A stretch of DNA of 60,868 nucleotides, counting the filler, from Trichosphaerium sp. ATCC 40318 (taxonomy: Eukaryota > Protista > Tubulinea), in the NCBI GenBank assembly GCA_038496445.1. It is 3 parts of 3 records of this genome, joined end to end, with 100 filler letters (N's around TTAATTAATTAA, not from the genome) between each part and the next. Parts side by side here need not be neighbours in the genome. Positions count along the whole stretch, not along the records: positions 20,447 to 37,080 come from JALMLS010000535.1; 2 more parts are not named here. One strand, given 5' to 3'. The position numbers and the translations under genes are program-made. The notes beneath the pieces are model-generated. The model was given only the letters and a program-made list of their open reading frames with translations. It did not search any database and was not told where the DNA came from. This document shows positions 1 to 60,868 of the stretch, piece by piece (position 1 is the first letter of the stretch; each line of letters starts with the position of its first letter).

Positions 1-78
1 TATTTGAGCGCAAAAATTGTTTGTTAAAATGTAGACCATTAATGTATGTAACAATTTTTATCTCACGGTTTATAAGTT

Positions 79-3000
79 TTACATGTTAAGGTACTTTGTT
101 TTTGTGTTGTTTACAGAAAACTCCGTTGTATCCATCATTGGAACTTTTCTTCTATTGATATCAGTAAGTATTTTAATGATAGTTAGTATTATTCTATTAT
201 TGTAGTAGTACCTCTAGATTCTTTTTTAGGCATAAGATGCATCAACAGAGGAGATACAAAGTCAGTATTTACATTTTTAAAAACAATTTCAGGTCTATGA
301 TACATAATTGTTTTTGCGATCGTCTCAATATCTCCATCCCACCTAGAACGCTCTTATGTTAAAATAATGCTCAAAGGTTATACTTGTAGAAAAACAAATA
401 AGGTTGAAAGCAATGTACCAGAATGGTATAGGAACAAGTGTCAAACCTACATATCAAAAAATGAGAACTCAGCTGAACTTTTAAAAACCCTGTACCGCTG
501 TCTCTACATCTCTGAGCTTTCTCAGCGTCCCTGAATTGTACAGAGGAAGGAGACTCCATCCTCATAGCAGTAGTATAAAAATGTAATTCTCCTAAACAAG
601 TGTTAATAAGTGCCTTATAAAGTTGACAATAAGTTCTTGTTTGCCTTGATACTCCAAACAAATATCGTAGCCAGAAACAAAGACATCAACAGATATCATT
701 ACACCTCTCTGGTTTCCAACACCAATAATGTGTTCTTCATGAACTACAACATCTGGGAATAGTTGTCTTACAACGTTAAGCAGCAATCTTTAAAAAAAAG
801 TAAATAATAATTATTCAAAAAAATGGTGTGCTTACTTCTGCTTAGCCTTCTTTCCAATTAGAGGAAACTTTGACCAGTCCCACTGGAAACCTCTATCAAA
901 TTGATTGAGAATCTTAGGATAATATCCCATAAGTCCTTTAGCGCCTATGGAGCTAAGTTGAAGAACTGAAACACGATACCTAAAAAAGTAATGAACTTTC
1001 AAAAGTTTGACATGAAAAAAAACAATGTCAACAGCTTTACACCACACCTTTTCGGTGTTTGGATAAAACGTATGCTTTAGGCGTAAATGGTGTATATTGC
1101 ATTGGTCTTTAGGTATGGCTATATGTATGAAGATTTGCGTACCAATCTTCTGGTTGTTTAATGTTCAAAGTCTTTTTCGCAAACTCAAGAAAATCTTGTT
1201 GATGCTTTGTGATTTGCCAGTAACCTTTAGCCATTGGTAGTGGTCCAAATAGTTTGTCCCAGTTATATTTAGGATATAAAACGCCAAGGGATTGCTGTAA
1301 AGAACCATACCTTGCAATAGCAGTTAAACAAATAAAAGACAAAGCGAAACCAAATAACAGAAAAAAAAACACATACTTTTTAATGCTGCTCTTCGCCAAC
1401 CGGTTTACTTTTTCTGGATCGGCATTAAACCACTCTTCTAATATCTTAACATTGAGTACATTCGCTATTGAGTTAAACTGAAGTCTTTCACGGCCAAGGT
1501 AGTCATATTCTTCTTCATTTTCATCTTTTTGATAAAACTTTTTTGGTGCATTTGGATACAGCGCATCAAGCGTTTTTGCTAGCGAGTGACCGTATCTATG
1601 CTTCTATTAAAATGCCATTATACTATTCGTTATATTAAGAGTTACCTTGAAATTGCGTTGGAACCGCCTAGGCGTGTAACATCTGACCAGCTAGTGTTTA
1701 TCCAATCTGACAATAATTTCACGCCTAATGTCTCTGCTATATCCTCAAATACTTTTCTATCTTGTTCAATATCGGTAACAGGTACAATATTAAGAGATCT
1801 AAATTATCAATAAGGGATATAACTCCAAAACAAAGCCAATAAAAAACTGAAATTGACAGTATCAAAAAAACTCATTTCAGTCATGATGTAATCAGTTTTC
1901 ACACCACGTACTTGTTCTTAAACTTCCATTGTAGCCAATTATAATGCGGATAAAGAACCTCCAAGAATCGGATAAATGAGGAAAATCTAATGACATAAAA
2001 TGTTAATAATGATCGATGAAGAAAGCGAAGTTGCTCTATGCTCTTTCCAAAAATAAAATTGATAAAGCAAGGGAACATCATACTTGGTTATTAGTGGATA
2101 TCCACCGCTTTTTAATATTTCCTGATGTGTTATGTTATACCAACCACTTAAATCAGTAATACCAAGTTTCTCAGCTACATGCTCTGCAAGTTCATGTTGA
2201 TTCTTTTTATTGTTCCAAAAACCTTTATTTACAGTCGACCTAAAAAAAACACTTTAGTCAGTGATACTTATCTCAATTGCGGCATTTTATTACTTACCCT
2301 GATGATGAGGTTTTATCCACCCAATAATGGTCAGGATATATTGTCCTTAGAGCAGCAAGTAAATCCAAATCATACCTGAAACGAGACGATAAGAAAAAGA
2401 ACAAGTGTAGACAATAAAAAAGCACACTAGAAAAGTCTTGGCGGCGACTTTGCAACAAGCAACTTGAATACATAGAACCAAGGCCGTGATTGGTTATCAC
2501 CACATCGACAGCTTTCTGCTGCGCTCATAATCATGAAACAAAATTAAAGAAAAAAAGTTTCAAAATTTTTAGTAGTTGTCAAAGAAATAAACGTTGTGTA
2601 CTTTGTCATTATACCATATCCTCCATATTCTCGTATTTTATTTACAGATATACCTTGCCAATCATCAAGACATTTAACACCAATTAAACTTGCCATCTCA
2701 TCAAATTTACTCTTTTGATTTTTAACTTCATTCCAATACTGGTTTGGAACATTGTTTCTTAACAAGCGTTATCAGTATTTATTATCACGTGATTTCATGT
2801 TAAAAAAAATTAGTTGCACTAAGTAAACGTACTCGAATCTCCATGTGATCCATTTTTTCTCCGGGTATAACGCTTGAAGTGCTGATACAAGTGAATTTCT
2901 ATACCTGCGAAAAAAAACCACAAAAAGTCAGTTTATTCTACAACTATGGACTTTCAGATTTTGTAAATTGCCCCTACGAAACGACTAATACTAGTGATTT

Positions 3001-3399
3001 TATAGTATAATTTTTTGGATTGTAAGGTTCGTCTGTAAACGAGAGAGAAGTATTTTTTTGGAAAGTTTTTTTGATTTTTGACAAAAACGCACTTGTTTAA
3101 AATATGGTGGAGCTTGGTATCGTCTATTTGAACAAGCGATACTCTATTTACGCTGTACCAATCTCCTACTGTATGTACACGAAGCTGAGGTGCCACAACT
3201 GTCTCGAAGTAGAGTTTTTGCTTACTGACATTGGCTAGGCGTTGGCGCGCCTTCTTAGGTACTAAAACAGGTTTAGCAAGATGTTTATAATCGCTTTAAA
3301 CCGAAATTTGTTAAATACGCTTTAGAATGCCCTAATCGAGCGAATTTGGCGTAGAAGGGGCGTACGAGTTGAATACCAGTTGAATGCTACGTTCGTCAT
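79..3399 (-). CDS. Multi-exon ~70-aa tandem-repeat protein with C-terminal PD-(D/E)XK/RAP-like nuclease domain (copy 1)
   Basis: Exons give six repeats (YW..NQ..F....L.i....DWY......GG..ll.kY..sL..aL...YP...W) followed by ISVDVFVSGYDICLEYQG-ELHFY...RDAEK...IPFW. Start codon tentative; homopolymer indels relative to copy 2. Confidence 0.75.
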
Positions 3400-3607
3400 C
3401 AAAACTCGTTAATTCGCTTGTTGGTATACTTATATCGCGCTTTTCGACTATTTAAGAGACCATTATGGTAAATTTAAAGCGATTGGACCAATGAAGTGTC
3501 AAAAGCGTTTTAAAAAACAGACAGTCCGTTTCCTCTAACGCCAGTAGGTTATAGATCACCAAGCTCTTAAAAAGACAGTAACTTCCCTTGATGAAGCACC
3601 AACGAAC

Positions 3608-3781
3608 AAAAAGTAAGGTGATTGAGTCAGTGCAAGTCTCTGGTGTGGCTCGAAGGCAGGCGTGCCTGAAAGAACGATAGATGAGGGTTTAGAGCACACA
3701 CCATAGACAGACCACGGGGATTCTCCGATTGATTGTGAGTGGCGTCTAAACTTGCATGTTGACATGGGAGCACCCACTTTT
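3608..3781 (-). ncRNA. Unidentified ~170-nt structured RNA (copy A)
   Basis: Identical to 11467-11640; GC-rich island with paired ends, terminal T-run and ACCCACAA (3839-3846, minus strand) about 65 nt upstream. Confidence 0.65.
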
Positions 3782-4310
3782 GAGATAAAGTTGTCAATAA
3801 CTCCATTTTTGTTTACAGATTTTGTAATGAGAAAAAAATTGTGGGTTAAAAATAACGAGTTTTCAGTTAGATCTCATTATCTTTTTGTGGTTATTGTTTG
3901 AAGTAGTCTTAGGTATGAGCAATATGGTAATAGAATGGTTTTTTAAGAGATCAATTTGAACGTGGCAAAAAACGGTTCTGACTGGACGTGGTTCTTTGAA
4001 TAGCCATTGTACAATGTTTGCTGTGTTTTTGCATCCATAGGCAATAGGTCGATATGAGTAGGAGTAATTTGGGTAAAATGTTGTTACAAAGACATTACAT
4101 TGATTTGTACGCTGACCTTAATACTGGAAGAGCGCTAGAATAAAAATTTCAATTAGCTATCATTGTAAAGAAGACTCTCTAGTATGAAGAATACGGAACT
4201 GGTTTAAAGGACGTCAGGAACGGCTACTGTAATTTGTTATGAACAGTTTACTTTTACAGCCAAGCAAGGTCCTCTGTTCACTAATCTCTTATTTTTTACT
4301 GGGTTACACT

Positions 4311-6306
4311 CTAATCTACAATGCCATGTAGTCTACCAGCCCGTTGTTCAATTGTGAATGTGTATTCTTGCAAAGCGAAGACCCATCGTGCAAACTTTTG
4401 ACGGACGTGTTTGGTTGTCAATAACCATTTCAACGATTCATGGTCGGTAACAAAAATAACTTCATTACTTGCAATGTATGGACGGTAGCGTTCTGCAGCC
4501 ATGATTACTGCCAGACATTCTTTGGCTGTGGTGGAGTAGTTGCGTTGTGCTGTATTCAAACTTTTGCTGAAATATGAGATGACTGTTTCTTTTCCGTGAA
4601 TCTTCTGTGCAAGTACTGCTCCCACTCCAACGTTTGATGCATCTGTATATAATATGAAGGGCTCATTAAAATTGGGATATCCAAGAATTGGTGTATTTGT
4701 AAGAGCCTGTTTTATTTGAGAGACACTTTTATCATGTTTTGCAGTCCAGTTAAATGGCACATCGTTTTTAAGTAGTTCATATAATTCATGAACCATTTCA
4801 GTGTATGCCGGGTGAACGATCGGTAATAGTTCACTATCCCTAGGAATGATCGTAGATCTTTGACATTTGTAGGTTTTGTCATGTCGATTATTGCTGCAAT
4901 TTTGTTCTTATCTGGTTTTACTCCATTCCGCGTGACCACATGTCCTAGGTATTTGACCTCTGGAACACAGAAACTGCACTTTTTAGCATTTAGCGAGTGG
5001 CTGTACTTGTCAAATCGTTTGAATATTAACGCTAAAGCTAGTAGATGTTGTTCAAAGGTCTTTGTAAAGATAATAATATCATCAATGTAGACCAATGCAT
5101 ACTTCCATGTTAAACCATTCAATAGGACCTCCATGTATCTTTGAAAGGTTGCTGGAGCGTTGACAAGTCCAAATGGCATTCTATTAAACTCAAACAGTCC
5201 AAATTTTGTGGTAAAGGCTGTTTTCTGTTTGTCTTGTTCAGCAACCTCAATGTGCCAGTAACCGCTTGGTTGGTCCAATGTTGTAAAGTAGATAGCTCCT
5301 GCTACAGAATCTAAGGCTTCCTCCACTCGTGGGATAGGGTATGAGTCCTTTTTGGTGACTCCATTGAGTTTTCTATAATCAACACAGAATCGTAAGGTGC
5401 CATCACTTTTTGGTGCAATAACCACTGGGAATGACCACGGTGAGTTGCTTTCTCTGATTATACCATCTTCCAACATTGTGTTGATTCGTTTCCACAGATA
5501 ATCTGCTTCTGATGGTGACACGCGGTATGGTTGGCTTTTGATAGGTCTGGCACTGCCAGTTTCAATGTTATGAGCAGGCATTTGGATTTGGGGGGACGCT
5601 TCGTGTTCTTGATGAATAAATGTTTGTACTTTGCCAGAAATGATGTTAAAAGTAGTTTTTGCTCATCATTAAGACTACTGTTTGATAAATCAAACATATC
5701 TTGGATGGTTGCCATATCACTGCTGAATGTTTTAGCATCCTTCAAATCTTTTAAGATGGATTGGGCTTCTCTTAGTTCGGTGGATCGAATGGCGTTAATC
5801 CTGTCATTGTCCATCCAATTTCCTTTCGCTAGAATGAGTCCCTTTATAACGCCAGTTGGTTCATTGGAAAAGTTGGCAACTCTAATGCCTGTTTTGCCGC
5901 CTTGAACCATTACAACAGCACGTTCTACTGCTGTTCCAGACATATCTTTGAAGCGTTCACCAGCTTCAATTAACATGACTCCAGATGCTTGAGGCTGTCT
6001 AACACGAACAGGGACAAAGGTGTATGATCGTGGTTCCAGTACCACACTATGTGTAACTACCAGTGCTACGTTTGTGCCTTTCGGTAAGGATTGTATACAC
6101 TTAGTTGATGTAGCTGGATCATTGTTAAATATCAGTCGATAATTTGGTGCATCAATGGTTATTTTCATTGCTAAGATTGTATCCATGCCAATGAGGGGTT
6201 GGTCAAAGTCTTCGACAACAATGAATCGAATCCAACAATGCTTTGAACGTCCTATTTTAATTTGAAACGTTACAGTTCCCATTACTTTTAGTGGTTCATG
6301 ACTCGC
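4311..6306 (-). pseudogene. Gypsy pol remnant (protease C-part, RT, RNase H) split over three frames
   Basis: ORFs 5458-6390, 4712-5581 and 4311-4796 are collinear pieces of one pol. Confidence 0.92.
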
Positions 6307-6860
6307 TTTTTTTTTTTTTTTTTTTTTTTTAAGTCTATGGTTTTTATTGGGATGTCTCACCATCCAGTATACAACATTGATGTTTTTCAATCAGGTTTTA
6401 CAACTTTACACAACTACAATGAAATTATATTTGTGGAGCACATTTCTGTGTTAAGGGTTTGAACCTTTCCATTCCAGCACCATGTATTAATTTTTCAAAT
6501 GGCAGTCTATTTTTCTATTTGTATTTGAATCATCCATGTATGAGGGGGCTGACAACCGTATATTTTACCTTGCCTCTAGTCTGGAGATTGCTAGTTGTTT
6601 TTGTGGGTGGTCACCCAGGCACAGCATGCCTGGGCGTTCCCAAGAATCAAACCAACATCACTAGTCAATATCAACTCATTTATAAGCTTTCATTCCATCA
6701 TACCTGCCGCAACCCACTCTTTTGGGGGTTATCCGGTGGAATTTGGAATTGGCCAACAGCTTTTTTAAAATGAGAAAGAATTTTCTCTTGAAGGGACTTG
6801 AACCAGGGACTCAATCAATTTAATTAATAGGAAAACCATTTTAACTACAGGGACTGAACC
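6307..6860 (-). mobile_element. tRNA-head SINE (~550 bp) with poly(A) tail
   Basis: TSD TTCATGACTCGC(T) at 6295-6306 and 6861-6872; 24-nt poly(A) on minus (6307-6330); A-box-like TAGTTAAAATGG (6836-6847) and B-box GGTTCAAGTCC (6794-6804) at the 5' end; splits the protease and duplicates ASHE. Confidence 0.85.
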
Positions 6861-7007
6861 TTCATGACTCGCTCCTCGGAGTGTAGCTTTTGTAGGTTCT
6901 AGCTCTGTGACCTTCATTGATTTGAGCATTTTGAATGGAAAGATACTTCTGACAGCTCCTGAGTCAACAATTGTTTCTTTCGTCAAAGTAACATTTTCAT
7001 TTCTGAA

Positions 7008-7936
7008 CAGGGCTGAAACTAAATAAGGCTTTTTTTGCAAAAGCCATTTTTTTGCCACCAAATACAGCCTTATTTTTCACCAAATTGCCTTGTTTTTGCC
7101 AAAAAAAATGAGCAAATATGAGGCATTGCCTTGTAATTTTGGGCTTTGAAGCCTCATATTTGGGCCAAATAGCAAGCAACTGGTTCACTAATTAGCCTTA
7201 AAATAGCCTGCATTGTTGGTCCAATAATGCCTCATTTTTTGTGCAACAATAAGGCATTTTTGCCCTCAATTTTTGGGCATAACCCAGGCACCATATACTC
7301 ATAAAACAAGGCTTTATATAGGCATACAATAGTGATTCATTTATTAAAGTACAGTACACAAAACACAAAAAACTGCAATGTCCTCCATGTGAAAAAAAAC
7401 CTTTAGCTAGAAAAAAAAATTAACAAATTATTGGTATAATTTTCGCGGACTGGAAAAATCGTTTAAAGTACCTATACTCCTGTTGTAGGTGCATTTGGGT
7501 GCTGCGGTTCGAATGGCGGTGGTTTCGTTAGAATCCATAAAATACTAAGCGCTTGGTGACGGCGTCTATATAAAACGTCAGTAGTAAATGAAAAAAAATG
7601 TTTAGGAAGTGTTGGTGTGGTGGAGACTTACCTTAAACCAATGTATCCTTAATGTACAATGTGTACACAACCAATGCCTAATTGGTGCCTGTAAATTTAA
7701 GGCTGGCAATGCATGAAAAAACTAGGGCAGGCATTGCCTAAAAAAAACAAGGCATTGCAACAATTAAGGCATGGCCCAACAAAGCCTTATTTCAATGCCT
7801 GATTTTTGCCTTTTTTGCCATTGCCTTTGCAAAATCAGGCATTGCCATTTTTGCATGCCTGATTTTTGCCATCAATGCCTGATTTTAAAAAAATGCCTTC
7901 ATATTTAAGGCAAAGCCTTGTTTAGTTTCAGCCCTG
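7008..7936. mobile_element. Non-autonomous hAT-like element (MITE), 929 bp
   Basis: 25-bp TIRs CAGGGCTGAAACTAAAYAAGGCTTT with 1 mismatch; many subterminal AGGCA/TGCCT repeats (AATGCCTGATTTT near 7795-7885); no TSD. Confidence 0.85.
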
Positions 7937-8571
7937 CTGATGTGAAACATGGCGATTTCGGAGGCTTTTTGAACAGTGGGTGGTCTTTGTAACAACACAT
8001 ATTGAGCCAGTTCTGCTGGAACTAGCTTAATGCAAAATGCATCTCTTAAAGCAACTGGATCTGTCATGTGTGCTTCTCTTGCAGCATTGTTAAAACGGCC
8101 CATGAAGATACTAACATCTTCTCCCAGTTCCATCTTAAGAATGTTGAACTCATGCTTCTTGAGTACGGCATTCGCCTTTCGACCGTAACGCTCAAGTAAG
8201 GCTTTGATGATGATTGCGTGTGAGACGGTAGATATTCCAGAACCGTCAGCGGGTTTCACTGTTTCTAGTGCCTGGCCTATTATAAAGTTTCGAAGGACAA
8301 TTTCATATTGTCTTTCTTCCCAGTCAGAAAACTCAGAGATTGACTTCAGTTTATCCAACCAATCATCAATACTAATTTTGTCCACAACAAAGTCACCTGA
8401 AAAGGGTTTGATAGCTCCCTTTGGTACGGTCGGGTACTTAGGTGGTACAAAAATGGGGTTATTCGCTGCATCCACTGCAGGGTTCCCATTCTCAACTGCT
8501 TGAACTCTGGCTTTAAATGCCGGTGTATACGCTTCAATTGCGTCATCAATATTGTTTAATTCTTCTAACAT
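7937..8571 (-). pseudogene. Gypsy gag (capsid-like), truncated by the MITE
   Basis: PFSGD...IDDWL...FSDWE...LLERYG...GEDVSIFMGRF retrotransposon gag pattern; the last residues of the ORF come from the TIR. Confidence 0.85.
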
Positions 8572-8581
8572 CTTAACTCAA

Positions 8582-8679
8582 TTTCTTTCTCTTACTATCT
8601 TCTCTCTTTTACTCTTTCTCTCTTACTCTCTCTCTTACTCTCTCACTCTTACTCTCTCTCTCACTCTCTCTAATCTCTC
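8582..8679. repeat. CT-rich low-complexity tract in the Gypsy 5' leader
   Basis: (CT)n and CTTACT units between gag and the PBS. Confidence 0.85.
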
Positions 8680-8772
8680 CACGGACACTACAAAAATCCG
8701 GACTTAACAATACAAGGACGTACTTAAATTGACAATTAGTTTGCAGGTAAAAATTCTGGCCGTGTCGCCAAA

Positions 8773-8917
8773 TGTTATGCTGCAGAATAAAGTCAAAGCG
8801 TATTTATTTAGATTTACAGGAGTTACAAAAGGTACATATATATTTTATTTATTGTGGGATGCGTTTCTCTGAAATACTATTTGTTGAATAGTATTTACAT
8901 GAAACACGTTCATAACA
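8773..8917 (-). repeat. 5' LTR (145 bp) of the decayed Gypsy, with adjacent PBS TGGCGACACGGCC (8758-8770)
   Basis: Termini TGTTATG...CATAACA; TGG-starting PBS two nt inside; partner LTR absent. Confidence 0.75.
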
Positions 8918-9014
8918 GTCAAGTACGCAGGGTTTCGTAAAAACACGTGGTTATCGGCCAAAAATCACGTTTATTTATTAATGGATTTTAACTAGGAAAA
9001 TTCCATAGCACAAA

Positions 9015-10933
9015 ATGAAACTACTAGCGTTACTTCTATTGGCGTTGTTTGCTCTACCAACTAATTGTCAAAGTGTTATAGATACCTTGATAATAGTTGA
9101 GAGTCCTATTCGTGCTTTAGGTACAGTAGCAGGAACAACTGTTGTAAAGCAGAGTCCTGCATCTGTATCGCATTCGTCATACCTTGGAAGTCGTCTTCTA
9201 TATGCTAGAGCAGATAACGCTACTGAAGGAGAGTATGTTGAAAATATAGCTCAAATGGATAGTCTACAATGTCAGATGGGCATTGGATCTCGTGGTATTT
9301 GCGAATGGCGCTACAGTGATATTGATAAAGTAGATTTGCTCTCAACTGGCTGTGGTACGCTTATTTGAATATAATACGAGCAGTGGATGGGAGATAAGTT
9401 CAAAATAAAACACCTTTAATCGGGAAAAAACAATTCTATTTTTGTTTCTTTACCTTTACCCTCCCACTTCGTTTACTGGTTTTTAAACACAGGGTGCTTC
9501 GGATTAACAGAAGACAGTCCTGATTCGCTTCACGGACTACGAGTTACAGCTAGGAGCGGTCTAACAACAGCTGTTTCCGTTTCACCAGTGCTTACTGACC
9601 TCGATACCACACAAAGACTAGTATGTTTACCTCTTGAAGCACCCTTTAATGCACATGAATCGATAACAGATCTTATTCTGCAAGTTGATGGTACTCTTGA
9701 AGAGTCGCTTGATATGGAGTTAACTCAATTTTGTTGCCTTACGCCAACAACTGCTTGGCATACTATTGCACCAGGACCCCACAATGTCGGTATGTTTTCT
9801 CAACAAGCGCAATAGATAGGTTTGTTTAACGTCTTCTTTAGGTTCTTGTACTGACTTTAGTCTTAAAATTCGATCCTATGTTCGTCTTCCAGCTGCAAAT
9901 GAAGAGTTTACGTACTCTTTCTCTATGAACGGCTTGGGTGAGGTGAATGAAAGTTCTGTATCTTGTTCACTTGGAGTAAGTCGTACTTGCTTTTTGTGTA
10001 AGTAATTTATAAACACATAGGTATCGCATGTCGTAGGTTTAGATTCTGGCTCAATCTCTGGCGGAGGAACGATAGCTGATGGTTTTACTGGCACCTGCAA
10101 TTTCGAAGGTATCAATCAACAGCTGTTATTTTTTTACGTAAATACACACACTTATGTATTTTCTAGTATGCTGGACGACTAGTGGTATGAAAGACTTTAG
10201 CGCAAGTATCACTAGCTCTAGGATTGGTAACTCATATAACTCTAATGCTGATGTGGATCCGTGAGTAAATACAACAATCACGTGCTCTAAAATACATTTG
10301 TAGATCCAATGATCCAGATCCATACAGAAAATGTCAACCCAACACTCCTTCAACTATAACAGTACTACCTTCTGGTTCGCATAACTATAAATAGGTTCCT
10401 ATTTAATGATTGCTCCAGGCGTTGGTATTGGCGACTTTATACCTACTGATAGTGTCGTCATCCTTGACTTGGATCTTTATATTGATGGTATCTATCTTTC
10501 TTGAACAAGAACATTATTCCATTTGCTTGTAACAGTATCTAAATATTAACGTTTACCAAGGTAAAGCAAGGTTTAACAATACAATACTTCAACTATCAAA
10601 AGCGAATACTACAATACAAGTAAAGGATTGTATCGTTGGTCCATTTACAATTGATGCTAATTCAGTTCAGGTAGAACCCTTTCTTTGTATTTCTTTTACC
10701 TGTTTTCTTTATTCATACTTCTATTCAAGACAGCTTCAATATTGATATCACAGCTCAAAGGATGCGAAGAGATCACACCAAAAGTTCTCTTTAGTGAAAG
10801 CCAATGTATTGAACAAACAAGGTCTTCTACAAAGATAGCAACTACTCTCAATGTTGTTGTTGTAAAGTGTAGCAGTCGAGCGCTCACTATAGCAAGTGTC
10901 TTGATTCTATGTATGGCGTTTTTGGCATTGTAG
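9015..10933 (+). CDS. Secreted, probably GPI-anchored beta-rich surface protein (multi-exon)
   Basis: Signal peptide MKLLALLLLALFALPTNC; DUF11/Ig-like-looking segment TDFSLKI...EEFTYSFSM; hydrophobic C-terminus SSRALTIASVLILCMAFLAL; paralogue at 15359-17266. Confidence 0.8.
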
Positions 10934-11402
10934 ATTAGAGTGTAACCCAGTAAAAAATAAGAGATTAGTGAACAGAGGACCTTGCTTGGCTGTAAAAGTA
11001 AACTGTTCATAACAAATTACAGTAGCCGTTCCTGACGTCCTTTAAACCAGTTCCGTATTCTTCATACTAGAGAGTCTTCTTTACAATGATAGCTAATTGA
11101 AATTTTTATTCTAGCGCTCTTCCAGTATTAAGGTCAGCGTACAAATCAATGTAATGTCTTTGTAACAACATTTTACCCAAATTACTCCTACTCATATCGA
11201 CCTATTGCCTATGGATGCAAAAACACAGCAAACATTGTACAATGGCTATTCAAAGAACCACGTCCAGTCAGAACCGTTTTTTGCCACGTTCAAATTGATC
11301 TCTTAAAAAACCATTCTATTACCATATTGCTCATACCTAAGACTACTTCAAACAATAACCACAAAAAGATAATGAGATCTAACAGAAAACTCGGTATTTT
11401 TA

Positions 11403-11410
11403 ACCCACAA
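11403..11410 (+). promoter_or_regulatory. DUSE-like upstream element ACCCACAA
   Basis: Matches the Dictyostelium WCCCAYAA consensus at about -65 from the RNA; positionally conserved (AACCACAA, 18128-18135 minus) in the diverged paralogue. Confidence 0.55.
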
Positions 11411-11466
11411 TTTTTTTCTCATTCCAAAATCTGTAAACAAAATGGAGTTATTGACAACTTTATCTC

Positions 11467-11640
11467 AAAAGTGGGTGCTCCCATGTCAACATGCAAGTTT
11501 AGACGCCACTCACAATCAATCGGAGAATCCCCGTGGTCTGTCTATGGTGTGTGCTCTAAACCCTCATCTATCGTTCTTTCAGGCACGCCTGCCTTCGAGC
11601 CACACCAGAGACTTGCACTGACTCAATCACCTTACTTTTT
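11467..11640 (+). ncRNA. Unidentified ~170-nt structured RNA (copy A')
   Basis: Stems AGTGGGTG/CACCTTACT, GTCA/TGAC, TGCAAGTTT/AGACTTGCA, TAGACG-CCAC/GTGG-TGTCTA, TGGTGTG-GCTC/GAGC-CACACCA; ends in TTTTT; covaries with copy B. Confidence 0.7.
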
Positions 11641-11848
11641 GTTCGTTGGTGCTTCATCAAGGGAAGTTACTGTCTTTTTAAGAGCTTGGTGATCTATAAC
11701 CTACTGGCGTTAGAGGAAACGGACTGTCTGTTTTTTAAAACGCTTTTGACACTTCATTGGTCCAATCGCTTTAAATTTACCATAATGGTCTCTTAAATAG
11801 TCGAAAAGCGCGATATAAGTATACCAACAAGCGAATTAACGAGTTTTG

Positions 11849-14800
11849 ATGACGAACGTAGCATTCAACTGGTATTCAACTCGTACGCCCTTCTACGCCA
11901 AATTCGCTCGATTAGGGCATTCTAAAGCGTATTTAACAAATTTCGGTTTAAAGCGATTATAAACATCTTGCTAAACCTGTTTTAGTACCTAAGAAGGCGC
12001 GCCAACGCCTAGCCAATGTCAGTAAGCAAAAACTCTACTTCGAGACAGTTGTGGCACCTCAGCTTCGTGTACATACAGTAGGAGATTGGTACAGCGTAAA
12101 TAGAGTATCGCTTGTTCAAATAGACGATACCAAGCTCCACCATATTTAAACAAGTGCGTTTTTGTCAAAAATCAAAAAAACTTTCCAAAAAAATACTTCT
12201 CTCTCGTTTGCAGACGAACCTTACAATCCAAAAAATTATACTATAAAATCACTAGTATTAGTCGTTTCGTAGGGGCAATTTACAAATCTGAAAGTCCATA
12301 GTTGTAGAATAAACTGACTTTTTGTGGTTTTTTTTCGCAGGTATAGAAATTCACTTGTATCAGCACTTCAAGCGTTATACCCGGAGAAAAAATGGATCAC
12401 ATGGAGATTCGAGTACGTTTACTTAGTGCAACTAATTTTTTTAACATGAAATCACGTGATAATAAATACTGATAACGCTTGTTAAGAAACAATGTTCCAA
12501 ACCAGTATTGGAATGAAGTTAAAAATCAAAAGAGTAAATTTGATGAGATGGCAAGTTTAATTGGTGTTAAATGTCTTGATGATTGGCAAGGTATATCTGT
12601 AAATAAAATACGAGAATATGGAGGATATGGTATAATGACAAAGTACACAACGTTTATTTCTTTGACAACTACTAAAAATTTTGAAACTTTTTTTCTTTAA
12701 TTTTGTTTCATGATTATGAGCGCAGCAGAAAGCTGTCGATGTGGTGATAACCAATCACGGCCTTGGTTCTATGTATTCAAGTTGCTTGTTGCAAAGTCGC
12801 CCGCCAAGACTTTTCTAGTGTGCTTTTTTATTGTCTACACTTGTTCTTTTTCTTATCGTCTCGTTTCAGGTATGATTTGGATTTACTTGCTGCTCTAAGG
12901 ACAATATATCCTGACCATTATTGGGTGGATAAAACCTCATCATCAGGGTAAGTAATAAAATGCCGCAATTGAGATAAGTATCACTGACTAAAGTGTTTTT
13001 TTTAGGTCGACTGTAAATAAAGGTTTTTGGAACAATAAAAAGAATCAACATGAACTTGCAGAGCATGTAGCTGAGAAACTTGGTATTACTGATTTAAGTG
13101 GTTGGTATAACATAACACATCAGGAAATATTAAAAAGCGGTGGATATCCACTAATAACCAAGTATGATGTTCCCTTGCTTTATCAATTTTATTTTTGGAA
13201 AGAGCATAGAGCAACTTCGCTTTCTTCATCGATCATTATTAACATTTTATGTCATTAGATTTTCCTCATTTATCCGATTCTTGGAGGTTCTTTATCCGCA
13301 TTATAATTGGCTACAATGGAAGTTTAAGAACAAGTACGTGGTGTGAAAACTGATTACATCATGACTGAAATGAGTTTTTTTGATACTGTCAATTTCAGTT
13401 TTTTATTGGCTTTGTTTTGGAGTTATATCCCTTATTGATAATTTAGATCTCTTAATATTGTACCTGTTACCGATATTGAACAAGATAGAAAAGTATTTGA
13501 GGATATAGCAGAGACATTAGGCGTGAAATTATTGTCAGATTGGATAAACACTAGCTGGTCAGATGTTACACGCCTAGGCGGTTCCAACGCAATTTCAAGG
13601 TAACTCTTAATATAACGAATAGTATAATGGCATTTTAATAGAAGCATAGATACGGTCACTCGCTAGCAAAAACGCTTGATGCGCTGTATCCAAATGCACC
13701 AAAAAAGTTTTATCAAAAAGATGAAAATGAAGAAGAATATGACTACCTTGGCCGTGAAAGACTTCAGTTTAACTCAATAGCGAATGTACTCAATATTAAG
13801 ATATTAGAAGAGTGGTTTAATGCCGATCCAGAAAAAGTAAACCGGTTGGCGAAGAGCAGCATTAAAAAGTATGTGTTTTTTTTTCTGTTATTTGGTTTCG
13901 CATTGTCTTTTATTTTTTAACTGTTATGGCAAGGTATGGTTCTTTACAGCAATCCCTTGGCGTTTTATATCCTAAATATAACTGGGACAAACTATTTGGA
14001 CCACTACCAATGGCTAAAGGTTACTGGCAAATCACAAAGCATCAACAAGATTTTCTTGAGTTTGCGAAAAAGACTTTGAACATTAAACAACCAGAAGATT
14101 GGTACGCAAATCTTCATACATATAGCCATACCTAAAGACCAATGCAATATACACCATTTACACCTAAACATACGTTTTATCCAAACACCGAAAGGTGTGG
14201 TGTAAAGCTGTTGACATTGTTTTTTTTTCATGTCAAACTTTTGAAGTTCATTACTTTTTTAGGTATCGTGTTTCAGTTCTTCAACTTAGCTCCATAGGCG
14301 CTAAAGGACTTATGGGATATTATCCTAAGATTCTCAATCAATTTGATAGAGGTTTCCAGTGGGACTGGTCAAAATTTCCTCTCATTGGAAGAAGGCTAAG
14401 CAGAAGTAAGCACACCATTTTTTTGAATAATTATTATTTACTTTTTTTTAAAGATTGCTGCTTAACGTTGTAAGACAACTATTCCCAGATGTTGTAGTTC
14501 ATGAAGAACATATTATTGGTGTTGGAAACCAGAGAGGTATAATGATATCTGTTGATGTCTTTGTTTCTGGCTACGATATTTGTTTGGAGTACCAAGGCAA
14601 ACAAGAACTTATTGTCAACTTTATCAGGCTCTTATTAACATGTGCTTTAGGAGAATTACATTTTTATACTACTGCTATGAGAATGGAGTCTCCTTCTTCT
14701 GTACAATTCAGGGACGCTGAGAAAGCTCAGAGATGTAGAGACAGCGGTACAGGTTTTTAAAAGTTCGGCTGAGTTCTCATTTTTTGTTATGTAGGTTTGA

Positions 14801-15162
14801 CACTTGTTCCTATACCATTCTGGTACATTGCTTTCAATTATTTGTTTTTCTACAAGTTGTAACCTTTGAGCATTATTTTAACATAAGAGCGTTCTAGGTG
14901 GGATGGAGATATTGAGACGATCGCAAAAACAATTATGTATCATAGACCTGAAATTGTTTTTAAAAATGTAAATACTGACTTTGTATCTCCTCTGTTGATG
15001 CATCTTATGCCTAAAAAAGAATCTAGAGGTACTACTACAATAATAGAATAATACTAACTATCATTAAAATACTTACTGATATCAATAGAAGAAAAAGTTC
15101 CAATGATGGATACAACGGAGTTTTCTGTAAACAACACAAAAACAAAGTACCTTAACATGTAA
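11849..15162 (+). CDS. Multi-exon ~70-aa tandem-repeat protein with PD-(D/E)XK/RAP-like domain (copy 2)
   Basis: As copy 1; tentative basic N-terminus MTNVAFNWYSTRTPFYAKFARLG, lacking acidic residues (possible mitochondrial presequence). Confidence 0.78.
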
Positions 15163-15358
15163 AACTTATAACCGTGAGATAAAAATTGTTACATACATTA
15201 ATGGTCTACATTTTAACAAACAATTTTTTGCGCTCAAATACGCGTGGTTTTCTGCTGACTAAGCGAACTTTCTCGTTTAATTCTTAGCTTTAAAGAGAAA
15301 AATAAGTTTTGTGCAAGAATGGGTTAACTAGTTGTTTTATTGTATCAAATAACTGTCC

Positions 15359-17266
15359 TTACAATACCAAAGCCATCATTGTCATTAAGAGAAACACAAG
15401 ATCCACGTGCAGTATACCAACACTACTTGTATCGCCTAGTAGTGATGAGTTACATTAAAAACGAGTATATCAAGTACCAGAGTCAGTTTGAAGTGTTCCA
15501 GAATGTGTGGTTGGTGGTTCAGTAGTTTGTGGTGCGCTTGTTGGAGGTTTTGTCGTACTTGGAGGTGTAGTTGTGCTTGGAGGCTAATAGGTGAATCAGT
15601 TGTACGCAAAGTATCAAAAGCACAGTATACGAAAAATAAAATATTGTTCGTTAATCTTAAAGGAAGTTCTACACAAAATTGTGTACTTCCTGACATGTTC
15701 TTTTTTGGTTTTTCGGTACTTTCAATTATGATATTGACGTACTTCTACAACAGTTATAGTTGAAGGAGTGTTGGGTTGACATTTTCTGTATGGATCTGAA
15801 TCATTGAATCTACAAATGTATTTTAGAGCACGTGATTATTGTGTTTACTCACGGGTCCACATCAGCATTAGAGTTATATGAGTTACCAATCCTAGAGCTA
15901 TTGATACTTGCGCTAAAGTCGGCCATACCACTAGTCGTCCAGCACACTAGAAAAGGATAGAAGAAACTAGCAAAATATAACTATTGTTATACCTTCAAAA
16001 CTGCACGTGCTAGAGATGCCATCGGCCAGTGTACCGCCACCGCTGATTGATCCTGACCCGCCATCGATTGTGCCGGATACCTATGTGTATAAATTTAACA
16101 TGTTTAAGGTCGGTAAATACAACCAAAGACTTCAAAAAAAAAAAATAGTTGTGCAAATACTTACTCCGTTTGTACAAGATAGAGAGCCTCCAGTCACTGT
16201 ACCTAAGCCGTTCATAGAGAAAGAGTATGTAAAATCTTCATTTGCGGACGGAAGACGAACATAGGATCGAATATTTAGAGTTAAGTCAGTACAAGAACCT
16301 AAAGAAAAAAATTAAGACATCAACATTTTTAACTGAAAAAAAGGAAAAACAATAGTCAAATAAAATCAATCCCACGTGCAACTTTTTATTGGTTCCCATT
16401 CGTAAAAAATATTTACCGACAGTATAGGGTCCTGGTGCTATAGTATGCCAAGCAGTCGTTGGTGTAACGCAGCAGAATTGAGTTAAATCCACATCAAATT
16501 GCGCCTGAATAGTGCCATCTACTTGCAATACAAGGTTCGTCACCGATTCGTACGCAGCAAAAGGAGCTTCAATAGGTATACACACAAGCCTCTCAGCTCC
16601 AGGAAGAGCAGGGAGAATTGGTGATGTCGAAACAGCTGTTGTTCCTCCACTCTTTGTTGTTACTTTGAGTTTGTGATTTTTATCAGGACCGACTTCCGTC
16701 AATGCGAAGCACCCTGTAATAAAAAATTAAGACAACAAGTCCTAACACCAAAATAGTTCGTTTAAGAAAAAAAAAGAAGATACACTGCATAGTAACTGTG
16801 GTGATTTAAAATAACACCAAATACTGCCAAGACTATAATTTTAACTCAAAGAAAAACGTGGTCTCGGGTTAGGCGTAAAACAATTACAGACTGTGTGGTC
16901 AAATTATAAAAACAAACGCGTACCGCAGCCAGTTGAAAGCAAATCAACGTTCGAGATTGAACTGTAACGCCATTCGGAAACACCTTTTGTGCCAGACGCA
17001 ATATTACATTGTAGACCTCCTGCTACTGCTCTAGTGCTTACTTCATCACCAAGTCTTGCGTTATCTGCTCTAGCATAAAGAGAACGACTTCCAAGGTACG
17101 AAGGATCTGGTACAGGTGCAGGACTCTCGTTTTCAACAGTGCCTCCACCAGATGTACCTTCTGCCCGAACAACAGGTTGGAACGTAGTCAACGAGTCGAT
17201 TACGCTCTGACTCTTAGTCGTTAAAGTAAACAAGACCAATACTAGTGACAAAAGTATTAGTTTCAT
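15359..17266 (-). CDS. Secreted, probably GPI-anchored surface protein with P/T-rich stalk (paralogue of 9015-10933)
   Basis: Signal peptide MKLILLSLVLVLFTLTTKS; shared YLGSRxLYARADNA and TQFCC motifs; PPSTTTPPSTTKPPTSAP stalk; C-terminus LVFLLMTMMALVL. Confidence 0.8.
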
Positions 17267-17892
17267 GTTCGCTACTTGTTTGTATTTGTAGCTATGGTTT
17301 TAAAGTAGTTCTAACAATGTGCACGTTATTGGTCTGATTATAAAGATTCAGCTAATCACTGGCACCGTTCTGCTTGGACGCTACACTCTCTAATAGACCT
17401 ATAACCCGCGCTGATGTTACAAGATATTATAGTCAACGTGTCACGAAGCGCTGGCTATACACCACGCTGTCTTTGTTCCACATGTTATTTTTACAATACT
17501 TGAAAATATAGCTTGTTGTGGTATGCTCGAGATTGGAAATTTGGATGTTTTTTAACAACGGTAGTACCTTAGTCAATGGTCAGATTAAAAATAAGCTGAA
17601 CTGTTGACCTTTCTGAGCTTATTTAATCTAACCCACTGCGGGTACAATAAAGTGTGTCACGTGTACCAAGTTCTCACTTTAATCATTAAACGCGACAGAA
17701 TCTATGAACTAACGCTTACATTGGTATATGAGCACGTGGCAATAGAACAAGAATAAGGCATGATGCGCAATGAAATTAGTCTTCGTTTTGAATGCTGTAT
17801 TAAAATTGTAGTTGTTTCCTAATGTCCATTTTGTGAAACCACAACGTACAAAGAAAATAATGTCTCAGAACACAAATAGTAGTTTTGCTAAC

Positions 17893-18069
17893 AAAAGTAG
17901 AGGTGATTGAGTCAGTGCAAGTTCCTGGCGTGGCTCGGGGTAGGCAGGCATGCCAAGTATTTCAAAGATAGGTTCATGGTTTAGAGCACACGCCATAGAC
18001 AGACCACAAGGGTACATTTGGTGATAGTGGTGTCTACACCAGCAAGTTGACATGTGAGCACCCACTTTT
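17893..18069 (-). ncRNA. Diverged paralogue of the ~170-nt structured RNA (copy B)
   Basis: Stems conserved with compensatory or consistent changes, loops diverged with frame-breaking indels; upstream motifs GAAAACTC, CCACAATTTTTT and TTGACAAC conserved. Confidence 0.65.
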
Positions 18070-18678
18070 GGTATCAATTGAGTTGTCAACCACAATTTGT
18101 CGAAACGTTTATTTGATAGAAAAAAAATTGTGGTTTTGAAAAGTGTTGAGTTTTCCTTCATTTCGATGTTTTTTTCACATGTTGTAGTTTGATACAAGAA
18201 ATTTATTGTTCCTAATAGATTGGATTTGGTGTTAGGCTAACTACACGGATTCAATGAAAGAAAGGTTTTGGAACATGTCGTATAGACTTACACGTGGCAC
18301 CCTGTATGCTTTGAGTAATATAAGGTTTTAACAGCCTCCTTAAGATTTAAATTAGCACAACTATTCCCGTATCATTTCTAATGTCAGTAAAAGTCTATTG
18401 TTAAAAACAGTTTAGAGCATTATGCACGTCTTCTAATTTTACTAGCTAGACTAGCTAGTATGCACATCCTGTACTTATCTGATTTTAGAATACTGGCATA
18501 AGTGTAAATTGTATTGCCTAATACTTCCTCTGTAATAGTATTCATGTTGTCTAAGCATGACTACTTGACTGTGTCTGCGCTATAATAAACATTAGTTTCC
18601 CTTTACTATCCAAGTGTACGTCAAAACAGTCAACACTGGTCGTTTTTTAACTGATAACACCTGGATTACATCTGCAGC

Positions 18679-19371
18679 ATGGAAGATAGTACCACATTGG
18701 ACCTTATATACCTGCCTGTTGAAATAATCGTTCATATCCTGAAACAAGGCTCTTTTACGCTCCGTTCAGCACAAACATGCCGTTGCGAGATATCATTCAC
18801 AACCATGTTGGATACGGGTTAATAAAGGTTACAAGCGTAAGGGGAATATCTTCTTTCTGGAAGCCCTTTGCTTCAAAACACCTCTATTGAGACTGTTTTC
18901 ATTTCAAGAGATATCAGTGATAAGCACTTGTACTTATTGGAGGGCGTAAATACTATTAACTTATCAGAATGTGATTATATTACAGATGAGGGCGTCAAGG
19001 CTTTGGCAGGTGTTCATACAATTAACTTACGTGACTGTGATGGCATTTCAGATGAAAGCTTGAAGGCGTTAGCTGGTGTTCATACTATTAGGCTGTCATA
19101 CTGTGTCAATATAACAGATGAGGGTATCAAGGCTTTAGCTGGTGTTCATACAATTGATTTACATAGTACTTCAATTACAGATGAGGGTGTAGAGGCATTG
19201 GCTGGTGTTCATGAGATTGAATTAGAAAGAACTATAATTACAGATGAATGTTTGAAGTACTTAGTTGGTGTTCATACCATTACCTTATATGATACACGTG
19301 CAACTAAAGAGGGTGCCAAGGTATTGATTGGTGTACATGAAGTTAAATGGGATAGTAATTATTGGAGCTGA
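18679..19371 (+). pseudogene. Intronless F-box/LRR gene with 5' frameshifts
   Basis: MEDSTTLDLIYLPVEIIVHILK (F-box-like), then IHNHVGY and GSPLLQN in shifted frames, then ~22-aa ITDEGVKALAGVHTINL repeats; homologous to 21933-22994. Frameshifts may be sequencing errors. Confidence 0.75.
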
Positions 19372-19882
19372 AACACTAATGATCATATTGCTATGATATG
19401 TCAGCTAAAAGTTGTATATCCATCTAAGCGATTAAAAAAGCAATTAGACAGTATCATCTTAATTGAGAGTGTGGGGAATGAAGTTGCACATAACTATTTC
19501 AGGCTTTTTTGTAACTGTGTTGAGCACCAGAATTTTGTTGCATTCTTATTCAAACCATAGAAAGCGATTTCATACTTTCTCGAGATCTATTTACAACATG
19601 TTTTGTATTGTCTAAGTCTAAATACAGTGGAAATTAGTTTTGTAGTTTAAAGTGGTTGACGAGGCATGGCCAGCATTGTTTTTGAGACAGTTTCAGAAAT
19701 TCCGTCATATTTGACAAAATTGGAACCATAACTCTATTCGGAGTTCCATAAATCTCCTTTTAGCTTTCAGTACAGAGGTGTCCTTGGGTGCGTGTTTTTG
19801 TTACTTTAGCACCTAAAACAATATTTATTCACATTTTCTTTTTTTATGCATTTCATATTTGGTTTTCATCTTCGAATATCAC

Positions 19883-20346
19883 ATGACTTCAAGATTTACC
19901 TTATTCTCGCTGTTTGTGTTTATTTACATCACCATAAGCACGTGCGCAGTTGTTTCGAGGTGTACTTGGGAAAATACAACATACACGCTCCATAATGATA
20001 TAGATAACGATTCATGCGAAATGGGTGATGTTCCTAAGAGAACGGACCTAATTATTTATTACTCTTTAGGATTCAATCCTCTTGTACTTGACAGTATTAT
20101 GGAAGCGTCTGTAATGACTTTATTTCCCGTACGACGACAACACAAAATTTATTTTACTTTTCGTTCAAATCACGTGATTTACCGCTAAATAGCGATTACG
20201 TTTGAATATTACCACTTCGAACAGTATTGATTATTTTTGGTATGACAACTCTCTTGTCAGTACCATCGCTATGGAATCAGGATATCCTGGGAGCGTCATA
20301 AATGATACCAGCTGCCCTACACTTGAACGAGGCGTGCGTACAATCG
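19883..20346 (+). CDS. N-terminal exons of a secreted or receptor protein, probably the ectodomain of the kinase across the gap
   Basis: Signal peptide MTSRFTLFSLFVFIYITISTC; GT-AG introns; runs into the N gap. Confidence 0.5.
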
Positions 20347-20446
20347 NNNNNNNNNNNNNNNNNNNNNNNNNNNNNNNNNNNNNNNNNNNNTTAATTAATT
20401 AANNNNNNNNNNNNNNNNNNNNNNNNNNNNNNNNNNNNNNNNNNNN
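20347..20446. other. Assembly gap/linker (N44-TTAATTAATTAA-N44)
   Basis: Six-frame stop linker flanked by Ns. Confidence 0.98.
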
Positions 20447-20597
20447 AAGAATATAAGCGAGCACGTGACTAGAAAAACGAAATTTCTTAGTAACTTTTGT
20501 CTGTTTGGAAAAAAAAGCCCAAAGTTCATTTGAACCCTTTTACATCCATGCAATTTATTTTAAATCCAAAAACATGTTTTCTGACATTTTATTGTAG

Positions 20598-21711
20598 GTA
20601 TGAGCTACTTGCATGGCTTGCGAATTATTCACAGGTACGTTGTATGACCGCAAGTTCAAAGCATAACCCATTTGTTCCCCAAATTACTTTTTTGTTCGAG
20701 GGTCGAACTTTTATGTAGTATTCTGTACTGTTCAGCTCATTTTTCAATTAATATACTACCACGCTAGGGACTTACATTCAAAGAACATTCTACTTGATGG
20801 AAAATTTACAGCAAAAGTCGCAGACTTTGGTAAGAACACAGTTCGTTTTTGTAGCTTTGAAAAAATAATACTTTGCATTTAGGGTTATCTAAAATAATCC
20901 GTGAGGATGAGACTTATAGCTATACACATGGAGCAGCAGCATATATGTCTCCTGAAGTTATAAAAGGATCAAAATGCACAACAGAAGCTGATGTGTATGA
21001 TTTAACTTTCCATTGATTTTTGTTCTTTTCTTTATGTTTGCTGTTTGGATTTCCTTTATGCTGATGTAGTCGCTTTATTAGGTTTTCTTATGGTGTTGTA
21101 TTATATGAATTAGTAACAGGGTTACCTCCATATCCAGAAGGAAATACAATATACCAATGGGTTAATTCTGTCGCAGCAGGATCACGGTTAACATTCCCAC
21201 ATGCACGTGCTCAGTTTTTTTTCTTTAAATTATTTGTTTGAAGCCACAACGCTCACGCTTATGTTAATACTCACCGATCATTCAAATCTAACAAAGTACT
21301 TCAATACGTACATTGCAATTAGTATACGCGATGCAGTATTTTAGATTATGGTTTGGTGTGGTAGAGACAGCTTGATGAGATTGTAAAGAAAAAAAAAGTT
21401 TGATGTTGTTGATTAACACCTATTTATAGGATATTGATGATTGTTGGAGTGAATTGATTAATAAATGCTGGGATCAAACACCATCAAAGCGGCCCAAGTT
21501 TTCAGAAAGCTCAATATTAGCAATGGTTTCCAGTTGCGAAAATGAAAAAAAAACAATACCAAAAAAATTAAATAACGAGTTGTTATCAGAGAATGGCTCA
21601 CTGCACGCATCATCAAATGGAAGTTCAGACTCTTATGATGTATCATTACCTATATCAGAAACATACAAAGCGGCTGTAGGTGGTGGTAGTGAAGGTGAGC
21701 CACCTACCTAA
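20598..21711 (+). CDS. TKL-family protein kinase, C-terminal part (multi-exon)
   Basis: Spliced GMSYLH..IIHRDLHSKNILL..KVADFGLSK..AYMSPEVI..ADVFSYGVVLYEL..CWDQTPSKRPKF. Confidence 0.92.
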
Positions 21712-21932
21712 CAGAGAAGAAAGAACGAAAATAAACAGAATAAGAAGAAAAAAAAGAAAAAAAACCCTCAAACCAATACCTTTTTTTGAGTGTAACTAAT
21801 AACTAATGTATATGATTTTGTACATAAAAACGAAAAGAAACCCTAAAACAACAAAAAAGTAACCTATAGCTTGTTTACTCATCAGGATTTTTAGTTTTAT
21901 GATAAAGCCTTGATGGTCAGTTTGATACTCAT

Positions 21933-22994
21933 TCATAGTGCTAAATCTACTTTTAGTGTTTTCAGATACTCATATGTCGTTGCTGTGCGTCGCAATTGTA
22001 GTATCTTTGCGCAGGAGAGATATTTAATCCAATCATTTGTTACATTTGTCTTCGATAAATCGATATTGTGCGCACTTGCAAGATATTTCATACTCTCTAT
22101 TGTGATACCTTTACAACCATAAAGATTGATAGTGTGTACACCAGACAAAGGTTTTATCCAATCATCTGTTGCATTTGTGCTTGACAAGTTGATGTAGTGT
22201 ACACCCGCAAGGCTGTTTATGCACTCTCTAGTGATACTTTTACAATTATAAAGAGTGATAGAGTGTACACCAGCCAAAGCTGAAACACCTTTATTAGTCA
22301 CTTTTGTACCACTTAAATTTATGGTATGAACGCCAGCTAAAGCTGAAATACCTGCATCTGTAATGAGCTCACATTTTTGTATATCTAATGAAATTACTCC
22401 TGATAAAGCAACCAAAACCTCATCGGTAGCTGAAGAGTTTGGTATACTGATATGTGGTATCCCAGCAAATGTTTTGATAAGTTCTGAGGTCAGATTTGGA
22501 ACTCCATACAAGTGGATGGACTGGAGGTGTGCCACTAGCGGCATTAATCCTGTGTCTGTGATACTGTGACAGTTCTTTAATGATAAGTGATGTACACCAC
22601 AAATAGACTTCAATCCGTCATCTGTTAGCAAGATACTCTTGGTTCTAAACTTAAGTGTAAGGTGTAGGACACCTGAAAGCATACTAAGATCTGAGTCTGA
22701 AGGTGACTGGACGCTTATATTTGTATTTTTTAATAATGGACTGCCACAAAGACGTGAACAATGAGAAGTTGCTTCATATGCGGGTATATTAATTCTCTTG
22801 TATCCCACGTGATTATGTATAACTTCATATAGTCGGTTGCAGCTTTGGGAAACAGAAAATCGATCATAGCGCCGCAAGCATTTGAATAAGTGAGCGAGTA
22901 TCTCGTTTGGTATGTCTAATAGCTCAGCGTTGATATCGCTATTACTAGAGAGAATTTTATTAAGCAGTTCCACTTCTTGTATACACGCACACAT
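21933..22994 (-). CDS. Intronless F-box/LRR-repeat protein (353 aa)
   Basis: LLDIPNEILAHLFKCL F-box followed by repeats of ITDAGISALAGVHTINL. Confidence 0.9.
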   Translation of the reverse strand: MCACIQEVELLNKILSSNSDINAELLDIPNEILAHLFKCLRRYDRFSVSQSCNRLYEVIHNHVGYKRINIPAYEATSHCSRLCGSPLLKNTNISVQSPSDSDLSMLSGVLHLTLKFRTKSILLTDDGLKSICGVHHLSLKNCHSITDTGLMPLVAHLQSIHLYGVPNLTSELIKTFAGIPHISIPNSSATDEVLVALSGVISLDIQKCELITDAGISALAGVHTINLSGTKVTNKGVSALAGVHSITLYNCKSITRECINSLAGVHYINLSSTNATDDWIKPLSGVHTINLYGCKGITIESMKYLASAHNIDLSKTNVTNDWIKYLSCAKILQLRRTATTYEYLKTLKVDLAL

Positions 22995-24559
22995 GCGTGG
23001 GGATCATGTTTTAATTGTTTTTATTGTGCTTTTTTGACTTTGAACGTCAAAAAAAAATCAACTCTGATTCTGCATAAAAAAATTTATTTTTGCAGAGAAG
23101 ATTTTAAAATACTATTTTCTCCTCCTGTTATGCCTTTTCAATGTTGATACCACTAGCGTATGTCTCACTTGGAATGTTGTGTCTGTTGTGAATACCTAAG
23201 GGCTGCTACAGGCTTTTGAGTCACAATACAATTAAAAAATACCCAATAGCACATGGGAAGCTTTCTTTGCTTGTTAGACATGCATAGCACACGGCTAAAA
23301 GCATTTGCGTGTAGTCATTGTGTGAATGAAAATGCAGTTGTGTTAAAGGTACGTTCAAAACCATTAAACGGCAGCCATAATGCGTCAAGTATTATAACAC
23401 ATTAATGACTACCCGTTCTGAGAGTATGGCTGCCGTTTTATGGTTTGTCTTTGAGATTTCGCCTAAATATCTCATCTCAACTATTTTTTTGTACTACAAA
23501 AAGTTATTAATACACTTTCTGAGGTATGCAGGGACAAATTCATGCCTAGTGAACCGTTTATAAACTCAAATTAAAAAATACCAAAAATAGTGCATCAAAC
23601 CACTCAACAATCATGCCCACACAAGGACAGGCGTTTGGGGTTTGAGTGCAATGAACCAATTGAAGAAGTTGCCGCAGGTCAGCACAAAAAAAACAAAACA
23701 TTGTCAAGAATGTCAAAATACCGTCATATGCACGCTTTCATTCAAAAATGGTATGTGGGAGGGTACAGAGTTAAAGTAACAACGTTTAAAAGTAGTGAAC
23801 AGCCAAAAAACTTAAAATTTTGGGCAATTGGATAGCGACTTTATTGCTAGCCAAACTCCTTCCAATAATACTACAGTGTACATGGCAATTGATTGGAGCT
23901 TTTTAGATTACTATTATGGAACAGGGGATGAGACTTTTTGCCTATAATTTGTAAAAATCACATGTAAAAACTTAAGCAACTCATGGAGATATTGCACAAT
24001 AATTTTGAACGCTCTAATTATAACAGCATATGCCCGACATATAGTAGATAGTGTACAAAAAAAATTTCACGTTTTTGTTTACTGCTAAGGACTTGGCGAT
24101 TTTTTTTCCAAATGGGAACTACATAATAAAATTCTCTCTAAATACTTCGTTAATACAGTTTGTTAGCATTGTTGGATGAAATGATGATATGAAAGGAAGA
24201 TATGCTACTTGTCTAGTGTGGAAGTCGTTTCTTTCTCTCAACTCCTAAAAACCGGTACACAAACACTCCGGGTCAATGACGCAACAGGACACAAGGCAAA
24301 AAAGGTTCAAGATAAATTTTGCTTACCCACGTGATAATCACTTTTATTGACTGTTTCCGTTTCTGGTCTTCTCCACCACTTTCATTTGTGGTGATTAAGA
24401 CTATGTACACAAACAAACTCTGTAGAGGTAGGTCCTATTTGTGATTCAGTTACCCTTAAACTGAGGTTGCTTGAATACAATGTTGCTAGAAAAAAGCTAT
24501 GAGATATTACAATGTACGCCAACATCAAAGAAAGTACGACTTATTATTATTGTATTGTA

Positions 24560-25873
24560 TTACATATATATCTCTCTAATCTTTTGATGATAGTTACGCT
24601 TATGTTGTAAATAAAAGCTATCATTATCATGTAGATTACCAAACATACAATCACCTCTTATACTAAACATGGAGTACTTACCATCAGACTCTTCAAAAAG
24701 CATACCATACTCTAGAGGCTTATCCTTAGTATCGCGAACATAACGATGTACTTTATGATCATTCCACAGCTTATCATGCATAGAGAAGAAAGAACCATCA
24801 TACTGGGTCTCTTTACCATCAACACTAATAGTGACAGACACTGTCCCTAAGTCATTGACAGTAATAAGTGGTGATGCTTTTCCAAGCAGCGGTATACTCC
24901 CAGATCTTGTCGAAGATACATTACGGATAGTAACTGTCATTGGTAATGCCTTGGGAGCATCAGATATCGTGCACAAGACGGTTCCAGAGTACTGTATAGC
25001 TCGGTTAACAATCAAGTTGAAATGAGGTGAGGGTTTGTACCTGTATGTTTAGGTTCATGATATTTTTAGCAACAGGTACAATAGACTAAGAAATATTAGT
25101 AAGACCCTTGATAAAAGCTATATGACATACACTAAGAGGTCCAAGATCATATGAAATATCTATAATGAAAAAGAGAGAGTTAGAGGCCATGTCTCATTAG
25201 TGTGTAACAAGTAAAGTTGTACCTGTCATTACCAAGTAAAAATAATTGTATCTTTCCTCAGAATATCGTCCTTCCCAGTAACCAAGAATACAATTACATC
25301 GTAGAAATGGCATCAATACATATTTACCACCAATACCTAACGCTGTTCCACATATTTTCGATACTTCAGTAACTCTAAATTGCAATTTAAAACGAGTTTT
25401 AGGAACAAACGTGATTTCAAACACCAATGAGTTTTCTTCCTGCAGTACCTTATGATTTTATGTTCATTGTACTCACCAACCATGTTTGTCATACCAGCAC
25501 ATATACCAATAGTATTATGAGCTCGTCTATAGTAAGGCCAAAAAAAGAAGCCTAACATCACATGAGTAAATGAACGTTATCTTCAGAAGCAAGATGCAAG
25601 GTTAAATGACATCTTGCGAAGCTAAGTGTAAGGTTTACAACTAACCTTTGAATGGAATTCCTTTGTCAACATTGTCAGCTTGCCTTGTTAACCTCTTAAA
25701 GTACGTAGCCACTAAGAAGAAGAACAATAAAGTTAGCACACACAAATGTTAATGTAAATGGCTTGTACGCACTTGGATACGGCTTCCATCCACCAGTTTG
25801 AGCTGACAGACCTTCGAAATACGTGTTGAATAGGAAACAACGCTTAAAGTACTCATTTCAAGTCTCCATTTCA
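24560..25873 (-). pseudogene. Hypothetical multi-exon gene, probably degenerate
   Basis: 151-aa terminal ORF plus upstream exon-like pieces with in-frame stops; no recognisable domain; the transposon is inserted just upstream. Confidence 0.3.
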
Positions 25874-26105
25874 TTGTTTTTTTGTTCTTCGCTTTTTACG
25901 CTTTCACCAGTGTCTATTGTCCGTTTCAGTCAAGTTGGTCAAAATTTAACTGGTTGTGCACGAAAGTTAGTTATCTGGTGAAAATTTCTAAATTTCTATG
26001 CTAACCGGTTAACTGACGAAAATATTCAAATTTCAAGGTGATGCGGAAGCCAGAGAACACTTCCAAGAAAAAAAAAAACCCACGTGTACAAAATAACAAA
26101 TTTAT

Positions 26106-27671
26106 TTATTTTAACTCTTTTAAAGACAAAATCTGCGCCTTCAACAATGCCAACTGCTCATGTAATGCTTGTGCTTGGTATTCACGTTGTTTTATTAAGT
26201 CAGCATGAACACAGTGTTTTTGCCAGCGAAAGAACCCACAGGTGCCACGTGGACAATTGTAGTACCACTTTCCTGGGTTTTTTTCGCTGTTACTAAGCTT
26301 TGCGATAATTGTTAGCCCACAATAACATGTTCGCTTTTCTGGTGCTTTAATGGGTATAGCCGCTAAAAGAGGTAAGTTTAGAGTAGTTGTTGATAAAAAA
26401 CATACGAATGCTAGGTAGCATATTCAATGCACCTAATTCATTTGTAGGATACAGCGATGGCGTAGTAGTGTCCAAAGATAGCGTGTTAGCATCTGTAGGA
26501 TATAGCGATGGCTTTGTGGTGTCCACATTAACTGGTGATGAGATTTGTGGCATCGTGGTGCGTTTGGGTTTTCTATACAACCTTTTTAGCGCATATCAAA
26601 AATTACTGACATACTTTGCAGGTTGTGGTAAGAGTGGCGTTGATTTTCTTTTGCGCGTCTTAAAGTCACTTGCCTTTGCTGGACGATAGCTTGATAGCGT
26701 AAGCAATAAGAAGTGAAAAATATAGGTACCTAACTTGTGGATCATCTTCATCCAAAGTTAAATCTATTTGTAGTATTTGTGTGCTGCTACAAACGTTAAT
26801 AAAGTATTTTACACAAAAATATTTATTTCGTAGAATACCTTGGTTCGAAGAGCTTTGACACACTTGCTTGTTGTGCAGCTTCAACTAATAGTTGAAGTGG
26901 AGAAGAGCCATCAGTGATTTTAGGCTGATCAACGAGAGCTTGAATCACAGTGGCATCAGAAAGAGCAGAAGTCACTCCAATGGGCAAACCGGTTTGTGTT
27001 TTTGCTTTATGCTTGATTTTTGGTCCACGAAATCCAGCTGAAAAGTGTTAACGCAATAAAAGAAATTAAATATGTACTTTTTTTTTCCATTTCTTTTTTT
27101 CGGTGTTCTGATGCCTTTTTTCTTAACGTAGCAGTAATATTGTTGAACAAATGCATTCGCTCACTCTCTTCTTTTTTTCCTGTAAGACCACATATTTTTT
27201 CAAAAGGTGGTACACCAGCAAACATGGCTGCTTGTTTTTGAAGGTCAGACTTCAGTTTGGCTGTGCTGGTTACAAGTTTTCCTTGCAAACGTTCAATCTA
27301 CAAAATTTGTGTTAACATTGTTGGAGAGGAAGTTTGGTACCTGCTGCTTTGTCTTTGAGACATCAGCGTCTACTCTATTTTGTCTTCGGACAAGATCAGC
27401 ATGGATGGCATTTTGCAGCATGTTTTGTCTTGTAGTTGCTTCGACAGTGTGCCCTAAAACAATTTTAGATTTCGTGTAAATTTTTTTGTTACTCAATACA
27501 TTTAGGGTGTTTACAATGCTCAGGCCCAGGACATGGTATCCTGTAACCGTTTTCGTCTGTTGGGCACTTGTGGGTAAGTTTTCCGTAGGCATTTGGCTTT
27601 CTATGTTCCGACTGTTTGTTGTGACACTTGCCACAAGTCCTACCACTGCGTTGAGTTGCTTTTCTTGGCAT
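26106..27671 (-). CDS. Transposon-borne accessory protein: N-terminal Cys/His cluster, coiled coil, C-terminal GRF zinc finger
   Basis: First exon TCGKCH...HKCP...PCPGPEHCKH; last exon translates to TCYCGLTIIAKLSNSEKNPGKWYYNCPRGTCGFFRW (zf-GRF pattern) plus a short helix; several GT-AG introns. Confidence 0.8.
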
Positions 27672-27686
27672 CGTTGTTTTGAACTA

Positions 27687-27698
27687 TGACTTAAGTCA
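27687..27698. promoter_or_regulatory. 12-bp palindrome TGACTTAAGTCA between the two start codons (candidate bidirectional promoter element)
   Basis: Perfect palindrome within the 29-nt gap between the divergent ATGs. Confidence 0.4.
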
Positions 27699-27700
27699 CA

Positions 27701-28924
27701 ATGGAAAGCCTACCAACGTATCCACACCACGAAAATGTTTTATTGGGGCAGTCTATGGTTAAACATGGTATAAAAAGCACCATACAACATTTTCAAGCAA
27801 CACGTGGAAGAGCAAATTATTGGAAAAAAAAAACAACTGACGCTACATTTCACAGTTCAAACCATGGTACTAATCAAAACAGTGTTAATTAGTGGTTTTG
27901 ATTAATAAATAGGAGGAAAACGATGGAGCAAGTTTTCTGATGGTACAGCATTAACTAAAAGCCTAAATCTGTTGCTTAAATCATAATTAGAAGAGATGAA
28001 AGTTGTTTGGACTTTGATTTTTATTGTTTATAACAATGACTGTCGTACACCTTTTGGAGAGTATGTTACCTATATTAACAGTGTAATTGCTCCTCAAAGT
28101 ATTTCTGTTCCTTGGCTATCTCGTTTATTTAGATCAATTGGATGGACATGGAAAGTACGTAAATTGTTGTTTACAACATGTTTAAACCTAACTAAACAAC
28201 TTAGGATGTCGAACACCGACAGCTACGAAAATACACTGCAGAGAATATTGCACACTATCAGCGTTATGTCACGTGCATATTAAATGTAGATCCACAGCAT
28301 TTAAAGTACGCTGATGAAGCACACTTTATTTCTCGGGGTATTTTTTTTTTTCACAAATGGCAATTAATTTTTTGTTCAGCTCTCTATAAAAAACGTGGTC
28401 TAAGTCCTGCTGGTGTTAAAATACGAATAATAGAGAGTGCCCCCATCGACCTATCCTGCACCATCACAATCATGACGTCTGTTGTTCCGGGCAAGGTACT
28501 AAACTATTTTTGTGTGATATTAAATTAAACTAAGTATTAAAACAAGGCACCTGTTGTAGCATCATACCGTACTAATTCAAACACACAATATGATTGGGCG
28601 ACCTTTGTTGTGTACCTTTTAGAACACAATCATTTGGTTGCTGGAGATTATTTTGTGGTGGACAATGCTCGTGTCCACAGTGCCAAAGAAACTTTTTCAG
28701 AGATATATGAAGCTTGTGCTCTACGAGGAGTACACTACATATTTCTGCCAAAGTATTCTCCGGAACTCAACCCATGTGAACTTGTTTTCGCTCACATAAA
28801 GAACCATTTGCGTTACAGACGCCGAAATGATACTTTTTGGTATGAAATAGCCAAAACAATGGCTACTGTAACTAGAGAGCTTGTAGAAAGTTTCTATGAT
28901 CATTGTGTACACATGCGTTTTTAA
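27701..28924 (+). CDS. IS630/Tc1-like DDE transposase, about 5 introns
   Basis: KYADEAHF (D1), VVDNARVH (D2), FLPKYSPELNPCELVF (E); 38 residues between D2 and E by hand count. Confidence 0.93.
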
Positions 28925-29413
28925 AATAAATAAAATTTGTTATTTTGTACACGTGGGTTTTTTTTTTTTCTTGGAAGTGTTCTCTGGCTTCCGCATCACC
29001 TTGAAATTTGAATATTTTCGTCAGTTAACCGGTTAGCATAGAAATTTAGAAATTTTCACCAGATAACTAACTTTCGTGCACAACCAGTTAAATTTTGACC
29101 AACTTGACTGAAACGGACAATATCTTACCCGGAGGTGGCGATTTTTCTAGTACTTGCCACAGAGTACAACATAAATGCCTCCAAACAACGTCATCGCCGC
29201 AAAGTGAGTGCCTTTTGAAAAACATTAGCCATTTTCGGCGTTTGGACTCTCTGACGCGGATTAAACACTTTACCAGTATTGAGAGCAAGTCGCAAAAGAC
29301 AGTATACTTTTTGGATAACCAATACGAAATATTATCTCTAAAGACAGCTCATCGGGTAGGTTATTCAATGGCATGTGTTTCCAAGGACCAACGCTATTTA
29401 TAAAGACGTTGAC

Positions 29414-29929
29414 TAGCGGTGGAAAATACCGGTCCGGTTTTTCAAGATATCAGTTTTCGGTCCATAACCGGTCCGCGATTTAGAACAAGACCAGTATGCA
29501 TTCAGTGAACACCAGTTATTGGCCTATAGGCTTATTGCTTCTTTTGAACCACCAGCTACTTTCTTTTGATTAAAAGTAGTCTAAAACGCCTCAAAATTAA
29601 AAGTTCTGCACATAGAGTGGTTGAATTATTTTAACTTTTGAAAAAAAAAAAGGTGGGATATTCAAACATGCCACAAAAGTGTACAGCCACCTTATGCACA
29701 CAGGATGGATGCCTCTGAGATTTTGTGACAGGGACCGTTTGGACTGATAAAAATCCAATGGAGTAAGTACCCTTTTGACAAAAGTCCCTTTTTCGGCTAT
29801 TTTTCCGATTTTCCAAGGGTACTCCCTTTGACAGCGGACCGTTTGCACCGTTTAGAGACCAGTCTTTTGCGTTTCGGTCCGGAACCGGTATTTCTGCCAC
29901 CTCTATCTGTTACATAATAACACCCTCTA
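29414..29929. mobile_element. hAT-like MITE (516 bp) with 8-bp TSD
   Basis: TSD ACGTTGAC at 29406-29413 and 29930-29937; left end TAGCGGTGGAAAATACCGG, inverted match at 29885-29905; subterminal CGGTCC/GGACCG repeats. Confidence 0.8.
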
Positions 29930-30115
29930 ACGTTGACTGCTTTTATGAACTTAACTAGCATTCTCGACACTTAATGAACTAGATCCCTGGATCATTCATT
30001 GTTGCCGAATCTTGTAACAGATATCCTGAGCGCAAGCTCGAGAGTATCGACGCAAGTACAACAATTGTGAATAACTGCATTTTATTCTTCTATGAAACCT
30101 CTGTACTAACTCGTT

Positions 30116-32559
30116 TTACTTCCCTTTCTGCCATGGATGTACAAACTCCTGGTATGTTGAGACTGCATTACAATATCCTATTGTATCACGTGGTGGATTC
30201 CTGTTTAGAAAAAATAAGAACTCAACAAATATACGTCACGTGTTTGGTAAAACGTACAATTTAGGTGGGTGATATTCTTTTTCAAGAGCTTTGAATTCTA
30301 TCATCATTTCAGATACTTTTTCAGGCATTTGTTCTGCAAGATCAAAGTGTTCAGTTGGATCGTTTGCAATATTGAATAAACAAGGCTTATCAACAGAGCA
30401 CGCAGTCACTTTGTACATATCTTTATGGTATGTGGTGTTCGGAGTGAATTGCCCAAACCTATATAGCACAGTTGAACCGTAATAGTTTTAAAGAGGCGAG
30501 AAAACCAACGAAAAAGAAGAAAGACGAATCAAATTAACCTTGAACATTATTACAAGCCAACGTACCACGAAGCAGCCACCTCTGGACCTACAATAAGCTT
30601 AAAGTCACCATCCCTGATAGCTCCTATGGTTGTAACTAAGTTGCGTTCCAAACAACAAGTTATTGATACCAGTGTATGGTGAGGTAAACATGCGGTGGTC
30701 GTAAACAAACTTCTTTCGGGGTGACTCATCTGATTGTCCGCTGAGAGGTAAAACGTTATAACAACAACCAACGTAGAAGTTTCAAGTACCTCAGGTATTT
30801 CCACATACTCAAACTCTCAACAGGTGTAGGTGTACCTAAATATTTTTAAGCTTACAGGTTGCCATTTGTTCTATTTCAATCTTACCTGGATCTGCAGGAT
30901 CGATACCTGCTAACTCACAAAAAGTAGCGTACCAGTCAGCAATGTGTATTGTGCCTAAAAATTATAATGAAAACAAGGTTGATAGGACTTGATTAAACTT
31001 GTCAAAAATCACCTACCATTAACATGTTTGGCACGCATCTTCGCCGGCAAAATTCCTCCATTAACGAATGCAGGGACTCTAGTACCACCTGTTGCATGTG
31101 TCAGAAACTCTAAGATTTTTGGAAGAACCAGCGTACCTTCAAAGTTCGTTGTTTTTGAGCCTTTTCAAACAATTAGTCTTTGTGTAACTTTTTAGCTTAC
31201 CTCTTAATGGCTTATTAGATCCACCAGCTCCAACAGGTGTTCCATTATCTGTTGTCCAAATGAACAAAGTATTTTCCCACATACCGCTCTCTTTCAACGC
31301 CTACACACTGTAACAACAAAGCATTTCAGAAACAAAACCAAACGAACCTGTGTAACATTCTTTGCTGATTCGTCAACAACTGAAACCATTCCGTTAAACA
31401 CATTCCTCAACTTTTGGTCAAAATGATACATGTTCGTAAATCTCTCTGGTGCCTTAAATAACTACTTAGCAACCTTCTGATGAGAACATGAATACAAACC
31501 TCTACAGGTTCATGCGTATTGTGCAACGCAAAGTACAAAAACATAGGACCTGAATTTTTATCATGATTTTTAATCAAATCCACTGCGTGCTTGGGTTGTA
31601 CGTGAGAAACAAGGTTGTCAAGTTAATCTTTAGCGTACCTTCGTAAAAGCGTATCCGTTATAGGTACCATTCTTACCATAAGCAGGAGCATTGTTTTCCC
31701 ATAGATCAAGGGCTTGGCATAATTTACCCAATCTGAATGTTTCCTGCAAAAACCATCACATTTGTACTTGCTATCTCACGCATACCTGAGTAAAATGATC
31801 TTCACCTCCCTCTAAAAATCCAAAAGTACTATTAAACCCTCTTGCAATTGGTGTATAATCTACGGTGTAAAAGCCCTATACAAAAACCTGTTAGCCAAAA
31901 CTATCCAACAATTTCGTACTTGATGCCACTTTCCAACGTGATGCGACGTGTAACCAGCTGTTTTAAGCTTCTTAGGTAACATCGTATACGACAAGTCGAT
32001 TCCTAGAGGATTAAAAACAAGCATTAATAGGTATTCGTACCGTCAGGTAAATCCCAAGGTATATAATTTGTTCGAGTTGCAGAAAGATGATAAGGAAGCC
32101 TTCCTGTCAAGAACGATCCACGTGTTGGTGCGCAATACTTGTACGTGTAATGAAAATCAAGTTTAAGGCCTGGTAAACGTCAAACGACATGTCACGTGAC
32201 GAAGTGTTAACCAAAGTCGTGGAAAATTCTTGGCACTTTTCGGCAATTTAAATTTTTTTTGACCCAAATCACATGTGAACGTACCATCTGCTGCCAAGCT
32301 GTCGAGAGTTGGTGTTATCAAATCCGGATTTCGATATCTTTAATAGTGTTAACTTGCGTGTTTCCATTAGAAGGGTAAAACGTGGACGTACCCTGGAGCG
32401 TTAAATCCCAAATCATCAGTGAGCCTATCAAATTACATTAACTTCAGTAAGTGCATATCACGTGTCATTTTGTACTACGCACATGAAAACAATGTTAGGT
32501 GGAGCCGCGGTAATGGTGCCTAGCCAAGCCAGCAAAGACAGTGCGAGCAAAATTCGCAT
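30116..32559 (-). CDS. Arylsulfatase (ARSB-like), secreted, many introns
   Basis: [14 protein letters not shown] signal; PNIVF..TDDLG; formylglycine motif [12 protein letters not shown]; GKWH; WTTDNG; HIADWYATF; [10 protein letters not shown]. Confidence 0.93.
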
Positions 32560-32677
32560 CGGTTTAGGTGCGAATATGAAATATCGTTGAAAAAAAAACA
32601 GAAACTAAACTTGTTGACTTTTCTCTTCCATCTTCGTGCTTAACGTATTTTTTTGTAATAAATTACATGTTGGCGTA

Positions 32678-34617
32678 ATGGACAACCCATACGCCACTTG
32701 TTATAGTAGGCGTTTCGATGACAATAAGAAATACAAAACTTCCAGGATTCAAAGCAGTTTATCTGGCTCAAAAGGTTACAAATGGCAGAAAAACCTCCGC
32801 AAACAGTTTTCATGTCGTAACCGCGACCTTAGTCATGTTGAAAAGACTGTACATGGAAATGTTACTAAATCAGCTCTCTAACCTCTCCTAGATTACGTTT
32901 CTACGCTCTCCTTTCTTAAACGACGAAATACAGGATGTACGTGCCATGTTCAATCAAAACCTCCCGTTTGTACATGTAAAGCGGCCAAACAACCCAGAAA
33001 TCATCGACCACCGCGTAATAATATATTTAAAGGCAGACGAACCAAAACGGCCACAACCAAACCCAACTGACGTTGCATCGCAACAGCACGCATTCCACGT
33101 AGCTGCAATAAAGAGAGAACCTCGCAAACTGCCACCACGTATACGCTCAACGCCGCGTACGTCCTTTTTATTATTTTTTCAAAAAACCCTCCAAAACCTT
33201 GTTTAACGAATCTTAGCTACTGTTGCTAAGCAACAACGCCCTAAGACCAACAAACCTAAGCCTGCTAAACCTATGAGGTACGTTCTACATCCAGTCTTCA
33301 TCACGTGATTATTGCAACAAGTTAACAGTCATTTTTTAAAGCGGTTTACAATCACTTCGTGCAACCCCTAAGCGCTCCAAAACATCTTTAAAACGTAAGC
33401 GTCGTCCTACCGAACCTCCAAAGAAAGCTACCCAAGAACCACAGATTCTTTTGGAGCCTAAAACTGAGGTTGACTTGATGGACATCATCGAAGATATCGA
33501 TGAAGAAGATGAGGTATCTGTTGTACCTGACAGTTGCTCTTCTTCTTTTGTTCCGGTACACTTATTATATCATGTGTTAGTTTTTAACAAATATAAGCGT
33601 TCGAGGCCAGAGCCACCCATTCGCGTCACCAGACACACTCCTCTAGTTAATTCTGGTCAGTTAACAGGACCTGGTTTGATGAGCGTATCAAGTCAAAAAC
33701 TAATTACTGAAATGAAAACAAAACATCAAACTGAAAAGACACAAATGAGCGAGGCGTTATCCCAATATCAACGAAAGATTAATGAACTAGAAGGTACAAG
33801 TGTGCAGCGTAATTAAGAATACCACTAAACTAACAATGATTTAGAAGCACTTAACAGACAGAGGTTGCAAAAAGCAGCTCCTTCTATCACTGTTAAGAAA
33901 GAACCGGAGTCTTTGTCTATGGCTATGTCTGCAACGAGTAATGTAGTTAAGAGAAAGACTATAAATATTAAAAAGGAACCAAGAGTATCAAATATATCGC
34001 CTGAAAAGAAAAAGAAGATTGTTCTTGATTTGACACAAGAAAATGAACCACCGAAGAAAAAGCAAAAAAAAACACAGAGTGCATCACCAGATATCGGACC
34101 TTTTTTGACATATGAAGGTGTTGGAGACTTACCAATGCTATCAGATTCTTATGGTTCAAATAAGTCCTATGTTGACGGTACACAGAACAAGAAAAAGACG
34201 CCGAAAACAACACCGAAAAAAACGGTCAAAGAAGCTGGATCCAAGTTGAAAAACAACTCGTTCGATGATTCTGGGATAAGTGACTTTGATCCAAACTTCA
34301 CACCTGTTCGTCCCAAGCCTTCTCAAGACAAAGGTTATAATAACGACAAACTATCTAACGATATTATGGAAGATGTCTCAAATGATAGCGAAGACAAGGA
34401 TGTCAGTATTGAAAAAAAAGATAAAGCTAATAGGAAGAAGAAAGATTCGCCAGAATCTGATTCGTCTGAACTAGTCACTAAGTTTAACCTACGTAAAACA
34501 TTTGGTGATCAAGACTTGATAGAGTCTTTGGATAGTGTAGATAGTCCTATTACTAAGCAAAATAATAATATAGACGAAGTACAGTATGACTCAGATGGAG
34601 ATCCACAAGTTTGGTAG
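32678..34617 (+). CDS. Hypothetical low-complexity K/P/S/D-rich protein (multi-exon, possibly nuclear)
   Basis: Collinear + strand ORFs separated by GT-AG introns; PPKKKQKK NLS-like motif; no domain recognised. Confidence 0.6.
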
Positions 34618-35013
34618 AACCCGAAGCTTCAAAGCAACGCAAAGCGCTGTAACGTAAAATTGTAAATAAACTACCCTGTAAATAAAACCTTGATGATACT
34701 CTCTTGATCTGTGTAGTTTGTTATTTCTTGTTTGGCTACGGCATGTTTGTTTTAGAGTTGTAAGGATTTTCTCTAGGAGTGGTATGTTTCTGGTGACTTG
34801 GTTAAAAAAGGAAGTTTGCGTTCTTCAAAAAGCTATCTTAAAAATTGTGCAGATACGGCTTAGATCTTTTGTATGCCATAAAGAAGGTTTACGGATATGA
34901 AATATAACACTAGAAATCAAGTTGGCAGACGTAGATTTTTTTTTACGGTTAAGTGGAAATATGGTATATTTTTTATTTAGCAACCATTAGCCATATCGGT
35001 GAAGTATACATAG

Positions 35014-37080
35014 ATGGACAATAACAATAACGAAGCTACAAAGGCTCTGCTAACTTCTGATGGGAATGCTTCGAATTCGTCCCTTGGCACAATTACAGAC
35101 CATGAGTCTCAATATAAGAGCTCTAAAACCAATAAGAAGCGAGCTAATACAATTTCCCTTATCCTGATGATATTTATCAATTTCCTGTCCAACGTAGTAT
35201 TCTCTATTGTACTTCCTACGCTAAACAAGTATATTATAGATCCAGCATTGGTATGTACTTACTAAATTTAACTCAAATCATCATAAAAACTCTCAAATAC
35301 GCATACTTAATACAATAATCGCTACATTTTAGCGATTTTGACATTTCTCACTCCTTTTTTTTTTTGTTTCATAACAACTCTTCGTAGATTGGTAAATCCA
35401 AGTCGTGGACAGGTTATGCTATATCTATAAACGCTCTTGGGTACGCACGTTACTGATTTTTCTAAATTAGAAGGAGCAGAAACGAGAAAACAAAATTTAT
35501 GTCATTTGTTTTGCTTTAAAACCCTTTTTTACGCTTAGTATTGTTATGTTATATCGAAATGACTACTACAAAAAAATACGCGCGACCCTACAATTGGAGA
35601 ATTGAATTGCCCTTTAAATTGGAATCTGTCTAAAACACCTTAGAACTTTTATTGCTGGTCCAGTTTTCGGTTATTGGGCTGATAAGCGGAATACTCGAGA
35701 AGTTTTGGCGTGCTCGCTTGTTATCATGGTTTTAGGTACGTTATACCTTGGTAAAAACAACAGATACGCGTCATTGATTACGCGTGTAACACAAAAAATG
35801 TGTCTTTGTTTGGGAGAGAAGATGACAAAAAACAGCTCACGTTTTTTTTTGAAAGAAAAGATTCCAAGCACTTTTCAGTTGTTCGTACTTACGTTCTTTA
35901 AACAGGTAATGTATGGTATTCAGTGGCTGGTTATATACAAGCTGACCACGCATTAAATATATGGCACCTTTTGGCAGCACGTTTCATTGTCGGCATAGCA
36001 GCAGGCACGCTTCATTTTTTTTCTTTTCTTTTTTTTTTTTGATAGAACAATATTTCGTTGTTTGTCTATCGGAGATGTTTGGGTATTTTTGTTTGTTATT
36101 ATCTCCTTTGTGTGAATTATCAAATCACCTTATGAATTATATAGCAAACTACGCTCCTGCTGGCGCATACTTGACATACGCTACATCTCCAAAAGTAAGA
36201 ACGAAGATTATGACAATTAACAGCGCTGCTACTGTTATTGGTTTCATTTGTGGTCCAGGTATGATTCTCTACCCCTCTTTGGAGGTCTTTTTTTTCCCCT
36301 TTCTTAATTTTACTATTGTGTGCACTAACCACGTGTTTTTTTTTTACAGCTTTCTCCTTGCTCTCCAGTTTACCAGCACTTGAATTCAGCATTGGCAAAT
36401 ATATTCATTTCAATGCCAATACAGGACCTGGCTGGATTTCTGCAATTTTCTCTCTTGTTGGACTTCTATGCTTAATACCTTTCCGTGAAGTTTCAAGAGA
36501 AGCAGGACCCGTAACAACACAAAAAAAAAAGCCCCTCAACTCAGAAAATGACGTGTCACAAAAACTAATTGTGACACGTCGTTTTTGAATCATTTTGTTG
36601 ACATATTTCGTAATGTCACTATCTATTTTTTATTTTTTTAATTGTTTCTATGTATCTATGTATCTATGTATGTATATAACTAATATTCCAAGATTATCGG
36701 TATTAAAACAGTACGTATTGTATCATGAGACCAAAAAAAAAAACCACCTGCACGAAAACACGTGGTTTTTTTTCTTGAGTTTCTTTCTTTTTTGCCAATC
36801 GATTTGGTGTTGATTTAATTTATTTAGAATGCATCTGCTGGATCATCTAGAATTCATATTTCCAAAGCTGCTTCTTGTACGCGTTTTATCACGATGGATT
36901 GTTTTTAACGTCTCTCAGTTTGTTTTTTTTTTTTGGCATTCTTTGAATAATTTTTTTACTCTTTTCACTAGATAGATCTGGTTTGTCGTTGAGTATGATC
37001 GGTAAAACAAAAATGCCTATAGCTGGTGTTTAGTTTGCATGTACTTTGCATTTACATTCACTTGGGTACAAAGAGAACAA
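35014..37080 (+). CDS. MFS transporter (MFSD8/CLN7-like), truncated by gap
   Basis: FLSNVVFSIVLPTL; PVFGYWADKR (motif A); ARFIVGIAA; GFICGP; NTGPGW. Confidence 0.85.
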
Positions 37081-37180
37081 NNNNNNNNNNNNNNNNNNNN
37101 NNNNNNNNNNNNNNNNNNNNNNNNTTAATTAATTAANNNNNNNNNNNNNNNNNNNNNNNNNNNNNNNNNNNNNNNNNNNN
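37081..37180. other. Assembly gap/linker (N44-TTAATTAATTAA-N44)
   Basis: Same six-frame stop linker. Confidence 0.98.
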
Positions 37181-37877
37181 AGAGAGGTAGAATTTCATGA
37201 CCAAGACAGGAGTGAGAACTTCGTTGATGAGGAGGAGAGAGTATTAAGAGAGTCAGGAGATGAAATTACAGCCACGAAAGAGCTGACAAAACAGATAAGA
37301 AGAGCAACGCAAGAAGATAAAGAGAGTAGAGAACCAGTGAAGGACTCACGAAGAGGATATGAACATCGGATAGACATCCTTTTAGAGCTATTGCGAGATG
37401 TGTTGCAATCAGCCAGGATAGTAACTAAAGATGATAACAAATCCATTGTGAAAAGTTTGATTGATAAAGGTAGCCCTTACATGCGAAGCAGTAGCACGCA
37501 GAAGGAGCTATTATCACAAATGTCCAAGTGTAATACAAATGGGAGTTTTATTAAATGGTTACAGAGGATTATAAAAGAAGAGAAAGAAGTGTTTAAAAGA
37601 GAGAGGCGTTTACGAGACTAGATATAAATTGACCTCCATATTTATGGTTTAATGGTTGCTAAGGGTTTCCAATATCTCAGTCAAGTAAACAGTAAAGATA
37701 GAATTACGTGAACCAAAGAGTCATCTAAAACTGATGGAGTTCAACACTCTCACGTGAGGACACGCTCTAAAGAAAGAGGGGAGTTATGTAAGGAGTAAAT
37801 AATGTAACTTAATGTACATGAGCTCACTTAGAGCAGAATAAATTAGTTGATATCACGTGACGGTTTTAGTCTTTACA
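37181..37877 (+). mobile_element. Mirror copy of the Gypsy 3' end (ORF tail, PPT, LTR 37787-37877)
   Basis: Reverse complement of 46754-47450. Confidence 0.9.
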
Positions 37878-40150
37878 TTTGTGGCACTGATATGGGGTGC
37901 TACTTGAACGAAGGACCAACCACGCTTATTCTCAATTCTACTGGATTAAATTTTCCTGGCACGTTTCAAGTTATACTTTCCGAAAGTTTAGACATTTATG
38001 GTATGTTGACGCTTTTGAAAGGTTCTGTAACAAATTATTTAGCGTTAAATAAAGGCATAAATGTTTCGTGCTCAATCCAACAGAAGACGGTGAACGGGAA
38101 TAATAACATTTGCATCTCATTATCAGGATTTACGTTTGATGGTTGTAAAATCAGATTGAATGACTTTGCAAATGTCACTGTAGAGTACATTCACATTACA
38201 AGTCTAGTTTATTGATCAATTGACTATTGTGTAGGAATATGGTAGTTACAGGCACAGAGAGTTATATTCAAATATTTGACAGGTACACGTGATTTATTTC
38301 GATTTTGCCACAATTAATGAGAAATAGTCAAAATGTTGCTGTTCGCAATTCACTTTTCCATGAACTGTTCGATGAGAGAGGAAGATTTGCCGAGCCTTTG
38401 GGATTATGGATAGAAACAGTCGAAACAGTTTCTGTGAGTAATTGTCATTTTCAACATAATTTTAAAGGAGGAGTTCTTCTCAATAGAATGACAGGGAGAG
38501 GTAATATTTGATTCCCTTATTTTGTTTGATCATAACTATTTAAACATAGGAATTGTTGCTACATTCAGAGCTGTTGATAGAGTAATTTGTGACTTTGTAT
38601 AATAGGCTAAATATTTACACATGCATTTATTTAGGTTACAATCAACTCTTGCGTGTTCAAGGACAATTACGTACTTGCAAGTGGTTCTGGTATGCAGATA
38701 TCAGTCCTCATATATTCTCATTTGTATATAGCAAACTCTGATTACTATGTCTCAGTACTATACGCAAATTCAATTGATGTACAGATATTGAACTCAACTT
38801 TTATTGATAATACTGTGGAAGAAGAAAGACCAATCAATGACAGATGTACTGGTACACGTGTTCTATCCAAGCGCCATATTAATCACCTGTAATAGTTGGA
38901 TCATTGGTATTGAGTGGTCTAACAAGCAGTGGATCAGCGGTGATAGATTCTTGTGTATTTGAGAATATTACATGCGTGTAACGTTCTGCCTAAATTTAAT
39001 AGTCAACTGAAATAACTGATTCCGACTTCTAGAAAACAAGTACAAAATACTTTAACAACTACAATATCCCCAGCATTGATCGGGTCTTCCATGGACATTA
39101 CAATCAGGTACACTAACTAATATGTTATTTCCAACACAGTAAGAATACTAAATGTCGTGTTTAGAAATACAACAACGTTTGAAAACAGCCTCAACAATAG
39201 TAATGGACAAGCAATTGTATTGTACTAATTTATCAAATAGATACTGGAAGCGTTTTTGATTGTCCTTCAACACCAACAAATCTTACATGTGGCTGCAGCT
39301 ACTCTGATATCACCACACATTTTGCAGATTGTCAAGCTAATGGTATAAATTATTTGTATTTGCTCTCTTACAGTGTTGAATAGTTACTTGCGAAGGCAAA
39401 ACTTTCATTCCTCCAACAATATCACCAACCACAATATCGCCTACAACTGCACCAACATTCGAACCGACAACTGTATCACCTACAGCCGCACCAACAGTTG
39501 GTAGTCTGCCACCTGAAATAGTGTTGTCTAGCCCTTTGATAATAGTTGGTGACTTTGTAAACTCAGAGATAGCAACAATCACTCCAGGAGGCTTTCTTCA
39601 AGTTGAAGGTATGTCTTGTGTCACAAGTTATTTAGCACACGTTTATTGGTTAATCCGATGTTAAGGATGTATTGTGATACCATCAAATACAACGTTCATC
39701 ATTGACTTCACAAATGATAATAACACAACAGGTGTTGGTGAGACAAGAAGAGAAGTAATACGAAGCAACAGCAACTGTATCAATGGTACTTTTACAGTTC
39801 TTTCACCAGAATGTGTATTGGCAAGAATTGAGCGGACTCTTTCATCGTATGCTTTTTATTTTTGCACTGATCTCTAACTTTTGCTAGCATAATTGTGATC
39901 ACATCAAGAGCTGATAGTTGTGATAGCAGAGCATCAGTAAATGTTGGTTTGGTATTAGGTGTCACATTTGGCATTCTTGTGTTCGTATGTGAAGACATTT
40001 CTTTTTCTTGTTTTCGTTTATTTTTCTCAAACTAAATTTGTATGGTAGATTGCTGTAGGTCTGATTATTGCTTTCTTTGTACCTAAGTTGAGACGAGCCA
40101 TTTTCCCTTATACTTTAACAACCAAGGAAGTAGAAATATCTTCTGTTTGA
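37878..40150 (+). pseudogene. Mirror copy of the Gypsy-interrupted TM surface-protein gene
   Basis: Reverse complement of 44481-46753. Confidence 0.7.
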
Positions 40151-40554
40151 AACTAACAGTAAAATACTCATCGTCCCAATCGATTATTGTCCATGCATTC
40201 AAGTTAAGCTAAGTAACTTTTTGCAAGTTTTTGTGAGTTTTTGTCAATTCTAGATCAACGTGTTTAGATTGATACTGTAGAGATTGCAAAGTAATGTGAG
40301 TGTTTGTATTGTCTATTTAGACAATCTGAGGGATTTGACGGATCTGACACTGCTGACAGAACTCGAAAATATCACATTTTAAATGTGAAGCACTGGCATG
40401 TGGTAATTTTTTGCGAACACAACCGTTTTTTCAAACCCACGTAACAAATAAACTACCAATGGAATTTACGAGAAAGTTTGGTAAGTGGCGAAGAGCTCGG
40501 CTGTGGATAGAGCCACCTTGTGGAAACTCCGTTTGAACCTCCAATGAGGTCTCA

Positions 40555-40900
40555 AAAGTACCTCATTTTCCTCCAACAAAAAAAGGCAAAAAACTTAACC
40601 TTTTACTATAGACCTACAGCTCTCCTCAACTCTATGTACAAGATAGAAACTCAAATGATAAACAAACGTCTGACTGAGATAATTAAAAAACATAAAATAA
40701 TGACCAACATACAATACAGTTTCTACCAAGAACGTAACATAACCATGGCCAAAGAACATACCGCCATGTCATTGAAAAGGCCGAAGCAAACAACAAATAT
40801 ATCTTCGCAATTTACATAGATTTCTCCAAGACATAAGACTCAGTCGAATACTGGGTTCTTAATCACGCCCTAAAACAACAAGGTTTTGACACAGAATTTA
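40555..40900 (+). mobile_element. Degraded non-LTR (LINE) reverse transcriptase fragment
   Basis: YRPTALLNSMYKI..INKRL..IQYSF, then FAIYIDFSKT*DSVE in another frame. Confidence 0.75.
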
Positions 40901-42239
40901 GGAAGCATAAGTTTCGTTGCTCCAATACTCAAATCGATAAGTGCTTTTTCAAGTTTAATGCCATCCTAATATTGTTTTTATTCTCGATATTGCTGTCGCG
41001 TTCAATAGGATATAGTCTTGGTACTCGGTGTTTTGTTGTGGAAGTTTTTCAGAAGTGTACTCGTTTGAGATACTAAAGCATTTTGTTAAGCCAATATTAT
41101 AGCGAGAGATATCGCTACGAATATGAGAACCTGTATTGAATCTGGGCTTACAACATTAAGTTACAGTTTCTTTTTAACAAGTAATCTTTTTAATTGTGGT
41201 TCTTCGTAATGAGTGTGACACAATTAGAGTGGTCAGGTAAGGGTCCCAGCTACGCAGGCCACGAAACCTGTAGCCGGTTAACCGACGGCTAAGATACTCA
41301 GCAACAAAAATCTGTAATCTTCTAAACCTATGTTAAAATCATACACTCGTTTGGATAATGCACATTCTGCGTGAGAACAGTTTCAGCAATGTTTTGGTTT
41401 GCAAAACGTGCTACCAAACGATTAATTCTGTTTTGGCTTGTGGAGTTGTTGGTACATTAGGAAAACGAAACTCTCTCCTTTATACGTTTCCTGCGTCCTC
41501 GTTTGTTTATAAGGTAGAGTCACTGTACATTTATGATGTACAGTTTGCAGAAACGCGCTTTAGCTCGGTTTGAGCTTTCTAAAGCTGAGGTAGGCTGTAT
41601 GAGAGGATCCTAAATGAACTCTATATTGACTTTCGCATTTACTGCTATGGCTAGCGGTACTCATAAAATTGTTTGGATCATTCAGTCCAATCTAATTACT
41701 CACTTGATCTTCTGAAATATCGGCAAGATACATCTATTTTTATTTGACAGTAACATGTCTTACTTTGTTCTATCAGGTCTGCCGTTCTCTCAAATACGTT
41801 TGGTATATCGCTGATGCATAAAGTAGCACAATTAACACAATGGGTTAAAAAGCCATTTTGGGTAAACCTGGTACACAACTGCGGGCTCCAAACTGATACC
41901 GATTCGCTAAGAGTAGTGCACAATCCAATATGTGAAAAAACATTGAAAGTGTCATGTGATTGTGAGGTAGGTGACTCATATTTTTATATGCTGTAAGGCA
42001 GAAAGATTATTTGACGTTACATTAAAGTATTGCCTGGCAATACATTTTAATGTAAAAAGTAAAATCTTTTGTCGGCTTGTTACAACTAAAGCATGCGAGG
42101 CTCAACTACTTTTAACATATTTAGAGGTTACATCACTAAAGGTGTACAAACTAGCTATGTTGTGTTCTGTCACCTGATAATGTCTACCTCACATTCAAGC
42201 GGAGTTCTAACAAATGAAATACCCGACTTGAAGACTCAA

Positions 42240-42460
42240 GAAGCTTATACTTTGTAATGCGACAATATTACAGATGAAGGTATGAACTAGTTAACCTTGA
42301 AGAATTACATGTATCACATTATATGCGTATTACGGATGAATGTTTGAAGCATATGAAGTCACTCAAGGTTGTTGAGATTGGTGAGTATTGTAAGATAACA
42401 TGTGAAGGCATTGAGTCTTTGGGTATTACATGTATAGAACGTCCAGTTGAATGGAGGTAG
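42240..42460 (+). pseudogene. 3' fragment of an LRR gene at the palindrome centre
   Basis: ITDEG...LEELHVSHYMRITDECLKHMKSLKVVEIG...RPVEWR*; paralogue of 58558-59005. Confidence 0.75.
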
Positions 42461-43730
42461 ACATTATCACGTGACAGAACACAACATAGCTAGTTTGTTT
42501 TAGTTGATGTAACGAATAAATATGTTAAAAGTAGTTGAGCCTCGCATGCTTTAGTTGTAACAAGAATACCAAAAGATTTTACTTTTATTTTAAAATGTAT
42601 TGCCAGGCAATACTGGGGTTGACGTCAAATAATCTTTCTGCCTTACAGCATATAAAAATATGAGTCACCTACCTCACAATCACATGACACTTTCAATGTT
42701 TTTTCACATATTGGATTGTGCACTACTCTTAGCGAATCGGTGGTGTTTGGAGCCCTTTTTGTGTACCAGGTTTACCCAAAATGGCTTTTTAACCCATTGT
42801 GTTGAATTGTGCTACTATTGCATCAGCAATATACCAAACACCTTTGAGAGAAGGGCAGACCTGATAGAACAAAGTAAGACATGTTACTAAGTCCTATAAA
42901 AATAGATGTAAAGTTGCCGATATTTCAGAAGATCAAGTGAGTAATTAGATTGGACTGAATGATCCAAACAGTTTTATGAGTACCGCTAGCCATAGCAGTA
43001 AATGCGAAAGTCAATATAGAGTTCATTTAGATATCCTCTCATACAGCCTACCTCAGCTTTAGAAAGCTCAAACCGAGCTAAACATCTGCAAACTGTACAT
43101 CATAAATGTACAGGACTCTACCTTATAAACAAACGAGGACGCAGGAAACAAAAGGAGAGAGTTTCGTTTTCCTAATGTACCAACAACTCCACAAGCCAAA
43201 ACAGAATTAATCGTTTGGTAGCACGTTTTGCAAACCAAAACATTGCTGAAACTGTTCTCACGCAGAATGTGCATTATCCAAACGAGTGTATTTTTAACAT
43301 AGGTTTAGAAGATTACAGATTTTTGTTGCTGAGTATCTTAGCCGTCGGTTAACCGGCTACAGGTTTCGTGGCCTGCGTAGCTGGGACCCTTACCTGACCA
43401 CCTCTAATTGTGTCACACTCATTACGAAGAACCACAATTAAAAAGATTACTTGTTAAAAAGAAACTGTAACTTAATGTTGTAAGCCCAGATTCAATACAG
43501 GTTCTCATATTCGTAGCGATATCTCTCGCTATAATATTGGCTTAACAAAATGCTTTAGTATCTCAAACGAGTACACTTCTGAAAAACTTCCACAACAAAA
43601 CACCGAGTACCAAGACTATATCCTATTGAACGCGACAGCAATATCGAGAATAAAAACAATATTAGGATGGCATTAAACTTGAAAAAGCACTTATCGATTT
43701 GAGTATTGGAGCAACGAAACTTATGCTTCC

Positions 43731-44076
43731 TAAATTCTGTGTCAAAACCTTGTTGTTTTAGGGCGTGATTAAGAACCCAGTATTCGACTGAGTCTTATGT
43801 CTTGGAGAAATCTATGTAAATTGCGAAGATATATTTGTTGTTTGCTTCGGCCTTTTCAATGACATGGCGGTATGTTCTTTGGCCATGGTTATGTTACGTT
43901 CTTGGTAGAAACTGTATTGTATGTTGGTCATTATTTTATGTTTTTTAATTATCTCAGTCAGACGTTTGTTTATCATTTGAGTTTCTATCTTGTACATAGA
44001 GTTGAGGAGAGCTGTAGGTCTATAGTAAAAGGTTAAGTTTTTTGCCTTTTTTTGTTGGAGGAAAATGAGGTACTTT
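43731..44076 (-). mobile_element. Degraded LINE RT fragment (right-arm copy)
   Basis: Mirror of 40555-40900. Confidence 0.75.
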
Positions 44077-44480
44077 TGAGACCTCATTGGAGGTTCAAAC
44101 GGAGTTTCCACAAGGTGGCTCTATCCACAGCCGAGCTCTTCGCCACTTACCAAACTTTCTCGTAAATTCCATTGGTAGTTTATTTGTTACGTGGGTTTGA
44201 AAAAACGGTTGTGTTCGCAAAAAATTACCACATGCCAGTGCTTCACATTTAAAATGTGATATTTTCGAGTTCTGTCAGCAGTGTCAGATCCGTCAAATCC
44301 CTCAGATTGTCTAAATAGACAATACAAACACTCACATTACTTTGCAATCTCTACAGTATCAATCTAAACACGTTGATCTAGAATTGACAAAAACTCACAA
44401 AAACTTGCAAAAAGTTACTTAGCTTAACTTGAATGCATGGACAATAATCGATTGGGACGATGAGTATTTTACTGTTAGTT

Positions 44481-46753
44481 TCAAACAGAAGATATTTCTA
44501 CTTCCTTGGTTGTTAAAGTATAAGGGAAAATGGCTCGTCTCAACTTAGGTACAAAGAAAGCAATAATCAGACCTACAGCAATCTACCATACAAATTTAGT
44601 TTGAGAAAAATAAACGAAAACAAGAAAAAGAAATGTCTTCACATACGAACACAAGAATGCCAAATGTGACACCTAATACCAAACCAACATTTACTGATGC
44701 TCTGCTATCACAACTATCAGCTCTTGATGTGATCACAATTATGCTAGCAAAAGTTAGAGATCAGTGCAAAAATAAAAAGCATACGATGAAAGAGTCCGCT
44801 CAATTCTTGCCAATACACATTCTGGTGAAAGAACTGTAAAAGTACCATTGATACAGTTGCTGTTGCTTCGTATTACTTCTCTTCTTGTCTCACCAACACC
44901 TGTTGTGTTATTATCATTTGTGAAGTCAATGATGAACGTTGTATTTGATGGTATCACAATACATCCTTAACATCGGATTAACCAATAAACGTGTGCTAAA
45001 TAACTTGTGACACAAGACATACCTTCAACTTGAAGAAAGCCTCCTGGAGTGATTGTTGCTATCTCTGAGTTTACAAAGTCACCAACTATTATCAAAGGGC
45101 TAGACAACACTATTTCAGGTGGCAGACTACCAACTGTTGGTGCGGCTGTAGGTGATACAGTTGTCGGTTCGAATGTTGGTGCAGTTGTAGGCGATATTGT
45201 GGTTGGTGATATTGTTGGAGGAATGAAAGTTTTGCCTTCGCAAGTAACTATTCAACACTGTAAGAGAGCAAATACAAATAATTTATACCATTAGCTTGAC
45301 AATCTGCAAAATGTGTGGTGATATCAGAGTAGCTGCAGCCACATGTAAGATTTGTTGGTGTTGAAGGACAATCAAAAACGCTTCCAGTATCTATTTGATA
45401 AATTAGTACAATACAATTGCTTGTCCATTACTATTGTTGAGGCTGTTTTCAAACGTTGTTGTATTTCTAAACACGACATTTAGTATTCTTACTGTGTTGG
45501 AAATAACATATTAGTTAGTGTACCTGATTGTAATGTCCATGGAAGACCCGATCAATGCTGGGGATATTGTAGTTGTTAAAGTATTTTGTACTTGTTTTCT
45601 AGAAGTCGGAATCAGTTATTTCAGTTGACTATTAAATTTAGGCAGAACGTTACACGCATGTAATATTCTCAAATACACAAGAATCTATCACCGCTGATCC
45701 ACTGCTTGTTAGACCACTCAATACCAATGATCCAACTATTACAGGTGATTAATATGGCGCTTGGATAGAACACGTGTACCAGTACATCTGTCATTGATTG
45801 GTCTTTCTTCTTCCACAGTATTATCAATAAAAGTTGAGTTCAATATCTGTACATCAATTGAATTTGCGTATAGTACTGAGACATAGTAATCAGAGTTTGC
45901 TATATACAAATGAGAATATATGAGGACTGATATCTGCATACCAGAACCACTTGCAAGTACGTAATTGTCCTTGAACACGCAAGAGTTGATTGTAACCTAA
46001 ATAAATGCATGTGTAAATATTTAGCCTATTATACAAAGTCACAAATTACTCTATCAACAGCTCTGAATGTAGCAACAATTCCTATGTTTAAATAGTTATG
46101 ATCAAACAAAATAAGGGAATCAAATATTACCTCTCCCTGTCATTCTATTGAGAAGAACTCCTCCTTTAAAATTATGTTGAAAATGACAATTACTCACAGA
46201 AACTGTTTCGACTGTTTCTATCCATAATCCCAAAGGCTCGGCAAATCTTCCTCTCTCATCGAACAGTTCATGGAAAAGTGAATTGCGAACAGCAACATTT
46301 TGACTATTTCTCATTAATTGTGGCAAAATCGAAATAAATCACGTGTACCTGTCAAATATTTGAATATAACTCTCTGTGCCTGTAACTACCATATTCCTAC
46401 ACAATAGTCAATTGATCAATAAACTAGACTTGTAATGTGAATGTACTCTACAGTGACATTTGCAAAGTCATTCAATCTGATTTTACAACCATCAAACGTA
46501 AATCCTGATAATGAGATGCAAATGTTATTATTCCCGTTCACCGTCTTCTGTTGGATTGAGCACGAAACATTTATGCCTTTATTTAACGCTAAATAATTTG
46601 TTACAGAACCTTTCAAAAGCGTCAACATACCATAAATGTCTAAACTTTCGGAAAGTATAACTTGAAACGTGCCAGGAAAATTTAATCCAGTAGAATTGAG
46701 AATAAGCGTGGTTGGTCCTTCGTTCAAGTAGCACCCCATATCAGTGCCACAAA
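44481..46753 (-). pseudogene. Single-pass TM surface protein (beta-helix-like repeats, PT stalk), disrupted near its 5' end by the Gypsy; first codons at ~53061-53117
   Basis: V.NCHF.HN and ILNSTFIDN repeats; PPTISPTTISPTTAPT stalk; TM segment VGLVLGVTFGILV..IIAFF followed by PKLRR; uninterrupted paralogue at 60033 onward. Confidence 0.75.
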
Positions 46754-49700
46754 TGTAAAGACTAAAACCGTCACGTGATATCAACTAATTTATTCTGCTC
46801 TAAGTGAGCTCATGTACATTAAGTTACATTATTTACTCCTTACATAACTCCCCTCTTTCTTTAGAGCGTGTCCTCACGTGAGAGTGTTGAACTCCATCAG
46901 TTTTAGATGACTCTTTGGTTCACGTAATTCTATCTTTACTGTTTACTTGACTGAGATATTGGAAACCCTTAGCAACCATTAAACCATAAATATGGAGGTC
47001 AATTTATATCTAGTCTCGTAAACGCCTCTCTCTTTTAAACACTTCTTTCTCTTCTTTTATAATCCTCTGTAACCATTTAATAAAACTCCCATTTGTATTA
47101 CACTTGGACATTTGTGATAATAGCTCCTTCTGCGTGCTACTGCTTCGCATGTAAGGGCTACCTTTATCAATCAAACTTTTCACAATGGATTTGTTATCAT
47201 CTTTAGTTACTATCCTGGCTGATTGCAACACATCTCGCAATAGCTCTAAAAGGATGTCTATCCGATGTTCATATCCTCTTCGTGAGTCCTTCACTGGTTC
47301 TCTACTCTCTTTATCTTCTTGCGTTGCTCTTCTTATCTGTTTTGTCAGCTCTTTCGTGGCTGTAATTTCATCTCCTGACTCTCTTAATACTCTCTCCTCC
47401 TCATCAACGAAGTTCTCACTCCTGTCTTGGTCATGAAATTCTACCTCTCTGCCTTCAAACTTACGCATTACTTCATCTTTGTCCGGAGCCCCTTCCGGTC
47501 TCAAAAATGAGTCAATGTATGGTTTTAGGCGTCTGAAGTTGATAACACGACTCATTCTACTAGCTTCTGGCAGATTGATCAATGCTGTATTAGCACCCAT
47601 CAACTCCAAAATCTCATAGGGACCTCTCCATCGTTTTGCTAGCTTCTGTTTTTGTCCTACTTTCACCTGAGGTACGAATACATACACTAACTGCCCTGGC
47701 TTGAAGTTTACATGACGTGTTCGTTCATTGTAATACTTCGCCTGTTGCTTTTTAGCTTTGAGGATGTGTTCTCTCGCTATTTGGTATGCGTAACGCAATC
47801 TATGTGCTAACACTTCTGCCCAATTACCCATATTGTATTTATCTTCGATCTCAATGATTTCGTTAGATATCATATCTATGGGTAACCTGGGTTCTCTGCC
47901 AAACATCATTGCATATGGAGCATATCCAGTTGCATGGTGGACTGCTGTTCTGTATGCATATAACGCGTATGGTACCCAGTAGTCCCAGTCATTTTGTTTT
48001 TCATTAACAAATGCTCTGAGAATTTCTACTAGAGTGTGATTAAATCGTTCTACCTGTCCATCTGTCTGTGGATGGAAAGCTGCTGTTCTACTACCTTCAA
48101 TTCGTAGTATTTTGAACACTTCTTTCATGAGGTCTCCTGTGAAGTCACCTCCTTGATCTGTCAACACTCTATTTGGTATACCATACCGAAAACAAAACTC
48201 TTTCACAAATATTGGTGCTACGTCTACTGCTTTATGTCTAGGTATTGCATACGCATCTACCCATTTAGTAAAGTGATCTGTGATCACCAGTAGATATTTG
48301 TTGCCTTTACGTGTCTCTGGTAAGGGTCCAACAATATCCATAGCTACCAATTGCATCGGTTCCAGTATCGGAAAATTCACTAGAAAACCTGGTTTTGGTA
48401 ATCGTGATATTTTACCTCTCTGACACGAACGACATGTACGACACCACTCTTTTGTGTCTGAATATACACCTGCCCAATAAAATCGTTGTATTACTTTAGC
48501 ATATGTCTTCACAAATCCTAGATGTCCTGCAAAAGGCAAATCATGACATTGTCGAAGTACGTATGGCTGTAAAGCTTGAGGTACAACTATTTGTAATGGT
48601 GCTTTGTTTCCGAACCCTCCTCGCGATCTATTAACATGGTACAGCACTCCTGTATCCATGTCATATTTTAATCTACGAGCAAAGGTAACAAACACATCTC
48701 TTCTAAAGTTCTTTTGTTTCATGACATATGGAGGGACTTTTCCTTTAGTTAAAAACTGGATGTATGCTGTAAGTTCAGGGTCTTTTGCCTGACACTCCGA
48801 CCAGTTAATATGTTCCGTCTCCTTTTCTTTTTCTAATACATTCAACACATGTTTCACACCATGGTCTACTTCAAATGAGTAGTCTTTATGCCATAATGAC
48901 ACTGCTTCCATTCTTCGTGATGAGTATTGATTAATACTATCATCCGATATAGCATTTAACTCTTCTTGTGCCCACGGAGCTCTTGTCAGTGCATCCGCGT
49001 CTGTATGGGTGACACCCTTTTTATACACTAACACGAAATCAAATTGTTGTATTTTTAACAGCCACCTTGCTAACATAGGTCGAGGATTAGGTAAATCCTG
49101 TAGATATTGTAGCGGTTTGTGATCTGTGTATACAATCAATTTGAATTTAGCAAACGACAGGTATCCTCTAAACTCTTCTAACGCTAACACAATACCCAAC
49201 ATCTCTCTCTCAATGGTAGAATAATTCTTCTGTGGTTTAGAGAATGTCTTGCTGAAATATGCAATGACATGTTCTCTTTTACCATGTCTCTGTACTAACG
49301 TTGCACCAGCTGCTACATTGGAGGCATCTACATGAATTTCAAACGGCTTTGAGAAGTCTGGATGCTTCAAGATAGGTGGTGATGACAACAGGTCTTTGAT
49401 TTTCTCATAAGCCTTTTGTTGTTCTTTACCCCAGTACCACTTGATGTCTTTGTTCCGTAATCGATTGATCGGTTCTACAATCTGTGCGTATTTTGGTACA
49501 AATTTGCGATAATACCCTGTAAGACCTAAGCAGCGAGCTACTTCTTCTTTACTTGTAGGTCTTTTCGCTCTTTGTATTGCATCCGTTATACGAGGATTTG
49601 TAGATATCCCACCAGCGCTCACGATATGGCCCAAAAACTCAACTTGATCTTTAAATAAAACTGATTTCTTCGCCTTCAATTTCATGTTATGTTCCTCCAA

Positions 49701-52700
49701 TCTCTCGAACAATAATTTCAGGTGTACTAGATGTTCTTCAAAGGTATTACTGAACACTATAATGTCGTCGACGTAACAAAGACATGTCTGCCAGAGTAGG
49801 CCTGACAACATCAGGTTCATATGTTTTTGGAAAGTTGCTTGCGCATTCTTAAGACCAAAGGGCATACCAACGCACTCGAACAGACCCCACTCTGTGGCAA
49901 AGGCTGTCTTATCAGCATCGTCTGCATGCATTCGGATCTGCCAATACCCGGAGATTGCATCAAACGTACTGAAGAACTTAGCTCCAGCCAGTGCATTCAT
50001 TAGATCATTTACTCTTGGTAACGGATGTACGTCCTTTTTCGTCACCTTGTTGAGTTGTCTGAAGTCAATGCAGAATCTCCATTCTCCATTGTTCTTTTTA
50101 ACTAACACAACTGGTGAGGACCACTCTGATTTAGAGTACTTGATCTGTTTGTTCTCTAGCATCTTTTCTATTTCTGCTTTTGCGATTTCTCTTTGTTTTG
50201 GGTTCATTCTTCTGTACGGCATACTAACCGGTCTCGTGCCTTTATCAACAGGTATTCGGTGTTGTATTCCTTTAACCGCTCCTGTCTCCTTCAATGAATC
50301 GACAAATATGTGTTGGTAGCTCGCCATGAATTTGAAAGCTTGCAACTTTTGTTTTTCAGTGAGTCGGTTCCCGTTGACTTTGAATCTCTTTTGAGCTGCT
50401 TTGACATCTTCCATTGTTACATTTGCACACGCCCTTGCTATGTCTTTCTTTTGTTTATCATAGTCAAAGTTCAATGAGCATACTTCTTCTCCTACACCCA
50501 ACGCAGCAAAACTCGCAATGTTATACTTCGCTGGTATCCTCCTTTCTACATTACTCGGGTTCATGACACGCACTCTAACCATTCTTTTTCTAGCTCTGTC
50601 CACTGATCGACACAACTGTAGACCCAGGTCATTCAATAATGCCGCGTGTCCACCTTTATCTTCCAGTCTATGTGGTTCTACTATACCCACTTTTTCATTG
50701 ACTGGAATAGATAATTTGGCCACGAACGTACATTGTGAGTAAGCTGGTATCTTAACAGCGTTAGTTGTCAACACGTTAGCAAACTCTGTCCTTCTATCAT
50801 TCACTTGAATACACGTTATAGGTGTCTCATCACCCTTGTAGTTGTGTAACAACAACCGACCATAATCCAAGCACATGCCCCATCTCTTCAGCATTGTTGT
50901 TCCTAACAATATCTTGTACTTGAAGTTGTTGATGACAAAGCATGTCACAGGCATAGGCGTCTTACCGATCGCGATGGTTAACTTGATCACTCCCATCGAT
51001 GGTATTTGTTTGTTATCTGCTGTGTAAATAGGTGGTGATGTCTTAGGTATAATACTTTTAGTCAGTCCCAACCTTTTTACCAGTCTTGAATCAACAATAC
51101 ACATGGATGCTCCTGAATCCATCAACGCATTAACTCTAACACCATTTACACTCACGTGCGCCTTTGTAACTGTATAATGAAACGCTTTGTTCTCACTCAA
51201 CTCCTCACACATGTTCAAGAAATTCGCTGAAGTAGACAAGTGACATGACTGATCAACCGAGGCCTTATACCAAAAACTTTTATTATCTCTTCTACTTCTA
51301 CTCCTACTCCTGTTACGACTCCTATCACGGCTTCTCTCGCGACTCCTCTCACGTCTCCTATCACGGCTTCTGTCACGGCTCCTTTCACGGCTCCTGTCAC
51401 GCCTGTCGCGCCTGTCACGTCGGTCGCGATCATCTCTTCTATCTCGGCGATCTTCCTCATCTCTGTCGTATCCATCACCATCTTCTTCACCGTCCACATC
51501 CATCGCGTTCAGTTGTAGTCGCGTCGGACACACATCTTGAAAGTGACCAATGCCTCCACATCTGTAACATTTGATGTTGATACGTGGTCTCGGTTGGGAA
51601 GGTCTACGATATTTGTCGATTTGATCTCGACCTTCGTAGCCTCTCCTTTTACCGTAGCCACCGTATCCACCATATCTGCGACCACCACCACGTTTACCGC
51701 GACCACCACCACCGCCTTGACGTCGTTGATCACGCCACTGTGCTTGTTGAGCATTGCGGTCATAATCATCCGTACGTCTTCTCTTCGTGTCTCGCTCGTC
51801 ATCATTGTCAGAGCCGTTTCTCTTCGTTGCCACCGAGTTTAGCGTCTCTATTCTCGATTTCTCTATCGCTGCCTTCAATCGTTTGCGTTCTTCATCCTTT
51901 CTCTTCTGTTCTGTATCGCCCAACTCCTTCTTATATGTGTACCAAGATGCTATCTTGTACACTGCAGCCATAGACGTATCTTGCAGCTTTTCTTTAAGCG
52001 TATCTACAATATACTGTCTCATCTCTGTACCAACACACTTCAGAAACGCCGTTGCCTTCTCCTTGTCGGTCATCATCGCTTTATCCGCCAAACTGAGAAA
52101 GTATTCATAAAATTTGGATACATTCTGGTTTTCTCGGATACGCGTTTGAGCTACTTTCTCTTTAGCTCGCATCATGTTAACCACCGTCTGGAAGCTATCC
52201 AATAAACTATAGATCGCCAACGCGTAATTCTTGTCGAACTTCAAACTCCTGATGACTCGATGGGCTCGTCCTTTTATCCGAGAGCGTAGTACGTACACGC
52301 ATGCTTCTTGGTTGCATTTGAACGTTGTACAGTACCTTTGCATCCTCGCCAAAAATTCTTCCAACTCTCCATGATCATTGGAAAATACCTCGATGTCGGT
52401 TATCTTCTTACATCGTTGTGGTGTGCGATCTTTCTTGTACCAATCCACTCCAACCGGTTTTTCTTCGCTGTCGTAGACCAAATGCGGCATCAAGCGTAAA
52501 ACGGTGTTACGTTCTACATCATTGATATCCGTCAGTGATTCTAACCGATCTAAGCGCCTTTTCTCTTCTTTCACACTATTTAATCTTCCTGACCTTTCCG
52601 ATGATGAAGCTGAGCTACTGCTGCTCTCATCCGGTGTATCAGGTCCCTTCTCCTCCTTTTCTCTGTTATCCTTTCGATCTTTGTGTTTACCCTTTTCTGG

Positions 52701-53060
52701 CTTCTTTTCGCTTTCTTCTTTTCCCTTTCCTTCATCCGTATCACTATCCTCTTCCCCCTTCTTTTTCGGAGCTTTTGGTTTCCCTTTTAGTTTTTGTTCA
52801 CTATTTGAATCTCCCTTTCGACGTTCCTTCTTATCTTTTGCCGCTTCTATCTCTTCTAACATCTCCTTTTCAATATCATCTTGCTTTTTCTTAGGCACAT
52901 AAATTGATTTCTTCTCCTTTTTACTTCCCCGTTTAGACATGGTTCAAATCTACGCGTCTGTCGCCAAAATGTAAAGACTAAAACCGTCACGTGATATCAA
53001 CTAATTTATTCTGCTCTAAGTGAGCTCATGTACATTAAGTTACATTATTTACTCCTTACA
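46754..53060 (-). mobile_element. Full-length Ty3/Gypsy LTR retrotransposon (6307 bp)
   Basis: Identical 91-bp LTRs (46754-46844, 52970-53060; TGTAA...TTACA); 4-bp TSD CAAA; PBS TGGCGACAGACG; PPT AAAGAAAGAGGGGAG; single intact ORF. Confidence 0.98.
47010..52940 (-). CDS. Gag-Pol polyprotein (1976 aa): Gag, CCHC knuckle, PR, RT, RNase H, IN
   Basis: CYRCGGIGHFQDVC; LMDSGA; YVDDII; HVDAS/EREML/TDHKPL; HHCC; MDIVGP, TDQG, GQVERFN; WRGPY. Confidence 0.98.
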   Translation of the reverse strand: MSKRGSKKEKKSIYVPKKKQDDIEKEMLEEIEAAKDKKERRKGDSNSEQKLKGKPKAPKKKGEEDSDTDEGKGKEESEKKPEKGKHKDRKDNREKEEKGPDTPDESSSSSASSSERSGRLNSVKEEKRRLDRLESLTDINDVERNTVLRLMPHLVYDSEEKPVGVDWYKKDRTPQRCKKITDIEVFSNDHGELEEFLARMQRYCTTFKCNQEACVYVLRSRIKGRAHRVIRSLKFDKNYALAIYSLLDSFQTVVNMMRAKEKVAQTRIRENQNVSKFYEYFLSLADKAMMTDKEKATAFLKCVGTEMRQYIVDTLKEKLQDTSMAAVYKIASWYTYKKELGDTEQKRKDEERKRLKAAIEKSRIETLNSVATKRNGSDNDDERDTKRRRTDDYDRNAQQAQWRDQRRQGGGGGRGKRGGGRRYGGYGGYGKRRGYEGRDQIDKYRRPSQPRPRINIKCYRCGGIGHFQDVCPTRLQLNAMDVDGEEDGDGYDRDEEDRRDRRDDRDRRDRRDRRDRSRERSRDRSRDRRRERSRERSRDRSRNRSRSRSRRDNKSFWYKASVDQSCHLSTSANFLNMCEELSENKAFHYTVTKAHVSVNGVRVNALMDSGASMCIVDSRLVKRLGLTKSIIPKTSPPIYTADNKQIPSMGVIKLTIAIGKTPMPVTCFVINNFKYKILLGTTMLKRWGMCLDYGRLLLHNYKGDETPITCIQVNDRRTEFANVLTTNAVKIPAYSQCTFVAKLSIPVNEKVGIVEPHRLEDKGGHAALLNDLGLQLCRSVDRARKRMVRVRVMNPSNVERRIPAKYNIASFAALGVGEEVCSLNFDYDKQKKDIARACANVTMEDVKAAQKRFKVNGNRLTEKQKLQAFKFMASYQHIFVDSLKETGAVKGIQHRIPVDKGTRPVSMPYRRMNPKQREIAKAEIEKMLENKQIKYSKSEWSSPVVLVKKNNGEWRFCIDFRQLNKVTKKDVHPLPRVNDLMNALAGAKFFSTFDAISGYWQIRMHADDADKTAFATEWGLFECVGMPFGLKNAQATFQKHMNLMLSGLLWQTCLCYVDDIIVFSNTFEEHLVHLKLLFERLEEHNMKLKAKKSVLFKDQVEFLGHIVSAGGISTNPRITDAIQRAKRPTSKEEVARCLGLTGYYRKFVPKYAQIVEPINRLRNKDIKWYWGKEQQKAYEKIKDLLSSPPILKHPDFSKPFEIHVDASNVAAGATLVQRHGKREHVIAYFSKTFSKPQKNYSTIEREMLGIVLALEEFRGYLSFAKFKLIVYTDHKPLQYLQDLPNPRPMLARWLLKIQQFDFVLVYKKGVTHTDADALTRAPWAQEELNAISDDSINQYSSRRMEAVSLWHKDYSFEVDHGVKHVLNVLEKEKETEHINWSECQAKDPELTAYIQFLTKGKVPPYVMKQKNFRRDVFVTFARRLKYDMDTGVLYHVNRSRGGFGNKAPLQIVVPQALQPYVLRQCHDLPFAGHLGFVKTYAKVIQRFYWAGVYSDTKEWCRTCRSCQRGKISRLPKPGFLVNFPILEPMQLVAMDIVGPLPETRKGNKYLLVITDHFTKWVDAYAIPRHKAVDVAPIFVKEFCFRYGIPNRVLTDQGGDFTGDLMKEVFKILRIEGSRTAAFHPQTDGQVERFNHTLVEILRAFVNEKQNDWDYWVPYALYAYRTAVHHATGYAPYAMMFGREPRLPIDMISNEIIEIEDKYNMGNWAEVLAHRLRYAYQIAREHILKAKKQQAKYYNERTRHVNFKPGQLVYVFVPQVKVGQKQKLAKRWRGPYEILELMGANTALINLPEASRMSRVINFRRLKPYIDSFLRPEGAPDKDEVMRKFEGREVEFHDQDRSENFVDEEERVLRESGDEITATKELTKQIRRATQEDKESREPVKDSRRGYEHRIDILLELLRDVLQSARIVTKDDNKSIVKSLIDKGSPYMRSSSTQKELLSQMSKCNTNGSFIKWLQRIIKEEKEVFKRERRLRD

Positions 53061-54269
53061 CAAACGTGGTCACTTGAAGTTACGACTAAGATGTTTGGCA
53101 AATTAATAAAACGTCATATCGCGCTGAATAGGTATTCGTACTTGTGTTACCGTGGGTAGGTGTGGCAAGAGCAAAAAACAAAAAGGCAGTACAGAAATAA
53201 CGCAAAGTCATTTACTATACCAGGAATAAGCATTATTGGGCGTAATGAAGCGTTTTTTAGAAGGTAAATTTCGTTTTTAAAACGCACGTGATGCTTTCCA
53301 AAACTATTATCAAAATTACAATGTGTAACATGTTCTCATTAGTTTTTGTCGAACCTCTCATTTGCTTTTAACTGCCCACAGAGTCTTTATCAATCATTTT
53401 GACGCGATATATTTAGCGGATAAATTATACCACGCTTTTGTGTACCAAAAGTAAAGTATTTGAACGTGAACAATCCGTACGTCAAAAGAACGTCACTGGT
53501 TGAAAATTACAGATATCAAACAATAAAATGTGAGCTTATTTGAACTGGGAAACAGTTAGCCAAATTTCGTAAGCATTCCAAACAAGCTTACCAGCTTTAA
53601 AACGTACTGTTAAATGACGACATAGAGTGTGAAAGCGTAAAATTATGTTGTAGGCGTGAAATAAATTATTTACTGAAAAAGTGTTGCCTTAAAAGGAAAG
53701 TATCAGCATATGCTCCTTGAGCACTTGGTCATGATGCCTCAGTCTCGCCAACCGTATAAAAAGCTCCGTTTATATGGGAACAGAAGTTACATACATTGTA
53801 CAACAGTTTTAGGCTGAAAAAGTAGATTGCTATCTAAAAATCAAGCAACAATGCTCTAGACGCCGTTGCTTGCGCGTAAAGAATGTTTATGTAGGTGTCT
53901 ACAAAACGCTGTTTAAAACAAAACGGCAATAAAAAGGTAAAACTCACTAGGTTCCCTCAATTATATTCTACCACACATATTTAAACCCTATTCTTTATGT
54001 TACAGCTATTCGTTGTTTGGACCGCATTCGTCTTAGCCTTTAATGTGTGTTTTTTCGAAAAAATTCCACGTGTAGAAAACTCATGTGCTGTAACAAAAAG
54101 AGGTCATGCACATAACCAAGCATGCTTGTACTTAAATAGCCAAAAATGATCATTGGTTTTTTTTTAAATCACGTGGGTTACTTTCAAGCTTATTCAATAG
54201 TAAACTAAAATGTTACGGACTATACAGCGTCTAAGGCCACACAAAACCACTACTAGATGTTATTGTTCT

Positions 54270-55559
54270 ATGTACGAAGCCACAGAAGGGTTCAATGTGG
54301 ATAGTAACAGGTTCCAAGCGAAATTTCTGAACAACTCTAAATCGGTTAAAAAAATATAGATACGAGCGTGGAAGGCCTTCTTATCGGCAAGATGTAGTTG
54401 ATAGCGTTATTAAAACGCTTTCACTTGACAATACCAAGACGGTTATTGAAATAGGCGCTGGAACGGGCATTTTCACACGTTCGTTGGGTAACTAAGGTAT
54501 GGAACTCTAAATCGCTATTAACGGGTTTTTAAGTTCCTTCGAACGCTAAAATAATCGCTGTTGAGCCTGTAGAAGGTACCTTACCAAGGATCCATTAATA
54601 CTAATTAATAATAGCTATGAGAACTCACCTAAAGAAGTCGATACCAGGTATCAGTTTCTTTTTCGTACATGTGATTTTTGTTAAACTTCGTGCAGATATT
54701 GAAGTACACAATGGTAGAGGAGATAGCATACCTGTAGAAGATGGAGTTGCGGATGGTATTGTAATAGCACAAGCATTCCACTGGTACTATTTGAGCTGGC
54801 TATCGCCTTCCAACAGAATTTAGGATGGCAACGAATGACACACTTAAAGAACTATCACGAGTTCTAAAGCCGAAAGGTAAAGTAACAAATAACAATAGCA
54901 TCACTGACAATAATGTAATAGGCAAGGTGGTATTGGTTTGGAATGCAATGGACCAATCATTTCCATGGGTTAGCATGGTTCGGTTAATTTATTAATAATA
55001 ACTTGAGGTAGGTTAAAGAATTATGCGATTTGTTGCTTCCTTATAGAGGTGACACCCCTCAATACTGGTACATGTTTTATTGAGTAGTGTTTCATGTTAA
55101 AAATCACAAATCACGTGTTTTTCTATCCAAGACAAAAAATCCTCAAAAAAACTAAAGCTACTCTTCCTTTGTGTTGCTCACTTTTTAAGGCTCGGTTGGT
55201 GGAAGAAATGTTTTGATTCTCAAGATATGTTTTCAATGCCATTGAAACACGAACTTTTTAAAGGTGTAAAACAACAAGCCAGCTCGGTATCAGGTGCATT
55301 TAAAATATACTAAACCCAAAAAAAAAGTAATGTTTGGAGTGTTTAGTGATTGAGGATCGTATACTTAGCATCAGTTATATGTCTAAGCTTGAAAGAGAAG
55401 TGCAAGAAGAAGTTAGATCAAAAGTAAGACAAATAACAAATGAGAGAAACGAGAACAAAGATGGATTGGTTAGCAATTTTAATGTTTTGGTTTTAATTAA
55501 GCTCGTTCTAGTACATTCCATACTACACTGACGTGTTTGCTACTTCAAAATTACAGTAG
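54270..55559 (+). CDS. Class I SAM-dependent methyltransferase (multi-exon)
   Basis: YERGRPSY; IEIGAGTGIFT; AVEPVEAM; IAQAFHW; RVLKPKG. Confidence 0.9.
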
Positions 55560-55870
55560 AAAATACAAAAAGCATAGAACGTTGATGTGACTCAAACAAA
55601 TAAACTTGTTATGGCTACACTTAAGAACGCCGCTTGCAGTACCATTTTTACGCAGTTTGACTTTAGGTCCATTTCACCACACCCACAACTCTTTGCCTAT
55701 CAACCGAATCAGTGCCTTTGTGATAACATATCAGATGTTCCTGTCATGGCTTTGTGTCAGTGTTACATAATAAGGTTTTTGTAAATTCAAAAACAAGTAG
55801 CTAATTCGGAAATATTGATAGAATGAACCATTGACATCTTTTTACTCCTTGAAATGTTGATGTATTTTTA

Positions 55871-57373
55871 TTAGTTCACAAACTTAACACTTCCCTTGTA
55901 CGTGTTACAATCGAACTGTACAGTAGCTTTACTCCATTTTCTAACAAAAATACCACTATCTTTCTCAGTTTCATGACAAACTTCCGTAGGTGTTCCATAA
56001 TCAAGCTTCAATTCGTCTGGGAACGCATAAGGGTTACCCGCTGCGCCAGGTGGCTCTGATCCAGTAGAACATCCTTGCCATCCGTACCCAAGCCAAGCAT
56101 AAGGACCTCTTACCAACAAAAAGCCGGCCACATCTTCTTCTAATTGAGGTAGATAAGATACATTCCTGTTCGGCATCAAGGTGAACTAAAACAAGTTACT
56201 TTTATGTCAGGTTTGAGTATGGTACTTACTAAGTAGTAGATTGCGTTTGTGTACACATGAGAATCACTACTACATTCAGCTCTGAAGGTAGCTGCACATT
56301 TTTCTTTTGTAGGTGTTGAAAAATGGCTGAATTGTTGCCAGCTCCAGCCGTTATTTGAAGCAATTGCTTCATAAACTTTAGCAACATTCGATTGCCAATT
56401 GGTGTAAATGTCAATCAGGTCCTTTTGATCTAGTCCCATGTCAAGTACGCAATAGTAATCCTCTTCGGTGGCACCGCCTAGCATTCAATGAGAACTTACA
56501 AAGAAATGGTAGCCAGAAAGAAAGAACTTTTTGAATAAACAACAACGTCGTGCCGTATTTGAAATTGTCACATTGATGACGGGTGTTAATGGAGGGTGAA
56601 TCAGTCCAGCGATCATCTAGAAAGAGCCCAGATATGTGCTCATTACCGAGAGCTTTTGAGAAATGTTACATCCAACAGGAAAAAAAAAAAAAAAGACTTT
56701 TCTTGCCTGTTTTGCCAAGAATCACGTGATTTACCAAATAATCCGTTAACGTCGTGTTACGATGATCCCAAAGATATTCACCACATGGAACACCGCCACA
56801 ATCGCATGGATCAATACAGGACCCTTCACCGTGAGGATGGTGGGGTGATTGTTCTTGATCGTGATAAAATTCGGTACATAGTGGCGGATTGTAATTATCG
56901 TCGCACTGAGGCACGTGATAGTTATTTTTACCAGAGAATTTAAGAAACCATCCTTCGTAAGCTTTATTTGATATTTTACTATTAACGTTGGTATACCATG
57001 GGAGAGCTGGGAGGCGTGTAAGTTAAAAGACGTTGAAAGCAAGTCAGTCGGTACCTTTCACGAGATTTCTGTAAACAAAAACTTTCGTTTTAGGGTTTAT
57101 TGCCTTCACACGAGCCGCTTGTTCTACCAATAGCTCTTCACATGTCATAGGCTTTCCGTTAACCCATAGGTTTTTCGCATTACTCCAGTCAAAATCAGCT
57201 ATACCGAATTGAGCTGCGAATTTCGCATCAAAGAAGCCAGAAGTATTACAAGGCATAAAGATAGTTGACATTTGCATATCATACGTTGGCTCCCAACTGG
57301 GTACACTACCGCAGTAGCAGCATGCGATATACATTGCCAGTAAAAGACAAGCTTTACTTATAATGTCGTTCAT
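55871..57373 (-). CDS. Secreted protein, putative glycoside-hydrolase-like (GHL15-type) TIM barrel
   Basis: Signal peptide; DFDWSNAK; VKAINPKTKVFVYRN; FLLVRGPYAWLGYGW; FVRKWSKATVQFDC. Family assignment from memory of motifs only. Confidence 0.65.
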
Positions 57374-58557
57374 GTCACTTTGAAATGTATGTTACTATTT
57401 CTTTGTGCACTTTTAACTCTGTAGACTTTTCAGCATTGCTCGCTTTATTCCTCGAGAAATCTGTGCAGTACTTAGACAAGAACCGCCGTTGTAATCTTGA
57501 CACGTGATAAGCTTATTCCGACCTTGCGGAGAAAACAAAACTACAAAGATGGCTTGTGTCTAAATGCACGAAATGAAGACAACATCCCTCTGTATAAGCG
57601 TATCTTTGATCATACTAATGTGTTTGTCAAATACTTTAATCCGAATCAGAAAATCTCACCTGAGCTCTGGCTTAGCGATACTGGGTTTTAACAAAAGAGA
57701 CTACACCTACACACACGAACTATCACATGAAGATGTCATTCTATAACCAACACGCGTTCACACATGAAAGTGAGCGCTACAAGGCAATGGTTCTTGGATC
57801 CGTTTTGGCTATGTGTCACATACATAGCCACTGCTCTCCAAGTAACACAATAAAACGCTACAGTGAAAATATTAAACCGTAGGAAAGCGAAGAAATGGCC
57901 CACATGACACCAGATAGATATATAAAAAATACCTAATTGGCCGAAAAATTATTTTAGTTAGGCTGTACCAACAAATAGCAGATTTGGTGCCCCCCCAGCC
58001 GTTGGTCTTACGGGTGCATAGTGGGTACCTTTGTATCGTTGTCATTTAATACGCTGACACTAGTAAAGTTAATGACATTGCTGGAATATATGCACAGCTT
58101 GATCTTATGAAACAAAATATCGGCAACTTTACACATCTATTTTTATAAGACTTAGTAACATGTCTTACTTTGTTCTATCAAGGTGTTTGGTATATTGCTT
58201 ATGCAATAGTAGCATAATTCAACAATGGGTTAAAAAGGTATTTTGGGTAAACCTGGTATACAAAAAGGGCTCCAAACACACCACCGATTTCGCTAAGAGT
58301 AGTGAATCCGATATGTGAAAAAACATTGAAAGTGTCACGTGATTGTGAGGTAGGTGACTCATATTTTTATTTGCTATAAGGCAGAAAGATTATTTGACGT
58401 CAACCCCTGGTATTGCCTGGCAATACATTTTAAAATAAAAGTAAAATCTTTTGGTATTCTTGTTACAACTAAAGCATGCGAGGCTCAACTACTTTTAACA
58501 TATTTATTCGTTACATCAACTAAAACAAACTAGCTATGTTGTGTCATGTGATAATGT

Positions 58558-59005
58558 CTACCTCCATTCAACTGGACGTTCTACACATGTAATAATACCC
58601 AAAGACTCAATACCTTCACGTGTTATCTTACAATACTCACCAATCTCAACAACCTTGAGTGACTTCATATGCTTCAAACATTCATCCGTAATACGCATAT
58701 AATGTGATACATGTAATTCTTCAAGGTTAACTAGTTTCTTCATACCTTCATCAGTAATTTTGTCGCACATACAAAGTATAAGCTTCTTGACATCAGGGTA
58801 ATATTATGTACACCTTTGAGTGCTGCTATACCTCTAACTGTGATGCGATGACAGCCCTCAATGTCTATTGTGTGTACATCTTTTAGCTCTTTCAAGCCGA
58901 CATCAGTTATTTTCTTACAACAACATAACCGAATCGTATGAACGCTTCGTAGTGACTTTCATGTAACATCTGATATATCTGCGCCACTAAGCCTTAGCTT
59001 ATGAG
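58558..59005 (-). pseudogene. 5'-truncated intronless LRR gene
   Basis: VHTIRLCCCKKITDVGLKELKDVHTIDIEGC and ITDEGMKKL repeats with frameshifts; 58090-58790 is paralogous to 42240-42940. Confidence 0.75.
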
Positions 59006-59014
59006 AGTGTTAAC

Positions 59015-60093
59015 GTGTACGAAAAAGAAACTGATACCTGGTATCGACTTCTTAGGTGAGTTATCATAGCTATTATTAATTAATAGTGGATCGTTGGAAA
59101 AACCCGTTAGTAGCGATTTAGAGTTCCATACCTCTAGTTACCCAACGAACGCGTGAAAATGCCCGTTCCAGCGCCAATTTCAATAACTGTCAACTCTTTT
59201 TGTTACAGTACACGAGTTTTCTACACGTGGAATTTTTTCGAAAAAACACACATATAATTAAAGCTTAGGGCGAATGCGTCCAAACAACCAATAGCTGTAA
59301 CATAAAGAATAGGGTTTAAATATGCGTGGTAGAATATAATTGAGGGAGCCTAGTGAGTTTTACCTTTTTATTGCCGTTTTGTTTTAAACAGCGTTTTGTA
59401 GACACCTACACACTCTTTACGCGCAAGCAACGGCGTCTAGAGTATTGTTGCTTGATTTTAGATAGCAATCTACTTTTTCAGCCTAAAACTGTTGTACAAT
59501 GTATGTAACTTCTGTACCTATATAAACGGAGCTTTTTATACGGTTGGCGAGACTGAGGCATCATGAGCAAGCTCAAGGAGCATATATGCTGATACTTTCC
59601 TTTTAAGGTCCACATTTTATTGTGAGTGATCTGTGTAATGTTCAACCAGTGACGTTCTTTTGACGTACGGATTGTTCACGTTCAAATACTTTACTTTTGG
59701 TACACAAAAGCGTGTTATAATTTATCCGCTAAATATATCGCGTCAAAATGATTGATAAAGCTCTGTGGGCAGTTAAAAGCAAATGAGAGGTTCGACAAAA
59801 ACTAATGAGAACATATTACACATTGTAATTTTGATAATAGTTTGGAAAGCATCACGTGCGTTTCAAAAAGAAATTTACCTTGTAAAATTCATTACGCCCG
59901 ATAATGCTTATTCTTGCTGTAGTAAATGATTTTGCGTTATTTCTGTACTGCCTTTTTGTTTTTTGCTCTTGCCGCACCTACCCACGGTAACACAAGTACG
60001 AATATTATTCTACGCGATAGTGCGATTGCGATATGACGCGACAAGGTTTGTTAATTTTTATGTCTTAGTTGTAACTTCAAGTGACCACGTTTG
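59015..60093. repeat. Older, deleted inverted duplicate of 53061-54668 (includes methyltransferase 5' fragments)
   Basis: Alignable reverse complement with many SNPs and internal deletions. Confidence 0.9.
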
Positions 60094-60868
60094 TGGCACT
60101 GATATGTATTGCTACTTGAACGAAGGACCAACCACGCTTATTCTCAATTCTACTGGATTAAATTTTGATGGCAGCGTGTTGAATGTGGAACTTTCCGAAA
60201 GTTTAGACATTTATGGTATGTTGACGCTTTTGAAGGTTCTGTAACAAATTATTTAGCGTTAAATAAAGGCATAAATGTTTCATGCTCACTTGAACAGAGA
60301 GACAGTGAACGGGACTCAAAACATTTGCATCTCATTATCAGGATTTACGTTTGATGGTTGTAAAATCAGCTTGAACGAGTTCGCAAATGTCACCGTAGAG
60401 TACATTCACATTACAAGTCTAGTTTATTGATCAATTGACTATTGTGTAGGAATATGGTAGTTACAGGCATAGAGAGTTATATTCAAATATTTGACAGGTA
60501 CATGTGATTTATTTCGATTTTGTCACTTTTAATGAGAAAAATAGCCGAAATGTTGCTGTTCGTAATTCACTTTTCCATGAACTGTATGACGAGATAGGAT
60601 TTGCCAAGCCTTTGGCATTATGGATTGAAACAGTCGAAACAGTTTCTGTGAATAATTGTCATTTTCAACATAATTTTAGGGGAGGGCATTATGTTAATAG
60701 AATGACAGGGAGAGGTAATATTTGTCCCTTATTTTGTTTGATCGTAACTATTTAAGCATAGGAAGTATTGCTACATTCAGAGCTGTTGATAGAGTAATTT
60801 GTGACTTTGTATAATAGGCTAAATATTTACACATGCATTTATTTAGGTTACAATCAACTCTTGCTTGT
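60033..60868 (+). CDS. Uninterrupted paralogue of the TM surface protein (5' part, runs off window)
   Basis: MTRQGLLIF(Y)VLVVTSSDHVCGTDMYCYLNEGP; needs 1-nt corrections in homopolymers, so either errors or a pseudogene; contains the empty Gypsy site. Confidence 0.65.

Follow-up and report, generated by a model that had tools for sequence, protein, structure and literature searches.

A Tc1/IS630-like DNA transposon with a divergent second gene encoding a GRF finger, and an apparent clade of two-gene relatives

The window analysed here, a stretch of 60,868 nucleotides from Trichosphaerium sp. ATCC 40318, contains at positions 25917-29120 an intact cut-and-paste DNA transposon of the IS630/Tc1/mariner group. 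The element is 3.2 kb long, is bounded by TA duplications and terminal inverted repeats (TIRs), and carries two divergent genes inside the TIRs, a transposase gene on the plus strand and a gene for a GRF-finger protein on the minus strand (Table 1). The initial annotation had placed an IS630/Tc1 element at this position and had described its TIRs as differing only in homopolymer lengths. Both descriptions hold: the TA duplications, the TIRs and a DDE_3 transposase are present, and the sole differences between the two repeats are two single-base homopolymer lengths (A11 against A12, and one extra T). Direct repeats occupy subterminal positions of the left TIR (25936-47, 25970-96 and 26008-34), the inner edge of this TIR provides the last codons of the GRF gene together with the stop and an AATAAA, and the stops of both genes fall at symmetric inner edges of the TIRs. 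An imperfect palindrome (27678-27707) overlaps the spacer between the start codons. The TA duplication with flanking TIRs by which ITm elements are recognized is found in this element and in two of the relatives described below (L004 and L018), but the single gene that is the usual ITm state is not found here, a second intact spliced gene lying within the TIRs. The element, of which the window's genome contributes one copy to the analysis, is probably autonomous and recently active. Its host genome is AT-rich, an F-box/LRR gene whose only matches are protist transcriptome and metagenome proteins (at most 46% identity) flanks it, and Rfam and tRNA scans of the piece that carries it were empty.

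Table 1. Positions in the window of the parts of the element and of the exons of its two genes.
Feature	Positions	Strand	Remarks
Left TA target-site duplication	25915-25916	.	Directly outside first TIR base, mirrored at 29121-29122
Left TIR, 198 nt	25917-26114	+	
GRF-gene exon 8: GRF finger (~26220-26330), C-terminal helix (~26112-26207), stop TAA (26108-26106)	26106-26362	-	
GRF-gene exon 7: basic start, then P/T-rich linker	26406-26572	-	
GRF-gene exon 6: basic (KTRKRK)	26615-26689	-	Frame and splice phases fit
GRF-gene exon 5: acidic (LDEDD)	26730-26786	-	
GRF-gene exon 4: begins GFRGPKIKHK, AT-hook-like (by eye only)	26839-27037	-	
GRF-gene exon 3: helix-prone, charged	27078-27297	-	
GRF-gene exon 2: helix-prone	27341-27453	-	
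GRF-gene exon 1: ATG 27671, Cys/His cluster, CGxCH motif at 27635	27500-27671	-	
Spacer between divergent start codons, about 29-30 bp	27672-27700	.	
Transposase exon 1: predicted N-terminal DNA-binding region	27701-27866	+	Profile positions 20-63
Transposase exon 2 (GKRWSKFSD)	27913-27942	+	Profile positions 65-72, weak score
Transposase exon 3: predicted second helix-turn-helix region	27991-28154	+	Profile positions 78-126
Transposase exon 4: first catalytic D (28313-28315)	28205-28337	+	Profile positions 129-170, E 1e-15
Transposase exon 5	28380-28495	+	Profile positions 172-206
Transposase exon 6: second D (28661-63), E (28778-80), stop (28922-24)	28547-28924	+	Pfam DDE_3 53 bits
Right TIR, 200 nt	28921-29120	-	
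Right TA target-site duplication	29121-29122	.	

The transposase gene has six exons and encodes an enzyme of the DDE_3 type, in which the catalytic triad is intact (D at 28313, D at 28661 and E at 28778) and 38 residues separate the second D from the E (DD38E). The match of exon 6 to the Pfam DDE_3 model is well above the cutoff of 28.6 bits, and a 338-position profile built from 19 full-length relatives is matched by all six exons in order, over its positions 20-331, which bears out the spliced DDE transposase of the initial annotation. The weak profile score of exon 2 is due to its shortness. The N-terminal region has a weak match to the Pfam HTH_33 model (E 0.2), and exons 1-3 align to the N-terminal part of the profile. 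The transposase introns use GTAC and GTAT donors, in a gene model that is backed by homology.

The second gene had likewise been described as divergent and spliced, and is modelled here as eight exons that form a 1260-nt frame of about 419 amino acids, running from the ATG at 27671 to the TAA at 26108-06. Its splice sites were placed by hand, exon 1 has an alternative donor at 27515, several of the donors are unusual (GTAC..), and the opposite strand also yields a long spliced frame (1049 nt), all of which would be expected if a model made from sequence alone had captured a chance spliced frame or a dead, decaying gene. That reading is highly improbable in view of the length and the regularity of the frame. 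The longest spliced frame found by an unbiased search is 1265 nt, compared to 616 +/- 141 nt (maximum 890) in 60 dinucleotide shuffles; the seven GT-AG introns belong to one size class (40-46 nt) and have consistent phases; the transposase gene, whose model is confirmed by homology, uses the same GTAC and GTAT donors; and a domain that is significant in Pfam lies at the end of the frame.

The encoded protein is heterogeneous along its length. The Cys/His cluster that had been reported at its N terminus is found in exon 1, whose fold is not predictable with AF2 (pLDDT 52), and Pfam found no domain in exons 1-7. The coiled coil of the initial annotation stands in part, in that AF2 gives a confident helix over the last 32 residues of the protein, whereas exons 2-3 were classed as helical by visual inspection only. 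The internal duplication of about 51 bp that had been noted in the P/T-rich linker is a tandem 51-bp (17-amino acid) repeat in exon 7 at 26439-26525, with 36-nt copies at 26439 and 26490 that are 86% identical. Since the searches were made exon by exon, their sensitivity for the second gene was reduced.

The best-characterized part of the protein is the C-terminal finger, which, as had been remarked at the outset, is seen in none of the listed ORFs. Exon 8 scores 30.4 bits against the Pfam model Zn_ribbon_GRF (PF06839; cutoff 25.9), and it has the motif CxC...NPGKWYYNC...CGFFRW; in the GRF alignment C12, C14, C36 and W46 are invariant, and C41 is nearly so. A sequence search of the PDB with this exon matches the GRF finger of NEIL3, and a Foldseek search with its AF2 model (pLDDT 88.5) gives as best matches the GRF fingers of NEIL3, ZCCHC4 and APE2 (entries 7jl5 and 7omk, with rmsd 2.2-2.7 A, 6uca and 5u6z), with E-values that are weak for a domain so small. 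The finger is thus predicted to adopt the three-stranded zinc-ribbon fold of NEIL3 and APE2, and the GRF assignment made from the motif is upheld by profile, sequence and fold.

A finger of this kind could have been acquired by accident, if only this copy of the element had taken up a host GRF gene, or a fragment of one, that is useless to it. A single copy of the exact element is at hand, and the closest GRF fingers in the database are those of plant proteins, to which the finger is 35-55% identical (the best single-finger matches being small plant GRF proteins), both of which would be compatible with such a capture. Several results speak against it. An all-against-all search with the GRF exon returned 169 matches, with plant proteins the best, and every match is to the GRF finger only; none has the other exons of the second gene, so that no host-like homologue of these exons was found among GRF proteins. 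The near-identical host gene by which the initial annotation would have recognized a one-off capture was also sought, and there is none among 1.84 billion representatives. In addition, the stop and poly(A) signal of the second gene lie in the TIR, in mirror position to those of the transposase gene.

Further evidence against an accidental capture comes from related elements, which were found in environmental, protist-like and uncultured-eukaryote data. The Logan contig L004 contains a complete diverged relative, about 2.57 kb long, which is bounded by TA and agrees with the window element at 18 of its 22 terminal bases. Although the transposase exon is only 50% identical to that of the window element (E 1e-38), the layout is the same: the genes are divergent, the second begins with a Cys/His region, and a C-terminal GRF finger lies on the opposite strand at the far end. 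This finger has an E-value of 7e-9 on a local GRF profile and scores 21.7 bits (E 2e-4) on the Pfam model, which is under the gathering cutoff; the spliced frame of the L004 second gene, the exon model of which is provisional, is no longer than chance. The 395-amino acid "gene" given for L004 by its source was rejected, being a wrong frame full of stops. A second insertion site of the L004 element is present in L024, where the identity is 100% as far as the TA and is lost beyond it.

Five more distant lineages have a divergent gene with a CxxCH motif, and in these the C terminus carries a RanBP2-type zinc ribbon or lacks any recognizable finger. The motif, the definition of which is partly post hoc and followed inspection of the data, is found in 7/7 lineages on the minus strand, no more than 800 nt upstream of the transposase, with a chance expectation of 0.1-2.6% for each. 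L005 and L008 share a conserved CGxCH exon (E 1e-27) and a conserved exon for a RanBP2-type finger (E 2e-19; 27.6 and 25.7 bits on Pfam); TIRs were sought for these two and for L013 and were not found, so that the RanBP2 exon which L005 and L008 share is only a candidate part of a mobile element. Three insertions of one 3.8-kb two-gene element with 188-nt TIRs are represented by L018, L019 and L020. No C-terminal finger was recognized in L018, L013 or L023 (the last of which is truncated), and the GRF finger is therefore not essential to the clade; a GRF finger suspected in L013 (KCVFFSW followed by a helix) was unsupported by the GRF profile. Pairwise BLAST of the N-terminal regions of the second genes between lineages was not significant, and, the GRF finger aside, only the short motif and the architecture are common to the second genes of the various lineages. 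When metagenome and viral loci were scanned with the transposase exon, the loci retrieved (L001-L003) were all distant or irrelevant, with a weak GRF-like match in the GC-rich L001 that was dismissed as chance, and a search of the ESM Atlas for look-alikes of the L018 second gene was uninformative (scores of at most 0.81).

Because related elements have the same second gene, it is a component of the family rather than accidental cargo. Copies lacking the gene, which the initial annotation had regarded as an outcome that would speak against its proposal, were looked for among the relatives in the collections searched: L004, with its second insertion site, and the distant lineages all retain a divergent gene. 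The two-component family proposed there is supported, in that L004 keeps a GRF gene in the same place and orientation and the distant relatives keep a CxxCH gene, although some members of the clade do without the GRF finger itself. The part in targeting, repair or anti-silencing that was proposed there for the second protein is a hypothesis. On this evidence it is very probable that the two-gene family is genuine and that its second gene is conserved, a one-off capture is already disfavoured and highly improbable, and the elements apparently form an undescribed clade of two-gene Tc1/IS630-like transposons with a modular accessory protein.

Several known systems resemble the window element in part. 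DD38E/Intruder elements are found only in animals and are 1.5-1.7 kb long, with a single ORF and TIRs of up to 272 bp (PMC7731502). They share with the window element the TA duplication, the 38-residue D-E spacing, a transposase of about 330-340 amino acids and long TIRs, whereas the window element is 3.2 kb long and spliced, has two genes, and has environmental or protist-like relatives; the shared DD38E spacing, compared through the published description of Intruder, may be a coincidence. The TBE and Tec elements of ciliates are multi-ORF IS630-Tc1-mariner members, and TBE has an ORF for a zinc-finger protein (PMC7325037). They too belong to the Tc1/IS630 group and have extra ORFs, but they are confined to ciliates and have three ORFs and a DD34E triad, without a GRF finger or a divergent two-gene layout; TBE has telomere-like ends, Tec has a tyrosine recombinase, and TIRs of about 700 bp are among the features by which Tec and TBE are recognized, in contrast to the two genes, the DD38E triad and the TIRs without telomeric repeats found here.

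A second element-encoded protein is known from plants, where accessory proteins bind the transposases of MULE, PIF and CACTA elements and the Zf-GRF domain recurs in non-transposase proteins of active TIR transposons (PMC12973397). The second protein of the window element is comparable to MURB of MuDR, the Myb-like ORF of PIF/Harbinger and ORF2 of CACTA, and the GRF domain is known in such proteins, but the plant elements belong to the MULE, CACTA and PIF superfamilies, have other target duplications, and show no homology outside the finger. PIF/Harbinger elements are characterized by a 3-bp TAA/TTA duplication, a DDE_Tnp_4 transposase and a Myb/SANT-like second protein. The window element has instead a TA duplication, a DDE_3 transposase and no Myb domain, and its resemblance to PIF/Harbinger would be one of functional analogy only. 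No paper was found in the literature that links GRF fingers with Tc1/mariner or IS630 elements.

The finger itself has the same zinc-ribbon fold and motif as those of NEIL3, APE2, TOP3A and ZCCHC4, which are host enzymes of repair, topology or methylation, whereas here it belongs to a non-enzymatic protein encoded by a transposon. GRF fingers bind single-stranded DNA (ssDNA) and forks, as is known for those of NEIL3 and APE2, and the NZF finger recruits NEIL3 via ubiquitin (PMC9561275). Both ribbon types that occur in alternation at the C terminus of the second gene in the clade, GRF and NZF/RanBP2, are united in NEIL3, and it is these two that recruit NEIL3 to stalled forks.

What the second protein does can be read in more than one way. 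It could be a regulator that represses or times the expression of the transposase from a shared promoter region, or that counters host silencing in the manner of VANC of the plant VANDAL elements, with zinc modules that would bind RNA or chromatin. Co-regulation is likely because the start codons are head to head and about 30 bp apart. Outside the short motif the second gene evolves as rapidly as would be expected if it took part in an arms race, RNA and ubiquitin are further ligands that ribbons of the RanBP2 and GRF types can bind (for NZF with ubiquitin, PMC9561275), and plant elements are known to encode accessory proteins that act against silencing (PMC12973397). Pfam, however, found no silencing-related domain, and the characterized GRF fingers all bind ssDNA, in repair or replication proteins (PMC9561275); nothing more specific stands against a regulatory role, which is considered rather unlikely overall.

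The best overall explanation, held with somewhat better than even confidence, is that the element is an ITm transposon of a two-gene clade with a modular accessory protein, which would most likely serve as an adaptor for transposition. The DD38E transposase would bind the long TIRs with their subterminal direct repeats and insert at TA. The second protein would consist of the N-terminal CxxCH Cys/His cluster that occurs throughout the clade, helical and basic segments, a low-complexity linker and a C-terminal zinc ribbon, which is of the GRF type in the window element and its nearest relative and would be of the RanBP2/NZF type in another lineage. It would bind the transposase or the element ends through its N-terminal part and multimerize via its helices, while the GRF finger would hold the complex on ssDNA at excision or integration gaps or at replication forks, with the outcome that transposition would be coupled to host gap repair or replication. 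This particular function, the tethering of transposition to ssDNA, gaps or forks, is put forward tentatively, with odds clearly below even. A broader reading, which is more doubtful, is that a widespread and undescribed Tc1/IS630-like clade in microbial eukaryotes depends on a second adaptor whose swappable ribbon (GRF for ssDNA, RanBP2/NZF for ubiquitin or ssRNA) would direct the complex to forks or repair intermediates.

Tc1/mariner elements are the standard example of transposons for which their own transposase suffices, a property that underlies their movement across kingdoms and the tools Sleeping Beauty and Mos1, while helper-dependent transposition evolved in the MULE, CACTA and PIF/Harbinger elements. 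In the window element and its clade, the second gene has a conserved zinc motif and swappable fingers of ssDNA or ubiquitin type. If the adaptor interpretation is correct, the retention of this gene across deep divergence would mean that the Tc1/mariner superfamily has also evolved helper-dependent transposition, and the adaptor-dependent clade would stand apart from the classic self-sufficient elements. It would extend beyond plants the unexplained association of GRF fingers with transposon accessory genes, and would offer a compact system for the study of how a transposon exploits host gap repair or replication structures.

The element (window 25917-29120) is bounded at each end by a long terminal inverted repeat (TIR) with TA immediately outside it. 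On alignment the TIR arms, 198 and 200 nt long, are identical apart from an additional A in a poly-A run and an additional T, which agrees with the description in the initial annotation of arms that differ by homopolymer length alone; it is even possible that these two length differences are errors of assembly. Each arm contains three imperfect direct repeats (25936, 25970, 26008) about 38-40 nt apart, an arrangement reminiscent of long-TIR Tc1-like elements, in which the sites bound by the transposase are repeated. Both genes terminate at the inner edge of the TIR, where the palindromic TTAAAATAAATAAA provides a stop and AATAAA on either strand, a symmetry that favours an integrated design over recent cargo.

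No further copy or fragment of the element was found in the 16.6-kb piece that holds it, which has a G+C content of 34-42% and gave zero tRNA or Rfam matches. Its other features include an intronless 353-aa host ORF (window 21933-22994, -) that encodes an F-box and leucine-rich repeats (Pfam F-box-like, LRR_6) and whose only matches, at no more than 46% identity, are proteins from protist transcriptomes (MMETSP, EukProt) and metagenomes. Two neighbouring long ORFs, 121 and 250 aa in length (window 33451-34617, +), are K/E/S-rich and without a Pfam match, and probably belong as exons to a low-complexity host gene.

The exon borders of the transposase gene were set by eye, and its exons were placed on a 338-position profile of 19 full-length relatives retrieved with the protein P0220. 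Because the six exons are colinear on this profile, the gene model is, by this alignment, complete. Pfam DDE_3 matches the last exon at 53 bits (cutoff 28.6), the catalytic triad is D 28313, D 28661 and E 28778 (38 residues between the second D and the E), and the nearest solved sequences, SETMAR/mariner and Sleeping Beauty, match weakly. The element has the TA duplication, the TIRs and the DDE_3-type triad that mark the IS630/Tc1/mariner group, but not the usual single gene. Its DD38E spacing is that of Intruder, a resemblance that may be coincidental, but it differs from Intruder in size, gene number and host range (PMC7731502), and it is unlike the known multi-ORF members of the group, the ciliate TBE/Tec elements, in every particular (PMC7325037). 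In the literature searched, no connection of GRF fingers with this superfamily was found.

The second gene starts from an ATG at 27671 (-), 30 bp away from the transposase ATG, and removal of its GT-AG introns, which are 40-46 nt long and agree in phase, leaves a frame of 1260 nt (419 codons and a stop). The transposase introns span 42-51 nt. Most introns of both genes (27867-28546, 26363-27499) have GTAC or GTAT donors instead of GTAAG or GTGAG, and this, together with intron lengths of 40-51 nt throughout, may be a splice signature characteristic of the host. The host is a eukaryote, probably a microbe and not human, whose introns measure 40-50 nt. The products of both genes were searched and folded exon by exon.

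Exons of the two genes of the element
Feature	Position	Strand	Content
Transposase exon 1	27701-27866	+	profile positions 20-63 of 338
Transposase exon 2	27913-27942	+	profile positions 65-72 of 338
Transposase exon 3	27991-28154	+	profile positions 78-126 of 338
Transposase exon 4	28205-28337	+	profile positions 129-170 of 338
Transposase exon 5	28380-28495	+	profile positions 172-206 of 338
Transposase exon 6	28547-28924	+	profile positions 210-331 of 338
Second-gene exon 1	27671-27500	-	Cys/His cluster
Second-gene exon 2	27453-27341	-	helix-prone, charged
Second-gene exon 3	27297-27078	-	helix-prone, charged
Second-gene exon 4	27037-26839	-	begins GFRGPKIKHK
Second-gene exon 5	26786-26730	-	acidic patch
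Second-gene exon 6	26689-26615	-	basic patch
Second-gene exon 7	26572-26406	-	P/T-rich linker, duplicated
Second-gene exon 8	26362-26106	-	GRF finger, then helix

That the second gene is an artefact is very improbable. When the longest spliced frame was sought by dynamic programming with no model given beforehand, it came to 1265 nt beginning at the same ATG, compared to 616 +/- 141 nt and a maximum of 890 nt in 60 dinucleotide shuffles, and the finger scores 30.4 bits against Pfam GRF, above the curated cutoff of 25.9. The two genes, the C-terminal GRF finger and the internal duplication of about 51 bp that were initially proposed are all upheld; the duplication is visible as 36-nt copies, 86% identical and spaced by 51 nt, and gives a 17-aa tandem duplication in the linker. 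The Cys/His cluster reads TCGKCHNKQSEH...HKCP...CPGPEHCKHPK. The GRF exon matches PDB NEIL3 GRF domains by sequence, and its predicted fold, composed of strands and a 32-residue helix (pLDDT 88.5), has the GRF domains of NEIL3, ZCCHC4 and APE2 as top structural matches, so that the modelling shows a genuine GRF fold.

The all-against-all search with this exon returned GRF fingers only, the best being small plant GRF proteins; none of the matches has any other second-gene exon, nor is there among them a near-identical host gene, which would have signalled a one-off capture. Such a capture is also opposed by the locus L004, which carries a GRF finger in the same layout, and can be given very little credence. 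A search with the transposase exon gave 67 exon-sized relatives, 35-59% identical, from metagenomes and Logan assemblies. One contig that carries such a relative, L004 (Logan SRR22388309, 2628 bp), is a complete element with TA at both sides. Its termini (TTGTTCGTTTCAC...) have 18 of 22 bases in common with those of the window element (TTGTCCGTTTCAG...), and its transposase exons lie on the + strand, exon 6 being 50% identical (E 1e-38). The - strand reads CCYCG...NRGKRFKTC...CNYFRW at the far end, a finger that scores E 7e-9 on a local GRF profile and a sub-threshold 21.7 bits against Pfam, and its first ORF beside the transposase opens MSAAACSYCHH..., again a Cys/His cluster; the spliced frame of the L004 second gene is no longer than chance. 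The 395-aa gene that the source collection records at L004 147-1334 runs through numerous stops in a wrong frame; the true coding pieces lie in another. A contig from a sister run, L024, is 100% identical to L004 over 1068 bp to the terminal ...AACAA and TA and divergent beyond; as a second insertion site, it shows that this GRF-bearing relative moves or once moved.

More distant lineages keep the layout, a - strand gene immediately upstream of a + strand transposase (L018-L020, L013-L017, L005/L008, L023); L018, L019 and L020 are three insertions of one 3.8-kb element with TIRs of 188 nt and TA ends. In each of these a CxxCH is present, with an H or D after another 5-6 residues and, as a rule, G and basic residues ahead of it. 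The motif occurs on the expected strand, no more than 800 nt from where the transposase starts, in 7/7 lineages, compared to 0.1-2.6% of shuffles per locus. It was defined post hoc from the window, L004, L013 and L018, so the only clean predictions are L005/L008 and L023, which jointly amount to roughly 2e-5. L005 and L008 end in a proline-rich linker and a RanBP2-type finger (Pfam 27.6 and 25.7 bits), and between them the finger exon (E 2e-19) and the CGxCH exon (E 1e-27) are conserved at the protein level; no TIRs were detected when searched for at these two loci, which might be old or domesticated. No C-terminal finger was found in L018, L013 or the truncated L023, and apart from finger and motif the second genes are pairwise too divergent for significance. 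The window element is an intact two-gene unit, these comparisons show, at the sequence level, that the position and motif of the second gene are conserved clade-wide, and the two-component family suggested at the outset is largely supported.

Several further observations concern these relatives. In L018 the spacer between the divergent genes (2057-2168) is a palindromic (CAAAA)n/(TTTTG)n microsatellite, compared with 29 bp in the window, and the second gene (1201-2013, -) opens with a canonical AT-hook, MPKGRPRK, and contains a tandemly duplicated acidic 24-aa unit that parallels the duplicated linker of the window gene. Downstream of the transposase-like locus of L005 lies a 160-nt near-perfect hairpin (7481-7811; 94% complementary, 11-nt loop), which may be another small inverted-repeat element. 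Many transposase relatives (proteins P0242-P0253) are uninterrupted transposase ORFs, 290-420 aa long, on 1-2-kb contigs, which would fit spliced transcripts in metatranscriptomes and hint at expression of the clade.

Transposition of Tc1/mariner elements leaves staggered breaks and flanking gaps, which the host repairs. NEIL3 and APE2 use their GRF fingers to bind ssDNA and forks, and NEIL3 reaches stalled forks through the binding of ubiquitin by its NZF finger (PMC9561275); in MULE, PIF and CACTA elements accessory proteins bind the transposase, and Zf-GRF is recurrent among the accessory proteins of plant transposons (PMC12973397). A regulatory or anti-silencing role for the second protein is rather unlikely. 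A tentative reading is that the second protein could be an adaptor that helps the repair or timing of transposition. Contact with the transposase or the element ends would be made by its conserved N-terminal zinc module together with its helices; ssDNA, gaps, forks or ubiquitin marks would be where the C-terminal ribbon, which is exchangeable, holds the complex.
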